The position numbers and the translations under genes were made by a program. 64,000 nucleotides of DNA from Nitrososphaeria archaeon (GTDB lineage Archaea; Thermoproteota; Nitrososphaeria; JACIWG01): assembly GCA_963752255.1 (NCBI GenBank), contig CAVVXT010000012.1:192001-256000 (forward strand), written 5' to 3'. The notes below the pieces were generated by a model. The model was not told the DNA's origin. It saw only the letters and a list, made by a program, of their open reading frames with translations, and searched no databases. How positions within the stretch are numbered: position 1 is the first letter of the stretch; the number at the start of each line of letters is the position of its first letter. Shown here piece by piece: positions 1-64,000 of this stretch.

Positions 1-2
1 TG

Positions 3-728
3 ATTACCGTGTCTTGTGCCATGATAGAAGATCTAGCGCACATCAATGTACCTAAAGAAAAGATAAACGTCGTATATAACGGCGTGGATCCTCACAAATA
101 TGATCCGACTGCGATACCAAACGATGTCGCGCAGATCGTTAGAAAAAGATATAACATAAAGGATGATGAGACAATGCTGCTTTTTGTTGGCAGATTAGTT
201 CCAGTTAAAGGTGTAGATAAACTCATCTACGCTATGGAGCATGTTAACGAGAAATACCCGAAAGCCAAGCTTGTAATCGTTGGCACATCCGACAATGAAC
301 GATACTACTCAAATCTAATATCAAATCTAAAATTGGATAAAATCGTTATCCCCAGATTTGAGTTCATAAGTGAGGAGGAAAGAATAATTCACTACGCTGC
401 CTGCGATATGGCCATTTTCCCGAGCCTATATGAACCGTTCGGGATAGTGGCACTAGAGGCCATGAGCATGGAAAAACCCGTCATCGTAGGAGCGAGAGGA
501 ATTTCTGGCCTTAGAGAAATAGTCCTTCCGTCAGGGCCAGATCAGTGTGGCGTCCACGTTAACCCATATGATCCAGCAGATATAGCATGGGGGATAGGTG
601 TCCTATTGAGCGATATGACTAAGTCAAAACAGTTTGGAGTTAACGGCAGAAAAAGGGTTCTAGCAAATTTTACGTGGGACAAGGTAGCTGACGATACTAT
701 AAAAGTATACAAACAGTTAGTTAAGTAG
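3..728 (+). CDS. GT4 (GT-B) glycosyltransferase, glycogen-synthase-like; 5' end lies outside the window
   Basis: FVGRL..VKG and PSLYEPFGIVALEAM motifs; the frame is open from the window edge. Confidence 0.88.
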   Translation: MTVSCAMIEDLAHINVPKEKINVVYNGVDPHKYDPTAIPNDVAQIVRKRYNIKDDETMLLFVGRLVPVKGVDKLIYAMEHVNEKYPKAKLVIVGTSDNERYYSNLISNLKLDKIVIPRFEFISEEERIIHYAACDMAIFPSLYEPFGIVALEAMSMEKPVIVGARGISGLREIVLPSGPDQCGVHVNPYDPADIAWGIGVLLSDMTKSKQFGVNGRKRVLANFTWDKVADDTIKVYKQLVK

Positions 729-738
729 GTGCAGGGAT

Positions 739-1788
739 ACGGGAGAAATTAGAAAGGACTACTTTGTCGATAGGTGGGTCGTAATAGAGCCTGGAAGAGC
801 TAAAAGACCTTCAGACTTTAAGGTTCCGAGAGAAGAGAAGGAGGAAGGGGTCTGCCTTTTTTGCCCAGGAAACGAAAATCTAACTCCTCCGTCGATATAT
901 ACGATAATATATGAAAACAACATGTACATAAAGAAACAGGACAGTGGAGAAGAGAGAGTCAAAAATTGGACTGTTAGAGTTTTTCCCAACAAGTACCCTA
1001 TAGTCTCACTCGAACCAGAAGCTGAACATACCAACTACCCGATAGAGAGCGAGCCCGCATATGGACATCACTATATTGTTGTTCCAACACCAAACCATGA
1101 TGATAAATTCATAAATTTCTCTAAAGAACAATGGTCAGGACTGATCAACGTTTTAAACGATATGGTGCAATACTTGTACGGTAACAAAGTTAAGGGTGTC
1201 GGATACATTTCGATCTTTATAAATAATGGAAAAGAGGCGGGCGCATCAATAAAGCATCCACATGTACAGATAGTTACAACCCAAAATATTCCTCCTCCAA
1301 TATTAAGTGAAATATCAAGCATAGAAAGGCATCCGACGTTTGGAAGGTGCCTACACTGTAATATTATCAGATCTGAGACCGGTGGTCCAAGAAACATCTA
1401 CACTTCAAAGTACTTTATAGCCATCACACCATGGGCTTCCTTTAATCCCTACGAATTCTGGATATATCCAATAAAACATGAGACAAAATTTTCTGAAATA
1501 AGCTCAGACAAAGTCGACGACCTAGCACAGATACTAAAGATCATGATGGGGGCCCTAGGTGCAACAGTCGGCGATATCCCATTTAATCTAGTTTTCCATA
1601 TATCTCCTGAAAAAAGGACAACGAAACAGCTGCATTGGCACATTGAAGTGTATCCTAGGCTTACAACGTATGCAGGATTAGAACTAGGGTCAGGCATATA
1701 TGTCAACCCCGTGCCACCAGAGCAGGCATGCATCGTCCTAGGTGTTGCGGCTAGGAAGGAGCATGCGAAGATGTACGGCATAGAGTAA
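739..1788 (+). CDS. galT: Galactose-1-phosphate uridylyltransferase (HIT-family GalT); real N-terminus lies upstream of the ORF-track start
   Basis: HPHVQ catalytic motif, PNKYP, WHIEVYPR. In-frame upstream sequence from 742 reads GEIRKDYFVDRWVVIEPGRAKRP...CLFCPGNE, the conserved GalT N-terminus, preceded by ACG at 739. Confidence 0.88.
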   Translation, partial: TGEIRKDYFVDRWVVIEPGRAKRPSDFKVPREEKEEGVCLFCPGNENLTPPSIYTIIYENNMYIKKQDSGEERVKNWTVRVFPNKYPIVSLEPEAEHTNYPIESEPAYGHHYIVVPTPNHDDKFINFSKEQWSGLINVLNDMVQYLYGNKVKGVGYISIFINNGKEAGASIKHPHVQIVTTQNIPPPILSEISSIERHPTFGRCLHCNIIRSETGGPRNIYTSKYFIAITPWASFNPYEFWIYPIKHETKFSEISSDKVDDLAQILKIMMGALGATVGDIPFNLVFHISPEKRTTKQLHWHIEVYPRLTTYAGLELGSGIYVNPVPPEQACIVLGVAARKEHAKMYGIE

Positions 1789-2000
1789 GGGATGACCGTA
1801 ATCCTCATGTGATAAAGGGAAATCTAGTCATATTAGCCAAACGCGTTCATCCCCACAGAAGCCCCTGTCTGAGGTATGGGTTTGATGCCAAGAATTTAGA
1901 TTGCAGAACGTTCTGTGTTTAAAAAAGGATAAATCATCTGATCTGACACCATTTTTTATATATAGATTACTGGCATATTTTCAAAAAGAGAGTTATGAAT

Positions 2001-3179
2001 TTATTTATCATTCCTCTCATTTATTGCACCCTTGTATAAATCTAAAGTTTTTTCAGCGATGATGGACCACGAAAATTCTTTCTCAATACTTTCTCTACCC
2101 TTCTCTTTCAAATGTTCTGCTAGACCACGGTCAGAAAGAACCCTGTCAACACCCCAGAAGATCGAAGGCGGGTTCTGCGGAAAGACCTTTATTCCGTTAT
2201 CCTCATGACTAATAATTTCGGACAAACCATCGATATCACTTACAACGACAGGAACACCGGCAGCCATCCCCTCTAAAGCAACTATTCCAAATGGCTCGTA
2301 TATGGAGGGGACGACAAGGACGTCTGTGCTCTTCATCAGTTTGACCATTTCTACATCTGGGAGAAACCCAGTAAAAATAACCCTATTTGAAACTCCTAGA
2401 CGTGAGGCTTCGGATTCCAGGTAGCTTCTGGATGGACCATCCCCTACAATTAATAGCTTGGCGTTATATTTACTCAAAATCTGTGGCATCGCTCTAATAA
2501 GGTATTCGCAGCCTTTTTGAGCTGTCAGTCTCCCTACAAAAAGGATCATCTGTTCCTTCCAGTATACGCCGTAGCTTTCCCTAGTTTTTGACACTTCAAC
2601 ATTAATATTTATCCTCTCAGAATCAATACCGTTTGGAATAACACTTATCTTACTGGGATTTATGCTGAACTTCTGCATTGCATCGTTCTTCATCGAATTA
2701 CTACACACTATTAACTTTGAAGAATCATATGAACCCCACCATTCAATACTTTCGATCATCATAGATTCTAAAGTCTTCGAACCCAAGCTCCTTCTAAATT
2801 CTAGGCTATGAAATGTTAAAACAAAAACAGAGGAAGTGTAGAGTTTAGCTTCACTAGCCGAAGGGACAACCATCCAATCGTGACCATGAACGATATCGAA
2901 GGAACCATAATCTTTGATCAGCTGAGCAATTTTCTTGCTGAAGAAATGATTCATTAAATATATCCAATTGTAAAAATTTGGTGCGGGAATTTGTATCTGT
3001 GTACGAACTATATGGATTCCATCTTTTGTTTCAGTAAGCGGACTATCATGTGCCTCTGGAGTTATCACTGTAACATCAACGCCTTCCTTTACAAGAAATT
3101 TTGAAAGCTCATAAACGTGTCTAGCTATGCCACCGATAATATTAGGTGGAAACTCCCAAGATAGCATCAAAACACGCAA
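2001..3179 (-). CDS. GT4 glycosyltransferase (glycogen synthase-like)
   Basis: MRVLMLSWEFPP..GG, HGHDW, FVGRL..QKG, PSIYEPFGIVALE. Confidence 0.9.
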   Translation of the reverse strand: MRVLMLSWEFPPNIIGGIARHVYELSKFLVKEGVDVTVITPEAHDSPLTETKDGIHIVRTQIQIPAPNFYNWIYLMNHFFSKKIAQLIKDYGSFDIVHGHDWMVVPSASEAKLYTSSVFVLTFHSLEFRRSLGSKTLESMMIESIEWWGSYDSSKLIVCSNSMKNDAMQKFSINPSKISVIPNGIDSERININVEVSKTRESYGVYWKEQMILFVGRLTAQKGCEYLIRAMPQILSKYNAKLLIVGDGPSRSYLESEASRLGVSNRVIFTGFLPDVEMVKLMKSTDVLVVPSIYEPFGIVALEGMAAGVPVVVSDIDGLSEIISHEDNGIKVFPQNPPSIFWGVDRVLSDRGLAEHLKEKGRESIEKEFSWSIIAEKTLDLYKGAINERNDK

Positions 3180-3181
3180 TT

Positions 3182-3511
3182 TCAGTCACCTGAATCCCAT
3201 TTATGGAAACAAATTTTCCGTCGTGTCATAGTTACGTAATTGATAGGAAATCTCTTTTTTTCAGGCTGAGAGGACTCTACATGCTGGTAGGTGGACGATT
3301 TCCTAGCGCTTGGCCGCTTGTGCCCGCAGTTTCCCTCCATAAAAATCTCTATTTCATTTATAACGTCAATCACGTTCAACCAACCTATTTTTGGCTCTGA
3401 TTGATCTCCGATCCCTAGCGCTAAAACATATTCTGGTAGATAGGGTGGGATTAAATACGGTAACCTGTATCCTTCTCCATCGGCCATAACAGCTATGTCC
3501 GTATCTTCCAC
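3182..3511 (-). CDS. Hypothetical protein
   Basis: Co-oriented ORF ending 2 nt before the GT4 start; no recognisable motif; the C-terminal part is uncertain because CTAG sites inside it could hide an indel. Confidence 0.45.
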   Translation of the reverse strand: MEDTDIAVMADGEGYRLPYLIPPYLPEYVLALGIGDQSEPKIGWLNVIDVINEIEIFMEGNCGHKRPSARKSSTYQHVESSQPEKKRFPINYVTMTRRKICFHKWDSGD

Positions 3512-3543
3512 AACTTAAGTTAAGTAAAGGCTACATAAATAAT

Positions 3544-3819
3544 TTACATAATCTCTTTAAGATTCGCAACTAAAGAGAGAGTGTACCCAGATAATCCAAT
3601 TCTTTTAAGAACTTTTTTTAGGTAATCGATATCCTTTGTCTTCGAAGGGTCTACTTTATTCATTACAGCAAGATATACCGTCGATACGTCCAATAAGTAA
3701 AAGTAGCATATTATTTGGTTAAGTGTCTGACCCTCTGGATAAAGCTCCATTATGTTAGAAGGATCGCATTCTCTTAAATCTGCGAGGGAAACAGCATCCT
3801 TTGTCATATTTACGATCAA
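3544..3819 (-). CDS. Hypothetical protein
   Basis: 91-aa ORF fills the gap and is co-oriented with its neighbours; AT-rich TATA-like sequence upstream. Confidence 0.55.
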   Translation of the reverse strand: MIVNMTKDAVSLADLRECDPSNIMELYPEGQTLNQIICYFYLLDVSTVYLAVMNKVDPSKTKDIDYLKKVLKRIGLSGYTLSLVANLKEIM

Positions 3820-3923
3820 ATTGTAGTTGTACTAGATATAAATTTTTTTTTAAATAAAAAATAAGATAGGGTCTAGCGCCCCTCATTGCCTTCAATATAT
3901 TTTAGGTCTTTGTATCTTTGGGT

Positions 3924-4340
3924 TTAAGCCTTTTTGGCTACAATGATGTCGCATGTAGAAACGTTTCTTATAATCCCCTCAGGTGTGTGTATTGCTTCTG
4001 TTCCTAAATTGGTTTCTTTTATATAGAATTTGCCTTCTCCAAATCTGTTAATCAGTACTTGTGATACATCTACTGCCATGCTGATTGCTCTACCTCTTGA
4101 TTTGATGCTGATGAAAGACGATTGTGACAGTTGCAGGACAGCTGAGAGCACGTAAGCCATGACACCCTTCTTCCCGATGTATATAACGTTAGGTTCTGAT
4201 CTCCTCTGAGGAGTTGGGGCAAAAGTTGGGGCAAAAGTTGGGGCAAAAGTTGGGGCAGTAGGGGCAGCCTTTGTTTCTTCCGGCGCGTCTTCTGAGACAA
4301 CATTACTGTTTTCTTCAGTCTTTTTGATTGCTTTGGTCAT
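3924..4340 (-). CDS. albA: DNA/RNA-binding protein Alba with long N-terminal low-complexity extension
   Basis: IYIGKK..MAYV, IKSRGRAIS.AVDV, RNVSTCDI motifs. Confidence 0.9.
   Translation of the reverse strand: MTKAIKKTEENSNVVSEDAPEETKAAPTAPTFAPTFAPTFAPTPQRRSEPNVIYIGKKGVMAYVLSAVLQLSQSSFISIKSRGRAISMAVDVSQVLINRFGEGKFYIKETNLGTEAIHTPEGIIRNVSTCDIIVAKKA
4212..4266. repeat. 12-bp tandem repeat AGTTGGGGCAAA x3.8 plus one degenerate copy; encodes (APTF)n in Alba
   Basis: Read directly at 4212-4257, with a further GTAGGGGCA at 4258-4266. Confidence 0.95.
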
Positions 4341-4417
4341 ATTTTTCTCCTGAACATTAGGGACGAAAATCTGATTAATAACTTTGTCGGTTTTCGTCTC
4401 CCAAAACTAAAGGAAGA

Positions 4418-4687
4418 TCATAGAAGGTATTGTAGAGCTATATCTTGATATGTGCTATCAGGAAGCTGACGTCTTATAGATATAGGTAAAGCTTTCGCAT
4501 AAAGCTCCCTCTTTGCAATCTCTGTTACATTGAAAAGATCATCACGAGCTATAAATGATGGTGCACCATATGACAGCTGAAGAGCTCTTGCACCAATTAT
4601 TCTGGCCCGCTCATACTTAGTTAATTTTGGAGGCCCAATTGTTATCTTAAACAAACTAGATACTTTTTGATGAGATTTTTTAGACAT
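4418..4687 (-). CDS. rpoK: RNA polymerase subunit K (Rpo6)
   Basis: LTKYERARIIGARALQL..GAP, LPISIRR. Confidence 0.95.
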   Translation of the reverse strand: MSKKSHQKVSSLFKITIGPPKLTKYERARIIGARALQLSYGAPSFIARDDLFNVTEIAKRELYAKALPISIRRQLPDSTYQDIALQYLL

Positions 4688-4791
4688 TAGAGAAAATCAC
4701 CGTTCCCAGCACATTCCCCTTTAACGAAGTCCTTTTTGAAAGTTTCGGTCACACTTTTAAAAGAATTATAAACCAGGGTGGAAATTAGTAT

Positions 4792-5184
4792 ATGACGTTA
4801 TTGTCGACTGTAGGAACTGTTTCTAGACAGAAATTTAGGATAACTATTACAGGCAAAGGCGAAGTTATCGCTAATTTATACAGACACCTATCTCCATCGA
4901 CACTGTTAAGGTTAAACAAGATCCTCCCATTAGAAACCCACGTAATAAGGCAAAATGGTGTTATTGTTATGCCTGTAAATGTTATAGCGGGCAAGGAAAA
5001 GATCAGAGACGAATTTAAGAGAGGTGAAATTGCGTTTGGTCTCCAAGAAGTAGCTTTAGTGGTTTTCCTTGAAGAAACAAAGGTTGCTAGAAAGTACAAC
5101 ATAATAGGTGAAGTGGAGACAGGGCTTGACCTATTAGATAGTATTGTTCACAGTGAAACCGTCAAGATTGAAAGAATAGATTAA
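4792..5184 (+). CDS. Cyclophilin-like fold protein (TM1367/DUF369-like)
   Basis: L.RHLSP.T....LPL, FKRGEIAF, NIIGEV..G pattern. Confidence 0.6.
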   Translation: MTLLSTVGTVSRQKFRITITGKGEVIANLYRHLSPSTLLRLNKILPLETHVIRQNGVIVMPVNVIAGKEKIRDEFKRGEIAFGLQEVALVVFLEETKVARKYNIIGEVETGLDLLDSIVHSETVKIERID

Positions 5185-5190
5185 AATCCA

Positions 5191-5514
5191 TTATTCCTTG
5201 AACTTGTAGATAAAATGGCTACTAAAGCCGCCTACCTTCACGATTAAGCCCTTTGATTCAAGAGTTTTAAGGAATTGATTAGCTGCTGAGGCAGTAACAC
5301 CTAAAGCTTTGGCGACCGAATATAATGTTAAGGACTTTGCAGCCTTTAACTGATTTAATGCTTCTTTCTCATCCCTCACACGATCTTTATATTCTTCACG
5401 CCTAGGAGAACGTCCTCCCTTTTTTTCTGACTTAGCTTTAGCAGCCTGTTCTTCGGATTCTTTCCCCTGAGCCTTTTCTTCAGACGTTATACTCCTTTTC
5501 TTTGTTCCACCCAT
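5191..5514 (-). CDS. rps25e: 30S ribosomal protein eS25
   Basis: Basic N-terminus MGGTKK, T.YSVA..LGV..S.A...LK.LE.KG. Confidence 0.88.
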   Translation of the reverse strand: MGGTKKRSITSEEKAQGKESEEQAAKAKSEKKGGRSPRREEYKDRVRDEKEALNQLKAAKSLTLYSVAKALGVTASAANQFLKTLESKGLIVKVGGFSSHFIYKFKE

Positions 5515-5618
5515 GATTGTTCAGCCAATTACACCCAACGTTCAAATAGATTAACCTTTCTATTGTCAAAGAAAAAGTTAATTAAACTAGAATCTAAAAT
5601 ACAACTATAGATAAGCCA

Positions 5619-7392
5619 ATGAACTTCTCAGAGCTTTCAGACATATTAGAAAGACTATCGGAAACAACAAAAAGACTGGAGATGATAAGCATACTAGGCA
5701 GAACTCTTTAAAAAAACAGACCCAGACGTAATCGATAAAGTTATCTACATGATACAGGGGAAATTGTATCCTGATTATGTAGGAATAGAAACTGGCATAG
5801 CTGAAAAGACTGCAGCAAAAGTAATAGCTAACGTTTCAGGTGTCAGTATTGCGAAGGTAGAAGAACTTACTTCGAAATTAGGTGATTTAGGTAACGTTGC
5901 AGAAAAACTTCTAAATAAAAAAACGCAGGTGACCCTTTTTTCTGAACAGCTCACAGTAGAAAAAGTGTATTCTGCTTTAGACAAGACTGCACGAACAAAA
6001 GGATCCGGAGCACAAGAGATGAAACAAAAAATACTTTCGGGACTTTTAAATGAAAGCAAATCCAACGAAGCTAAATTTTTGATAAGATTTGTGATCGGAA
6101 CACTGAGACTTGGAGTTGCAGACTATACGATACTAGACGGTCTGGCCCAAGCGTTCAGTGGGGGTAAAGACAGCAGAAATTTGATTGAGAGAGCCTACAA
6201 CGTATCCAGCGATCTGGGACTCGTAGCAAAAGTTCTTTCGAAAGGAGGGATAAATAGCTTAAATAGTTTCAGCATTACAGTCGGAAGACCTATCAGACCA
6301 ATGCTCGCTGAGAGACTGACAACAGCCCAAGAAGTTGTCGAAAAGATGAAGGGTGAGGTCTCCGTAGAATACAAACTTGATGGTGAAAGAGTCCAAATAC
6401 ATAAGAATCGAACAGATATATTACTTTTCTCAAGAAGACTTGAGAAAATAACGCATCACTATCCAGATGTCGCGAGCGCTGCCAAAAAAAATCTAGTCTT
6501 TGATGTCGGAATCGTTGAAGGAGAGATCGTTGCAATAAATAAGGACACGGGAGAACTCAGACCCTTCCAGGAGCTTATGCACAGAAGAAGAAAGTACGAA
6601 GTTGAGAAGGCCATGGAAGGAATACCTACAGTTGTCTATCTTTTCGATATACTCTCACTAAAAGGCAGGGACTTAACACAACAACCTTATCACGTTCGAA
6701 GAAAGCTGCTAATAGAGAACTTAAAGGAAGGTATCTCGATTAAAGTTGTACCAAATATAATAACCTCGAAACCCGAAGAAATTGAAAAATTTATGAATAA
6801 AGCAATCTCCGACGGATGTGAAGGCGTTGTAGTAAAGGACTTGAACGGCACCTATAGGGCTGGCGCAAGAGAATTTAGCTGGATAAAACTAAAAAGGGAA
6901 TACAGAAGCGAATTAGCTGACACCCTTGATCTTGTAATTGTAGGGGCCTTCTATGGTAAAGGAAAGAGAACGGGCAAGTATGGAACATTTCTTCTAGCAG
7001 CCTATGACGACGATAAAGACATTTTTGAGTCCATCAGCAAAGTCGGCACAGGATTCACAGACGAAAATCTTGGCAAATTCCAGAGGCTTCTTAACCAATA
7101 TAAGATTAAGCACGCACACAGCAGAGTGAACTCTAAAATAGAAACAGACGTTTGGTTTATTCCACAAGTTGTGATAGAAGTTGCAGCCTCAGAAATAACG
7201 TTCAGCCCTATCTACACAGCAGGCTATAACACGCTTAGAAAAGATGCAGGCCTAGCGCTGAGATTTCCAAAATTCACGGGACGAATAAGAGACGATAAAA
7301 ACCCGGAGGACGCGACTACAGTCAAAGAAGTTATTGAACTGTACCAGAAGAGGCTTAGTAGAATACAACCAGCAAGCAGCGACAATGTTTAG
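5619..7392 (+). CDS. lig: ATP-dependent DNA ligase; one extra base at about 5697-5698 (probable sequencing indel)
   Basis: EYKLDGER motif I, EGVVVK, WIKLK, LRFPKF. ATG at 5619 gives MNFSELSDILERLSETTKRLEMISIL, which joins AELFKKTDPD if one G is removed after CTAG. Confidence 0.93.
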
Positions 7393-7656
7393 CCTTCTTG
7401 ATCATTTAACGACACGTTTGAAATGAATTTTATTGGAGTTCCTTTGCAATTAATAAAAGAAAATTAGATAATCGAGACAGTGCTAAGAGACGTACATGCA
7501 TTTAAATCATTAAAAATCACACGTAATAAAATTATTTAAAAAACTCCTTAACATGGACGTAACTTTCACGCAGAGTCGCAACTAATTTATGTTAATTAAA
7601 AGTTTATGCTTGTTTAAAAATAATCATAGTTGATGAACAGAAAAGAACTTGTTACG

Positions 7657-8322
7657 ATGCCTAAGCTTCAGATCGCACTCGATCTTCTTGCTATAGACCG
7701 CGCGATAGAGATTTCTTACAAAGTTGAAAACTTCGGAGTGGACATATTGGAGGCTGGTACACCGCTGATTAAATCCGCAGGAATAAGAGTAGTAAGGGAA
7801 CTTAAGGGAAGATTTCCTAAAAAGATTGTACTCGCTGATCTGAAAACTTTAGATGTTGGAAGAATTGAAGTGCGTATGGCAGCTGAAGCAGGAGCTGACA
7901 TAGTATCAATTTCAGCTTTAGCGCCGGATGAGGTTATTACAGAAGCTCTAGCAGAAGCAGAAGAAAAAAAGGTGCTGTTGGAAGCAGATCTCTTGGGGGT
8001 GAAAGATCAATTAAATAGAACATTTGAGTTAAAAAAGCTTGGAGTTAACATTATCTGCGTTCACACAGCAATAGACCAGGAAAAAAGCGGTGTCAAATTT
8101 GAAGACAGACTCAACATGGTTAAATGCATAGCTCAAGAAAGAGATCTCGTTATTTCTGCAGCTGGAGGACTAAACATTGGAAATGTCGGGCAGATGGTTG
8201 AAGCTGGCGCAAATATAATCGTCGTTGGGAGAGCTATAACAAATTTGGCTGAACCGAGTTTAGTCGCTCGCCAATTTAAAAACGAAATTATAAAATTTAT
8301 CAACAGAGGACAGCTAAAATAG
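7657..8322 (+). CDS. hps: 3-hexulose-6-phosphate synthase family (OMPDC/HUMPS barrel)
   Basis: LQIALD, ILEAGTPLIKS.G, LADLKTLD.G..E, H.A.D.Q, AGG, VVGRAIT. Confidence 0.8.
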   Translation: MPKLQIALDLLAIDRAIEISYKVENFGVDILEAGTPLIKSAGIRVVRELKGRFPKKIVLADLKTLDVGRIEVRMAAEAGADIVSISALAPDEVITEALAEAEEKKVLLEADLLGVKDQLNRTFELKKLGVNIICVHTAIDQEKSGVKFEDRLNMVKCIAQERDLVISAAGGLNIGNVGQMVEAGANIIVVGRAITNLAEPSLVARQFKNEIIKFINRGQLK

Positions 8323-8384
8323 TATGGCCACAGCTCAGACCATTATATTATATCTTTTATCATGAAAAAAATGAAAAATGTTAT

Positions 8385-9062
8385 ATGTTACTTAATATAA
8401 GTAGACTTGACATGTACGAAGGAGAATCCGAACTTAGAGCAAAAAGGAAGACCTTGTCTCTGCTAACAGATGAGTCAAGAAAGGTTGTTGAAGGAGTAAG
8501 AATAATTTTAAATACGTACAACCAGATTTTAAAGGAAGATAAGGAGGGAATAAACGCAAGCATCGAAGAGGCGAAGAAAGTAGAAGACGATGTTGAGAGA
8601 TACAGAAGAAGCCTAATCAAAGAGCTGATGAGCATGGGCAATATTGTGATGAACAGGGAAGACGTTCTCCGTGCAGCATATTCTATAGAAGAAATTGTTA
8701 ATTACATTTATTCTATAACATTCCGATTAGCACAGATTGATCCTAAGATTTTCAAACGAGTCGTCGCAAAGGAAGTCGAAGAGCTCATTCTCATGGCCGC
8801 AGATATAGTGCAGAAGATGAGCGAGGTCGTGAGGATGTTGACAATAAATCAGCTGAAGGTTCCAGATATTGCAATAGAGGTCGAAAATATAGAAAAAGAG
8901 ATAGACATCAAATATAGGACATTAAGCATGAGATTACCTCCTACAATTTTAAATGCACCCGGGGGATTTCTTATTTTGGACCTTTTGGATCGAATAGAGA
9001 ACCTTGCAGACGCTTGTTTGAAAGCAACCGATGCAGTAACCATTCTCGCTCTTGGGATATAG
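8385..9062 (+). CDS. DUF47 / PhoU-like helical protein
   Basis: Two E...D helical repeats (VEDDVE, IEKEID), E.LAD near the C-terminus; start probably at MYEGESE. Confidence 0.72.
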   Translation: MLLNISRLDMYEGESELRAKRKTLSLLTDESRKVVEGVRIILNTYNQILKEDKEGINASIEEAKKVEDDVERYRRSLIKELMSMGNIVMNREDVLRAAYSIEEIVNYIYSITFRLAQIDPKIFKRVVAKEVEELILMAADIVQKMSEVVRMLTINQLKVPDIAIEVENIEKEIDIKYRTLSMRLPPTILNAPGGFLILDLLDRIENLADACLKATDAVTILALGI

Positions 9063-9074
9063 GAGCATGAAATA

Positions 9075-9623
9075 ATGGACGCTTTCACTGGAAGTCTTTT
9101 AGGAAACAGAATAATGATCAGCAACTTAGAGGAGTCTCATGAACTTTACAGGATAGGGTTTTTCGGAAAACCTCTTGGTGTACATAAGCCAAAGAATGGG
9201 GAGTTTAACACACCTATAGTCTTAGATGTTATAGAAGGATTATATCTCGTTGAGAGAAAAATGCTTAGAGTGCTTAATGAAAATGGTTCAGAAATATCTT
9301 CGGAAGAACTTTTGAAGATCTGTAGGAAAGATTATGTTAATTTTGATATGAAATATATTGTTTACAAAGATCTAAGAGATAAGAAACATATAGCTTTACC
9401 GGGAATAAAATTCGGATGCGATTTCGCTGTGTACGAACATGGACCAGGAATCGATCATGCACCGTACTTGGTGCAGGTAATAGGTGAAAAAGATAAACTC
9501 TCAGCAACGTCGGTTGTCCTATCTGGACGGCTAGCTACGACAGTTAGGAAACAATTCATTATGGCAATAGTAGGTCACGATGGTGACCCAAAGTATTTGA
9601 CGTTAGAATGGTGGAAATCTTAG
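9075..9623 (+). CDS. endA: tRNA-splicing endonuclease catalytic subunit
   Basis: VYKDLR, GIKFGCDFAVY..GPG..HAPY, RLA..VRK (Tyr-His-Lys triad). Confidence 0.92.
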   Translation: MDAFTGSLLGNRIMISNLEESHELYRIGFFGKPLGVHKPKNGEFNTPIVLDVIEGLYLVERKMLRVLNENGSEISSEELLKICRKDYVNFDMKYIVYKDLRDKKHIALPGIKFGCDFAVYEHGPGIDHAPYLVQVIGEKDKLSATSVVLSGRLATTVRKQFIMAIVGHDGDPKYLTLEWWKS

Positions 9624-9676
9624 ATCATTTTAGAAAACTTTTAATCTGACATCTACGGTGGTACCGTAAGTAGTGA

Positions 9677-9979
9677 GTGACTATGGCAGAGAGTGATACG
9701 GCCAAACCCTGCACGTCAAGATGTGAATTCTTCCGATGCGGCCGAAAAATGTTGGTTTTTCGTGAAGGTAGACCATGGTGTAGCTTTGTAAACGAGCCTT
9801 GCACGCCTGAGATGTGTGCTTACGTTACCTGTCTAAGAGCGAAGCTTATCACAGGAAATAGATGCGGACTTACTCTAAGGAGAATTACCGTTGAAAAAAT
9901 GACTCCAAACGACTTTAAACCCAACGTCAAGCTGAAGAACAAGGACCTCCAGAAATTTGGCAGCGAAGACGTAGTATAG
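9677..9979 (+). CDS. Small Cys-rich hypothetical protein (8 Cys)
   Basis: C...C...RC, WC..V...C....C.Y..C....C pattern; TATA-like CTTTTAA upstream. Confidence 0.7.
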   Translation: MTMAESDTAKPCTSRCEFFRCGRKMLVFREGRPWCSFVNEPCTPEMCAYVTCLRAKLITGNRCGLTLRRITVEKMTPNDFKPNVKLKNKDLQKFGSEDVV

Positions 9980-10076
9980 TTCTGATATGACACAGTTTTC
10001 TAGTTTAGATTAGCTTGATGATTCTATTTTCATCGTCTTAATATGAAGTAAGGAAATCTATAAGTGAAAACCATAA

Positions 10077-11020
10077 TTACTGATTTATAATATCGATGGA
10101 ACCATAGACCTCCTTGAAGAGAAGTAATATCGCTTGAGGTGGAAAAACGCCATATTCTGTAACGATTAAGTCGATATATTCCGGAGGAGTGATGTCGAAG
10201 GCCGGATTAGCTATCTTAACACATTCGTTCATTGCATACCAATCCTTGGTGACAACCTCTTCATGTGGCCGTTCTTCTATCGGTATAAGTTCACCGAAAA
10301 AAGTTCTGGGACTTATCTTATAACTTTCAGCTGCCACAATAAATCTGCTCCTAGACTCTTTTGCGGCAAGAGCCAACATAGAAGTTCCTATCTTGTTTAC
10401 GATAGCTCCGTTCACCGATATGGCATCAGCGCCAACGACAACTACGTTAACCCTATTCATATAGAATCTTGCAGCAGAGTCGATGATCAGCGTCACATCA
10501 ATACCCTCTTTAGCAAGTTCCTAGAAGTAAGCAACCCCTGCATTTTTGGTCTTGTTTCAGTGCAGAAAACCTTAATATTTTTCTTTTGCTTGAATGCCGC
10601 TAATATGATGGCGATTGCGGATTCACTGTTGCAGTGTGTTAGAACTATATCGCCATCCTGGATACGGTTTGATCCTATTTGACCAATTCTTTCTATAGCT
10701 GACTCGCTTCTCGTTATAAACTTTTCACAGTATTTCTTTAACGAGTCCTTTAAAACAGTAACATCAACTGTGCACTGGCATTCTTTGTCAAGATTTGTTA
10801 AAACATAATTTACGGCGTTTGGCAGAGATACAGCTGTAGGTCTTGCATTTTTAAGGAATTCCCCTGCTTCTTTCACCTTATTGACGAATTCTGTCCTAGA
10901 TTTAACGTCCAAAGCTGTACCGAAATCCTCGAGAGCCTTAACGGATGCTCTAGCTATGCGGCCAGCCCCCCTAATACGCATTTTCTTAATATCCTCAAAT
11001 GTGCTTTCTATAGTTTGCAA
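10077..11020 (-). CDS. Ribose-1,5-bisphosphate isomerase (eIF2B-like family); one base missing at about 10520 (probable sequencing indel)
   Basis: IRGAG.IA, RPTAVSL.NA, LTHCNS, ETRP..QG, VGADAI..NG..NKIGT, NPAFDITP. The two ORFs fuse as ...LTSRELAKEGIDVTLIID. Confidence 0.88.
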
Positions 11021-11063
11021 ATTGACAGATAATAAAACGAGGTTAGTAAAAAGTATTTTGAAT

Positions 11064-11099
11064 AAAAAAATATGAACCTGAAGGATTTCTCCTCAGGTT
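11064..11099 (-). terminator. Hairpin plus U-tract 3' of the TRAM gene
   Basis: AACCTGAAGGA-TTTC-TCCTCAGGTT inverted repeat followed on the minus strand by TTTTTTT. Confidence 0.5.
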
Positions 11100-11119
11100 T
11101 CTTTCTAAAAAATTTTCTT

Positions 11120-11398
11120 TTATTGTACTACTTCGCCCAATGCGTGACTAGGAAGTACCTGTGTTATCTTCGCTTTCACAGTATCGCCCTTGTTCGTATG
11201 GGGCACAAAGATGACGTATCCTTGAAGTCTTGCTAAACCGTCTCCCCTTCTACTGATTTCGCTGATCGTTATATCAACTACGTCTCCGACTTTCACTGGT
11301 TTTTCTTTGAAGTAAGATGAAGGAAACTTTCCAGGCCGTCTCTCACGCATTTCTGAGCCTTCTTCCTCTGCCAAGTTATTTCTTTGCCTCGTCCCCAC
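11120..11398 (-). CDS. Single TRAM-domain RNA-binding (cold-shock-type) protein
   Basis: PVKVGDVVDITI....RGDGLARLQGYVIFVP.T..GD.V. Confidence 0.9.
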   Translation of the reverse strand: MGTRQRNNLAEEEGSEMRERRPGKFPSSYFKEKPVKVGDVVDITISEISRRGDGLARLQGYVIFVPHTNKGDTVKAKITQVLPSHALGEVVQ

Positions 11399-11498
11399 AT
11401 GTTTACGTTAACTATTTAAATGTTAGCAGCTTTTTGAAATTATTACTTTGATGGTTTAGTAACAGTGTTTTAAAAGGACCAATGTGTAGTCTGCAACG

Positions 11499-12281
11499 AT
11501 GTCGGACAACATCATCAAAGAAGGGGACAACATACTTTTGTATACATCAAAGGGAAAGACTTGGTTGGTTAAAGCAGAAATTGGCTCAAAAGTGCACACC
11601 CACCTCGGTATTATAGAACTATCAAAGGTGGTAGGAAGGGAGTTTGGGGAAGTTTTTGAGACAACCTTAGGCGCAAAGGTCGTAGTACTCAAACCCTACC
11701 TCGTAGACTATCTCATGAAAAGTGCAAGGAATACACAGATAGTCTATCCTAAGGATATTGGTTTCATAATAATGGAGACAGGTCTCTGTCCTGGTTCAAT
11801 TGTTATAGAAGCTGGAACCGGAAGCGGAGTACTTACAACAGCATTTGCAAGCCATATAAAACCTGACGGCCACATATACACTTATGAGATTAGGCCTGAA
11901 TTTATTGAGATAGCGGAAAAGAATCTGATTAAAGCAGGTGTCAGAGATTATGTGACCATAAAGAACAAAGATGCCTCACTCGCATTTGATGAAAAAAATG
12001 TCGATATAGCAGTAATAGACGTCGGAGACCCCTGGAAACTCGCTAAGCCTGCACACGATTCCCTAAAAGGCGGAGGAGCAATAGCGGCTATTTTACCCAC
12101 TATGAACCAGGCAGAAAAACTTGCGTCGGAGCTTCATAGTTTAGAATTTATAAATGTCCATACCGTTGAATTGTTGCTTAGAAACTTGGAGGCCAGAGAG
12201 GGAATGACAAGGCCTTCTACAAGAATGATAGCCCATACAGCGTATCTGATGTTCGCGCGAAAAGCGATATTCAGCAGGTGA
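11499..12281 (+). CDS. trmI: tRNA (adenine-57/58-N1)-methyltransferase
   Basis: RNTQIVYPKD, EAGTGSG, YEIR, D...PW, RP..RMIAHTAYL. Confidence 0.93.
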   Translation: MSDNIIKEGDNILLYTSKGKTWLVKAEIGSKVHTHLGIIELSKVVGREFGEVFETTLGAKVVVLKPYLVDYLMKSARNTQIVYPKDIGFIIMETGLCPGSIVIEAGTGSGVLTTAFASHIKPDGHIYTYEIRPEFIEIAEKNLIKAGVRDYVTIKNKDASLAFDEKNVDIAVIDVGDPWKLAKPAHDSLKGGGAIAAILPTMNQAEKLASELHSLEFINVHTVELLLRNLEAREGMTRPSTRMIAHTAYLMFARKAIFSR

Positions 12282-12453
12282 TTCTTCCCAAATTCTTTTA
12301 CTCAGCTTTTCTTTTTTCTGGATTTAACTTTTCCTATGTCTCAATAATGTATTTAAAACTATGTTATCTGTGTCTACCCTACGCTCAATTTCATTAGGTA
12401 AAAAGGATGGATTTCAAACTGAGTGTGGATAAATAAAGGTTAAAACATCCATT

Positions 12454-13122
12454 ATGCGAATGTTTGATGAGGGAAAAATGTCCAAGGAACGGTTGCAAAA
12501 CTTGTACATAATACTGTACGCAGTACCTTTCATCGCTGGAATCGTCGGGTGGATCTACTACTACCTTACTCTGGATGCAGCTGATAAAAACCTATACAAT
12601 GTTTTTTTAATGGTCTCTAAAGATCCAACCTTTTTCCTGACAGGATTATTTGGAATAGTGTTTGCTACACTCGTGGATGCCAAATCATCGGGTGAAAGAA
12701 TTGAAAATATTATTGAAAAAATTGAAAAGATTGCGTTGGCTCTGATAATAATCGAGATGCTCGAAGCCGTATTTGTTGCCAACTTCGACCTTTCAAGATT
12801 TTTTCTGCTAATTATCGGCGGAAAATATGCCATAATATTGCCCTTAATGCTGATTACCTATTCTTACCTGATCCCCTTGGGAAATATGCGCCTATCTCTA
12901 CCTAGTATTACATCAGCTATGATGATTTTGGCAATAATTCTTATGATTTCGGCTCCGGCATACGATTTTTATGCATACGTTACTAAAGGAGTTGTTAACA
13001 GATATGACGAATTTGTTGTAATCTTTTTCATCGGATTGATACTTCTCATTGTTTCTAACTCTTCTTTAAAAGGTAAGCTGAGTCAAAGTAAAGAGAGAGT
13101 CAGAGTAAAGAAAAAACCTTAA
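12454..13122 (+). CDS. Hypothetical integral membrane protein (about 6 TM)
   Basis: Multiple hydrophobic segments and a basic C-terminal tail. Confidence 0.75.
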   Translation: MRMFDEGKMSKERLQNLYIILYAVPFIAGIVGWIYYYLTLDAADKNLYNVFLMVSKDPTFFLTGLFGIVFATLVDAKSSGERIENIIEKIEKIALALIIIEMLEAVFVANFDLSRFFLLIIGGKYAIILPLMLITYSYLIPLGNMRLSLPSITSAMMILAIILMISAPAYDFYAYVTKGVVNRYDEFVVIFFIGLILLIVSNSSLKGKLSQSKERVRVKKKP

Positions 13123-13500
13123 CATCGGCATATTTGTTGATATTTCGAACTTGATTTTTATTCTAACACCGTTTTTAACAGAAGCTAACGATAAGTGGAA
13201 TTGCACGGGACTCAGGTTTTTCTGAACGTTTCCTAAAAAAGTTGCAGCTAGAGTCTAAATCTTCTGTTAAAAATAAGACATATCAGGTAGCACCCTTCAT
13301 GTTACCAGAAAAAGATTTAATTGCAGACAAATGTGTTTGTCCTTCAGGACAAATAGCTGCTAAGTATATGACAAAGAAGATAGAGGGAAATTTTCAAACA
13401 TATTAAATTCTTTTCTTTAGGATGAAGGAAGTGTTAGTCAGATAAACATGGAAGATCATTTTACAAATTACGATGAATTAATTAAAGTGAGGAGTAGATA

Positions 13501-13722
13501 ATGACAAAAGAGGACTACACTTACATAATAGTAACAAAGCAACTTCATAGCATATTAAAGTAGATGGCAAAAACAAATAATGCCAGCATCTCTAGGTTAA
13601 TAGAGCAATTTGTGCGTATTAATACAAGTATTAATATCGTTAATAGTACACTAGTCAATATTCCAAATAGCAATATATCTCAAAGTGGCAAAGCAGGCCC
13701 GGTGGGGTTAGCACATTATTAG
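13501..13722 (+). pseudogene. Ribbon-helix-helix (CopG-like) gene with in-frame TAG at 13561
   Basis: MTKEDYTYIIVTKQLHSILK*MAKTNNASISRLIEQF matches the RHH beta-alpha-alpha pattern; GAGGAG RBS-like sequence upstream. Confidence 0.55.
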
Positions 13723-13806
13723 GTGCAGATACCAAATAAGGATATTGAGATTTTATGTAAACTTTTATTAAGTGTCAAATTTAAGAAAAATTAAGCCAAT
13801 AACGGC

Positions 13807-13968
13807 ATGCTTGTATTCAGCAGCATCCATTGTTGTGATTGCCTAAACATGATGAAGTTCCCTAGTGATTCAGTTTCACTCATTTACCTCGATCCCCCAT
13901 TTTTGACAAATAGAAATTATGCTGTGATCTTAAGTAATTACAACAAGGAGGACTACTTCAGCGGGTAG
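13807..13968 (+). pseudogene. N-terminal fragment of a beta-class N6-adenine/N4-cytosine DNA methyltransferase
   Basis: IHCCDCLNMMKFPSDSVSLIYLDPPFLTNRNY resembles I..GDCL..M..LP..SVDLIYLDPPF (motif IV); stops after 53 codons. Confidence 0.78.
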
Positions 13969-14024
13969 TTTTGTGACCCATCTCAGAAAGACTTAACTAT
14001 TGCGCTACGACCTCATTTCCGAAG

Positions 14025-14186
14025 ATGCCCCATTACACGCTAGAAGAAGAGAAACTGAAGAAGCTATACGACCAAGCGCGCGCACAAGGAAATAAGAAGA
14101 AGAAAAAGGAATACAAGGAGAAGATAGCCGAACTGAACCGACTCCGCAAGTCCGAGAAGCAAGAAAGCAGTAAGTCGAAAAGCTAG
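14025..14186 (+). CDS. 53-aa highly basic, helical hypothetical protein (below the ORF-track cutoff)
   Basis: ATG...TAG ORF MPHYTLEEEKLKKLYDQARAQGNKKKKKEYKEKIAELNRLRKSEKQESSKSKS with purine-rich coding-like composition. Confidence 0.5.
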   Translation: MPHYTLEEEKLKKLYDQARAQGNKKKKKEYKEKIAELNRLRKSEKQESSKSKS

Positions 14187-15003
14187 GGTTTCCTATACTA
14201 TGCAGTCCGATTCAATCCGAAGTTAAATAGTTTAATATTTTCAAAATTCATATACGTCTTACTATTTACAATCACAATCACATTATATAGAAAATCAATC
14301 AAATAGCTTCATATAATTTTTGTAAGCATATCCTAAAATTCTTTATTTGAATTGGGTAATAGTATAACTATAACATTACAAATAATGCTATGTGTTTATT
14401 TTATTACGATAATCTACGATTAAGAAACTAAATTGTTCTTAGTTAACTCTGTATTCTCATGTTCTATAACGTCAGTCGCTATCTTATCCTTTGTTTCTGT
14501 CTTCTCACGGTCTATGATGTCGGTTGTAGTGGAAGGCACTTTGTATGTTTTCGAGGTCAAGTCGTCTCTGCACTCCTTCAGAGTTCGAGCTAAATGGTGT
14601 CTTCATATTCAAACCGGCTCTTGCCCGATTTAAATGATGTCCCATAATTACATAATAAAAAAAAATCCATATTATTTTTAAAAATGATGAATTCGTTTTA
14701 AATTCGAAATTTGTATTTGCCTTTTCTCAAGAATATGATAACTTCACGTACACTCTTGGAGAGACCTTTTCAAGTTACATTTATATCATTTTTACTAACA
14801 CTTTATTTCTATAGATGGCAACTATTGCAGATAATGATGTTAACTAAGGGATAATGGTAGGACATAGGTTATCATTCTAAAATAATGTATGATAATGATA
14901 AGATATGCTGCGCGATATTCTTAAGCCGATTAGTCGCTAAAAATCCCCAGAACATAACCCAGCATTTTCTAGAGAATTTAATCCACTATTCTACATCATT
15001 ATA

Positions 15004-15529
15004 TTACACACTATTAATGAAATCTGGAGGTACAAATTTCAATTCATCTTTATGTTCTGCGATGTATTTTTCGAATACTGTGAACATAGAGCGAAAAACC
15101 TTATTTTCACCTTCCGTAAAATCAAACATCCCAGTCACCTCCTTAAACAACTTTAACGAATTCAACAGATAGTAGAGCTTCTCGTAATCTCCATCCATCA
15201 GCAGCTTGTATATTATAGAAAGATCGATGGACTTTTGCTTGACATGCACGGTATCTAAAATAAGCTGAAGTGCAGCAACATTTCCTTGGGGACCCTCTTG
15301 TGATACAGGGACTGGCCCCTCTTCCCCTTGTAGAAACCATCTTTTGGGCAATAGGAATAGGTTTACCATTCCCAGCGTACGCGTTGAACTTGGCGAAATA
15401 GTATCCGACCGAGCTCTCCGGTATCCCAGTTATCAGCGCAGTTTCCTTAACGGTGTTCCCCAGCCTCCAATAACTGTAAAGCCGCTCGTTCCTTTCCAGG
15501 TTCACCTTAAACTTTGAACTTCTAATCAT
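15004..15529 (-). pseudogene. HTH-containing protein split by a frameshift near the GGGG runs at about 15315-15330
   Basis: N-terminal part G.TVKETALITGIPESSVGYYF is HTH-like; the overlapping frame continues EEGPVPVSQEGPQGNVAALQL... Confidence 0.5.
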
Positions 15530-15760
15530 TTTTAATCAATATATCTTATCGGATTACCATAAGATTAAAGTTTCCAAAAATGGTCTATTAAAATTGGACG
15601 ATGCCCCAGCACAATATTTTAGATCATAAAGCCTACTAAACAAAACTGGAAGCTTATGTAGCCCTTGAAAGCAAGAGCATAAACTGTGCACATAATTGAC
15701 ATTTATCTAAATAAATCTCTGGGAGGAAAGGACGTTCAAAGTTATAGGGAAATCTGCATA

Positions 15761-15827
15761 TAGAATCCATAGAGATATCTATATAGATTCCATGTGTAGA
15801 TATCCATAAATAGGTGCAGATATCTAT
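15761..15827. repeat. Five degenerate AGATATCYAT-like repeats upstream of the RHH-like gene
   Basis: TAGAATCCAT, GAGATATCTAT, TAGATTCCAT, TAGATATCCAT, CAGATATCTAT. Confidence 0.55.
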
Positions 15828-15837
15828 GGTCAATTGC

Positions 15838-16110
15838 ATGTCTACGATAAAAAGAGGAAAGAAGGGTAAAGCAGCGCATTATCTCCCATCCTACTACCGA
15901 TACAATGATAGGAAACCTGGCATTTTTATCCGGCTTACAAAGGAGAAAAAGGAAGCATTAGACAAGTACAAGGGAACGATGAGCTATGGAGATGCGATTG
16001 GAACTCTGCTGGATAGTAAATTAAATAATGATGGGGAGAAATATAAAAAGCTCAAGACAGTACCCATTAGGAAAAATAGGCTGGACGAGCTGTTCCCAAA
16101 GAAGCTTTAA
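15838..16110 (+). CDS. Small basic RHH-like DNA-binding protein
   Basis: PGIFIRLTKEKKEALDKYKGTMSYGDAIGTLL fits an RHH; ATG at 15838. Confidence 0.55.
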   Translation: MSTIKRGKKGKAAHYLPSYYRYNDRKPGIFIRLTKEKKEALDKYKGTMSYGDAIGTLLDSKLNNDGEKYKKLKTVPIRKNRLDELFPKKL

Positions 16111-16265
16111 GTGATAATAAAGGCAGATAATAACTGAAGTAATATAGAACCATGTTCATACTGTTCTGGCGCCAGTCATACAATTGTCGTTCTATGCAGA
16201 AACTTAAGTAGTATACGGAATTATTATAACTTAGCTTTTTGAAAAATAAGATCAAATATATATTA

Positions 16266-18209
16266 CTATTCTATCAGCAATTTAATAGGATTAAATCTGA
16301 TGCCTCCGCCTTTAAAGAACTTGGTGGAAAATTCGTAGAAGATTAACCTTATTGACTGTATTCCGGCAGCAAATCCCTCGATAATTACGACCATAATGTT
16401 AACTATTATAAGACTTGGAATTATGCCGAGGGATGCGCCTAAAGTAACAGCAAAACCAGCGAGTACACCGTGGGCGATTGCGAAGGCGGCAAGTCGGATA
16501 TATGACATGGAGTTTGTTATAAAAGAAAGGAAGGTTTCGGTAAATTCACCGAATCCATCCATTAGTCTATCGCCAACCTTCAAGTCCTGTTTGCCCAGTC
16601 CCTTTAATATAGGTGCTAAAAACACTAACACTAACATTGCGACTGCTCCGAAGGTCAAAGGCTCATTTTCGGGTGATAGAAAAGCGCCAAACTGGATGCC
16701 ACCCAAGATCAGCCTATAGGCTAGAATCACTCCGATTATATAATAGATTAGACCGATCAACCCTTTTCCACTGAAAATCGCCTCTCTGATTTCGCCTTCT
16801 GTGACGTTTTTGACAACGTTTAGAGTCAACGCAAATCCGAGCTGAAGTACTCCAAATAAAAGTGACACACCAACAATAGTGTAAAATGAATCCGTAGGCC
16901 TCAATAGTAAGGGCTTGAATTCAAACAGGAAAAATGAGCCATAGAATACTCCAAATATCATAGCTGAAAGCCCTCCTGTCATCATTATAATTCCAAGACG
17001 ATTTATTGTGCGCTTTGACAGCCCGATGAAAGATTTTCTCATCCTGTAAAAAAGAAAGCCCCAGACGAGTATTATCAGCCCATCACCGACGTCTCCAAAC
17101 ATCCATCCATACATGACCGGAAAGAAAACTGCAAATAGCAGCGTTGGATCAATATCTCTATAATCAGGTACCCCTCTCGCGGTTGTGAGCAATTCGAAAT
17201 TCTTCAGTAGACCTCTGTTCGATAATTCAACCGGCACTTCTTCGTCTCCCCTCGGATCCTCTAGAGTAAGATAAAGGACTCCATTAGTCAACTTTGAGAC
17301 ACTTGTTTCCAAATCCTTTGTCGAACGCTCAGGAATCCATCCTTGAACTATGCAGAAGTTTTTAGTTCTAAGCAGCGATGACCTTGCTTCTTTCAAAAAG
17401 CTTACGTATACTCTCTTCGCATCTAGTTCACTAAATATTTCTCTAAGCTCATTTTCTACCGAATAGACTTCCTTGAACTTGTCATCTATTATTCCTCTTA
17501 CCTTGTTCAGTGCGGTATTAGGGTCTGAAGGCAGATCTGATGGAAACTTGAATTCATTGAAATTGAGGAGGCTTAGTGCTTTTTCAACGTTTTGCTCGTA
17601 TTCGGTAAGCGCGGCAACAAATAAAATCGATTCTCTAGGCCCCACTCCTTTTGTTTCATAAATTACTCTAAAGTCTCTTAGAAATTCCTCGAGCTTAGGA
17701 ATAAATACGTTGTTTATTATACCGACCTTAACAAAAATGAACCTGTGATCGCCTACACTTCCAACATCGATGCCGCTGTCTTTCAGCAGCGTCAAATGAT
17801 CCCCCATCGTACTAAATTCTTCAATGTCCTTTATCAAGAGGTCAATTTGGTGTGCTAGCTGATCAATTTTTTTCTCATAAACAGCTATGTATCTTCTGAT
17901 ATCTTCGTCACTCAATTTAGCTGATTTCGTTGATAGGTTTGTGGGGGAGACCGATTCACTCGCGTGTTTTATGGATGATGGTGAAAACTTTTCCTCCAAC
18001 GCCTGTAAAGAGTCCAAAAGCACCCTTGACCTTTCACACATTCTAATGAAACCGTCATAAAGTTCAAGATTTTCCGGCTCCTCACCTATGGAGGCACGCT
18101 CGCTGATCAGCTGGACTGCTCCTAGCCTGCCTATCTCTTCCAAAGTTCTGACTTCATGACTCCGTTGTACAGCGAGGTAGAATTTCTTCATTTTAACAGG
18201 CTTAAGCAC
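16266..18209 (-). CDS. atpI: A/V-type ATP synthase subunit I (a)
   Basis: QGWIP, P.Y..IDPT, G.MFGD.G.G, SYIRL.A..IAH (essential Arg), IQS.RL.FYEF..KFF.GGG. Confidence 0.93.
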   Translation of the reverse strand: MLKPVKMKKFYLAVQRSHEVRTLEEIGRLGAVQLISERASIGEEPENLELYDGFIRMCERSRVLLDSLQALEEKFSPSSIKHASESVSPTNLSTKSAKLSDEDIRRYIAVYEKKIDQLAHQIDLLIKDIEEFSTMGDHLTLLKDSGIDVGSVGDHRFIFVKVGIINNVFIPKLEEFLRDFRVIYETKGVGPRESILFVAALTEYEQNVEKALSLLNFNEFKFPSDLPSDPNTALNKVRGIIDDKFKEVYSVENELREIFSELDAKRVYVSFLKEARSSLLRTKNFCIVQGWIPERSTKDLETSVSKLTNGVLYLTLEDPRGDEEVPVELSNRGLLKNFELLTTARGVPDYRDIDPTLLFAVFFPVMYGWMFGDVGDGLIILVWGFLFYRMRKSFIGLSKRTINRLGIIMMTGGLSAMIFGVFYGSFFLFEFKPLLLRPTDSFYTIVGVSLLFGVLQLGFALTLNVVKNVTEGEIREAIFSGKGLIGLIYYIIGVILAYRLILGGIQFGAFLSPENEPLTFGAVAMLVLVFLAPILKGLGKQDLKVGDRLMDGFGEFTETFLSFITNSMSYIRLAAFAIAHGVLAGFAVTLGASLGIIPSLIIVNIMVVIIEGFAAGIQSIRLIFYEFSTKFFKGGGIRFNPIKLLIE

Positions 18210-18467
18210 TTACAGATCTCCTTCCATGAAGAAGATTCAAATCGATATTTAAATCTAATCGGACCTAATTTATGTTTGTAATGGAAAAGGAGTGAATAGA
18301 TAGTCCAAGAAAAGTGTGTACTCTAATACTCTTTACATTCAAAAAGAATCTGTAACCTAAAAGGTATTGAATGAACCTTTAATTTCTGTTTTTCTCATTC
18401 CAGAGAGCTATAAAAAGGCTAGGAGAACGTTTATTAATTGTAGCACTTAGCATGTATTGATTGGGTC

Positions 18468-18794
18468 ATGAGTGTAACAGCTGTAGGTGATAGCTACTTC
18501 ATTACAGCTTTAAGACTGGCTGGTGTTGATGGAAGAAATGCTCATGACGTCCGTGAAGCTGAACAGGTAATTGATCAGCTTATCAAGGAAGGTAGGTGTA
18601 AAGTTCTGTTGATACCTGAGGATTTAGCATTAAAGCTCAAAAAAAAGCGAAAGGAGCTCTCTAATAATAAACAGATCTACCCGGTTTTTGCCATAATCCC
18701 TGGTCTAAATGGTCCGGTTGGCGAACGTGTTAAGGAGATTCACCAATTCATAAGCCAAGCAGTCGGTGTAAAGCTCAAACTATCTGAAGAATAG
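18468..18794 (+). CDS. atpF: A/V-type ATP synthase subunit F
   Basis: AVGD..F....RLAGV, P....IP, ..AVGV. Confidence 0.88.
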   Translation: MSVTAVGDSYFITALRLAGVDGRNAHDVREAEQVIDQLIKEGRCKVLLIPEDLALKLKKKRKELSNNKQIYPVFAIIPGLNGPVGERVKEIHQFISQAVGVKLKLSEE

Positions 18795-18811
18795 AATGAG
18801 GCGCCAAAGAT

Positions 18812-19123
18812 ATGCCGATCATAAAAGATTTGGTAGATGAAGAAAAAAAGACGGAGGAGATTATAAAGGAAGCTGAAGACAGAGCCAAGGAAGTAGTAAA
18901 CACTGCAAAGAAAAAGGCCGATGAGCTCATTAGGGACGCTGAAAACGAAGTAAACGTCGTCAAAGATCTGACAGATCGTAGGGAATCAGAAATAGCTATT
19001 AAAAAAGAGACTGTAGTTAAAGGGTACAGCGAAAAATTAGAAGAGATCGAGACGGCGTGTAAAAGAAATTTTGGCGAAGCTGTAGATTTTATTCTAAACT
19101 ATATTCTAGGTGAGATTGCATGA
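18812..19123 (+). CDS. atpH: A/V-type ATP synthase peripheral stalk subunit H (G)
   Basis: About 100-aa E/K-rich coiled coil between F and E. Confidence 0.75.
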   Translation: MPIIKDLVDEEKKTEEIIKEAEDRAKEVVNTAKKKADELIRDAENEVNVVKDLTDRRESEIAIKKETVVKGYSEKLEEIETACKRNFGEAVDFILNYILGEIA

Positions 19124-19743
19124 GTATAGAATCACTTAAAATTGAGATAAGAAAGAAGGCGGAAGAAGAGTCTAAACATCTAATTGATACCGCAAATGAG
19201 GAAGGTGCAAGAATTATCAATCAAGCCGAAGAGGAAGCTAAACGCATTATTGAGAACAAGATAAAGGAAAACGACAAGAAGCTTACTGAAAAAGAGAAGA
19301 TCGAGCTATCGCTGGCTAGGATCGAAGGTAGAAGGAAGATTTTAAATGCAAAATCGAAGTACATCGCAGACGTATTTGAGGAGGTTGAAAAAAGGTTAAG
19401 GGAACTTCCGGAAAAAAATCCAACACGTTATAGGGACGTTCTAATCAATTATGCCGTAGAAGCAATTAACAATTTAGATGGAAAAGAATTATTTATAAAA
19501 GTAAACCGCCATGACCAAAAGATAGTTAACGAATTAACCGAAAAAATCAAAAATGAGTACAAAAAATCGAATGGAATCGTTGGACTACAAATTTCACCTG
19601 AACCCATTAATGCGATCGGCGGCGTTATAATCTATGCAGGAGACAAAAAGCAATACTATGTAAATACGTTTGAATCAAGATTAACGAAGATCAAATCAGA
19701 AGATGAAGGTAGAGTGCTTGAAATTTTGCTGGGATCTAAATAA
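19120..19743 (+). CDS. atpE: A/V-type ATP synthase subunit E
   Basis: N-terminal coiled coil, IGGVII, NTFESRL. Confidence 0.88.
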   Translation: MSIESLKIEIRKKAEEESKHLIDTANEEGARIINQAEEEAKRIIENKIKENDKKLTEKEKIELSLARIEGRRKILNAKSKYIADVFEEVEKRLRELPEKNPTRYRDVLINYAVEAINNLDGKELFIKVNRHDQKIVNELTEKIKNEYKKSNGIVGLQISPEPINAIGGVIIYAGDKKQYYVNTFESRLTKIKSEDEGRVLEILLGSK

Positions 19744-19755
19744 GAGGCTTTACGT

Positions 19756-21594
19756 ATGGGAAAAAGAATCGGCACTTTAAATAGAATTTCGGGTTCAGTG
19801 GTTATAGGAACAGGGATTCCGGATATTCAAGTTGGGGAAATAATATTTGTAGGCTCTGATGAACTTGTTGGAGAAGTTATCCGTATTTCAGAAGATACCT
19901 TTACAGCCCAAGTTTATGAGTCAACAAGTGGAATTGAACCCGGAGGAAAAGTTGTTGCGACAGGCAAAAAGCTGGTCACAGAAATCGGGCCAGGCATGCT
20001 CAACAGAATTTACGATGGTGTGGGGAGAAACCTTGAGCTTCTTGCTAAAGAAAGAGGCACCTTTATTACCCGTGGCGCAAAGGTGAGCACACTTCCCAGA
20101 GATCGGAAGTGGCATTTTAAACCACTAATTTCTAAGGGCTCAAAAGTGGAGTATGGAGACATCATAGGCGAAGTTCAGGAGACGCCTATGATGCAGCACA
20201 AAATCTTGATTCCCTATGGCCTACGGGGTACCATCGTGAAGATTGAGGAAGGTGATTTTAGGGTCGACGAGCCCGTGTATAAAATCTCATACGATGGCAC
20301 TGAGACTGAACTGACAATGATGCAAGAATGGCCCGTGAGAGTTCCTCGTCCTTACAAAGAAAACGGCCGACTACTTTTAAGTGAACCCTTAATTACGGGG
20401 CAGCGGGTCATAGATACTTTCTTTCCAATCGCTAAGGGTGGTTCAGCCGCAATACCTGGAGGCTTTGGCACTGGCAAAACTATTATTCTCCACCAGCTAG
20501 CTAAGTGGAGCGATGCCCAAGTTGTCGTATACATAGGATGCGGCGAACGCGGAAACGAGATGAGCGAGGTTCTCAAAGAATTTCCGAAGCTCAAGGATCC
20601 AAGAAGCGGGAGGCCTTTAATGGAAAGGACGATTTTGATAGCTAACACGAGCAATATGCCTGTCGCAGCAAGAGAATCCAGCATCTACATCGGTGCAACA
20701 ATGGCAGAGTATTATAGAGACCAAGGATACGATGTCGCAATAATGGCCGATTCCACTTCAAGATGGGCTGAAGCTCTCAGAGAGATCTCAGGAAGACTTG
20801 AAGAGATGCCTGTCGAGAGAGGGTATCCCGCCTATTTACCCGATAGGATAGCAGAGTTCTACGAGAGAGCGGGGCATGTAATAGCATCGGGAAAGCCCGA
20901 GCGGAAGGGATCAGTAACAATAATAGGAGCCGTTTCACCGCCCGGTGGGGACTTCAACGAACCTGTTACCATTAACACCCTCAGATTTACTAACGTCTTC
21001 TGGGCTCTTGACACTGAACTAGCCTACAGCAGGCATTTTCCCGCAATCAACTGGCTTAAAAGTTACAGCCTTTATTCTGAACAATTAATTAACACGATTA
21101 TACTAAACCTACAAAACCTCGCCCAACAAAAAGAGGACCTTGGAGAAATGAGAAACGATGTCACCCAATTTACCAAGTACAGGTCAGATACGCTCGGATT
21201 ACTTAATACAGCATCTGAGGTAGAGTCAATTGCAAGGGTAATAGGAGAAAGCGCTCTTCCAGATGAGCAAAGACTAATTTTGTTAACCGCAGAAATATTG
21301 AAGGAGGGTTTTTTAAGACAAGCAGCATTCGATGAGGTTGACGCATACTGCGATATGCTAAAACAGTTCCTACTGCTCAAAATGATTTTGAACTTTCATG
21401 AGAAGGCTATGTTGATGATAAAGCAAAGAGTTCCGTTTACAAGAATAAGGGAAATGCCACAGATTTCTATGATGATGAAGATAAAGGAGGACCCCAAAGG
21501 CATTGATAGCATTCTTGAGATTATGAAGGACACAGAAAATGCTCTCGAATTAATTGCCCTTGACTATGGTTTTTCCATAAAGGAGGTTAAGTAA
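19756..21594 (+). CDS. atpA: A/V-type ATP synthase catalytic subunit A
   Basis: GGFGTGKT Walker [33 protein letters not shown]. Confidence 0.97.
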
Positions 21595-21596
21595 AA

Positions 21597-23027
21597 ATGT
21601 CACCCCAACTTCGTTTTGAAGACATTCAAGGAAAGATATACAGGGGTGTTAAAGAAATCAAAAGCTCTCTTGTATTTATTGAAAACGTAGCAGGTGTAGG
21701 TTACGATGAAATTGTTATAATAAGAGGCTCAGATGGAAAAGATAGACTTGGCCGAGTACTCGACATATCACACGACTTTGCCATCGTACAGATTCTCGGT
21801 TCAACAGATGGTCTACAAACCGATATGATAGTAAAATTTACTGGAACAGTTTTTAAGATTCCCGTCTCCGATGAAGCTCTTGGAAGAGTATTCAATGGAA
21901 TATTTAAACCCATAGATGGAATGCCGTCAATAGTTTCAAGCGATGTCAGAGATGTTAATGGCCTTCCAATAAACCCTGTTGCAAGAGCCTATCCCAACAA
22001 CTTTATACAAACGGGGATTTCGGCAATAGATGGCGTCTTGTCACTAATAAGGGGACAGAAGTTGCCTATATTTTCAGAAAGTGGTCTTCCGCACAATAGA
22101 ATTATAGCCCAGATAGCTAGACAGGCTACTGTCAGAGGGGAGAGCGAGGAATTTGCGTTGGTTTTTGCAGCGATGGGCCTGAAAAGCGATGAAGCCAGAT
22201 TCTTCTTGGAACAGTTCAGGAACTCTGGCGCTATTGAACGGTCAGTAATAATATTGAATCTCGCAGAGGACCCAGCTAATGAAAGACTTCTAACGCCACG
22301 AATTGCGTTAACGGTAGCTGAGCATTTAGCGTTTGACCTTGATCTTCATGTCCTAACCATCCTAAGCGATATGACGAACTATTGTGAAGCGTTGAGGGAA
22401 ATGAGCGCTGCAAGAGAGGAAGTACCTGGAAGGTCAGGATATCCTGGATACCTCTACAGTGACCTTTCCACGCTCTATGAGAGAGCAGGTATAAACGTTG
22501 GTAGGAAGGGATCTCTAACGCAGATGCCCGTGTTGACGATGCCTGGTGGAGATTTAAGAAACCCTATACCAGACCTTACCGGCTACATCACTGAAGGCCA
22601 GCTATTTCTAGACAGAGACCTGTACTCCCGAAGCATTTATCCTCCAATAAATATCCTGCCATCGCTAAGCAGGCTTATGGGAAGTGGTATTGGCAAAGAT
22701 AAAACAAGGGACGATCATGGAGATATAGCAGACCAGCTCTACGATGCATATTCCCGTGGGTCACGCGCTAGAGATCTTGCAAGAATTGTCGGAGAGATGG
22801 GGTTAAGCGAGAGAGAAAGAAGCTATCTAAGGTTTGCGGACTTGTTTGAGAAACAGTTCGTAAACCAAGGTGAAAACGTAAACAGGACGATTGAGGAAAC
22901 CCTAGACATAGCGTGGGAAACTCTGGCGTCCCTACAAGAGAGTGAACTCGTTAGAATCAGTGAAAGCTTGATTAAGAAATACCACCCGAAATACAAATCG
23001 AATAAGCCGGATTCCTCTACCGGATAG
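21597..23027 (+). CDS. atpB: A/V-type ATP synthase subunit B
   Basis: [45 protein letters not shown]. Confidence 0.97.
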
Positions 23028-23648
23028 TTGATAACTGTGTCAATGGGTCAAGTTTCAGCTACAAAAGGTGCGCTGCAGCGTTTAAGGGAGCAGATAAAGT
23101 TCACTGAAAAGAGTAAAGACATTCTCAAAATGAAAAGAGACCAACTCGCTGGGGAAATAAATAGACTTTTACATGAGATCCATCGCAGAAAAGAAATCGA
23201 AAAAATGTTTAGTGAGGCATACGAATCGGTAAAGTACGCATATGCTGTTGAAGGCTATGATGAAGTTTCCTCGATCGCCAACGCCACAGACCTTTTGGAA
23301 GTCCGCGCCAACCCAGTCAGTGTTATGAATGTGTTGATGCCTGAAGTTGAAGTCGTAAGAAAAGGGGGGTCTAAACAGATACCGTCGATAACACTATTTG
23401 TCCCAGCTGAAAAACTGAACAAGGCTATTGAAGAGGCGATTAATCTGGCCGTTGTTGAGGCAAAGATAGAGCAACTTGCAGGAGAGTTGATGGAGACTAA
23501 TAGAAAAGTGAATGCCCTGGAAAAGGTCATAATGCCGAGATATATATCGAGGGCTAAGTATATTGAAGATCGGTTAATAGAAGAGGATTTGGAGGAATTT
23601 TCTATTATGAAACATGTTCGAAACATAATAAGGGAGAGTCGCGAATGA
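23028..23648 (+). CDS. atpD: A/V-type ATP synthase subunit D
   Basis: L..KRD.L, T.RKVNALE.V..P. Confidence 0.92.
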   Translation: MITVSMGQVSATKGALQRLREQIKFTEKSKDILKMKRDQLAGEINRLLHEIHRRKEIEKMFSEAYESVKYAYAVEGYDEVSSIANATDLLEVRANPVSVMNVLMPEVEVVRKGGSKQIPSITLFVPAEKLNKAIEEAINLAVVEAKIEQLAGELMETNRKVNALEKVIMPRYISRAKYIEDRLIEEDLEEFSIMKHVRNIIRESRE

Positions 23649-24673
23649 ACCCCTTCTTAATATATTTGGTAACGCGAGCTCACGGCTTACACACACATCT
23701 GCTGACGGAAGAAAATTATAGGAACGTTCTGAAGATAAAAGATTTGAATTCATTAGTCCAATACCTTTTAAGAACAGACTATGGACCAGAAACAAGCAAA
23801 ATATCAAGTGAATCAATAAACTCTATGAAGCTTGGTCAAGTCTTTTACTCGGTGCTCATGTCACGGGTATATCATCTTATTCGGATTGCGCCGAGAGATT
23901 TTAGGGATTTTCTTTTTTTGTACGCTGGAAGATATGAAATGGAAAATGTCAAGAGAATTTTGAGATCAAAAAGAACTGGGAATCAAATAGGCACCGACAT
24001 GCTGCTGCCTATTCCCAGAGAATTTGCGATAATAAATTTTTCAGCCATGATAGAGGCGTCCACACTACAGGATTCTCTGGAGATTTTGAAGGCCACGAGA
24101 TACTCTACGATTATTGAAAAAACATCGTTGCTTCAGAAATATGGAATACAGACTTTACTCGAAGGCGCCCTCGATAAAATATACTTCAAAGATTTAGAGA
24201 AATCCCTTAACAGCATCCCTGACAATAGAAAAGTCGGAATCATAGTTGGCACAGAAGTAGATCTTCGCAACATAGGTCTTATGATAGATTTAAGAGCTCG
24301 TGACGTAGACCCAGAAACAGTTCTGTCGATATCATTTAAATCGTTTAGACTTAGGGACGAAGACGTAAACCAGATCGCTAGAGCGAAACCTAACATGGTA
24401 CCAGACATAATAATGAAAACACCCTATCAAAGATTCGCTTCACGTTTGAAGTCTACGTTTGAAGAAGGGAAAGTGGAAAGAATAGAACAGGTCATAAACA
24501 GCGAAATTTACTCTAAAGCAGTGTCGGTCGCAAGAGAGTCTCCCAACGACTTCGCATATATAATAGGATACCTTCAAATGGCTGAAATGGAAGCGAAGAA
24601 TCTAATTTCAATTGCTACTGGAATGGAGTTAGCCTTAGAAGAAGAAAAGATAAGATCCATGCTATATTTGTAA
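23645..24673 (+). CDS. atpC: A/V-type ATP synthase subunit C (d)
   Basis: Y..TR.HG....LL, YE.ENVK.ILR, D.RN, GYL...E.E..NL. Confidence 0.85.
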   Translation: MNPFLIYLVTRAHGLHTHLLTEENYRNVLKIKDLNSLVQYLLRTDYGPETSKISSESINSMKLGQVFYSVLMSRVYHLIRIAPRDFRDFLFLYAGRYEMENVKRILRSKRTGNQIGTDMLLPIPREFAIINFSAMIEASTLQDSLEILKATRYSTIIEKTSLLQKYGIQTLLEGALDKIYFKDLEKSLNSIPDNRKVGIIVGTEVDLRNIGLMIDLRARDVDPETVLSISFKSFRLRDEDVNQIARAKPNMVPDIIMKTPYQRFASRLKSTFEEGKVERIEQVINSEIYSKAVSVARESPNDFAYIIGYLQMAEMEAKNLISIATGMELALEEEKIRSMLYL

Positions 24674-24715
24674 TATACAATTTTCATACACTGGGAAAAA
24701 ATATCACTTTAGAGG

Positions 24716-25150
24716 TTACGGTATTTTAGCTAATATTTGGAACGCAATTAGAAGACCGTAGATAGCTATTCCCTCGCCTAGTCCTGCGAGTATCAGAATA
24801 GAGCCAAAAGCACCTGGCCTTTCAACGATTGCGGCAGCCCCAGCACTTGCAGCATAGCCTACTGCAATCCCGGCCCCAATGCATGATCCAGCTATTGCCA
24901 ATCCGGCCCCCAGCATTCCAAGCCCGCTTGAGATGTCAGAAGTTGTAGATGTAGAGTTTGTAGATGTCTGAGATGGAGCAGGAGATGCTGCGGCAAAAGA
25001 AATCCCGACAACTAGCGGGAACACTACTAGAACATTAAAGGCGGTAACAATCAAAAGGGACCTTCTGAAAGTACTCAAATGCTTAAACATTCTCACTGTG
25101 TACTGGATCAGAAAGTTTTTGATAGTGCTTCTCGTTCCCTTTGTAGTCAT
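24716..25150 (-). CDS. atpK: A/V-type ATP synthase proteolipid subunit K (c), single hairpin with signal-like leader; start may be 25090
   Basis: LGAGLAI....GAGIAVG...AG......P, GLGEGIAIYGLLIA with the conserved Glu. Confidence 0.9.
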   Translation of the reverse strand: MTTKGTRSTIKNFLIQYTVRMFKHLSTFRRSLLIVTAFNVLVVFPLVVGISFAAASPAPSQTSTNSTSTTSDISSGLGMLGAGLAIAGSCIGAGIAVGYAASAGAAAIVERPGAFGSILILAGLGEGIAIYGLLIAFQILAKIP

Positions 25151-25352
25151 CGAATAACTCTTTCGATATTCTCTTTAAATACTTTTCCACAATTCATCCT
25201 CGCATTAAAAAAGTCAAGTATTTATTGCGGACAAATGCAAAACTATAAGTATTGGCTTGATTGCTGTCCTCTTGCGCAAGACCGTTAGTTCATTGAATCG
25301 GAAAAATCTGACTCAGGCTACTTCGATTTTGCATAAAGAGGAATAAAACAAA

Positions 25353-26597
25353 TTGAAAAAATTTCAAGAATTGGAGTTAGATCCAAGAATTAAGAAGGGA
25401 CTTTTTGATTCAGGTCTTATAGAAGCTTTTCCCATCCAAGAGAAAACTATAGACCCCCTTTTGTTAAAAAGAGATGTTATAGGACAGGCAAAAACAGGAA
25501 CAGGGAAGACTGCAGCATATGTCATCCCAATGCTTCAGACAGTTAATACAGAAAAAAGATATGTTCAAGCTTTAGTCCTTGCACCGACGAGAGAGCTTGC
25601 TGTGCAGATTACACAGGAAATCAGAAGACTCGGTAAATATACAAATGTCAAGGTAGTAACAATCTATGGTGGCCAAGCAGCAAGTGTTCAACTTGAAGCT
25701 TTATCACGCGGAGTTCAAGTCGTAGTCGGTACACCCGGAAGAGTGATCGATCTTATAGATAGAGGCAGACTGTCGCTCCAAGATGTAAAATATGTCGTAC
25801 TAGATGAAGCAGATACAATGCTCGACATGGGTTTCATAGACGATGTAAAGTACATATTGGACTTCGTATCTCCAGAAAGACAGACGAGCCTATTCTCGGC
25901 GACGATGCCGGAGAGAATTGTTCAATTGGCTGATAGTTATATGAATAATCCTGAAAGGATACTCATAGACTCAGATGAACCCTCTGTTGACACTCTAGAT
26001 CAGTATTACACTATAGCAGAAGAAATCGACAAACTTTCTGTTCTAATCAACATATTAGAGAAAGCTAAGCCTTCGACAACGATAATATTCTGTTCAACGA
26101 AATATAGGACAAATAAGCTGGCTCGAGAACTGGAACGGAGGTTTTTTAATGCATCACCTATAAACGGAGATCTTAGCCAAAATCAAAGAGATCACGTCAT
26201 GAACCTATTTAGATCAAGGCATCTCGATATACTTGTAGCCACAGACCTTGCAGGAAGAGGATTAGACATCCCCCACGTCGATTGTATAATAAACTATGAT
26301 GTGCCAAAGTATCCTCTAATATACTTCCACCGCGTCGGTAGAACCGCCCGAGCAGGTGGGTCAGGGAAATCGTTCACCATCATCTCAGGTGACGAATACG
26401 AAGATTTTGCACGGATAAAGAAGATGACTACTGCGGAAATAAAGCCTCTGTACCCGAACGACGAAAAATACGATTTCCAAATAAATTTTAGCAACGAATC
26501 TAGAAGTTCACAGAGAAGGTACCCAAGATACAACAATCATCGATACTCTAGGCCAGAAAACAGAAATAGATACAACTGGTATCAAACGAGTCGCTAG
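25353..26597 (+). CDS. DEAD-box RNA helicase
   Basis: Q motif, AKTGTGKT, PTRELA, TPGR, DEAD, SAT, HRVGRTAR; R/N/Y-rich tail. Confidence 0.95.
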   Translation: MKKFQELELDPRIKKGLFDSGLIEAFPIQEKTIDPLLLKRDVIGQAKTGTGKTAAYVIPMLQTVNTEKRYVQALVLAPTRELAVQITQEIRRLGKYTNVKVVTIYGGQAASVQLEALSRGVQVVVGTPGRVIDLIDRGRLSLQDVKYVVLDEADTMLDMGFIDDVKYILDFVSPERQTSLFSATMPERIVQLADSYMNNPERILIDSDEPSVDTLDQYYTIAEEIDKLSVLINILEKAKPSTTIIFCSTKYRTNKLARELERRFFNASPINGDLSQNQRDHVMNLFRSRHLDILVATDLAGRGLDIPHVDCIINYDVPKYPLIYFHRVGRTARAGGSGKSFTIISGDEYEDFARIKKMTTAEIKPLYPNDEKYDFQINFSNESRSSQRRYPRYNNHRYSRPENRNRYNWYQTSR

Positions 26598-26602
26598 TAT
26601 TT

Positions 26603-26624
26603 CCAGATGTCTAATCACATCTGG
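26603..26624 (+). terminator. Perfect 8-bp hairpin immediately 3' of the helicase gene
   Basis: CCAGATGT-CTAATC-ACATCTGG. Confidence 0.35.
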
Positions 26625-26973
26625 TAGATAATATGACACTACTTTAAACGAAAGGACATTGAACATTTGTTAAAAGGCCATTAATCGCGTTCATTGCTTT
26701 GGTTGAGTAGGAGCCGATGAAGCGTTACGTTTCTTATTTTGAAGATACTGGTTGTAGCACTTTAAGCTACAGGCAAGCCCTTCTCTACCACCGCTTAATT
26801 TAAAATATTTATCTTTGTGAATGTTTATGTTCTTGTTACATACCGCACATTTGTCAACCATACACTCTTACTCTAAACATCACACTCAAACATCAGCTAG
26901 ATAAATCTTTGCATAGATTTCAAATATAAGACGTGTCTAAACCTTTTAACATACAAAAAACAAAAATTCGTAT

Positions 26974-28188
26974 CTAAGATACAGGATGAAGTATTGGCTT
27001 TCCATATAAACCATCATACCCTGCTTCGAATCTAACTTTCTTTTCCCTAAAATCTTCGATCAAAGAGGCGACCTCTGAGCCTACTATCTGATCTAAGAGC
27101 GGCCTCTTAATATCTATAAGAATCGATATTTCATTTCCTGCCTTTTTAATATAATTTAATTCTTCATCACCTATCTTCTTTGAATACAGGCTTTCCGAAC
27201 CTCTCAGCAGCGATATGACTCCATAAAGTGGAAGAGCAACCTTGAAGGGAACCGCATTTGGCGGTTCATAGCCTTCAGGTCGATCTGCCAATTCTTCAAC
27301 TCTCTGGAGGACACCTATTGTGAGTCTTTTTCCACAGACTGGACAGATGTTATTTACTTTCAAGGCATCTTTGGGGCTTAAGGAGAATTTGCAGTTCCTG
27401 TGACCTGTATAATGATATTTTCCGTATTCAGGTGGAACTTCGACGGTGTACAAGAACTTGGACCTATCATGGTTCTTGATTGCTTCAAAGATTGATCTGT
27501 ATGAAGGCTTAGATAGCTGAAAGACATTGAATTCTCTTCCAAGACGTGATGGAAGAGGACTATGTGAGTCAGAGTTGCTTACAAGAGAAACCTTATCTAA
27601 AGCGCTTATCCTCCAATTCATTTGGGGGGTACTGCTTAATCCAGTTTCGATGGCGAAGATTTTTCTTGCCTGATCTCCAAAGCACTCCTCAAGAGAGTCA
27701 AAGCCAGTGTTAGCTCCAAAAACACCATACCACGTTGTCCAGGCATGTGAAGGTATTATCACGATTTTCGAGTCGATGGAGTTCATCAAATCAACAAACT
27801 CGGGGCTTGTGAGTCTCGTAAAAGTTGGACGGCCATCTGAGTTAAGACTGCCATAACGTGACAGCGAACTGTTTATCGATTCAACGACTTCAATTGATGG
27901 AGCATGGATTATGTGATGCACCCTTCTAGATTTTCCATCTTGAGGATAGATTAACGAAACTTCACATGTTAGCATCCAGTATATGTCGCCAAAGAGGTAT
28001 ACGCCATCTGCAAAGGTTCTTAGCTTTTTCTTAAGCTCGCTAAACCATTTAGGATGTGTAAAATCGCCTGTGCCGAGCAGATTTAACCCCTTTAATCTTG
28101 CGCCCGCCGCAATGTTTTCTAGGTCCATTGACTGGCTTGTAGCACGACTGTATTTACTGTGCAGATGTAGATCAGCGCAAATTATCAT
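26974..28188 (-). CDS. Endonuclease Q-like / TIGR00375 PHP + Zn-finger protein
   Basis: DLHLHSKYSRATS, GTGDFTHP, ETGLS, NSDSHS...LGRE, GKYH..GHRNC...CPVCG, GV..RV..LAD, GYDG.YG. Confidence 0.85.
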   Translation of the reverse strand: MIICADLHLHSKYSRATSQSMDLENIAAGARLKGLNLLGTGDFTHPKWFSELKKKLRTFADGVYLFGDIYWMLTCEVSLIYPQDGKSRRVHHIIHAPSIEVVESINSSLSRYGSLNSDGRPTFTRLTSPEFVDLMNSIDSKIVIIPSHAWTTWYGVFGANTGFDSLEECFGDQARKIFAIETGLSSTPQMNWRISALDKVSLVSNSDSHSPLPSRLGREFNVFQLSKPSYRSIFEAIKNHDRSKFLYTVEVPPEYGKYHYTGHRNCKFSLSPKDALKVNNICPVCGKRLTIGVLQRVEELADRPEGYEPPNAVPFKVALPLYGVISLLRGSESLYSKKIGDEELNYIKKAGNEISILIDIKRPLLDQIVGSEVASLIEDFREKKVRFEAGYDGLYGKPILHPVS

Positions 28189-28445
28189 ATTCGGTTATTC
28201 CTTTTTAAAAATAATAAAACAGCATAAATACTTTACTTATCATTCTTAACCCAAAAGGCAGACTTCAGCGGTGATATGAAGGTTTCCCAAAACAACGTTT
28301 ATCGTATTATAAGAAAGGAACGTCTTGTGATGAAGAAAACAATTGAACGTCCTATCATTAAATCCTTTTCTACAGCCTAAAAATTTTCATAACCTAACAC
28401 GGAGAAAATATAAAAGAAGTTGTTGGAGTAGTTTGGCGTGAAAGT

Positions 28446-29879
28446 ATGCAACCGGAAAAAGCTTTGCCTGACAAAGAGGGTAGATTTAGTGAATGGTACT
28501 CTGCGATACTGGAAAAGGCTGAACTAGCCGACATAAGATATAATGTGAAAGGTTTTATCGTTTACCGACCTAATTTGATGAGAATAATAAACCTGATAAA
28601 GAATGAGCTTGAGCAAGGACTTTTTAAAGACGGCCACCAGCAGGTCATGTTCCCTCTCGTTATCCCTATTTCTTACCTGAAAAAAGAAGAGGAGCATGTC
28701 ACAGGATTTGCAGCCGAAGTTTTCAAATTACAGAGCGAAGAAGGAGAAGAGGAACTGGCGCTTAGACCAACTTCTGAAACAGCCTTTTATCCGATGTATT
28801 CACTATGGATTCACAGCTATAGGGATCTTCCCTTGAAGCTTTTCCAAACCGTGAACGTATATCGAAAGGAAACTAAAGCTACCAGACCTCTAATTCGAGG
28901 CAGAGAGTTTTATTGGATAGAGTCACACGATGCCTTCGAAAACAAAGAGCAAGCTCTGGGACAGGTTACAAAAGATATTGAAATCACAAAAGAGGCGCTG
29001 AGAAAACTTGGACTAGCATTTGTCGTAGTAGAAAGAGAGGAGTGGGACAAGTTCCCTGGAGCGGAGAGCACATTCGCCTTTGATTGTATAATGCCTGATG
29101 GCAGAGTGTTACAGATTGCGACAACCCATTATTTAGGTACAAAATTTTCAGTTCCTTTTGACGTGGCTTACTTAGATAAAGATGGCGTCAAGAAGAACGT
29201 TCACCAAACTTGCTTTGGACCAGGAATATCGAGGATGGCGGCTGCGGTCATCGCAGTCCACGGTGACGAATTTGGTTTAATACTTCCATTCGAAGTCGCG
29301 CCTGTTCAGGTTGCCGTTGTCCCTATCAAGAATGAAGCTCAAGAGAAACAGGTTGTAGAAAAGGCAAAAGAAATCAGTAAAAAGCTGGAAAGGCTTAACT
29401 TGCGATATGAGGTTGATATTTCTGAGGAGAGACCTGGAGCAAAATATTACAAGTGGGAACTGATAGGTGCGCCGGTAAGAATCGAGATAGGAGGAAAAGA
29501 GCTGAGTGATCACTGTCTGACACTTTTCAGAAGAGACACCAGGAAAAGGTTGAAGATCGAAGAAAGTAAGCTGGATGAGGAGATCAGGTTTCTTGAGAAG
29601 GATTTATTAAGTAATTTGGCTGGGAAATCACGCGAAAGGATGGATAAATCTATTGTTAGAGTAAATAATAGACAAGAACTTCTTAAAGCAAGTCAGGAAG
29701 GAAAGATTGTTTTAATGAACTTTTGTAAAAGATTGGAGTGCTCAGAGGAATTAAAAGCGGGTACAAGAGGATATGAAATCAGAGGAAGGAGAGTTGATGT
29801 CGTCGAACAAGTCTGGGGAAAATGTGCGTGGTGCAGTAGAGACGCAATAGAAGTGGCTGTTGTAGCGAAAACCTTTTAG
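28446..29879 (+). CDS. proS: Proline-tRNA ligase (archaeal/eukaryotic type)
   Basis: FSEWY, LRPTSET, YRKETKATRPLIRGREF.W.E.H, ATTHYLG, C-terminal Zn site. Confidence 0.96.
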   Translation: MQPEKALPDKEGRFSEWYSAILEKAELADIRYNVKGFIVYRPNLMRIINLIKNELEQGLFKDGHQQVMFPLVIPISYLKKEEEHVTGFAAEVFKLQSEEGEEELALRPTSETAFYPMYSLWIHSYRDLPLKLFQTVNVYRKETKATRPLIRGREFYWIESHDAFENKEQALGQVTKDIEITKEALRKLGLAFVVVEREEWDKFPGAESTFAFDCIMPDGRVLQIATTHYLGTKFSVPFDVAYLDKDGVKKNVHQTCFGPGISRMAAAVIAVHGDEFGLILPFEVAPVQVAVVPIKNEAQEKQVVEKAKEISKKLERLNLRYEVDISEERPGAKYYKWELIGAPVRIEIGGKELSDHCLTLFRRDTRKRLKIEESKLDEEIRFLEKDLLSNLAGKSRERMDKSIVRVNNRQELLKASQEGKIVLMNFCKRLECSEELKAGTRGYEIRGRRVDVVEQVWGKCAWCSRDAIEVAVVAKTF

Positions 29880-30233
29880 ATCGAAATCACCCATTTTTCA
29901 AGCCAAACAGATATTTATGACAGAAAAGATTGGATAATCGATAAACTAGAATATATGAAGAAAAAATCTGATGGTCAATTTACAAGTAAATGGGGTATTG
30001 CATATAGTCGGGTTTTTATCTGATTAAAACACACGATTTGGGTAAAGTGTGAATAATATAGTGTACTAGATGAAATTACTAAAACATAGTGACTATATAT
30101 TTTTAAGACAAAGCTGCTGGCAATATTTTTGGTATTATAAGTAATAGAGCTCATAAGATGCGTTCTCGTTGGCCAGAGTTATTCAACCATTCGTCGAAGA
30201 GAATATATATATTAAGCGCATATTCCCCAAATA

Positions 30234-31511
30234 TTGAAAGAGGAGATGAAGAGGATGGTAGAATATAGGGTGAGGGATATAAAACTTGCACAGGAGGGAA
30301 AAATGAAGATAGACTGGGCAGAAAAACACATGCCTGTTCTCATGAAGATAAGGGATGAGTTTAGGAGGTTTAAGCCATTAAAAAATGTTACGATCGGCGC
30401 CTGTCTGCATGTTACAAAGGAGACCGCCGTTTTAGTTAAAACCCTTCAATCAGGGGGGGCGACTGTCGCTCTTTGTGGCTCTAACCCCCTATCAACCCAA
30501 GATGATGTTGCAGCCGCACTTGCTGAAGACGGAGTAAGTGTTTTTGCGTTAAGAGGAGAAAGTAATGACGAATATTATTGGTGCTTGAATAAGGTTTTGG
30601 ACTTTAAACCAAACATCACTCTCGATGATGGGGCAGACCTTATTTCTACAATACATCTGAAAAAAAGAGAATTGATTCCATACGTTTACGGGGGACAGGA
30701 AGAAACGACAACTGGTGTGATAAGATTAAGAGCTATGGAGAGAGATGGAGCGTTAAGATACCCTGTACTCGCCGTGAATGACACGCCAACAAAGAACATG
30801 TTTGACAACATTTACGGAACCGGTCAGAGCACGATTGACGGTATATTGAGGTCAACAAATGTACTGCTCGCTGGAAAAAAGTTTGTTATCTGCGGATACG
30901 GCCATTGTGGAAAAGGTTTGGCGACGAGAGCAAGAGGCATGGGATCAAACGTGATTGTCGTTGAAGTCGACCCTCTTAGGGCTTTACAGGCTGTCATGGA
31001 CGGCGTCAGTGTAATGACTATGAACGAAGCTGCGAAAGAAGGAGACATTTTTGTTACCGTGACCGGAAACAAGAACATAATCAGAAAAGAGCACATGGAG
31101 CTAATGAAGGATGGGGCGATAATGGCTAATTCCGGACACTTCAACGTTGAAGTCTCTGTTAGGGATTTAGTAGAGTTAACCAAAGGAAGAAGGATCATTA
31201 GACCAAATACTGAGGAATTTGAATTAAAGAGTGGAAGGAAGATCTACCTTCTAGCGGAAGGCCGCCTCGTGAATCTTGCTTCAGCAGAAGGTCATCCGTC
31301 GGAAGTTATGGACATGTCTTTTTCCGATCAGGCGTTAACCTGCAAATATATAGTAGAGAACCATAAGAAATTAGAGCCAAAAGTTTACGATGTGCCTTCC
31401 GAAATCGGGAACAGGATAGCTAAATTGAAATTGGAGTCTATGGAAATAAAGATAGACGAATTGACTGAAGAACAGAAGAAGTATATGTTAGGCTGGGCAG
31501 AAGGAACTTGA
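30234..31511 (+). CDS. ahcY: S-adenosylhomocysteine hydrolase
   Basis: ACLHVTKETA, EETTTG, FDN.YGTGQS, GYG.CG.G, GRLVNL...EGHP..VMD.SF. Confidence 0.97.
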   Translation: MKEEMKRMVEYRVRDIKLAQEGKMKIDWAEKHMPVLMKIRDEFRRFKPLKNVTIGACLHVTKETAVLVKTLQSGGATVALCGSNPLSTQDDVAAALAEDGVSVFALRGESNDEYYWCLNKVLDFKPNITLDDGADLISTIHLKKRELIPYVYGGQEETTTGVIRLRAMERDGALRYPVLAVNDTPTKNMFDNIYGTGQSTIDGILRSTNVLLAGKKFVICGYGHCGKGLATRARGMGSNVIVVEVDPLRALQAVMDGVSVMTMNEAAKEGDIFVTVTGNKNIIRKEHMELMKDGAIMANSGHFNVEVSVRDLVELTKGRRIIRPNTEEFELKSGRKIYLLAEGRLVNLASAEGHPSEVMDMSFSDQALTCKYIVENHKKLEPKVYDVPSEIGNRIAKLKLESMEIKIDELTEEQKKYMLGWAEGT

Positions 31512-31575
31512 TACATATTAGAACGTTTAAGAAATTCTTTTATATTTCCGATATGACAAGTGCCAACGAGCAAAG

Positions 31576-31851
31576 TTGACGAAGAAAAGAAAAAGCCGCG
31601 GTCGTGGTAAAAGTGGTAAAGGGAGATCAGAGCAGGTGCAGTGCTCACATTGTGGTGCAATGGTTCCACGGGATAAGGCGAAGAAAGACACACGGAGACT
31701 CAACTTCATGGATGCCGCCCTCGCTAAGGAGCTTAGAGCAGGTGGAACATATATCCCAAATGAGAGAAGTACAAGGTACTATTGCATATCGTGCGCAGTT
31801 CACTTTGGCGTTGCCAAGGTTAGAGCAAAAGATGAAAGAAAGCAGAGGTAG
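31576..31851 (+). CDS. rps26e: 30S ribosomal protein eS26
   Basis: KKR..RGR.K...GR...VQC..CG..VPRDKA, YCISCAVH. Confidence 0.95.
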   Translation: MTKKRKSRGRGKSGKGRSEQVQCSHCGAMVPRDKAKKDTRRLNFMDAALAKELRAGGTYIPNERSTRYYCISCAVHFGVAKVRAKDERKQR

Positions 31852-31864
31852 CTGTTCCCGCCCA

Positions 31865-32452
31865 CTATTTTCTTAATTTCCGCATTATAATAGTAGAACG
31901 TTCTATGAATGTAAAAATTGCCAAAGCGGAAACGATTATTATGCCATAGAACGTGTACCCCGCAATGCTGAAAAATGACAAAACGATCATTCTTTCAGCC
32001 CTTTCACCTATCCCTGAGCCTTTAAGATCTAAACCCAACGAGTCACCCTTTGCTCTGACATAACTCACTAAAATGGAGAATGTTATCATAAGAAAAACGA
32101 AGTCGGGGGGGGCCCAGCCGCCGATAAGAAGCCCAAAGCTAACAAGAACTTCACCTAACCTATCCGCTGTTGAGTCAATGAAACTTCCAAGCTTAGAAAC
32201 CGTATTTGTAAATTTTGCGACAGCGCCATCAACGATGTCCATAAATCCAGATAGGAGAAAGAAAAATCCGCCCAACAGTGCACCGTACGGCTCCTGTGTC
32301 GCGTAGAAGGACATGGAAATCAAAGATAAAAGGAGACCGAACAGGGTCCAAATCCAAGCTGGTGCACCTAAATATGAGAAATACCTACCAATATTCTCAA
32401 GGATTGGATTGATTGCGCTCCTAATCCTGTTTAGAACCATCCATATCCGCAT
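31865..32452 (-). CDS. CDP-alcohol phosphatidyltransferase (archaetidylinositol-phosphate synthase-like)
   Basis: D..DGAVA......G...D...DR motif, SYVRAK, ER.ER. Confidence 0.88.
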   Translation of the reverse strand: MRIWMVLNRIRSAINPILENIGRYFSYLGAPAWIWTLFGLLLSLISMSFYATQEPYGALLGGFFFLLSGFMDIVDGAVAKFTNTVSKLGSFIDSTADRLGEVLVSFGLLIGGWAPPDFVFLMITFSILVSYVRAKGDSLGLDLKGSGIGERAERMIVLSFFSIAGYTFYGIIIVSALAIFTFIERSTIIMRKLRK

Positions 32453-32499
32453 GACTTATATTGTGAGATTTAATAACACTTTAGGACGAGTGATGCATC

Positions 32500-32709
32500 T
32501 TGGGTAGAATAGATAAGGGTGTAAATTGTAGTGTTCAAGGATGCAAGAACGCGGCAGAGAGGTCTCTAAGCTTGGAACAGGTTTCCAAGAGCAGCCTGAA
32601 GGTAGATAATTCCACAAGAAGAGTATATCTGTGTCATGAACACTACAAAAAGTGGAAAAAGGAGACAAAAAAGGACCGTGACCTAGAACGCTCACTTATT
32701 TCAGGGTGA
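32500..32709 (+). CDS. Small Zn-binding hypothetical protein upstream of thrS
   Basis: CSVQGC...YLCHEH; ends 9 nt before thrS. Confidence 0.72.
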   Translation: MGRIDKGVNCSVQGCKNAAERSLSLEQVSKSSLKVDNSTRRVYLCHEHYKKWKKETKKDRDLERSLISG

Positions 32710-32718
32710 TTTAAGCGA

Positions 32719-34593
32719 TTGAGGATATTGCAGCTGCATTCAAACAACATTGAATACAAGCTTGTAAAGAAAGAAATCGACTCAGCAGAAGAAAGTGTGA
32801 CAAGAGAGTGCAGGCTTGATGAAATAGTTGTCTTGTTCACCTCTGTTGAAGAAGAGGATGACGACGACGCTGCGACGGCGGCTATAGACGAAGTGAAGGC
32901 AGCGTTGAACAACCTTAAGGTAAACAGGATCCTGATCTATCCGTTTGCACACCTCAGCTCGAGCCTTGCAAGCCCATATGATGCCCTTAGAGTCCTCAAA
33001 AAGATGGAATCATATGCCAGTGAAATAGGCATCGAAGTCTATAGAGCTCCCTTTGGATGGAACAAGCAGTTTGCAATTTCTATCAAAGGTCATCCACTTG
33101 CAGAGCAGTTCAGAATTATCTCGAAAAAAAGGAAAGCCGAAGAACCAGTTTCGAAGGCATTGAAGGCTGAAGAGAAGATTAAATCTTATTGGAAAATTTT
33201 GACGCTCGAGGGAGAACTTGTTCCCGTCGAAAAATTTGATTTTTCCGGGCATGAAAAATTGGAAAAATTTTCTCTTTATGAGATATCTAAAGTGAGAGCG
33301 GTTAAAGGTGTCCCGCCACATGTAGCGCTAATGCAGAGGCTTGAAATCGCTGACTATGAGCCAGCAAGCGATCAGGGAAACCTGAGATGGTATCCTAAAG
33401 GAAGACTGATAAAATCCCTGTTAGAAGAACTTGTTACTCGGAGGGTTATAGAATACGGGGCGATGGAAGTTGAGACGCCTATAATGTACGATTTCCAGCA
33501 CCCAAGCTTACACGATTACCTTAACAGGTTCCCGGCCCGTCAATATGTTATAAAGTCAGATGACAAGGAGTTCTTTTTAAGGTTCAGCGCGTGCTTTGGA
33601 CAGTTCCTAATGGCGCACGACGTGCAGATGTCCTACAAGCAGCTGCCGATAAGACTTTACGAATTGACAAGGTACAGCTTTAGAAGGGAAAAAAGTGGAG
33701 AACTTGCTGGGTTAAGGAGGCTGAGATCTTTTACGATGCCTGACTGTCATGCGATGTGCGCAGACCTCGATCAAGCAAAGGAAGAATTTGTTAAAAGGTT
33801 CAAGCTTAGCATGAAAATACTTGAAAGCTTAGGTTTTGACAAAGATGACTACGAACTCGCGATAAGGTTTACGAAAGAGTTCTTTGAAAAGAACAAGGAT
33901 TTCATAGTCGCGTTACTGAATCAATTTGGCAAACCCGCTCTAGTTGAAATGTGGGACGAGAGATTTTTCTACTTTGTACTAAAATGGGAGTTTAACTTTG
34001 TAGACAGTTCAGATAAGGCATCTGCACTATCGACAGACCAGATAGATATAGAGAATGCGCACCGATATAATATCACCTACGTGAACGAAAAAGGTGAGAA
34101 GCTTTATCCGATGATATTACACAATTCACCTAGTGGAGCAATCGAAAGAGACGTTTACGCTATGCTTGAGAAGGCGTATATGCAACAAAGGGAAGGAAAG
34201 ATTCCAACCCTACCATTATGGCTTTCTCCAACACAGGTAAGGATAATACCAGTGACTGAATCCTTCTTGGACTATGCATGGAAGATGGTAGAAGAACTTG
34301 AAGGCCAAAAGATCAGAGTAGATATAGATGACAGAACCATGACTATGGGGAAGAAAGTTAGGGACGCCGAGAAGGAATGGGTACCATACATTCTAGTTAT
34401 TGGGGAAAAGGAAAAGGAGACCGGTTTATTATCGGTTAGAGTAAGGAGCACAGAAGTCGGGAAGGACGAGAAATTGAAGCAGATGAAGTTAGATGATCTC
34501 GTAGAAGAAATTAGAACCGAAACCTCAGATATGCCTTTCAAGCCTCTTTCTCTACCAAAAAGCCTTTCAAAAAGACCAAAGTTCTTTGGCTGA
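32719..34593 (+). CDS. thrS: Threonine-tRNA ligase (archaeal type with N-terminal editing domain)
   Basis: YPFAHLS, RAPFGW.K, LRFSACFG, FRREKSGE, MPDCH, LH.S..G.IER. Confidence 0.96.
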   Translation: MRILQLHSNNIEYKLVKKEIDSAEESVTRECRLDEIVVLFTSVEEEDDDDAATAAIDEVKAALNNLKVNRILIYPFAHLSSSLASPYDALRVLKKMESYASEIGIEVYRAPFGWNKQFAISIKGHPLAEQFRIISKKRKAEEPVSKALKAEEKIKSYWKILTLEGELVPVEKFDFSGHEKLEKFSLYEISKVRAVKGVPPHVALMQRLEIADYEPASDQGNLRWYPKGRLIKSLLEELVTRRVIEYGAMEVETPIMYDFQHPSLHDYLNRFPARQYVIKSDDKEFFLRFSACFGQFLMAHDVQMSYKQLPIRLYELTRYSFRREKSGELAGLRRLRSFTMPDCHAMCADLDQAKEEFVKRFKLSMKILESLGFDKDDYELAIRFTKEFFEKNKDFIVALLNQFGKPALVEMWDERFFYFVLKWEFNFVDSSDKASALSTDQIDIENAHRYNITYVNEKGEKLYPMILHNSPSGAIERDVYAMLEKAYMQQREGKIPTLPLWLSPTQVRIIPVTESFLDYAWKMVEELEGQKIRVDIDDRTMTMGKKVRDAEKEWVPYILVIGEKEKETGLLSVRVRSTEVGKDEKLKQMKLDDLVEEIRTETSDMPFKPLSLPKSLSKRPKFFG

Positions 34594-34623
34594 ATTCTGT
34601 TCCATAAATTAAAATGGAAGCTT

Positions 34624-35490
34624 CTATTTTAAGGAAAAACAGTATGAAAAGAGTTCGAGCATAAGCTTTGCTGCGAGAACGCACGTGTTTCCATTGTCAT
34701 ATGGAGGACACGATTCAACTATGTCGAATCCAATTATCTTTTTCCCTCTAAGATTTTTTAGAAAACTGAAGAAATCTTTTGGTGAGATACCATCTGGCTC
34801 AGGATTAGCTACTCCAGGAGCGTACGCTGGGTCGAAAACGTCCATGTCAACAGAGACATAGAACTTTTCGTATTCTTTGAATATCAGATTCCGATCTATT
34901 AGGTTCATTTTGTAGTTTCCCATTTCAATGACATTTAGATGTTGATCTTCTGCGTATCGCCATTCTTGTTCACATGCGGCTCTTGACCCTAAGTGAATAA
35001 ACCTTTTTCTATCTAATTTATCAAGGAGCCTCCTATGAAATGTTGCGTGGGTGAAATCTGAGCCACCTAATTCGTCTCTAAGATCGAGGTGGGCATCGAA
35101 AATAATTATCCCGACATCGTTAGGAACTGCTGAAATCGAACCGTAAGAGATAGAATGTTCTCCGCCGAGCATACATATGGGGATTTCGCTTTCTAACAGC
35201 TCCTTCCAGAGCCTGGAGACCTGTGCTGAAGTTGATTTAGCATCATAAAGCGTTGAGAGGTCGCCCAGATCTTCTATGTATTCCTTTTCCAAGTCAACAT
35301 TAAAAAGCCTTGAGTAAATTTCAATATTGTTGAAGGCAGATCTTATCGCTTGAGGAGCCAATTTTGATCCAGTCCTATAAGAGCTAGTTGCGTCAAAAGG
35401 AACACCAAACACTCTTCCTTTTGGTGTATCGCTGTCGACCAACTTCAAGATCTTTCCAACGTCTTGGAGATAAAGATCTCTGTAACTCAT
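34624..35490 (-). CDS. speB: Agmatinase
   Basis: GVPFD.T.SYR.G, GGEHSI, FDAHLD, S.D.DVFDP.YAPG...PEP.G. Confidence 0.9.
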   Translation of the reverse strand: MSYRDLYLQDVGKILKLVDSDTPKGRVFGVPFDATSSYRTGSKLAPQAIRSAFNNIEIYSRLFNVDLEKEYIEDLGDLSTLYDAKSTSAQVSRLWKELLESEIPICMLGGEHSISYGSISAVPNDVGIIIFDAHLDLRDELGGSDFTHATFHRRLLDKLDRKRFIHLGSRAACEQEWRYAEDQHLNVIEMGNYKMNLIDRNLIFKEYEKFYVSVDMDVFDPAYAPGVANPEPDGISPKDFFSFLKNLRGKKIIGFDIVESCPPYDNGNTCVLAAKLMLELFSYCFSLK

Positions 35491-35552
35491 TTGCCCACAT
35501 TACACTATTATGCTATACGGCAGTTAAGTGTTTTGAAGACATAGGAACATCG

Positions 35553-38090
35553 CTACGACCAGAAAAAGTCCTCTAACTTCGTTGAGGTGATAACCTCGTC
35601 AAAATCGTATCCAAGTGCGTCCAGCAATTGCTCAAAAGTACTCCTCATATATTCTATATACTTATTCGCATCGATTTCCTCTGCCTTTGCAGTTGCAGTT
35701 GGCTTAACGCCATCCGGTGTAACCGTCTTTACAAACGATATGATGTCTCCACTTTTGATCTTTTTACCGCTTCGCTCCAGCTGCTTTGCGGCTTTAACAT
35801 GCTGTGGGGTAATATCTACGTATTCATTCAAATCTTTGCTTATCATCACGTTAAAGGAAAGATCTTCAAGAGGTATCTTCTTCTTCCTTAGATCGTCAAC
35901 GATACCCTTAAGGTATTTCTTAACCTCTTCTCTCGCCTTTTCAAATTCTGATTGCGAGTTGACTTTACTGAGTATTTCAACAACTTTGTAAAATGCGTCC
36001 TTTATCACTTTTGGAGTGTTACTCTTCTTCCCGGTGAAACCTTTAAGAATGAAGTTGCCGTTAGGCAGGACACCAAGATAGTTTTTCTTCCTCTTGCTGA
36101 AGGCAACATATTTGTAGATCTTGTCTAGATCCAGTTCTACTCCAAGTTTGTCTTCAGCCCAATTAATCACTTTTGCAATTTCTTCATTGGATACACCGGA
36201 AACGAAAAGAGAGTCGGTGTCACCGTATATGACTCTGATGTTTCTCTGCTTACATTCGTCAACTGTCTTAGTGATCATGTATCTGCCTATTGCCGCCGTT
36301 GACTCAGCTACGGGGGGACAGTAAAGTGGAAAAGCTTCAGTGCCAAATACACCGTAGCTGGCATTCAATATAACCTTCAAAACCTGTGAGATAGTGTTAA
36401 AGAGAGCTGCTTGATCCGAATTTGGGGGATACTTCTTTGATAGAGGTTTATAGAGTTTAACTCGTAGATCTCTTAAAGAACCAATCAATAAAGAAGTAAT
36501 GCCATATCTCTTTGTGCAAACCCAATGGGGCGTATCTGGAATAATGTTGGACCTATCTTCCGGATGATTACACAGGATTGTCTCATATGAAAGATTATAG
36601 ACCTTTATTATACTCGGATAGAGACTTGCAAAGTCTAAAACAGACACGCCAAAGTGAACCCCTGCTTCAGGTTCTAGAACGTAGGCGCCACGGTATTTTT
36701 TCCCCTTGGTTATGGCCGTTGAAGATATAGCGCCACGCTGGGACACTTCTTCGCTCCTGGGTATTAAGGCGTTAATTCGTCTATGTTCGAAGTACATTAA
36801 GCTGCGTATCCAATTTGATACACCTAACCTACCAAGGTCCTCGAACGGCATCTTTGCAACTCTCGCTATAACAGTAAGGAGGCGCATAACCAGATCATCG
36901 CTATAGCTTGTCAACATGAAAGTTATTTTTGCGTCTTTGAAACAGTACCTGCCCAACTCTAGTAGAGGTAGGTCGCTGATTGAGCCCTCAAATTCCATCT
37001 TTGATTCATTAATTATTGCCTCGCAGACTGAGTTTAGAGTGTTTTCAACATACTTAGAGTCAAACACGTAAACCTTCAAAGCATGATTTGAGAAGAACTT
37101 GTAAAGGTCGACGTGCACACCATGCTTTATCCAAGCTTGATCCCTTCCCAAGTTTATTGGAATAGATTCGTCTGGAAAGCCAAGGTTCTTGGCCCTATGA
37201 TAGAGGTAGTTAAGATCAAAATCGTCGCCGTTGTACGTGATGATAAATGGATAATCCAACATATTCAAAAAGACCGCTTCGAGAAGTAGACTCTCTTCTT
37301 TGTAGAAGAGGACATCTGCTTCCTCAATCTTCATATCACCCTTGGGCACGTTGTCCCGTTCGAGAAGGAAAAGCTTCTTCTTGCCATCGCTGCCGAACAT
37401 TGCGACGGCTATAACCGCGTGTTCGGCTTCAGTTGGAGATGGAATATGGTATTCGTCGGGCGATGCGACTTCTATGTCTAGAGAAGACCTTTTGATATTT
37501 GGAAGAGGTTGGGTCAGGAGGCTAGACCAGATTTTTACGTAAGGGACAAACTCTGCCTTAGACGAACTTTCTAAACCTTCAAGATTCTTTAACACATTTT
37601 GATCAACTTCAAGAATAATCGGAACGGGTTTGTCTTTGTCTATCCTGAAAAATGTTCCAGGCGTGTATTGGAAATCATATATATAATTCTCATAATATTT
37701 TATGTCTGCTTCATAGCATGGTAGAAGATTTCTTATGCTCTGATCCCCTTTGCCTCCGCCAATTGATAAGGGGTTTGTAACGACGATCTTCTTAACAAAG
37801 ATCTGGTTCCCTGTAAACATGTCAATTTTATTGACGTCTTTTACACTGATAACATCAGACCGTTTCTTGATCTGTTCCAGTATGCCGTCTTCAGCTTTGG
37901 TGTAACAGTAAGGTTTGTGGCCCGTGTTATCTTTCCATACAAAACTTCTTTCCAATTTTGGAGAATAGAACATCAGATAAGCCTTCTTTTCGTCACCGTC
38001 ATATCCCGCCGATACAAGCATACCATCGTCCATTGAAGTTGTATGCATAGTAAGTGATGCTATCTTCTGTTTTAGTTTCTCGAATGACAA
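35553..38090 (-). CDS. polB: Family B DNA polymerase, PolB1 type
   Basis: DIEV Exo I, YNGD.FD, DFASLYPS, K...NA.YG, YGDTDS, KKNY, C-terminal PIP-like KLEDFF. Confidence 0.96.
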   Translation of the reverse strand: MSFEKLKQKIASLTMHTTSMDDGMLVSAGYDGDEKKAYLMFYSPKLERSFVWKDNTGHKPYCYTKAEDGILEQIKKRSDVISVKDVNKIDMFTGNQIFVKKIVVTNPLSIGGGKGDQSIRNLLPCYEADIKYYENYIYDFQYTPGTFFRIDKDKPVPIILEVDQNVLKNLEGLESSSKAEFVPYVKIWSSLLTQPLPNIKRSSLDIEVASPDEYHIPSPTEAEHAVIAVAMFGSDGKKKLFLLERDNVPKGDMKIEEADVLFYKEESLLLEAVFLNMLDYPFIITYNGDDFDLNYLYHRAKNLGFPDESIPINLGRDQAWIKHGVHVDLYKFFSNHALKVYVFDSKYVENTLNSVCEAIINESKMEFEGSISDLPLLELGRYCFKDAKITFMLTSYSDDLVMRLLTVIARVAKMPFEDLGRLGVSNWIRSLMYFEHRRINALIPRSEEVSQRGAISSTAITKGKKYRGAYVLEPEAGVHFGVSVLDFASLYPSIIKVYNLSYETILCNHPEDRSNIIPDTPHWVCTKRYGITSLLIGSLRDLRVKLYKPLSKKYPPNSDQAALFNTISQVLKVILNASYGVFGTEAFPLYCPPVAESTAAIGRYMITKTVDECKQRNIRVIYGDTDSLFVSGVSNEEIAKVINWAEDKLGVELDLDKIYKYVAFSKRKKNYLGVLPNGNFILKGFTGKKSNTPKVIKDAFYKVVEILSKVNSQSEFEKAREEVKKYLKGIVDDLRKKKIPLEDLSFNVMISKDLNEYVDITPQHVKAAKQLERSGKKIKSGDIISFVKTVTPDGVKPTATAKAEEIDANKYIEYMRSTFEQLLDALGYDFDEVITSTKLEDFFWS

Positions 38091-38154
38091 CGCCTTCCAC
38101 TATATGCTCAAGTAACATTTTGATAAATGTTTGCGAAAAGACTTAAATTAGATT

Positions 38155-38523
38155 GTGAAGGAATGCTTTAAGATGAGCGTTAAAAAAAATAATCTCTCGC
38201 CGCTTCAGATAACCCTCCTTATTTCGGGGATATTATTTGTGGTATTACCTATTCTAGGGTTGTCCCCTATAGAAATGGTTTTCGTTGGCTTAATCAACAT
38301 ATTAGCTTTTCTAGTGGTTTACTTTGAAAAGTTCAAGCTGTTCTCCCCATTTATTAAGATAAGCGTCTCGATTTTTAACATAATAGTGCTTGCATACCTA
38401 ATATATGGGGCGCTCACCTTTTCAAATACAGGTTATTCCTTAAACGTGATCCTTACAATGCTTCTTAGCATACTGTTTCTTATAGCGTATGTTATTTCGA
38501 TTTTATACTATTCAAAGATTTAA
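38155..38523 (+). CDS. Small 4-TM membrane protein
   Basis: Four hydrophobic segments. Confidence 0.65.
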   Translation: MKECFKMSVKKNNLSPLQITLLISGILFVVLPILGLSPIEMVFVGLINILAFLVVYFEKFKLFSPFIKISVSIFNIIVLAYLIYGALTFSNTGYSLNVILTMLLSILFLIAYVISILYYSKI

Positions 38524-38557
38524 AATTTTTCCAAAGTAAAATTTTTTATCTCAACTA

Positions 38558-38698
38558 GTGGACACTTTATCTGTGCAAGACGAAAAGATAGATTTGGCTT
38601 TAGAAGCTATTGAGGTATTAAAAGGTCTAGAATTAGGTGAATTGATTGAGACAGAAAGAGGAACAGGTTATGAGCTTCCCATGATGGTGATTCCATGA
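38558..38698 (+). CDS. 46-aa acidic small ORF translationally coupled to the DegT-family gene
   Basis: GTG...TGA, MDTLSVQDEKIDLALEAIEVLKGLELGELIETERGTGYELPMMVIP; its TGA overlaps the next ATG (ATGA). Confidence 0.55.
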   Translation: MDTLSVQDEKIDLALEAIEVLKGLELGELIETERGTGYELPMMVIP

Positions 38699-39792
38699 TC
38701 CCTATAAATAAACCGATAATTGAAAAAGAAGAAAAAGAGGCTGTGCAAAGGGTGCTAGATAGCCTTTATCTAACGGACTCAAGTTTTGAGGGGGGAAAAT
38801 TTGTCAGAGAATTTGAAGATCTATTTGCAAAATATGTCGGAGTAAAACATACGATTGCAGTTAACTCTGGTACATCGGCGCTTCTGGCCGTAGTTTTAGC
38901 TCTTGAGTTAGGTGGAAAAGATGTAACTTTAACTTCAGGGTTTACATTTTCCTCTACTGCAACGACCAGCCTGTTTGCTGGAGCAAAAGTAGAGTTTGCT
39001 GACATCCAAACCAGAACGTATTGTATTCTATTAGACGACATTAGGAAGAAGATTTCTAAAAAGACTAAGATGATAATACCGGTGCATCTCTATGGGCACC
39101 CAGCGCAGATGGATGAAATCAATGAGATAGCAGAGGAGTATGGTTCCTACGTAGTTGAGGATGCAGCACAATCTCTGGGGTCACGGTATAAAGGAAAAAT
39201 GACGGGAAGCATTGGAGCTGTCGGATGTTTCAGTCTCTACGCAACGAAGATAGTGACTTGCGGGGAGGGAGGAGTTGTTACAACAGACAACGATAACTTA
39301 GCCGAAAAAATTAGGATGATTAGATCTCATGGCCAAATAAAAGGCTACGATTCGAAGATCCTTGGGCTTAACTTACGCCTACCTCAGATACTGGCAGCTA
39401 TGGGAACGGAACAGCTTAAAAAAATTGACAGGTTCATCAGCTCGAGAAGAAAAAATGCGGAGTTCTTAAACGAGCAGCTTTCAAATATTCAAGGCGTTAA
39501 AACACCGGTTGAAGAGGAATATGCTAAAACGAACTGGAGCATTTACACGGTATCTGTTAATAAGAGAAGAGATGATATAATATCATACCTGAGGGAAAAC
39601 GGTGTTGGGGCAACAGTCTATTATCCTATTCCTCTAAACAAACTTCCGGTATTTCATGATTCAAGCAAGCTGCCAAACTGTGAGGAGGCCGCAGGTCACG
39701 TTCTATCGCTGCCCGTACATCCTTTGCTGACTGAAGAGGAGAAAAACAGAGTTGTGGACATATTTAAGCAGGCGATAAAGAAATTCTTATAA
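38695..39792 (+). CDS. DegT/DnrJ/EryC1/StrS PLP-dependent aminotransferase
   Basis: NSGTSAL, PVHLYG, EDAAQ, FS.YATK..T.GEGG, LSLP.HP. Confidence 0.92.
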   Translation: MIPINKPIIEKEEKEAVQRVLDSLYLTDSSFEGGKFVREFEDLFAKYVGVKHTIAVNSGTSALLAVVLALELGGKDVTLTSGFTFSSTATTSLFAGAKVEFADIQTRTYCILLDDIRKKISKKTKMIIPVHLYGHPAQMDEINEIAEEYGSYVVEDAAQSLGSRYKGKMTGSIGAVGCFSLYATKIVTCGEGGVVTTDNDNLAEKIRMIRSHGQIKGYDSKILGLNLRLPQILAAMGTEQLKKIDRFISSRRKNAEFLNEQLSNIQGVKTPVEEEYAKTNWSIYTVSVNKRRDDIISYLRENGVGATVYYPIPLNKLPVFHDSSKLPNCEEAAGHVLSLPVHPLLTEEEKNRVVDIFKQAIKKFL

Positions 39793-39818
39793 ATAGATGC
39801 TTGGGGGTTAATGTTTAT

Positions 39819-39983
39819 ATGAGCGAGAAATCTTCTGGAGAAGTCTATTATGAATGTATTAGATGTGGTACAACAATTTCATCTACTGAACTCACAAAAC
39901 TTCTCGAAATCAAATGCATATGCGGTTATAGGATCTTAAAAAAGAAAAGACCTCAAGTCGTCAAAATAGTGAAAGCGCTTTAG
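39819..39983 (+). CDS. rpoP: RNA polymerase subunit P (Rpo12)
   Basis: YECIRCG....IKCICGYRIL.K.RP...K..KA. Confidence 0.9.
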   Translation: MSEKSSGEVYYECIRCGTTISSTELTKLLEIKCICGYRILKKKRPQVVKIVKAL

Positions 39984-40024
39984 AAATCCCGACAATTCTT
40001 ATTAAAAAGGATTGAAAAGGTATT

Positions 40025-41719
40025 GTGCGAGAAAACTTGGAAAGGAGTCTTACAGATAAAGTCATCGCCTTAGCAAAGAGAAGAGGGTTTTTTTGGCAGG
40101 CCTATGAAGCCTACGGTGGTACCGGAGGATTCTATGTCCTCGGAGACCTTGGTACGAGACTTAAAGAAAATATCGTTAAGCTATGGAAAGAAATATTCCT
40201 CGAGCCCTACGGGTTTATTGAAATAGAATCTCCTACGATAGCGCCTTATGCGGTGTTCGAAGCTTCAGGACATGTTGGGTCATTTAAGGATGCAATGGCC
40301 GAGTGCTTGAAGTGTACCAACAAGTATCGTGCAGACCACCTTCTTGCCGAACAGGGAGTAAATGTCCCAGAATCAACCGAACTTAATACACTCGAGAAAC
40401 TCCTAAACGAGAACAAGATAAAATGCCCTGAATGCGGAGGCATCAAATGGAAAGTAAGCGCCTTTCTGACGATGTTTCAAACAAACATCGGGCCTTATGG
40501 CGAAAACATAGGATTCCTAAGGCCAGAAACAGCGCAAGGCATGTTTGTCGAATTTAAGCAGCTATATGAAAGTAACAGAGCGAGAATACCGATAGGTGTA
40601 GCCCAGGTGGGTAAAGCATACAGAAACGAAATTTCTCCGAGGCAAGGCCTCATTCGACTGAGAGAATTTTCTCAGATTGAATTAGAGTTCTTTTTTAACC
40701 CTTCATATAACAAGTGCGAGCACTTAGATAAAGTTGAAGGTATAAAGATGAACCTGTTAGATGAATCGAAGGTTGGTCAAGGTGATGGGACACCGTACAA
40801 AGTTTCGGCAAAGGAAGCAGTTGAAAAAGGCTTTGTTAAACAGGAATGGCTCGCTTTCTTTATGGCACTGTCCCAGAAGTTCATACACGAACTTGGTATA
40901 AACTCTGATGACATAAGATTTAAGGCGAAACTGGTAGGGGAGAGAGCGCACTATTCAGCGCAAACTTTTGACCAAGAAGTCCTGACCGAAAAATACGGTT
41001 GGGTTGAAGTAGCTGGCCACGCGTACAGACAGGATTACGATCTCAAATCCCATACCTTAAAGGGGAACGTTGACATGCACATAGTCGAAGAACTTAAGGA
41101 ACCTATCAAAGTAAAGAAGACGCTCGCATACCCTAATTCGGTTAAAGTCAGGGAAGAATTTAAAGAGAAGGCTTCAGAAGTTTTTAAGAACATTTCTAAG
41201 TTTGATTCCAAAACACTGGCGCAGGAATTGGAGGAAAAAGGTAAAATTGAAATCGGAGGAAAAGACATGGGAAAAGAATATTTTATATTCAAAGAGTTAG
41301 AGGAAACCGTTGCTACGAGAAAGTATATTCCTCACGTCATAGAACCAAGTTTTGGAATAGAGCGAATAATCAACGCGGTACTAGAACACGCTTACAGGGA
41401 GAAGGAGGACAGAACTATACTTTCTTTAAATGATAGGATAGCACCATACAGGTATGCTGTTTTTCCTCTGGTTAAGAAAGACGGTTTAGATGTTAAAGCA
41501 AAAGAAGTCTATATCATGATTAAGACAATAGATGTGAGGACGTTATATGACGATGACGGTTCTATAGGGAGAAGATATGCTAGAGTTGATGAGATAGGAG
41601 TGTCTAAAGCTATTACGATAGATTACCAGACCTTAGAGGATGAAACAGTAACCGTAAGGAGTAGAGATAGCTGGGACCAGGTAAGGGTTGACATAAACCA
41701 TCTTTTGACAGCTCTTTAG
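40025..41719 (+). CDS. glyS: Glycine-tRNA ligase (alpha2 type)
   Basis: LRPETAQG, YRNEISPRQG..RLREF.Q.E, E.AHYS, EPSFG..R, SIGRRYAR.DE. Confidence 0.96.
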   Translation: MRENLERSLTDKVIALAKRRGFFWQAYEAYGGTGGFYVLGDLGTRLKENIVKLWKEIFLEPYGFIEIESPTIAPYAVFEASGHVGSFKDAMAECLKCTNKYRADHLLAEQGVNVPESTELNTLEKLLNENKIKCPECGGIKWKVSAFLTMFQTNIGPYGENIGFLRPETAQGMFVEFKQLYESNRARIPIGVAQVGKAYRNEISPRQGLIRLREFSQIELEFFFNPSYNKCEHLDKVEGIKMNLLDESKVGQGDGTPYKVSAKEAVEKGFVKQEWLAFFMALSQKFIHELGINSDDIRFKAKLVGERAHYSAQTFDQEVLTEKYGWVEVAGHAYRQDYDLKSHTLKGNVDMHIVEELKEPIKVKKTLAYPNSVKVREEFKEKASEVFKNISKFDSKTLAQELEEKGKIEIGGKDMGKEYFIFKELEETVATRKYIPHVIEPSFGIERIINAVLEHAYREKEDRTILSLNDRIAPYRYAVFPLVKKDGLDVKAKEVYIMIKTIDVRTLYDDDGSIGRRYARVDEIGVSKAITIDYQTLEDETVTVRSRDSWDQVRVDINHLLTAL

Positions 41720-42438
41720 ATATTCGATACTAAAGGTTTTACCTTCTGCAATTTGGACAAACTGGCTATGATATCGTTTTCACTTGGTAAAAGGGTTACA
41801 CCGAGAACTATGCAATCTTTCTTTGATATTTCTATGGCAAGAGGATCTACTTCTTTGGGCCCATGCAATATTACCATCCTTGGCTTTATCTGAGAAACCC
41901 TTACTGCTACAATCGGTGAGCGTCCCAGACCCACCTTGGTAAAGACAAGAACACGTTCTGAATTGTAGCCGAAGATCTTTATGAAATCCAAGCCAGACAT
42001 TGTAAGAATAGTCTTGATGCTATCTAAAACCGTGTAACCATAAATTTGTTTATTAATGCAGTCCTCTCCAGCCAAGACATCGGCTTTAAGGGCGTCAATT
42101 ACCTGTTTTACAGAAACAGGATGTTCATATTCTCCAATGGAAAGAATAGCTGATTCACTTATAGGAACATCCAGCTTCCCAAGTATTCTATTAGACTTTT
42201 GGTCTATTTCTACAAGACCCTTAACATATTTCTTTACGAAGATTGTGCCAGGGGAACTCCTCTTTCCACTTTCGTAATCGCTTAATACAGCAGGCGAAAT
42301 ACCAAGCTGTCTTGCTAAATCCACCTGTTTGATGTTCAGCTTCTCCCTCCAAATCTTCAGTGAAATTCCTACGTTTTCACTTAGTACAATGTCACCGACA
42401 ATCTTCCTCATAATCTCATCGTATTGTAGAGACATCAT
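41716..42438 (-). CDS. XRE-type HTH transcriptional regulator with C-terminal DRTGG-like domain (COG1709-like)
   Basis: Q..LA..LGISP..LSDYESGKR.SPG; GYTV.DS.K.I, GRSP.VAVRV. Confidence 0.85.
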   Translation of the reverse strand: MMSLQYDEIMRKIVGDIVLSENVGISLKIWREKLNIKQVDLARQLGISPAVLSDYESGKRSSPGTIFVKKYVKGLVEIDQKSNRILGKLDVPISESAILSIGEYEHPVSVKQVIDALKADVLAGEDCINKQIYGYTVLDSIKTILTMSGLDFIKIFGYNSERVLVFTKVGLGRSPIVAVRVSQIKPRMVILHGPKEVDPLAIEISKKDCIVLGVTLLPSENDIIASLSKLQKVKPLVSNI

Positions 42439-42509
42439 TATAATCTAAAATTCACTATTTAAAAAGGTTTAAGTGACCAAAACTCAGAGGGAAAGATCTG
42501 AAGGCTCGC

Positions 42510-43979
42510 CTATCTGGCTACTATCTGCAAATCGTTCTTGAAGAATCTTTTTGTTTCTCCTAATGCCTGGAAATCTGTTGGAGCCACTTGAATGAGCGAT
42601 GGCATATTCGCTGCAACCCTGCCGATTACAAGACAATGACGTTGTGGTAAAGTCCGAACAAGAGATTCTATAGTGTCGACGTCGACGGTTGAAGCTCTAG
42701 AAACCATTCCAAGATCGTTACTGTTTACAAAATTAAATAAGAAGATGTTGTCGGCTTGTCGATAGATTCCCTGAGGTATTGCATCAGGCTGGTTTGTAAT
42801 AAAGGTTGTAAAGATTCCGTAATGGCGCATTCTTGTTATCATATCATCCCAATAAGTGTCTCTAAGGTAAAGATGAGCTTCTTCAGCAAACAGAAAAGTT
42901 GGTGGGATCCTATTGCTTTCTAGAAGATCGCATATTTTGTTCAAAATCGCCTCCACAACGATCTTTCTTGTCAGAGAAGAGGTTTTACCCAGCTGTATTA
43001 TGAACGCCACCCCATCACCATGTTGACGGAAGAGCTTTTCAAGTTCAAAGGTTTTTTCGATTTCGTCTGAAAAAAGTCTTGAAGACAGAATAGAATAGTA
43101 TCTTGTAAAGAGCGCATCTCTCACAAACTCATTACACTTCCAACTCTGTATTGTTTCACCAAGATTCTTGATCGTTAAACACCCCTTCGACTCCAGACTG
43201 TCTATGATACGAATAAACTCCCTTAATGAGACACCAGGAGTATCCAATACATTCTGCAGCACATTAACAAGGGTTCGCTTACCAATATAGCTTAAGGAAA
43301 ATAAAAGATTTTCCCCGGGCTTAAGACACATAACCTTCTTAGTGATGCCGTTATCTGAACCATCACTTCTTTTTGAGATACCTCTATATTCGTTGTTTAT
43401 ATCAAAGACTATTACGTAAGCGCCATTCTCGACGAGTTTTGATACGAGCATCTTTGATAAATGCGACTTTCCAGACTCCTTCTTTCCCGTTATTATGTTT
43501 AGCTGTCCGTCCAGATTATTTAAACTGATATGGTAAGGTTCACCGTCTGAAGTAATTCCTATCGTAATGTTCATGTCAGTTTTGCCTAATATTCTTGAAT
43601 AGAGATCTTTTATTCTAACGCGTTTAATCTTGGAAGCTGTTCTAGAAGGAAGCCACGCCGATATCGGTATGAACTTACCTTCTTCAAATGAACCCCTTAT
43701 CTTGCATTTAAGAAAACGCATGTCCATGAGCATATATGATAACGCCCCTATCTGCAATGGATCGTTTTCCGTCGAAGGGGCTGAAGATTTAATAACTTCG
43801 TCTCTTACAATATCGTCTAGGAAATTTGATGAATCGAGGTACGTTTCTTCATAGATTTGGACAACCATTTCTTTATTAACGGTGTTATCCTCGATTATCA
43901 GATACTCTCCCTTCTGTATTTCTTCGCTCGGTAACGCGAGAACTACGATTTCATCACCTTTTTTCGATACAATTCTCAT
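42510..43979 (-). CDS. herA: HerA-family helicase/ATPase (divergent paralog)
   Basis: N-terminal HAS-like barrel, Walker A GKKESGKS, FD.N.EY, Walker B FAEEAH, R.RH.G, TNQP. Confidence 0.82.
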   Translation of the reverse strand: MRIVSKKGDEIVVLALPSEEIQKGEYLIIEDNTVNKEMVVQIYEETYLDSSNFLDDIVRDEVIKSSAPSTENDPLQIGALSYMLMDMRFLKCKIRGSFEEGKFIPISAWLPSRTASKIKRVRIKDLYSRILGKTDMNITIGITSDGEPYHISLNNLDGQLNIITGKKESGKSHLSKMLVSKLVENGAYVIVFDINNEYRGISKRSDGSDNGITKKVMCLKPGENLLFSLSYIGKRTLVNVLQNVLDTPGVSLREFIRIIDSLESKGCLTIKNLGETIQSWKCNEFVRDALFTRYYSILSSRLFSDEIEKTFELEKLFRQHGDGVAFIIQLGKTSSLTRKIVVEAILNKICDLLESNRIPPTFLFAEEAHLYLRDTYWDDMITRMRHYGIFTTFITNQPDAIPQGIYRQADNIFLFNFVNSNDLGMVSRASTVDVDTIESLVRTLPQRHCLVIGRVAANMPSLIQVAPTDFQALGETKRFFKNDLQIVAR

Positions 43980-45028
43980 ATGCTTGTTGAACCTCCTTCA
44001 AACTTTAATCCGCCTAGGAGCGATTTTCTCAGCCTAGTTGCGGGAACTTGTATTATGTTAAGAGAGCGAGCTAAGGCACTCTTAATAGAGACCTGCTCAA
44101 CATTGCTGAATATTGAAATACTGTGCGACATCATTAACGATTCGGGGTAACCGAGTCTGAAGCCGTCATTGTTTAAAATCTTTCCAAGCACGGTGTCAAC
44201 ATCGAAGTAAGAATGATATGGTATATCCGTCCTAAATGCGTAACCATGCTTCTTGAACTTTACAACAAAAATGTGGCCTTCAACCTTAGACAGCATACTG
44301 TCTATGATATGGTGCACATCAACTTTGACTGGAGCGTAGTTTAAAATTTCTAGATAGTTCACCACCCTTTTAATGAACTTCAGTTTACTACTTTTTGAAA
44401 TACCCACTATCGTGTTAGAGTTTCCTTGTGCACATTTTATTATTTCTTTGAGACTGAATCCTTCGACTTCAAAAATTGAAGACCTCAGCGATCCATCGCA
44501 TAGGATCAAGCTACCATTTAATATTGTGGACATATACTTTAAGACCTCTCTTTCTATTACAACCCTCACCAGATTCTTGGCGTACTCATGCTCGGAGATT
44601 ACAAGCTTTACAAGCTTCTCCCTAAGAGGGTTGTCGTGATAGACCTGTCTCATCGCCTGCTCGTCAATATAAACAACATACGGCCCATAGATATAGTACG
44701 CTTTAGGTTTTCCGTTATAGTATATTGAAACTCCTGATTTAACGGCATAGAGAGCACCCTGTTCTGTTTCACCAATTGATATACATGAAGAATCTATGCC
44801 TGCAACGTCACAAGGTTCTTCTACCTGTTCAAAAGGTTCAACATTTAATGGTATAGGTGAAGTAAACAATGAGACTATCGGCTTAAGTTCGTCACAGTCT
44901 CTTTCATGGAACATTATCTTCATGCCAAAAGCTTTGTTAACATCAAAAAGGTGTGTGAAGGTTTGATCGAAGACTTTAACTTTATTATCTTGAATATTTT
45001 CTAGAGGAACATTTATTTTGTTGTTCAT
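43976..45028 (-). CDS. nurA: NurA-family nuclease; start probably 45028
   Basis: AGIDSS, CDGSL, GISKSS, GYPE.L...H; stop overlaps the herA start. Confidence 0.8.
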   Translation of the reverse strand: MNNKINVPLENIQDNKVKVFDQTFTHLFDVNKAFGMKIMFHERDCDELKPIVSLFTSPIPLNVEPFEQVEEPCDVAGIDSSCISIGETEQGALYAVKSGVSIYYNGKPKAYYIYGPYVVYIDEQAMRQVYHDNPLREKLVKLVISEHEYAKNLVRVVIEREVLKYMSTILNGSLILCDGSLRSSIFEVEGFSLKEIIKCAQGNSNTIVGISKSSKLKFIKRVVNYLEILNYAPVKVDVHHIIDSMLSKVEGHIFVVKFKKHGYAFRTDIPYHSYFDVDTVLGKILNNDGFRLGYPESLMMSHSISIFSNVEQVSIKSALARSLNIIQVPATRLRKSLLGGLKFEGGSTSI

Positions 45029-45085
45029 GTTGAACAATATAGGTGGGCAGTGATAGGATATAAATGTTGTGCAAGTTGAACAACA
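45019..45085. promoter_or_regulatory. Twin palindromic operator TTGT(T/G)CA-N3-TGAACAA flanking a TATA-like box in the nurA / wHTH divergent promoter
   Basis: TTGTTCA-TGT-TGAACAA at 45021-45037 and TTGTGCA-AGT-TGAACAA at 45067-45083, with GATATAAA between them. Confidence 0.7.
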
Positions 45086-45095
45086 ACAATATAAT

Positions 45096-45485
45096 ATGGT
45101 GTTAGATTTGAACAACCTTGTTAGAATCAAGATAAAGAGAGGAAGCTGGGAGATAGAAGTTGAATGTGACGAAGAAAAGGTCGCTGATGTAGTCTCTAAA
45201 GTTCTAGCTGGATTTGACAGTGGTATATCAAGCGTTCAAACAGGGGACGTAAAGGACACCGGTGGAGTTACATGCCGGGGTTTACTTGATAACATGTGGA
45301 GAGAAGGCTGGTTTATGGTTTCTAAGAGGCTTTCTGAAGTTGACGAAGAACTTGCTAGAAGAGGCTACCACTACGATAGGTCAGCGATTTCTCACGCCTT
45401 AACAGACCTTGTTAGAGAGGGTATATTGACGAGGGAAGGTGAGTCCAGAAATTATCATTACGTACAGAAGAAGCCGCCGTTATAA
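45096..45485 (+). CDS. Beta-hairpin module + winged-helix protein 1
   Basis: VRIKIKRGSWEIEVE N-terminus; W.EGWF....RLSEV...L...GYHY....IS.AL..LV.EG.L.R.G...Y.Y wHTH. Confidence 0.78.
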   Translation: MVLDLNNLVRIKIKRGSWEIEVECDEEKVADVVSKVLAGFDSGISSVQTGDVKDTGGVTCRGLLDNMWREGWFMVSKRLSEVDEELARRGYHYDRSAISHALTDLVREGILTREGESRNYHYVQKKPPL

Positions 45486-45487
45486 AT

Positions 45488-45988
45488 CTACGTTTTTGAT
45501 CTCTTTTGAAGTTGTTGTCTTAACCATTCTATTCCTAATGTAGTCATCTTATAGGTGACACCCTTCTCTGAAGACTCCCTTTCGATATGGTTGGCCTTCA
45601 CTAGTTCACTGATCCTTGAACTAATGCTCTTTGAATTAAGTCCAGTACTTGACTGAATCTCCGGTAGAGATAAATTTGGTGAAGCCTTCTTGCCCAGAAG
45701 ATATTCGATCTTTGCTGCGACTAACTGCAAAGAAATGATCTCTTTATCGCTAAGGTCAGTTGACCAGATTCTTGCACCTTCAGGGGTGATTCTGATGAAG
45801 TTAGAGAATGAAATCATTAGATCGTTCAAACTAAAATTTGAGGAAATCTTTTGTGCAAGATCGTACTGAGGAAGTTGCTGCTGAACGAATTGATTAAACT
45901 GTCGCACCACTTCTTCGGGCGAACCTGAAAACTCTATTCTTAAAAGGCCGAATGTTATCGTCACATTTACCTTATTTGTTTCTGACAT
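45488..45988 (-). CDS. Beta-hairpin module + winged-helix protein 2
   Basis: VNVTITFGLLRIEFSGSPEEV; LSL.EI...TGLN.KSISSRISELVK....ER......YK.T..G. Confidence 0.78.
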   Translation of the reverse strand: MSETNKVNVTITFGLLRIEFSGSPEEVVRQFNQFVQQQLPQYDLAQKISSNFSLNDLMISFSNFIRITPEGARIWSTDLSDKEIISLQLVAAKIEYLLGKKASPNLSLPEIQSSTGLNSKSISSRISELVKANHIERESSEKGVTYKMTTLGIEWLRQQLQKRSKT

Positions 45989-46521
45989 TATACATCACCA
46001 TGTGCTTCCGCAGGATTTATTGGTTTCGTTGTATCTAACTCTTGTGGAGCCTGCTCAGCTACCGCAGAAATTAACTGCAGGTAAAGGTATTCGCCTGATT
46101 CATTTTTGAATCTTCGAACCTTACCTCCTTTTGTAAGTCTAAGAAGGGTCACCGCTGCAGTTGATCTCGTCAAAGGGAAACCCAGTGTTTCGAGCACTTT
46201 CCTTATCTCATCCAACTTTCTCGGCTTTTTACCCCAACTTGAATTAACAATTTTAACTATGATATCTCCTATCGAATCTTCTTTGAAGATCTGTATCGGC
46301 GGCAATTGTAGATCAGATTCTTGTGGCAACGTCTTTACTTTATCTTGTCCCGTTTGAATGCCCTCATTTACGATTACAGAACTTTGGTTGTGAACAGCTA
46401 CTTGTTTAGCTTCCTTTGTGGAGTCGACGATCCTCGGAATTAGGTCGATAGAAGAAACTATTTCATCTATTGTACCTTCAAATTCTACTTCCGAATAGCC
46501 TACCTTCACCCTTAAGCGCAT
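45988..46521 (-). CDS. Beta-hairpin module + winged-helix protein 3
   Basis: MRLRVKVGYSEVEFEGTIDEI; W...PR.L.EI...LE..G.......V.L.RL.K.GKVRR.K...G.Y.Y. Confidence 0.78.
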   Translation of the reverse strand: MRLRVKVGYSEVEFEGTIDEIVSSIDLIPRIVDSTKEAKQVAVHNQSSVIVNEGIQTGQDKVKTLPQESDLQLPPIQIFKEDSIGDIIVKIVNSSWGKKPRKLDEIRKVLETLGFPLTRSTAAVTLLRLTKGGKVRRFKNESGEYLYLQLISAVAEQAPQELDTTKPINPAEAHGDV

Positions 46522-46612
46522 ATCTATCTTGCAAACTTTCCTGTAAACACGATATAAAGATTTTCAAAAAAATGAAGTAGAACTGTCCCTACAAAGCTTG
46601 ATAAAGTTTACT

Positions 46613-48506
46613 TTATTGTTTACTCTCCACAACTTTTCTTATTTCTTCCTTAAGAATAGCCGAAACAACTCTACCGTCAACCTTTCCTCTGACTCTATGC
46701 ATAACTTCACCCATTAGAGCACCAAAGCTTCGATCTTTTTGCTCCTCTATAAAATTCAAATTGGAGTTTACAGTCTCGGCGATGATGCTTCTCAATTCAT
46801 TATCAGATATCGCTCTCAAACCAATTTTTTCAGCCGACGCCTTTGCATCGACTTTATTCTTGCACATGTAACGCATAATATCAAGGGAACTTTCTTTCGA
46901 AACTGCTCCCGAATCTATGAGATCGAACAGCTCGGCACACCGTTGCTCATCTAGAAATGAAGTGTCAAAACCTTCTCTGCTCAGGCTAACAATAGACTCT
47001 GTTAGCGTGACAGCAACGTAAGTTGTGGATAACTTCGTTCTAGCACAAGTTTTTTCAAAAAGAGAAAGATAATTCGAATCAAGAAGTTGGACCGCAAGTT
47101 TTTCGTTAATGCCATATCTGTTTATGTAATCTTTTATAATTTCATTCCAAGGTTTAGGGACTCCCCTACTACACTCTTTGAGAAGCTGTTCTGTCACTTG
47201 GATAAGCGGAATATCGGTTTCAGGATACATTCTTGCAGCACCAGGCCTCGGCCTTGAATACTTGGTTCTTCCTTCAGGCAATGGACCTCTGGTTTCAGGT
47301 GGAGGGCCCTCAAAGAATATTAGAGCTCTCTGACGCACAGCCAACAGAGCGGCTTCATCTTTTTTGGAAGCAAAGATAAGAAAGAAACCGTCCTGGACGT
47401 CGGTACCGAGCATCTTCTTTACTTGCTCAATTTCTTCCAAAGTTATGCCGTAAGAAGGTAATTCATCAGAATGCAGGATGCCACCTAAGCCATTAGCTCT
47501 AGCCATTTCTGCAAGCTCTAACCCCAATCTAACGTTAGGAGATGGCTCAGCACCAAGAAGCCCCTTAAATCCAACGAGCTTAATTCCGTAAACATTTTTA
47601 CCACTGTCAAGCGACTTCTTCACGATTTGGGAATAGGTGTTTTGGAATGCTTTTGATACATCAACATAGAGCCCAATAGACGAACTAGATGTTAACCCTC
47701 TTTCTTTAAGAGATTGTGCTATCTGGTAGAGGTAGTCCTGCCTAAACGCCTCATACTCTACAATCTTGGGTATGAGATCAAGTTTCTGCACCCCCTTAAC
47801 TTCCGAAGGAAGAAGATTATGAACTGAAACGTTAAGATCTTGCCTTATAGATCCAATTCCCCTAGCCACCAATTTCGTGAGACGTAAGAGCCTTCCTAGT
47901 TCGAGTGCAACTCTCTCAACCACCTTAGGTTCTACAGACATCGGCGTCAGTGCGATCTCAACAAGAGGTATTCCAAGGCGATCTAAAGAGTAAATTTCTA
48001 GAATCATCGCTGTCTTCGATTATTCTCGCAGCATCTTCTTCTAGAGACACTGTCTGAACGGGAACTATAAGTTCATCGACCTTTAATGACCCACCTAGAG
48101 CTACAAGAACCGTTCGCTGGAAGCCGGTCGTGTTTGAGCCATCAATAACGATCTTTCTCATAACATGCATTTCCTGTACAATATTGGAGTCTAAAGCTAA
48201 AGCTATTGTAATTGCTGCCTTTGCAGCGTCAAAGTTTATCGGATGGGGAGGCTCTTCATCACATTCGACCAGACACGCTCCATCCTTGTTGTAGAGATAT
48301 ACATTCGTCTTGCCCTTCCTGAATTCGTAGAGGACCGCAGGATCCATCTGGCCTAGCTCGCTCTGGGTGGGTCTAAGTCTTCTCGTTATCTTTGAGTGGA
48401 CTATATCAGTTTCCAAAGGGGGACAATCACAGAACAGTTTTTTCCCTACATCAAGCTGTTGATGGATTTCCAGTCCCGCTTTGAAACCAACTTGCTTATA
48501 GTCCAA
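46613..48506 (-). CDS. gatE: Glu-tRNA(Gln) amidotransferase subunit E; one extra base at about 47996 (probable sequencing indel)
   Basis: GLEIHQQL...KLFC, MRKIVIDGSNT.GFQRT, LEEDAAR, LDRLG.PL.EI, RPRPGAARMYPETD. Confidence 0.93.
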
Positions 48507-48508
48507 TC

Positions 48509-49831
48509 TTATTCACTTCCCTCGACGATTAACCTTGAACAATATTCACCTGCAATATTTTCTTTCATAACTTTTACCACGTCTTCGGCTTTAAAATTGC
48601 CGAGGCACCATGACAACTTGATAAAGGCGGTCTCGGGCAACATATCCTCAAGAGGAATGACTCCTGCTTCAAGCAGATCACGTCCTGTATCGTAGACGGT
48701 TAACCTAACACGACCGTATATGCACTGCGAAACCATGCACGCAATTAAACCATCCCTTATCAGCTTCTTCAAAGTCTTTACGGCGGGGCTGTTGACGTGG
48801 CCTAGACCTGATCCTTCAATGACGACGCCCTTAAACCCGTTATCGTAAAGACTTTCCAATATTATAGGATCAAAGTTTGGATAGAACTTGACAAGCGAAA
48901 CTTTTCCATCAAATTTTGTGAGGGTCTCGAATTCTGAGGGGGGCTTCCTCTTGGGTAGGTCATTTCTTGAAATGTTCAACCTGCTATTTTCATAGACTGC
49001 AACAGGATCTGTGTTAACGGATTTGAATGCATCTCTCCTGCTTGTATGCAACTTTCTGACCTTTGTCCCCAGATGTATCGCTATCTTGTCATCAGAAATC
49101 CACTTGTGCATTGAAACGTACACGCCCGCAAATGGGGCTTTCAAAGACGCATTCATGGCGGCGATAAGGTTTGTTGCAGCATCAGAGGAAGGCCTGTCGG
49201 ATGACCTCTGTGATCCAACTATCATTATCGGTATGGGAGTTTTGGAGAGGGCAAAACTTAGGGCCGCTGCAGTATATGCCAGAGTATCTGTTCCATGTGT
49301 GACGACAATCCCTTCGTACCCCTTCTTGATATAGTCGTGGACATATTCAGAAAGCTTACTCCAATGTAGTGGAGTCATGTTTTCGCTATATATGCTGGAC
49401 AATACTTTAGCGTCTATTTGAGCTACCCCAGCCAGTTCAGGAACTACTGAGAGAAGATCGGAAGCGGAGAGAGCAGGTCTAACACCTCCCGTCCTATAGT
49501 CGACTCTGCTCGCTATTGTGCCACCAGTGCTTATTATTACGGCATATGGTAAATTTTTTGATGAAACAATTTCTTGTTGTGGCACAAAACCAGGAGGGGA
49601 GTGTTTCTCAATCAAAAGAATCGATTTTATTGCATCAGATTTTAAGCCTATGTTATACCCGTTAGGAAGCTTTAAGGTTAGAAAACCCTTTGACGCATAT
49701 TCATATCTGGGAATTATAGTGCCCTTATATTCACCTTCAGAAGTGATAACCCTCACAAAGTCCCCTGCACCAATTTTGTTTTCTTCCAACAATTTTTTCA
49801 GAGCACCGCTATATCCCGAAAGGTCCTTCAA
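48509..49831 (-). CDS. gatD: Glu-tRNA(Gln) amidotransferase subunit D
   Basis: KL.NGYNIG, STGGTIASRVDY.TG, HGTDT, QRSSDRPSSD, HTSRRDAF. Confidence 0.96.
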   Translation of the reverse strand: MKDLSGYSGALKKLLEENKIGAGDFVRVITSEGEYKGTIIPRYEYASKGFLTLKLPNGYNIGLKSDAIKSILLIEKHSPPGFVPQQEIVSSKNLPYAVIISTGGTIASRVDYRTGGVRPALSASDLLSVVPELAGVAQIDAKVLSSIYSENMTPLHWSKLSEYVHDYIKKGYEGIVVTHGTDTLAYTAAALSFALSKTPIPIMIVGSQRSSDRPSSDAATNLIAAMNASLKAPFAGVYVSMHKWISDDKIAIHLGTKVRKLHTSRRDAFKSVNTDPVAVYENSRLNISRNDLPKRKPPSEFETLTKFDGKVSLVKFYPNFDPIILESLYDNGFKGVVIEGSGLGHVNSPAVKTLKKLIRDGLIACMVSQCIYGRVRLTVYDTGRDLLEAGVIPLEDMLPETAFIKLSWCLGNFKAEDVVKVMKENIAGEYCSRLIVEGSE

Positions 49832-50007
49832 TATTCTCGTAACTGCTTACAATCTGAGTTGATTTAACCTTTTTGCGAATTATAACCCCTTTTATAGAAA
49901 AGGTTCTCCAAGAAATTTTCTTCAAACCCAGTTAAATATAGTTTACATTGGAGTTCCAATTGAAGTGTTTGCAACATTTAAATTACAATAGGGAGTAAGC
50001 TTCTAAT

Positions 50008-50751
50008 GTGATTTGGTTGGTAGAAGACTATGGAACTAAGACCTGGTCAGAAGTAGCGACAGTGTTGAACGATGGATTGAATACTGTAATAATCCCAATT
50101 GGCACAGTTGAGGCACATGGCAAACATCTTCCGATAACGACAGATGCCATATTGCCACAAGAAATCTGTAAGAGGTTAAGTGACAAAGTGAAGGCACTTG
50201 TGGCACCTCCAATATACTATGGTGTGACAACTTCTCTGAGTAATTATCCGGGCTCGATACCCGTCAGCAGGCAGGCTTTTACATCTTATCTAACAGACAT
50301 CTTTGTAGGTTTTGCTAAATCAGGTTTCTTGAACATAATAGTGGTCAATGGACATGCAGGGAATGTTGAGAGCATTAAGGAGGCCGCTGAAAAGGCATAT
50401 GATAGGGCTAGAATCCGAACTTTGGATATTGACTGGTATATCGCTTGTGACGATGTTGTGAAGAAACATTACGGTACCCTTTCAGGACATGGCACAATAG
50501 AAGAAACAGCTGCAATCCTAGCAGTGGACAAAAAACTTGTCAAAAACGCCTTATACGACAAGAAACAAGCAATCAGACGGGTAGAAGGAACATGGATGTA
50601 TCCGATGGTTGGTTCCATGATAAAAAGGGATGAGCTTGACACGCCGAATTTTGATCTAGATAAAGGGAAAAAATTCTTTGCCGAGGTCTGTCAGACAATA
50701 GAAGACATCATTACCGACTATATGGAGAGGGCTTTAGAAAATCCACTTTAA
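50008..50751 (+). CDS. Creatininase-family amidohydrolase
   Basis: P.G..E.HG.HLP..TD, NGH.GN, H....ET. Confidence 0.85.
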   Translation: MIWLVEDYGTKTWSEVATVLNDGLNTVIIPIGTVEAHGKHLPITTDAILPQEICKRLSDKVKALVAPPIYYGVTTSLSNYPGSIPVSRQAFTSYLTDIFVGFAKSGFLNIIVVNGHAGNVESIKEAAEKAYDRARIRTLDIDWYIACDDVVKKHYGTLSGHGTIEETAAILAVDKKLVKNALYDKKQAIRRVEGTWMYPMVGSMIKRDELDTPNFDLDKGKKFFAEVCQTIEDIITDYMERALENPL

Positions 50752-50759
50752 AAGATGAA

Positions 50760-52361
50760 CTAACTCAGTTTCTTGCCCATGTATGGTCCAGTAGGAGAGT
50801 AACCCAATTTTTCATAATATCTTCTTGTTCCAACAGCACTTGTTACGAGAATCTTTTCACTATCAAATTCATTTTTTGAAATGAACTCGGCTTCTTCGAG
50901 CAGTTTTCTTCCAAATCCCTTATGCTGCCATCCATCATTTGATTTGGAACCTATTGGGACAACTGAACCGTAAACGTGGAGTTCCCTGATTAAAGCCGCA
51001 CCTTTAACCTCCACCCTATGAGCTGATATTGAAGGTTTCCTAAGCCTCAAAAAACCCACGAGAATTGAACGATCGTATGTTTCAAAAGATATAAAAACCT
51101 CTTTTCCATTCGATGCATTGTAGTAAATTTTGTGAATTTTAAGCTCTTCTTTCGTAAGCTTATCCTTGTGGGCTAGCAGACCAACTTCCCTACATCTTAT
51201 ACACCTACACGTCCTTCCACTTTTCTTAAGACGCTCTTGTGAGAGCTCCCTAAGATTTCCTTTCTTAACACCGGCTACTATAAGGTTAGCGGGGATATCT
51301 CTCTGAACCCGCATTATTCTTACCCAATAGGGGACAAACGACATTACTTCAGAAACAATATCAACTACCTTATCTTCCGGATAAGGAGTGTATTCACCCT
51401 TTAAATAGTGCTGGTAAAGTTGAGAGTTTTCAACGACAAGCGTAGGATATATCTTTACCATGTCTGGTCTAAAGTCTGGATCTTCAAACAGCTTTCTAAA
51501 GGACAATATATCTTCTTCAGGTGTAGAACCTGGAAGACCAGGCATCATGTGAGCAACGATCTTTAGACCAGAATCTTTCGCTATTCTAAATGCTTCTATA
51601 ACATCTTGAACACTGTGGCCTCTTCCGACAATCTGATATATTCTGTCTGACGGATGTTGAACCCCTATTTCTACTCTTGTTACCCCATATTTTAACATGT
51701 TATCCACGTGCGTCTGTTTGCAGAAGTCAGGTCTCGTCTCCAGAGTTAGACCTACGTTTCTGATACACGCATTTTGATTAAAGCGCAAGGATTCTTCCAA
51801 AGATTTTGAGACGAAACCATTTAAACCATCAAAGCATCCTTTTACAAAATATCTCTGATATTCTTCAGGCTGATTTAGAAAAGTCCCACCCATGACGATG
51901 AGTTCAGCCTTCTGAACTTCATGCCCGATCGCTTTTAGCTGCCTTATTCTGCTTGTTACCTGCGAATAGGGATCGTAATTGTGTTCTCTTCCTCTTGCGG
52001 CTGTAGGCTCATAGCCGGTGTAACTTTGAGGGGAACCATACTGTACTCCTCCAGGGCAGTAGAGGCATGGTATCTTCTGAGGACAAGGATACGGTCTTGA
52101 CATTACCGCAATGACAACAACTCCTGAAGCGGAACGTATGGGTTTTAACCTCAGTATTGAGCGTAGTAACTCTTGCTTTTTAGATGGAACTATCGATAGG
52201 ATGTCGGAATTTTTTGGAACAGTCTCCAATCCAAATTCCTTTGAAACTTTTACTTTCAGGGAATATAAGACACGTTGATTTCTAGGAGGATTCTCTGCCA
52301 TCAAAACTGAAATCTTCTTGCACGCCTTTGCATAAGCCTCCTTACTTTTTTCTATTAACAT
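50760..52361 (-). CDS. elp3: Elp3 tRNA uridine(34) acetyltransferase (radical SAM + KAT)
   Basis: CP...C.YCPGG, SYTG.EP, ETRPD, CRCIRCRE, RELHVYG, QH.G.G..L. Confidence 0.95.
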   Translation of the reverse strand: MLIEKSKEAYAKACKKISVLMAENPPRNQRVLYSLKVKVSKEFGLETVPKNSDILSIVPSKKQELLRSILRLKPIRSASGVVVIAVMSRPYPCPQKIPCLYCPGGVQYGSPQSYTGYEPTAARGREHNYDPYSQVTSRIRQLKAIGHEVQKAELIVMGGTFLNQPEEYQRYFVKGCFDGLNGFVSKSLEESLRFNQNACIRNVGLTLETRPDFCKQTHVDNMLKYGVTRVEIGVQHPSDRIYQIVGRGHSVQDVIEAFRIAKDSGLKIVAHMMPGLPGSTPEEDILSFRKLFEDPDFRPDMVKIYPTLVVENSQLYQHYLKGEYTPYPEDKVVDIVSEVMSFVPYWVRIMRVQRDIPANLIVAGVKKGNLRELSQERLKKSGRTCRCIRCREVGLLAHKDKLTKEELKIHKIYYNASNGKEVFISFETYDRSILVGFLRLRKPSISAHRVEVKGAALIRELHVYGSVVPIGSKSNDGWQHKGFGRKLLEEAEFISKNEFDSEKILVTSAVGTRRYYEKLGYSPTGPYMGKKLS

Positions 52362-52406
52362 CGTAACCTAGAGGATAAAACATAAAATTATGCGTAATTT
52401 AAGTTT

Positions 52407-52574
52407 TTATCTAAGAACCCAGTTCTGCCCACTCTTCCTCTTGAGGATAAACCTTTTAACATAATTTCCCCTATTCCTTACTTTCGGAATCGGTGAAGGC
52501 TTATGCTCCTTCTTCTGAGGAGGCGTCTTGGATCTTACTTTTCCAGCTTTGGTTAAGCTTCCATGTGTTGGCAT
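52407..52574 (-). CDS. rps30e: 30S ribosomal protein eS30
   Basis: MPTHGSLTKAGKVRS.TP; true ATG at 52574. Confidence 0.93.
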   Translation of the reverse strand: MPTHGSLTKAGKVRSKTPPQKKEHKPSPIPKVRNRGNYVKRFILKRKSGQNWVLR

Positions 52575-52648
52575 AGCTAACGTCAGAACAATCTGCCATT
52601 GGCGTAAATAAGTGTTACCTTTTATCTGCTGCAATAGACCTGCTTATT

Positions 52649-53485
52649 CTAAATAGAAAACTTTTTTCCTGAAGCACTTCTGGTATATTTCCCAAAATCG
52701 GATGATTTCAAAAGATCGTCTCCACTGAAAACCGGACCGTCCCTGCAGACGAGGAAACCTGAGCCATCTAGTGCGCACTGACCACATATGCCAATAGCGC
52801 ACTTCATATAACGTTCAAGGGAGAGTTGCATTCTGATACTGTTTTTAAGAGCGATATCGAACAGGTCGTAAAGCATTTTTTCAGGACCGCACCCATAAAT
52901 CTGGTCAAAGAACGCTTCGTTAACCAACTGACGTATCATCATGCTCGCAAAACACTTCTGACCTATTGTACCATCATCTGAAGTAGGAAAATACGAGAGT
53001 AAGCCCTTCTTACCTAATTCCACAAATTCTTTGTGAAAAGAGTTCTCGGAACCCGTTCTTGTTCCTACTACAACTGTCGGAAACATCTTCTTCTGGAGCA
53101 TCTTGTCGACAAGTAAGCGGATTCCAGAAACACCAATTCCTCCGGCTGCCAGAAGTGGCTTTTTTCCAAGAATCTTGAATCCTTCACCATAGGGTCCTCT
53201 GATACCCAAACTCTGACTCTTAGAGATAGAGCAGAGACGTTTGGTCGTATCGCCGACGGCTTTTACCGTTATACCGCATATTCCATCATCAACATGGGAA
53301 ATCGACATGGGGACTTCATCACAACCGACAAACCAGATCATCAAATATTGTCCTGGAATTGCCTCAGATACAAATTCGTCTTCAAAGAAAAGTGTTGAAC
53401 AGTTTTCGCCGTAACTGGTCACTTTTATAACATTTCTTATTCTCAGTGAATTAGCTTGGGGATTGAATATTTTTTTAGAGGTCAT
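52649..53485 (-). CDS. pyrK: Dihydroorotate dehydrogenase electron-transfer subunit
   Basis: PGQY.M, RGPYG, GGIG, CGP..M, ERYMKC..G.CG.C...VC.DGP. Confidence 0.92.
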   Translation of the reverse strand: MTSKKIFNPQANSLRIRNVIKVTSYGENCSTLFFEDEFVSEAIPGQYLMIWFVGCDEVPMSISHVDDGICGITVKAVGDTTKRLCSISKSQSLGIRGPYGEGFKILGKKPLLAAGGIGVSGIRLLVDKMLQKKMFPTVVVGTRTGSENSFHKEFVELGKKGLLSYFPTSDDGTIGQKCFASMMIRQLVNEAFFDQIYGCGPEKMLYDLFDIALKNSIRMQLSLERYMKCAIGICGQCALDGSGFLVCRDGPVFSGDDLLKSSDFGKYTRSASGKKFSI

Positions 53486-54393
53486 TTGTGTCCCCTACCA
53501 ACAATCTCATCCAAACATGAGAAATTTTTTTCAATCATGTACTTTCTAAGACCCACTAATATCTCTTCGAACACTTCTAAACCCTTCCAAACTATAGCTG
53601 AGCCTATCTGCACAGCCGAAGCACCAGCTAGTAAATACTCAACCGCGTCCTTCCAAGACAGAATGCCCCCTACTCCAACTATTGGAACATCTACGCTCTC
53701 AAAAAGATCGTAAACCATTTTTATAGAAACTGGTTTTATTGCTGGACCAGAAAGTCCGCCGGATTTATTCGCTAAAATAGGTGTCATAGCATCAATATCA
53801 ATTGCCATAGCCTTCAAAGTATTGATAGCGACAATAGCGTCAGCTCCAGCCTTTACCGCTGAAAACGCTATAGAAGTAACGTCGGAAACGTTTGGTGTTA
53901 TTTTGGCGAAAACAGGTACGTTTACAGAGTTCTTAACTTTGTTTACAACTTTATAGACCATTTCAGGATCCTGTCCAATAAGAGAACCGACTTCCTTTAC
54001 ATGAGGACATGAGAGGTTGATTTCGAATGCCGAAGGCTTAAGGGCTAGCAACTTTTTCGCTACGTTAGAGTATTCATCAGGGGATGAGCCAAATATACTG
54101 TAGATGACTGGAAAATTAAAGTTTTGGCCTTCAAATTCTTTAACGAATTCGTCGATACCTGGATTTGGTAAACCCATAGCGTTTATTAGGCCATAGGAAT
54201 CAATAACGTAAACCGATGGATTAGCATATCCATCTCTTGCTTTAATACCTACAGACTTTGTGACAGCCGCTCCCGCACCCGCCTTGGCGACTCTTCTAAT
54301 TGTGGAGGAAGTCATACCGAGTATACCTGAAGCAAGAATTAGAGGATTGTCTATTACTAATCCTGCCACCTTTGTTTGAAAGTTAGGATGCAT
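53482..54393 (-). CDS. pyrD: Dihydroorotate dehydrogenase (family 1B)
   Basis: NP..LASG, TKS, NAMGL.NPG, EINLSCP, INT, GGLSG.AIKP; likely start MHPNF at 54393. Confidence 0.94.
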   Translation of the reverse strand: MHPNFQTKVAGLVIDNPLILASGILGMTSSTIRRVAKAGAGAAVTKSVGIKARDGYANPSVYVIDSYGLINAMGLPNPGIDEFVKEFEGQNFNFPVIYSIFGSSPDEYSNVAKKLLALKPSAFEINLSCPHVKEVGSLIGQDPEMVYKVVNKVKNSVNVPVFAKITPNVSDVTSIAFSAVKAGADAIVAINTLKAMAIDIDAMTPILANKSGGLSGPAIKPVSIKMVYDLFESVDVPIVGVGGILSWKDAVEYLLAGASAVQIGSAIVWKGLEVFEEILVGLRKYMIEKNFSCLDEIVGRGHK

Positions 54394-54502
54394 ATCTGCA
54401 ATGTTAACCCGAGAACATGTAAGCAAAAAAGGTTTTGTTTTCTTTTTACGTCTATAATTTATAAGTAGGCCCATTAAGTGCTAGCGTTAAAGAGTTGAGA
54501 GC

Positions 54503-55688
54503 TTGATAATAGTCTTCGCGCACGAAGCTGGTGTAAGCGTACTAGACGAGAATCTTAAGGTAATAGGTACAGTAGGTTACTCCAAGAACCCTGCTGTAGA
54601 ATATAAAAGGTTTCTAGAGGGAGAGGAATACGATTTAATTAAAGCAACTCTCGAAAAGGTCAAAGCTTTACCAGGCGAGCTAGTTCTAGTGCAGACACAG
54701 CAGCTTAGAAGGGTGTTCTTAGAAGAGCTTCCAAAAGTCGATCTTATACAAGACGATAAAGTTTCAAAAATCGTATCCGAGAAGATGAGGATAATATTAG
54801 AATCTGGGTTTGCTGAAAATGAGCAGAAGGCGTATGAAGTATTAAGAGAGTTTAGCTTGAGACAGTCAGAAGCGAAGATTACTGAAGAATCAACTCGATT
54901 AGACCTGCAGGCGATAGAGGCTGTGTTAGCCCTAGACGAGCTCGATAAAATGATTAACATTATCGGAACAAGGGTAAAGGAATGGTACCAAATACACTTC
55001 CCAGAAATACTGCAGTTCTATGAAGAGCCAATTGAATTATGTAAGTTTGTTTCTGAGGTAGGAGACCGAAGGAACCTTGACGAAGATAAAGCTGCAACAC
55101 TCAATTTTTCAGAGAACAAGAAAAGAGCCTTACTTAGTGCTGCGCAAAAGTCAAGAGGCGGAACATTTAGAGAAGAAGACATAGAAAGAATTGTTGTACT
55201 CGCGAATCTTGTCAAAGACACAAATGAAGTTAAAAAGAGAATGTCAAACTTTATCGAAGGCGTTATGAAAAAAATAGCTCCGAATGTTACAGCGATTTGT
55301 GGAGCAACAATTGGAGCAAGACTTATCTCAAAAGCTGGAGGCTTGGAGAAACTAGGCAATGCTACCGTCGAGCACAATCCAGATCTTAGGGGCGGAAAAG
55401 GCACTCTTTAGGGCAATAAAAACTGGTGCTAAACCACCAAAACATGGAGTGATCTTTCAGCATGTGCTGGTACATGAGTCTCCTAAATGGCAGAGGGGTA
55501 GAATCGCTAGGGCATTAGCTTCAAAGATTGCTATAGCTGCTAGAATCGACTTCTACAGAAAGGAGCTTGACCCTTCTGTGGAGGAGGATCTCATGGTCAG
55601 GATTAAAGAAATAAGGAGGTCTAAGGAAAAAGTGAAAATGGAAGAACCATCAAGGAGGGCTTCCAAATTCAGGGGGAGGAAAAGGTAA
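54503..55688 (+). CDS. nop5: Box C/D RNP protein Nop5 (Nop56/58); one extra base at about 55355-55356 (probable sequencing indel)
   Basis: EWY..HFPE, IAPN...G...[34 protein letters not shown]. Confidence 0.93.
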
Positions 55689-55691
55689 GAC

Positions 55692-56381
55692 TTGGTGAGG
55701 GTTGACACAGATGAACGTTCAGATAGAGTATTCTGGATAAAAGATGGGAACGAAAAAAGAATTGCAACAATAAATCTTACACCGGGGAAGACTGTTTATG
55801 GAGAGAAGACATTACATATAGATAAAAACGAATATCGATATTGGGATCCTTTCAGAAGCAAGCTTGCGGCAGCCCTAATCAATGGATTAAAATATTTTCC
55901 GTTCCCGGAAAATTTAAAAGTTCTGTACCTTGGTGCATCGACAGGTACAACCGTTAGCCATATATCAGATATCATAGGAGAAAAGGGAATAATCTTTGCA
56001 GTGGAATTTGCTCCTCGAGTTGCAAACGAATTCATTGACAGATGCGCAAAATTTAGAAGAAATCTTATAACTATTGTAGAAGACGCTCGGAGACCTGAAA
56101 AATATTTTGGAATCTTCGGCAAGGTTGATGTTGTCTACTGTGACATAGCTCAACCAAATCAGACAGAGATCGCGATCCAGAATTGCAGGTTTTATCTTAA
56201 GGAAGGAGGTTATCTGTTTTTAGTCGTTAAATCAAGGAGCATAAACGCTTCAAAGGCGCCTTCAAGAATCTTTAAGGAAGAAGAAGATAAACTGAGGATA
56301 GCAGGATTTGATCTCCTCCAGACCATAACCTTATCTCCGTTTGACAAAGATCACGCTCTCATTGTAGCTAAGATGATCTGA
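55692..56381 (+). CDS. flpA: Fibrillarin rRNA/tRNA 2'-O-methyltransferase
   Basis: VYGE, W.P.RSKLAA, LYLGA.TGTT.SH, D.AQP.Q. Confidence 0.96.
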   Translation: MVRVDTDERSDRVFWIKDGNEKRIATINLTPGKTVYGEKTLHIDKNEYRYWDPFRSKLAAALINGLKYFPFPENLKVLYLGASTGTTVSHISDIIGEKGIIFAVEFAPRVANEFIDRCAKFRRNLITIVEDARRPEKYFGIFGKVDVVYCDIAQPNQTEIAIQNCRFYLKEGGYLFLVVKSRSINASKAPSRIFKEEEDKLRIAGFDLLQTITLSPFDKDHALIVAKMI

Positions 56382-56418
56382 CACTGAGAACAAGGTCTAA
56401 GTAAAAGGTTTCTGTCCT

Positions 56419-57078
56419 TCAATATTCGTCAAGAGTTTTCGAGCGAATCTTCCTAAGCGATTTCCAAGATTGTCTTACGAAGTCGGGTATGTTTCCCTTA
56501 TTCTCTATCCAATTCCTAACAAATTCAACTGTTCTTAGGTCAGAAGGATATCCGCTGCCAAAGAATCCATGTTCCTTGGCTAATTCATCAATTCTCCTAT
56601 CCCTTGTTACTTTAGCAATAATGCTGGCTGCAGATACGACAACATAATTTCTATCTGCATGATGTTCCGCTATAATCCTTGGTTCCCCACTCGATAATGA
56701 AAGTATATCTGAAGCATATCTCGCAGGTTTAACATCTGGACAGTCCACATACACAGTCCTTACATCTAGGGCTTCAATGATCTTCGCCATCGTTATTACC
56801 TCAAGGTAATTCAGCTTATGCAATTTTTTGCCGAACTTAACGTACTTATCTATCTCTTTAGGAGAAACCTCTGTCACGGTAATCATTTCAGCGTTCTCTG
56901 CAATTATATCATAAAGTCTTCTCCTAGTCTTGGGAAGGAGCAGCTTAGAGTCCTTAACTTTAGATTCTTGCAGAAACATTAATTTTGATGATCTAACTGA
57001 GACACCCGCGACCACCATTGGTCCTATGAGAGAACCTCTGCCGGCTTCGTCTACTCCTCCCACTATTTCTTCTGACAA
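56419..57078 (-). CDS. rnhB: Ribonuclease HII
   Basis: GVDEAGRG, DSK.L, SAASIIAKV.RD, GSGYPSD; C-terminal PIP-like KTLDEY. Confidence 0.95.
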   Translation of the reverse strand: MSEEIVGGVDEAGRGSLIGPMVVAGVSVRSSKLMFLQESKVKDSKLLLPKTRRRLYDIIAENAEMITVTEVSPKEIDKYVKFGKKLHKLNYLEVITMAKIIEALDVRTVYVDCPDVKPARYASDILSLSSGEPRIIAEHHADRNYVVVSAASIIAKVTRDRRIDELAKEHGFFGSGYPSDLRTVEFVRNWIENKGNIPDFVRQSWKSLRKIRSKTLDEY

Positions 57079-57090
57079 TAAGATTTCACC

Positions 57091-57639
57091 TCATTTTATA
57101 AAGGGCATTATTTCCTCGACTATAGTTTTATGAAGTAACTCCCTATTCTCAAAAGTTATCTCATAGACCTTTATGTCATCTGAACCCGTTATCCTATCAA
57201 TTATGGGGTCCTTCAACCTTTTGTGAACTGATCCAATAACAGGCTTGTCGGAATCTAAAAGGGCTACTATAGCCCTTCTGACATCTGGAGAAATAAGTTC
57301 CATGGGACCGACCTCATCGCATACAATTATGTCGGAATAATCTATTGAGTATAAGATAGACGCAGCAAAGATATTCTTAAGATCGTTAAGGTTCACTCTA
57401 TATTTTCCAACCTTTGGGCCAGTTTTTACTTTAACCGAGGATAGAGTACCTATGACACCATCTGAAAGACTGACGATCTGAAATCCTATTCTTTCACCTT
57501 TTTCCCTCATGTCGCGAGTAAGAACACCACCTATGTTGAGACCTCTGGACTTTAATTCGTAAACGATCTTTCCAATCAGAGTCGTCTTCCCAATTCCAGG
57601 TTCCCCTGTGACAAAAATCTTCTTCACCAAGTCTAACAC
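57091..57639 (-). CDS. THEP1-family nucleoside triphosphatase
   Basis: TGEPGIGKTT, R.GF, VGKY.V, DEVGPME. Confidence 0.9.
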   Translation of the reverse strand: MLDLVKKIFVTGEPGIGKTTLIGKIVYELKSRGLNIGGVLTRDMREKGERIGFQIVSLSDGVIGTLSSVKVKTGPKVGKYRVNLNDLKNIFAASILYSIDYSDIIVCDEVGPMELISPDVRRAIVALLDSDKPVIGSVHKRLKDPIIDRITGSDDIKVYEITFENRELLHKTIVEEIMPFIK

Positions 57640-57691
57640 TAGGGTAATAGGACAATATGTTTATGTAGTTTTATAATTCACTTTCTTTGCA

Positions 57692-58366
57692 ATGAAAAAA
57701 AGCGAGGGCGAACGTAAGAAAAGAGTTCTGAAGATAATAATAGAGAAGGTTAATGGCGAATGGAAGGGGTGGTCTTCAAACCCTCTCGAAACCCTTGTTG
57801 GAACAATAATTTCTCAGAACACAAATGACAGGAACACGGAGAGGGCGATGGAGCTTCTAAGAAAAGAGATCGGAATTAATTTAGATGCCATCCTCTCAGC
57901 TCCTAAAGAGAAGGTTATGGAATGTTTAAAACCTGCTGGATTATATAATACCAAAGCCCCAAGAATAATAGAGTTAGCTAAGATTCTAAAAGAAAAAATC
58001 GGTGATCCGAAAAAACTTGAAGAGATGAGCTCAGAAGACGTTCGTCAATTTCTCTCAAAAATCAAGGGAATAGGACCTAAGACTGTGGACGTGTTCCTAG
58101 CGTTTTCAAGAAAAGAAGATGTAATACCGGTTGACACCCATATTAAAAGGGTTGCTAAAAGACTTGGATTTGCAGCAGAAAAAGACAACTACTTTAAGAT
58201 AAGGGAAAATCTCGAAAAATCTGTTCCTAAAGGAGAGAGGGTTAAAGCCCACTTTGCACTTATAACCTTCGGAAGAGAAATCTGCAATGCAAGACAACCT
58301 AAATGCCAAACATGTCCTGTCATGCAATATTGTCCTTCCAAGAAAATCTTTTATCCAGATATCTAA
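57692..58366 (+). CDS. nth: Endonuclease III (HhH-GPD, 4Fe-4S)
   Basis: I.SQNT.D, GIGPKT, VDTH, GR..C.AR.P.C..CP....C. Confidence 0.92.
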   Translation: MKKSEGERKKRVLKIIIEKVNGEWKGWSSNPLETLVGTIISQNTNDRNTERAMELLRKEIGINLDAILSAPKEKVMECLKPAGLYNTKAPRIIELAKILKEKIGDPKKLEEMSSEDVRQFLSKIKGIGPKTVDVFLAFSRKEDVIPVDTHIKRVAKRLGFAAEKDNYFKIRENLEKSVPKGERVKAHFALITFGREICNARQPKCQTCPVMQYCPSKKIFYPDI

Positions 58367-58378
58367 GGCTGATGTGTA

Positions 58379-59536
58379 TTGCAAGAAGAATTGACAAAAT
58401 ACATCGAAGGAAAAACTGAACTCTTTGTTCCAAGGGGAAGCTTGGTATTGAATGTTCCTCCTAAAGAACCAGCCTTCTTTAATCCAAGAGGGGTTGAAAG
58501 TAGAGATATTTCTATAATAGCTTATGAAACCTTTTCACAGCTGGCACAAAAGCCGATAACTTTCACAGATGTCCTGTGTGGAATTGGAGCAAGAGGGGTA
58601 AGAGTAGCAAAAGAAACAGGAGTCTCCAAGGTTTACCTGAATGACATGAACCCAAGTGCAATAGACTTAGTCAGGAAAAATATAGAAAATAATGACGTAA
58701 AAGAAAAATGTATAGTTTCAAATGACGATGCAAATCACTTCTTCACAACAAACAGAAAAGAAGGAAACCTCTTTGACATCATAGACATCGACCCTTTCGG
58801 TACACCCTCGCCATATCTAGAAGATGCCACCAAGACGATAAAGAAAGAGGGACTCATATCGATGACAGCAACAGACACAGCAGTACTATGTGGCTTGCAT
58901 CCGCATGTCGCACTAAGAAAATATTATGGATTATCAGTCCATACAGAGTACTGTCATGAAGTAGGACTCAGACTCCTTTTTGGAGCATTGGCATTTTCTG
59001 CAGCAAGATATGACAAAGGGATAAAACCACTATTCTGCCATTCTACAAGACATTACCTTAGAGTATATGCGAAAGTTACATACGGTGCAGAAGAAGGAGA
59101 CAGCTCATTAGAGAAGATAGGATACATTAACCACTGCACAAAATGTAATGAAAGAAGCATCAGCAAAATCCCCCTTGAAAAATGCCCAGAATGCGGGTCA
59201 ACCATAATTTATGGCGGACCACTCTGGACAGGAAAGATATTTGATAGGAACTTCATAGAAGAAATGATAAAGACGGTCAAGAACTCGAATACGAAAAAGT
59301 ATTCAAAGATGATGACCACAGCAGTCGAAGAGACCGAAGGACCACCCATGTACTTTCTCATAAGTATGATATGTGACAGACTCCAAGTCAACACTCCAGC
59401 AATAGAAAAGATAATCGAAAGATTAAGAAAAAAAGGATTCTATGCATCAAGAACCAGCATAAACAACAAGGCTGTTAAAACAAATGCCCCTTCTAAAACA
59501 GTTAACGAAATCCTTACAGAGTTATCTAAGATATGA
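58379..59536 (+). CDS. trm1: tRNA (guanine-26-N2)-dimethyltransferase
   Basis: FFNP....RD, G.G.RG.R, DIDPFG.P, TATD, E.GLR, GPLW.G. Confidence 0.93.
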   Translation: MQEELTKYIEGKTELFVPRGSLVLNVPPKEPAFFNPRGVESRDISIIAYETFSQLAQKPITFTDVLCGIGARGVRVAKETGVSKVYLNDMNPSAIDLVRKNIENNDVKEKCIVSNDDANHFFTTNRKEGNLFDIIDIDPFGTPSPYLEDATKTIKKEGLISMTATDTAVLCGLHPHVALRKYYGLSVHTEYCHEVGLRLLFGALAFSAARYDKGIKPLFCHSTRHYLRVYAKVTYGAEEGDSSLEKIGYINHCTKCNERSISKIPLEKCPECGSTIIYGGPLWTGKIFDRNFIEEMIKTVKNSNTKKYSKMMTTAVEETEGPPMYFLISMICDRLQVNTPAIEKIIERLRKKGFYASRTSINNKAVKTNAPSKTVNEILTELSKI

Positions 59537-60118
59537 CAGACATACAAAATATATTTCACTACTTTCTTTTCTACTCGCAGACGGTTTCGTAATAAGTACT
59601 TTCTTAAACATACCTTTTAATTTATCACGGACATCTTGGAAATAGTCCCCTTGGAAGATCTTGAAGACACAGTTGCCTTCAGGCTTTAGAAGATGAGGAA
59701 TCATGTCTATGACCTTCATAGTTAAATCTATCTGTCTAGTATGATCGACTTCCCAAACACCAGTAATATTTTGAGACAAATCTGAAAGGATAACATCAAC
59801 CTCGTAAATAATCGATTTTCTTACGAAATCCAGAGCTTGGGGAGAAAAAATATCCAATGTATAGGTAAAGACATTGTTAAGCTGAATATCTACCTTCTTC
59901 AAATCAAAGCCAAAGACTTTACCATCGGGACCAACCCTCTCACTAGCAACTTGGAGCCAGCCTCCTGGAGCACAGCCGAAGTCAACTACATAGTCGTCCT
60001 CAATTATTAGATGGTACCTGTTGACTAATTCAGCAAGTTTATATGCAGCCCTGCTGCGATAACCTTCTTTCTTTGCTCGCTTTCTATAAAAATCTCTCTT
60101 AGCCTGACTTAGCTTCAA
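59522..60118 (-). CDS. rlmE: RlmE/FtsJ 23S rRNA 2'-O-methyltransferase
   Basis: AK.EGYRSRAAYKL, D.G.APGGW, SD, K.FQG, KP.ASR..S.E. Confidence 0.93.
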   Translation of the reverse strand: MKLSQAKRDFYRKRAKKEGYRSRAAYKLAELVNRYHLIIEDDYVVDFGCAPGGWLQVASERVGPDGKVFGFDLKKVDIQLNNVFTYTLDIFSPQALDFVRKSIIYEVDVILSDLSQNITGVWEVDHTRQIDLTMKVIDMIPHLLKPEGNCVFKIFQGDYFQDVRDKLKGMFKKVLITKPSASRKESSEIYFVCLSYLR

Positions 60119-60584
60119 CCTTCATTACTACCTTATAAGCCGCAAACTCCTTTCTAACCCAATCCTCTAGCGTACTACAGGTTTTCGGTGAAATCTTACT
60201 ATCGTTAGAGCACTGCTCTACAACCTTACAAGTCAGACACGGCGTGTCCCTTATCGAAGTCGTCTTTATAGGCATACGAATTGGGAAGAGCCTGTAAGTC
60301 CATCTACCGTTTTCAAGAACGCGTTCACGTCTTATCATTCCACGCTTCTCAAGCCTTATAGCTAGGCGGCTACCGTCTCGGCTTGTCAGGCTGAGTTCTT
60401 TCCAAAGTTGGCTCTGAAGTATTCCTTCCATTCCATGTTCTACTATAGCTTTGTACGTTCGTGAAGTAAGGTCAAGCTCTTCTTCATCAAGTTTTTCAGG
60501 AACCTCATTCGATGCACTCTCGTCTACACGCTCCTCAGAAATTTTTTCCTCTTCCTCACGATTGGCTTGCTTCGGCATAAACAC
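60099..60584 (-). CDS. TFE-beta / RPC34-like wHTH + 4Fe-4S protein
   Basis: G.LQS.LWK.L...SR..SR....LE..G.I.R; PC..C.....C......P..C..L..W; adjacent to tfb. Confidence 0.8.
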   Translation of the reverse strand: MFMPKQANREEEEKISEERVDESASNEVPEKLDEEELDLTSRTYKAIVEHGMEGILQSQLWKELSLTSRDGSRLAIRLEKRGMIRRERVLENGRWTYRLFPIRMPIKTTSIRDTPCLTCKVVEQCSNDSKISPKTCSTLEDWVRKEFAAYKVVMKVEAKSG

Positions 60585-60641
60585 ACCACCTAATTTTGGG
60601 AACTAAATATATTTATCGTAAGAATACCCTTATAACTTTTT

Positions 60642-61565
60642 TCATTTTAATGTGCTAATATACACAGCAACATCGAAAGATTGCAAAATCTCTTTAGTTC
60701 TATTTCTGACAGTCAGAGGTGTAACACCAAGCTCTGAAGCAATATCCTCCGATGATATAGACTCGTCAAAGAGTGCAGAGGCTATGTGGATGCAGGAGGC
60801 AGCAAGACCTGCGGGATTTTTTCCTAAGGAGATGTTTGAAGCTTCTACCTTCGAAGCCAAATCCAGAGCCAGGCGCTCAACCTTTATTGAGAGATTTAGC
60901 ATGTTAGACAGTTTAGTTACATAATTAGATATGTGAGGTCGACTGACAGAAGTAGAGAAGGTCTGTGCCAACGCGCGATAGTATTTGGCAACATCTTTTT
61001 CTTTAATATCCGCAAAATCGGCTACTTCCTTGAGGGTCCTGTTTACATCGCACATGCGACACGCTAGGTAGACCATCGCAGCAGCGATCTCCTTTTGACC
61101 CTTGTTTTTGGCGAAAGCCTTTATTTTTGAGGAACGGATAAAATATGCTGCGGTTTCGGCTACGTTGTTTGGTAGAGAAAGTTTTGTCGCCAGATCTTCA
61201 ATCTTCTCCAGCAGTTTCATCAGTGAACGTTCTTCAGCGCTGACTCTTATCATAGAGTATGTTGTCCTAATTTTTTTTGCATCATTATTTTGCTTGAAAT
61301 TAGAGAAGGAACCATATGGCTTGTCCCCTACAAGTGTACTCAGTCCTTCATCATGTAGGAGGAAAGTTCGAGGAGCACCGACGCGGACACGCTTCTGCTT
61401 ATCCTCCATATCAATAGCCTTCCATTCAGGGTGGTCGTCAACAGCTCGATCCCTAACAACTAAACCACATTTTGGGCAGATAAGCTCCCCCGAGGCCGAG
61501 TCGATTATAAGCCCGCGATCGCAGAAAGGACATCGCTGGGATGCTTCATCACGTACTCCGGACAA
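60642..61565 (-). CDS. tfb: Transcription initiation factor IIB (divergent)
   Basis: Zn ribbon CPFC..CPKCG, PEW, R.G.P...HD.GLST, two cyclin repeats (AA.VYLACR; GK.P.GLAA; TVRNR.KE). Confidence 0.9.
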   Translation of the reverse strand: MSGVRDEASQRCPFCDRGLIIDSASGELICPKCGLVVRDRAVDDHPEWKAIDMEDKQKRVRVGAPRTFLLHDEGLSTLVGDKPYGSFSNFKQNNDAKKIRTTYSMIRVSAEERSLMKLLEKIEDLATKLSLPNNVAETAAYFIRSSKIKAFAKNKGQKEIAAAMVYLACRMCDVNRTLKEVADFADIKEKDVAKYYRALAQTFSTSVSRPHISNYVTKLSNMLNLSIKVERLALDLASKVEASNISLGKNPAGLAASCIHIASALFDESISSEDIASELGVTPLTVRNRTKEILQSFDVAVYISTLK

Positions 61566-61566
61566 T

Positions 61567-61806
61567 TTAACCCGACTCCATTCGAACGTACAATTGTTCG
61601 CCTATTAGTTTTCTAACCCTGTCTGTTGTAGGCTTTACAGAAACATATGGTGAGGAAATAGGTCCAAAGGTTTCTACGACGAAGCCAATCTTCTTTCCTG
61701 AGGCATCAAATACGGGAATAGAAGGCTTAAGGAAAACTTCTGCCTTAACAATGAGATTTCCACTTTTGGCCTGATGTAGGACCTGGCCTAATTTCTTCAC
61801 AACCAA
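61567..61806 (-). CDS. gar1: H/ACA RNP protein Gar1
   Basis: LG.V.H....G.LI, IG.V...FGP...PY..VK. Confidence 0.85.
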   Translation of the reverse strand: MVVKKLGQVLHQAKSGNLIVKAEVFLKPSIPVFDASGKKIGFVVETFGPISSPYVSVKPTTDRVRKLIGEQLYVRMESG

Positions 61807-61825
61807 TTTATAAAGAGAACATAAT

Positions 61826-62125
61826 TTAAACCTTTTGATGTCTCATGCCACGCACTGTGCCCAATGTCCTAGAGACATCTTTAAGTACATCATTCTTTCG
61901 CCCACCCTTATTTATAGACACGTAACCGCTTTCAATAAAAGATCTCTTAGGATACATCGCCTTAACTGGTTCTGATATGAGTCCAAGCTTTGTCACCGAT
62001 TCGACGAGTTCGTCCATTGTTGGAGAACCGACAGCGAGATATAGAGGCACCTTTCTACCGTCCTCCCTTGAAAGTTTGGAGTTAAAGTAATCAAGCCACA
62101 AGATTATCCTTTTGTAATCCTTCAA
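61826..62125 (-). CDS. srp19: Signal recognition particle protein SRP19
   Basis: W..YF....SR..GRKVP..LA...P...E, YPK. Confidence 0.9.
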   Translation of the reverse strand: MKDYKRIILWLDYFNSKLSREDGRKVPLYLAVGSPTMDELVESVTKLGLISEPVKAMYPKRSFIESGYVSINKGGRKNDVLKDVSRTLGTVRGMRHQKV

Positions 62126-62131
62126 CTTAGA

Positions 62132-62518
62132 TTACCGTTTAATTAATATGGCATTAACTATACCGGCTTGCCCAGGTCTTGAAGTAACCTTTGCTTCTCC
62201 GAGCTCAGTGTCTACAAGTGCACCCTTTGTAATAACACCCTTCCTTGTGAGATCTTTGCTTGCAGGGTTTGTTACCAGTTTATTAATCTTAACCTTCTTA
62301 GTCTGCTTTGACACCGGGTCGAGAACGTTCGCATACTGAGTGGAAAGACACTTGACCTTTAAACCACCTCCCCGTGTATTTTTGACGACCCTTTCATCCT
62401 CGTTAATCTTTGTTTCAATAGGATATCCATGTCGCTCGTAAGCTCTTCTCCCCCTATTCGGGTTCTTAACGCCACCCGTGAGCTTGCGTTTGTGAAGATT
62501 TTCTATATTCTGTGGCAT
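62132..62518 (-). CDS. rps8e: 30S ribosomal protein eS8
   Basis: RK.TGG, RGG..K, NPA....R..ITKG, G.A.VTSRPGQ.G.VNA. Confidence 0.96.
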   Translation of the reverse strand: MPQNIENLHKRKLTGGVKNPNRGRRAYERHGYPIETKINEDERVVKNTRGGGLKVKCLSTQYANVLDPVSKQTKKVKINKLVTNPASKDLTRKGVITKGALVDTELGEAKVTSRPGQAGIVNAILIKR

Positions 62519-62594
62519 TTTCTAACAAAACACCCCTGATGTGAAGAAGGTTATAAGATTATGGGATAATATACTTTTCGACCCAGTTAAAATA

Positions 62595-63146
62595 CTATCC
62601 AGAAATCTCCTTCGGTATCTGTAATCCCTTAGGAGACCTTGCTTTTAGTTGCTCTTTTAGGTCATTGATGTCAGCACTTAATCCGAAATATTCGGAAAAA
62701 TTACTTGTTGTGACATAGGTTTTTGGTTTTATGCTAGATTGAACTGACACGAAGTCGAGAACCTCTAGTGTTGAGAGATGGCGGTAAGCTTTCGAACCGA
62801 TATGTCTTAGAATATCTTTTATTGTAACAGGTTGATAGAATGCCACATAAGACAGCGTTTTGAGGACGGCTTCGGGGACAAGGGGTTTAGTGGCGAACTT
62901 TCTAACAATGTTGTTGTAATCTGACTTCAGCTGCATGGCAAACAGGTTTCCCGGCAGTTCAACTATTTCCAGCGCGTTCGAAAAAGAGTTGTAAGTAGAA
63001 AGTACTTCTCTTGCCAGTAAAAGGTTCTTTCTCTTGGAAATGACTCCAGTGGCACGTGAAATGTCTTCCATGGAAAGAGGGTGACCGGTGACGTAAAGAG
63101 CCGCTTCTATCCTTCCCTTTAGAACGCTTATTTCTTCTTTGTTCAC
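62595..63146 (-). CDS. scpB: SMC-Scp complex subunit ScpB
   Basis: IEAALY....PL, L.TLSY.A..QP.T, Y.TT..F..YFG. Confidence 0.88.
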   Translation of the reverse strand: MNKEEISVLKGRIEAALYVTGHPLSMEDISRATGVISKRKNLLLAREVLSTYNSFSNALEIVELPGNLFAMQLKSDYNNIVRKFATKPLVPEAVLKTLSYVAFYQPVTIKDILRHIGSKAYRHLSTLEVLDFVSVQSSIKPKTYVTTSNFSEYFGLSADINDLKEQLKARSPKGLQIPKEISG

Positions 63147-63791
63147 TGTACAAGCACCGTAATAACAATATCATCGCTAACCTGCTTCAAATCAGCGAAC
63201 TCTTCTTGTGCTACACAAAGTGACAGGATAAAATGCCTTACCATCTCTATCAAAGTAAGCCCGTGAACCATCCTCCTAAAGCTGACCTGATGTGAATCAT
63301 CCATCAGCATCATAAGCTTCTTCTTAAACTCCTTCAACGTCTCGTTTATGTTCATAATGAAAGGGTCGACTGGCAGCTCTAAGCCTAGGAACGGGGATTA
63401 GCGTCTCTTCTTTCCTCAGTTGTATAGTTGAAGCTGAAGCTATGATCCTTTCAAGAGCTGTTAGAAGATCTTCAACCGATGTAGAATACGATTCATGTCT
63501 ATAAGGAACCTCTATAATAGAAGGCAACGTGAGATCTTCTCTCTCCATCTGAGCTGAAGACTGCCTTTCAAAAAGGAAAAAAGATTCGACCTGCAATCTG
63601 AATATTATAGACGAAGACAATGCGACAGTTCCGTAAAGCCTTAAATCCTTAGATTCCTCTATAGTATAGATAGATAGAAATTCCTTTAAGAGATCTTTAA
63701 CATTTATGTTCCACGCCTTCTTCTTTGACAGATCCTCAGAATCCAGGAGGAACTTCAGAGGAATCTTTGTAAGAGGGCCCTTTGTGCTCAT
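63143..63791 (-). CDS. scpA: Kleisin ScpA; one extra base at about 63384-63396 (probable sequencing indel)
   Basis: W.I....L...FL, G......S...R; C-terminal wHTH ..F...L...Q....L.Q....I; lies between smc and scpB. Confidence 0.78.
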
Positions 63792-64000
63792 GATCGAGCC
63801 TCTTTAACCATCATTTCCGGTGAATATTCGACGACGTTAGCGTGCCCGCTACGCTGATAGACACCAAAGATTTTGTCAGCCTTCGAGAGGGTAACATCCT
63901 TTAAAGTGATGAGTATAATCTGCGATTCCGCAGCGCGTTCATGTAGTATTTTGATCAAACGCTCTAGGTTAAACGGATCAAGGTGTGCGTCTATTTCATC
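63788..64000 (-). CDS. smc: SMC chromosome segregation ATPase, C-terminal end (gene runs off the window)
   Basis: The reverse strand reads DEIDAHLD..N.......SQ.I.ITLK.....AD..FGVY (Walker B / D-loop); TGA overlaps the scpA ATG. Confidence 0.9.
   Translation of the reverse strand, partial: DEIDAHLDPFNLERLIKILHERAAESQIILITLKDVTLSKADKIFGVYQRSGHANVVEYSPEMMVKEARS

Follow-up and report, generated by a model that had tools for sequence, protein, structure and literature searches.

Genes at the nurA-herA locus

The window analysed here is a stretch of 64,000 nucleotides (positions 192,001 to 256,000 of the forward strand of contig CAVVXT010000012.1) from the Nitrososphaeria archaeon assembly GCA_963752255.1. 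According to the list of open reading frames, six of them lie within positions 41716-46521 of the window, encoding an XRE-HTH/DRTGG-fold protein, HerA, NurA and three small proteins designated sA, sB and sC:

41716-42438, minus strand: protein of 240 aa that combines an XRE-type HTH with a DRTGG-fold domain at its C-terminus, immediately downstream of herA
42510-43979, minus strand: HerA-type hexameric translocase ATPase of a divergent clade, 489 aa
43976-45028, minus strand: NurA nuclease, 350 aa from the likely ATG at 45028
45096-45485, plus strand: sA, divergent from nurA, with its likely ATG at 45096 within an open frame of 45069-45485
45488-45988, minus strand: sB, a paralog of 166 aa, converging on sA with a gap of 2 nt
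45988-46521, minus strand: sC, a paralog of 177 aa with an architecture as in sA, overlapping sB by 1 nt

The open frame of nurA extends beyond its likely ATG, up to position 45130 (43976-45130, minus strand). As the original prediction had it, nurA and herA are coupled, their stop and start overlapping by 4 nt (43979/43976), and neither mre11 nor rad50 adjoins the pair; the junctions described for the small genes were also found, with 67 bp between the ATGs of sA and nurA, ends at 45485 and 45488 for sA and sB, and the overlap of 1 nt at 45988. Comparison with a 96%-identical relative revealed purifying selection on all six genes, with pN/pS values of 0.014 to 0.30.

NurA, and a HerA of a distinct clade

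The NurA of the window matched Pfam family PF09376 with 21.5 bits (cut-off 21), and the same family was matched by 27 of 32 NurA orthologs, with a best E-value of 3.6e-15. Its translation contains the motifs GIDSS, DGSL, SK and GYPESLMMSH, and the acidic, lysine and histidine motifs that had been pointed out earlier fall on columns that are invariant in the 32 orthologs (D79, D178, K212, Y294, P295, L298 and H302); E159 is retained in at least 90% of them. When a profile of the orthologs was compared with NurA of S. solfataricus (2YGK), a match with an E-value of 3.6e-5 was obtained in which the D, DGSL and GYPE..H blocks align. We take the conserved acidic and histidine residues to form the RNase H-like active site of NurA, where they presumably bind metal.

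HerA matched Pfam DUF87 (PF01935; E 1.6e-9, 38.6 bits, cut-off 23.2), and its best match in the PDB was HerA of S. solfataricus (4D2I; E 4e-7, residues 92-474 against 84-469). The strings GKKESGKS (Walker A) and FAEEAH are both located on invariant columns, the residues G165, K167, G170, K171, S172, E366, E367 and A368 being the same in 25 HerA orthologs. Judged by sequence, the catalytic motifs of NurA and HerA are all intact. The N-terminus of HerA (residues 14-199), where a HAS-barrel domain would be expected, matched positions 16-181 of the NCBIfam model HerA_Thermprot weakly, with 32 bits, and lies for its first 91 residues outside the alignment with 4D2I.

In the HerA tree, proteins of the window type form a separate clade. 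The NCBIfam HerA models gave the window HerA 24-45 bits versus 175-243 bits for HerAs of the same phylum that are encoded in canonical operons, and the match to 4D2I had an E-value of 4e-7 for the window HerA versus 3e-40 for a canonical-operon HerA. With the equivalog models NF040937 and NF040819, the window HerA reached 32.4 bits (cut-off 800) and 14.2 bits (cut-off 970), respectively, cut-offs below which the same-phylum HerAs of Rad50-Mre11-HerA-NurA operons (175-243 bits) remain as well. By sequence criteria the window HerA thus belongs to a non-canonical clade, and tree and model scores agree in placing it outside the canonical repair clade, in keeping with the separate standing proposed for it. 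HerA of this type is also present in named Nitrososphaera, Nitrosocaldus and Nitrosopolaris records. The HerA of one family contains an intein.

Three small winged-helix paralogs

Among sA, sB and sC, pairwise BLAST comparisons gave E-values of 0.04 to 2.7 and left their paralogy invisible. Profile-profile comparison with hhalign, in contrast, connected sA with sC (probability 99.2, E 3e-19), sB with sC (probability 95.9, E 6e-9) and sB with sA (probability 83.5, E 8e-6), each alignment spanning an N-terminal hairpin-helix and a C-terminal winged helix, and thereby confirmed the relationship claimed for the three proteins. In sA, a linker joins the hairpin-helix to a winged helix of strong conservation, the C-terminal block is invariant or near-invariant in an alignment of 42 sequences, and pN/pS is 0.046 relative to the 96%-identical relative. 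In sB, a structured middle part separates the hairpin-helix from a winged helix with an additional C-terminal helix. Judging by the secondary structure of the sB model, tandem winged helices resembling those of kite proteins (ScpB/MukE) or of ESCRT-II (Vps25) are conceivable. The AF2 model of sB (pLDDT 86.5) resembles winged helices of the MarR/PadR/AspA type with Z-scores of 10-11 (AF1382, MarR, PadR) and AspA (5K5O) with a Z-score of 10.1 over 81 aligned residues, all of these VIA-align comparisons spanning residues 75-166 only. A Foldseek search of the PDB with the sB model returned only generic MarR/AspA entries with E-values of about 1e-3, and the sB profile matched the sequence of AspA with an E-value of 6e-4. 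The sA profile had no significant sequence match in the PDB (best E 0.15), and the N-terminal halves of sA and sB had none in PDB profile searches. All Pfam matches of sA, sB and sC were below cut-off (E 0.008-0.1). The family profile of sB collects 349 cluster representatives at E≤1e-10, and an Atlas search with sB found only clusters of hypothetical proteins. Fused forms of the small proteins exist, joined to a protein kinase, to DUF488 or to an unassigned N-terminal domain. Complex prediction for sA, sC and sB together gave a score of 0.01 against a mark of 0.32, a result that counts neither for nor against binding.

The XRE protein

The original prediction of an XRE-DRTGG regulator after herA is supported by its position, by its HTH (Pfam HTH_3, E 3.8e-10) and by its fold, and not by a Pfam DRTGG sequence match, which was found at E≤1 in none of 14 orthologs. 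In the AF2 model (pLDDT 79.4), residues 107-233 superimpose on 2IOJ with a Z-score of 12.8 and an rmsd of 2.3 Å over 113 of 120 residues, the top match among 48161 chains, and on 3L31 with a Z-score of 10.8; 2IOJ is a structure of Pfam DRTGG (PF07085). Atlas scores for the C-terminal part stayed below 0.8. Among the 80 named loci, 22 have the gene downstream of HerA, whereas the first set of 40 loci has none. Its product would be a lineage-specific additional regulator with a domain of the small-molecule-binding type.

A putative paired operator in the divergent region of sA and nurA

The region from which sA and nurA diverge contains a putative paired palindromic operator of 17 bp with the pattern TTGNNCA-N3-TGNNCAA:

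45021-45037, no strand assigned: operator O1, TTGTTCATGTTGAACAA, overlapping the nurA start codon
45058-45065, no strand assigned: A+T-rich element read from the sequence as TATA-like, ATATAAAT, between O1 and O2
45067-45083, no strand assigned: operator O2, TTGTGCAAGTTGAACAA, at a distance of 46 bp from O1, with the ATG of sA following 13 nt downstream

From the usual geometry of archaeal promoters, we infer that ATATAAAT is a shared promoter core. In the whole genome of 2.1 Mb, O1 is the sole perfect TTGTTCA-N3-TGAACAA, against an expectation of 0.019. A perfect operator occurs in 71 of 112 NurA-upstream regions versus 0 of 2080 control windows, and an operator with at most one mismatch in 95 of 112 versus 19 of 2080, figures for which the pattern was derived from a few of the loci later counted and related genomes are non-independent. 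Each of the ten specified positions is conserved in 120-169 of the 169 sites, whereas the N positions are variable; 57 of the 112 regions have two copies, and a distance of 46-48 bp accounts for 47 of the 73 spacings counted across loci. The operator (at most one mismatch) tracks sA: 90 of the 94 loci in which sA is divergent have it, versus 5 of 18 without a divergent sA. It is independent of the XRE gene, being present in 76 of 92 loci that lack the latter.

A search of the genome for an operator regulon with the general pattern yielded 6 matches versus 2.5 expected; two of them are those at nurA/sA, and the remaining four fall within open frames. No perfect operator was detected in 9 loci of a second HerA clade (clade 2) or in 14 co-directional or other loci, and none was detected near displaced sB genes; there was nothing in all of these beyond scattered one-mismatch matches. 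Since the operator is missing from co-directional and clade-2 loci, operator binding cannot be the general role of the small-protein family. The protein sA has the hallmarks of a factor that recognises a specific sequence, with a conserved operator of its own. Of the DNA-binding or adaptor complex that was originally envisaged, the family of DNA-binding paralogs stands, and an adaptor role for sA gives way to that of a probable local transcription factor.

Linkage and genomic neighbourhood of the module

Of 37 window-type loci fetched from the phylum sample, 36 have small genes next to the orthologous NurA-HerA, as do 73 of 80 named records of Nitrososphaeria, which were gathered by a search with the HerA alignment; the seven named loci without small genes are records that begin at a contig end no more than 330 nt from NurA. 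The winged-helix genes are therefore linked to nurA-herA in related genomes, and this conserved linkage, together with the paralogy found by profiles, supports the proposal that NurA-HerA, together with DNA-binding paralogs of its own, makes up a conserved and uncharacterised module. In a sample of 301 genomes, HerA and sB were both present in 92, HerA alone in 11, sB alone in 28 and neither in 170. In six families of the sB-only group, small genes flank the second HerA clade, with NurA upstream of HerA, so that the small-gene family accompanies two HerA-NurA clades with different gene orders.

The winged helices are like those of common regulators, and two families (f13 and f18) have their sB genes next to gatD-gatE, far from HerA. 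Both observations would suit mere inherited gene order, in which the winged-helix proteins were ordinary transcription factors of unrelated genes. We consider this very improbable, given the association of the family with both clades in different gene orders, the co-occurrence of HerA and sB, and the position of the operator exactly in the nurA/sA region.

The gatD-gatE genes recur in the first set of loci, and gatE was inside the fetched stretch in 41 of the 80 named loci. Because this synteny is conserved and the module appears from sequence to be single copy, the degradation of foreign DNA, put forward earlier as a possible function, is unsupported. The related idea of a HerA-effector type of defence against viruses or plasmids, in which the winged-helix proteins would be the sensors, draws on HerA ATPases serving in known defence systems and on weak matches: PADLOC found only its HerA and mad8 models, on HerA only (E 3.5e-15 to 1e-8), and NCBIfam models of anti-phage HerA gave 36 bits (cut-off 800). 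PADLOC matched no family on NurA and gave only weak winged-helix rows for the small proteins (E≥9e-4), and Pfam and PADLOC detected no Sir2, DUF4297 or other effector at the locus, the partner of HerA being NurA. The chromosomal site by gatD-gatE is constant across families and no variable defence islands were seen there, purifying selection is strong, the distribution tracks families (11 of 11 genomes in f11, 18 of 18 in f17, 11 of 11 in f30), and Mre11-Rad50 adjoins the module in three related loci (L049, L055 and L058). A defence function is thus extremely improbable, and the evidence points to an unstudied module for self-regulated DNA processing and not to a mobile defence island.

Relationship to Mre11-Rad50

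In the genome to which the window belongs (94.7% complete), Mre11 was detected neither with a single protein nor with a profile of five sequences, Rad50 was represented only by a C-terminal remnant of 150 aa, and a genome search found no mre11-rad50-herA-nurA operon. Another gene with a NurA domain and two further DUF87 ATPases each occur singly, so that the NurA-HerA of the window is the only coupled pair in this genome and cannot be called a second nuclease-translocase module, as had been supposed. Similarly, in family f7 Mre11 was found in 2 of 17 genomes and the module in 15 of 17. Across the 80 named loci, the Mre11 profile labelled no gene, unlike the gene order NurA-HerA-Mre11 given in the accessible part of a report on two Nitrososphaera-related bins (PMC13707971).

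The presence of the module where Mre11 was not found is among the arguments for an alternative in which the small proteins would load the enzymes or be stoichiometric subunits of them, forming a hetero-oligomeric DNA-end-binding adaptor that might possibly substitute for Mre11-Rad50, with operator binding by sA being secondary. The joint retention of 2-4 diverged paralogs across many families, as seen in tree and locus maps, would fit such a role, as would small genes that are co-directional and tightly packed with nurA-herA in many lineages (e.g. L058, L054, L064 and L083), the co-directional loci without operator, and the fusions of the small proteins. However, sA looks like a sequence-specific factor with its own operator, sB genes have been relocated beside gatD-gatE in f13 and f18, and Mre11 is encoded elsewhere in the genome in most module-bearing families (15 of 16 genomes in f13, 6 of 6 in f18, 4 of 4 in f31). 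We therefore regard the subunit role as possible and rather doubtful.

Proposed function of the module

To the reading that the locus is a module for processing DNA ends, passed on by vertical descent, with sA as a local regulator and sB and sC as co-regulators or adaptors, we give a slightly better than even chance from the sequence data. By homology, the ring of the HerA ATPase would feed DNA to a NurA dimer, which would digest DNA ends. Expression would be controlled locally through O1, over the nurA start, and O2, before sA, which flank the TATA-like element. The best conserved of the three paralogs, sA, would bind these operators as a dimer and repress nurA-herA as well as its own gene; the signal on which it leaves them would probably be DNA damage. 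Through the common N-terminal hairpin-helix, sB and sC may act together with sA, whether as hetero-oligomeric co-regulators or as DNA-binding adaptors that serve the enzymes. The retention of 2-4 paralogs is left unexplained by a model in which they are regulators only. It is conceivable, if unlikely, that the hairpin-helix modules hold sA, sB and sC together in a hetero-oligomer that recognises DNA when it is broken or single-stranded, leaves the operators, docks on NurA-HerA and loads it at ends, replacing Mre11-Rad50 where the latter is missing. If so, one set of proteins would both sense damage and induce the resection machinery, and Nitrososphaeria, Bathyarchaeia and their relatives would possess an undescribed DNA-damage response.

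Work on HerA-NurA has, to our knowledge, dealt almost exclusively with hyperthermophiles, in which it acts together with Mre11-Rad50. The pair described here is of a distinct clade and combines with a dedicated winged-helix family and a sharply defined operator, and its carriers include lineages of ecological weight, namely soil ammonia oxidisers and Bathyarchaeia. We found no description of the module in the literature searched, and the paired operator in the sA/nurA region is a new finding. In the accessible parts of genome papers, herA and nurA are given as recombination genes of these archaea (PMC5797428, PMC7554672, PMC13707971); such entries differ from the textbook system. The module offers a testable entry to the control of DNA-end processing in these archaea, and the two 17-mers, 46 bp apart, are a bench target for gel-shift and footprinting experiments with sA.

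Comparison with known systems

In Sulfolobus, Pyrococcus and Thermococcus, canonical end resection by HerA-NurA is encoded in herA-mre11-rad50-nurA operons. Like the canonical enzymes, the NurA of the window is translationally coupled to a HerA ATPase, its catalytic blocks align to 2YGK, and the alignment of HerA with 4D2I extends over almost the entire protein. Unlike them, this HerA is in a separate clade with low NCBIfam HerA scores, the pair is without adjoining Mre11 or Rad50, and pairs of this type have 2-4 winged-helix paralogs and a conserved operator. In the accessible parts of the HerA-NurA literature searched, we found no mention of such paralogs or of an operator, and no regulators or accessory proteins of HerA-NurA.

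In fold, the C-terminal half of sB matches MarR/PadR/ArsR regulators and the centromere-binding AspA of pNOB8, and the arrangement of a small, divergent putative regulator gene with a palindromic operator is also familiar from the MarR/PadR/ArsR type. In contrast to these regulators and to AspA, the small proteins have an N-terminal hairpin-helix and form a fixed paralog set, and unlike MarR/PadR/ArsR no Pfam family was assigned to sA, sB or sC at cut-off.

Sir2-HerA, DUF4297-HerA and the Ced import system likewise employ a HerA-family ATPase, and the window HerA weakly matched the NCBIfam models of CedD and anti-phage HerA, far under their cut-offs. Its partner, however, is NurA and not Sir2, DUF4297 or Ced membrane proteins, and, unlike anti-phage HerA systems, the module occupies a conserved housekeeping neighbourhood.

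In actinobacteria, the two paralogous winged-helix proteins of PafBC jointly switch on the DNA-damage regulon. As in PafBC, paralogous winged-helix proteins are co-encoded at the locus studied here and would be tied to DNA-damage genes; unlike PafBC, they have no WYL domain detectable with Pfam and no sequence relationship to it, and in place of a regulon the operator appears to target a single locus in its own genome.

Gene organization of the nurA-herA locus

Open reading frames in the stretch that harbors the module lie almost throughout on the minus strand, and the features of the locus, with genes taken from the ORF listing, are as follows.

41716-42438, minus strand, XRE-type gene
42510-43979, minus strand, herA
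43976-45130, minus strand, nurA, likely ATG at 45028
45021-45037, nurA/sA intergenic region, putative operator TTGTTCATGTTGAACAA
Between the two putative operators, nurA/sA intergenic region, ATATAAAT
45067-45083, nurA/sA intergenic region, putative operator TTGTGCAAGTTGAACAA
45069-45485 (open frame), plus strand, sA, with 45096 as the likely ATG
45488-45988, minus strand, sB
45988-46521, minus strand, sC
46613-48007 and 47958-48506, minus strand, gatE in two frames
48509-49831, minus strand, gatD

The junctions described in the original prediction were recovered: there is an overlap of 4 nt between nurA and herA and of 1 nt between sB and sC, and a gap of 2 nt separates the convergent genes sA and sB. 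The start codons of nurA and sA are about 67 bp apart. The two frames of gatE (46613-48506, minus strand) overlap, and the gene contains one extra base when compared to a 96.4%-identical public record. This is the only indel over 8.9 kb, and the split of gatE reflects a frameshift or else an error in the assembly.

NurA and HerA form an intact enzyme pair

The HerA of the module matches DUF87 with an E-value of 1.6e-9, and its closest solved structure is that of Sulfolobus solfataricus HerA (4D2I; residues 92-474). NurA lies at the Pfam threshold (21.5 bits at a cut-off of 21), 27 of 32 orthologs match the NurA family model, and a profile built from the orthologs reaches S. solfataricus NurA (2YGK) with an E-value of 3.6e-5 and three aligned motif blocks. 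The acidic, lysine and histidine residues of NurA to which the original prediction had pointed indeed occupy invariant columns of the ortholog alignment. The NurA-HerA enzyme pair is intact. In one family (L087:3042-5552 and L101:2962-5556), HerA is 836-864 residues long due to an intein, which was identified in the one sequence tested, L087, as PF14890 (E = 5.9e-20).

The small proteins share a common architecture

Pairwise BLAST revealed no significant match among sA, sB and sC, and profile-profile comparison unites the three along their whole length. In their common plan, a beta-hairpin and a helix make up the N terminus and a winged helix the C terminus; the linker between these parts is structured in sB, and in sA and sC it is variable. 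In the sB model (pLDDT 86.5), residues 75-166 resemble winged helices of the MarR/PadR/AspA type (Z 10-11). No match was obtained for the N-terminal half in fold searches with the sB model or in PDB searches with the sA and sB profiles, and no family was assigned at significance to sA, sB or sC by Pfam, NCBIfam or PADLOC. A profile search of the full library yielded 349 cluster representatives of the small-protein family (E ≤ 1e-10), and these, where a source names them, are listed as hypothetical proteins (Nitrososphaerota, Aigarchaeota, Verstraetearchaeota, Bathyarchaeota). A quick tree of 92 small proteins resolved sA, sC and two types of sB as four subfamilies. Three kinds of fused forms occur among the sB-family proteins P0019, P0140, P0101 and P0103, namely a protein kinase with two sB C-terminal halves (three members from two sources), sB with DUF488, and sB preceded by an N-terminal domain of about 200 residues with a PD...ExK-like string.

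Small genes are linked to nurA-herA across the phylum

Within a sample of 301 genomes of the phylum, HerA of the window type was present in 103 and sB profile matches in 120, with both occurring together in 92 genomes and neither in 170. Forty HerA places were fetched, comprising 37 window-type loci, one lone paralogous pair and two canonical operons. Small genes adjoin NurA-HerA in 36 of the 37 window-type loci, the lone exception being a locus where the contig ends 1.8 kb past NurA, and both canonical Rad50-Mre11-HerA-NurA operons are devoid of small genes. Twenty-eight genomes had sB only; in loci fetched from six families of these, a second HerA clade is flanked by small genes, and the gene upstream of this HerA is a NurA (PF09376, E = 1e-13 to 1e-23). 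In a set of 80 named records, covering Nitrososphaera sp., Ca. Nitrosocaldus, Ca. Nitrosopolaris and many Nitrososphaeria MAGs, small genes were found in 73, and the remaining 7 are cut at NurA. An XRE gene follows herA in 22 and gatE is near the module in 41 of these 80 records. At L093, L095, L096 and L098 (families f13 and f18), sB/sC are separated from NurA-HerA and lie directly by gatD-gatE, with sA still at nurA.

A conserved palindrome in the nurA/sA region

The perfect form of the putative operator, a 17-bp palindrome, is unique in the 2.1-Mb genome (0.019 occurrences expected). The general pattern TTGNNCA-N3-TGNNCAA was perfect in 71 of 112 NurA-upstream regions versus 0 of 2080 control windows of the same loci, and present with at most one mismatch in 95 of 112 versus 19 of 2080; the pattern had been derived from some of the loci counted, and the counts include relatives that are not independent. 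Its specified positions are nearly invariant and the N positions variable. Regions with two copies form the largest class (57 of 112), and 47 of 73 operator-to-operator spacings measure 46-48 bp. A further match to the general pattern, at C19:109851-109867 of the same genome and outside the window, falls within an open frame (C19:109011-109934, minus strand), 55-70 nt downstream of its 5' end.

The operator follows the divergent sA, being present in 90 of 94 loci with and in 5 of 18 loci without it, and is absent from clade-2 and co-directional loci. The XRE gene is dispensable for the operator, which is present in 76 of 92 loci lacking that gene. For the XRE protein, Pfam reports an HTH only, so that the DRTGG label of the original prediction finds no counterpart there; at the fold level the label is right, because residues 107-233 of the model (pLDDT 79.4) match the DRTGG-domain structure 2IOJ (Z 12.8) and the CBS-DRTGG region 3L31 (Z 10.8).

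sA is best explained as a local repressor of the module, which would probably also be autoregulated, and sB and sC may be either co-regulators or adaptors. A live alternative is that the small proteins are subunits of the NurA-HerA machine; it is sustained by co-directional, operator-less arrangements in other lineages and by the fusions of sB-family proteins to a kinase and to DUF488.

Relation to Mre11-Rad50 and to canonical HerA-NurA

The module is under strong purifying selection, keeps a fixed place by gatD-gatE and is distributed family-wise; because of these features and the intact enzyme pair, it fits an inherited DNA-end-processing function rather than a defence island. In the genome carrying it (94.7% complete), no Mre11 was found with two queries, and Rad50 is represented only by a lone 150-residue C-terminal piece with an LSGGE signature (C17:1841-2293) and a second, partial copy of this piece on contig C18; a full Rad50 of the same type was not found there. 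The other NurA-domain gene and two other DUF87 genes of this genome each stand alone. Elsewhere in the genome (C19:426548-429907), a gene for a 670-residue SMC/Rad50-like ATPase precedes two small genes of 256 and 196 residues; judged from the open reading frames, this group looks like a short SMC-type set and not Rad50. In family f7, the module is present in 15 of 17 genomes and Mre11 in only 2 of 17.

Within the literature examined (PMC13748450, PMC4158269, PMC5797428, PMC13707971, PMC2643942, PMC7554672), neither an operator nor winged-helix partners are described for HerA-NurA. In one genome (L055), Rad50-Mre11-HerA-NurA is followed directly by a window-type HerA-NurA with four small genes, and in another (L058) Rad50-Mre11 is followed directly by the window-type pair with three small genes. 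The HerA sequences form three separate clades in a FastTree phylogeny in which long branches are flagged. On NCBIfam HerA models, the window type reaches 24-45 bits, whereas HerAs encoded in canonical operons within the phylum reach 175-243 bits, and the match to 4D2I has an E-value of 3e-40 for canonical-operon HerAs but of 4e-7 for the window-type HerA.
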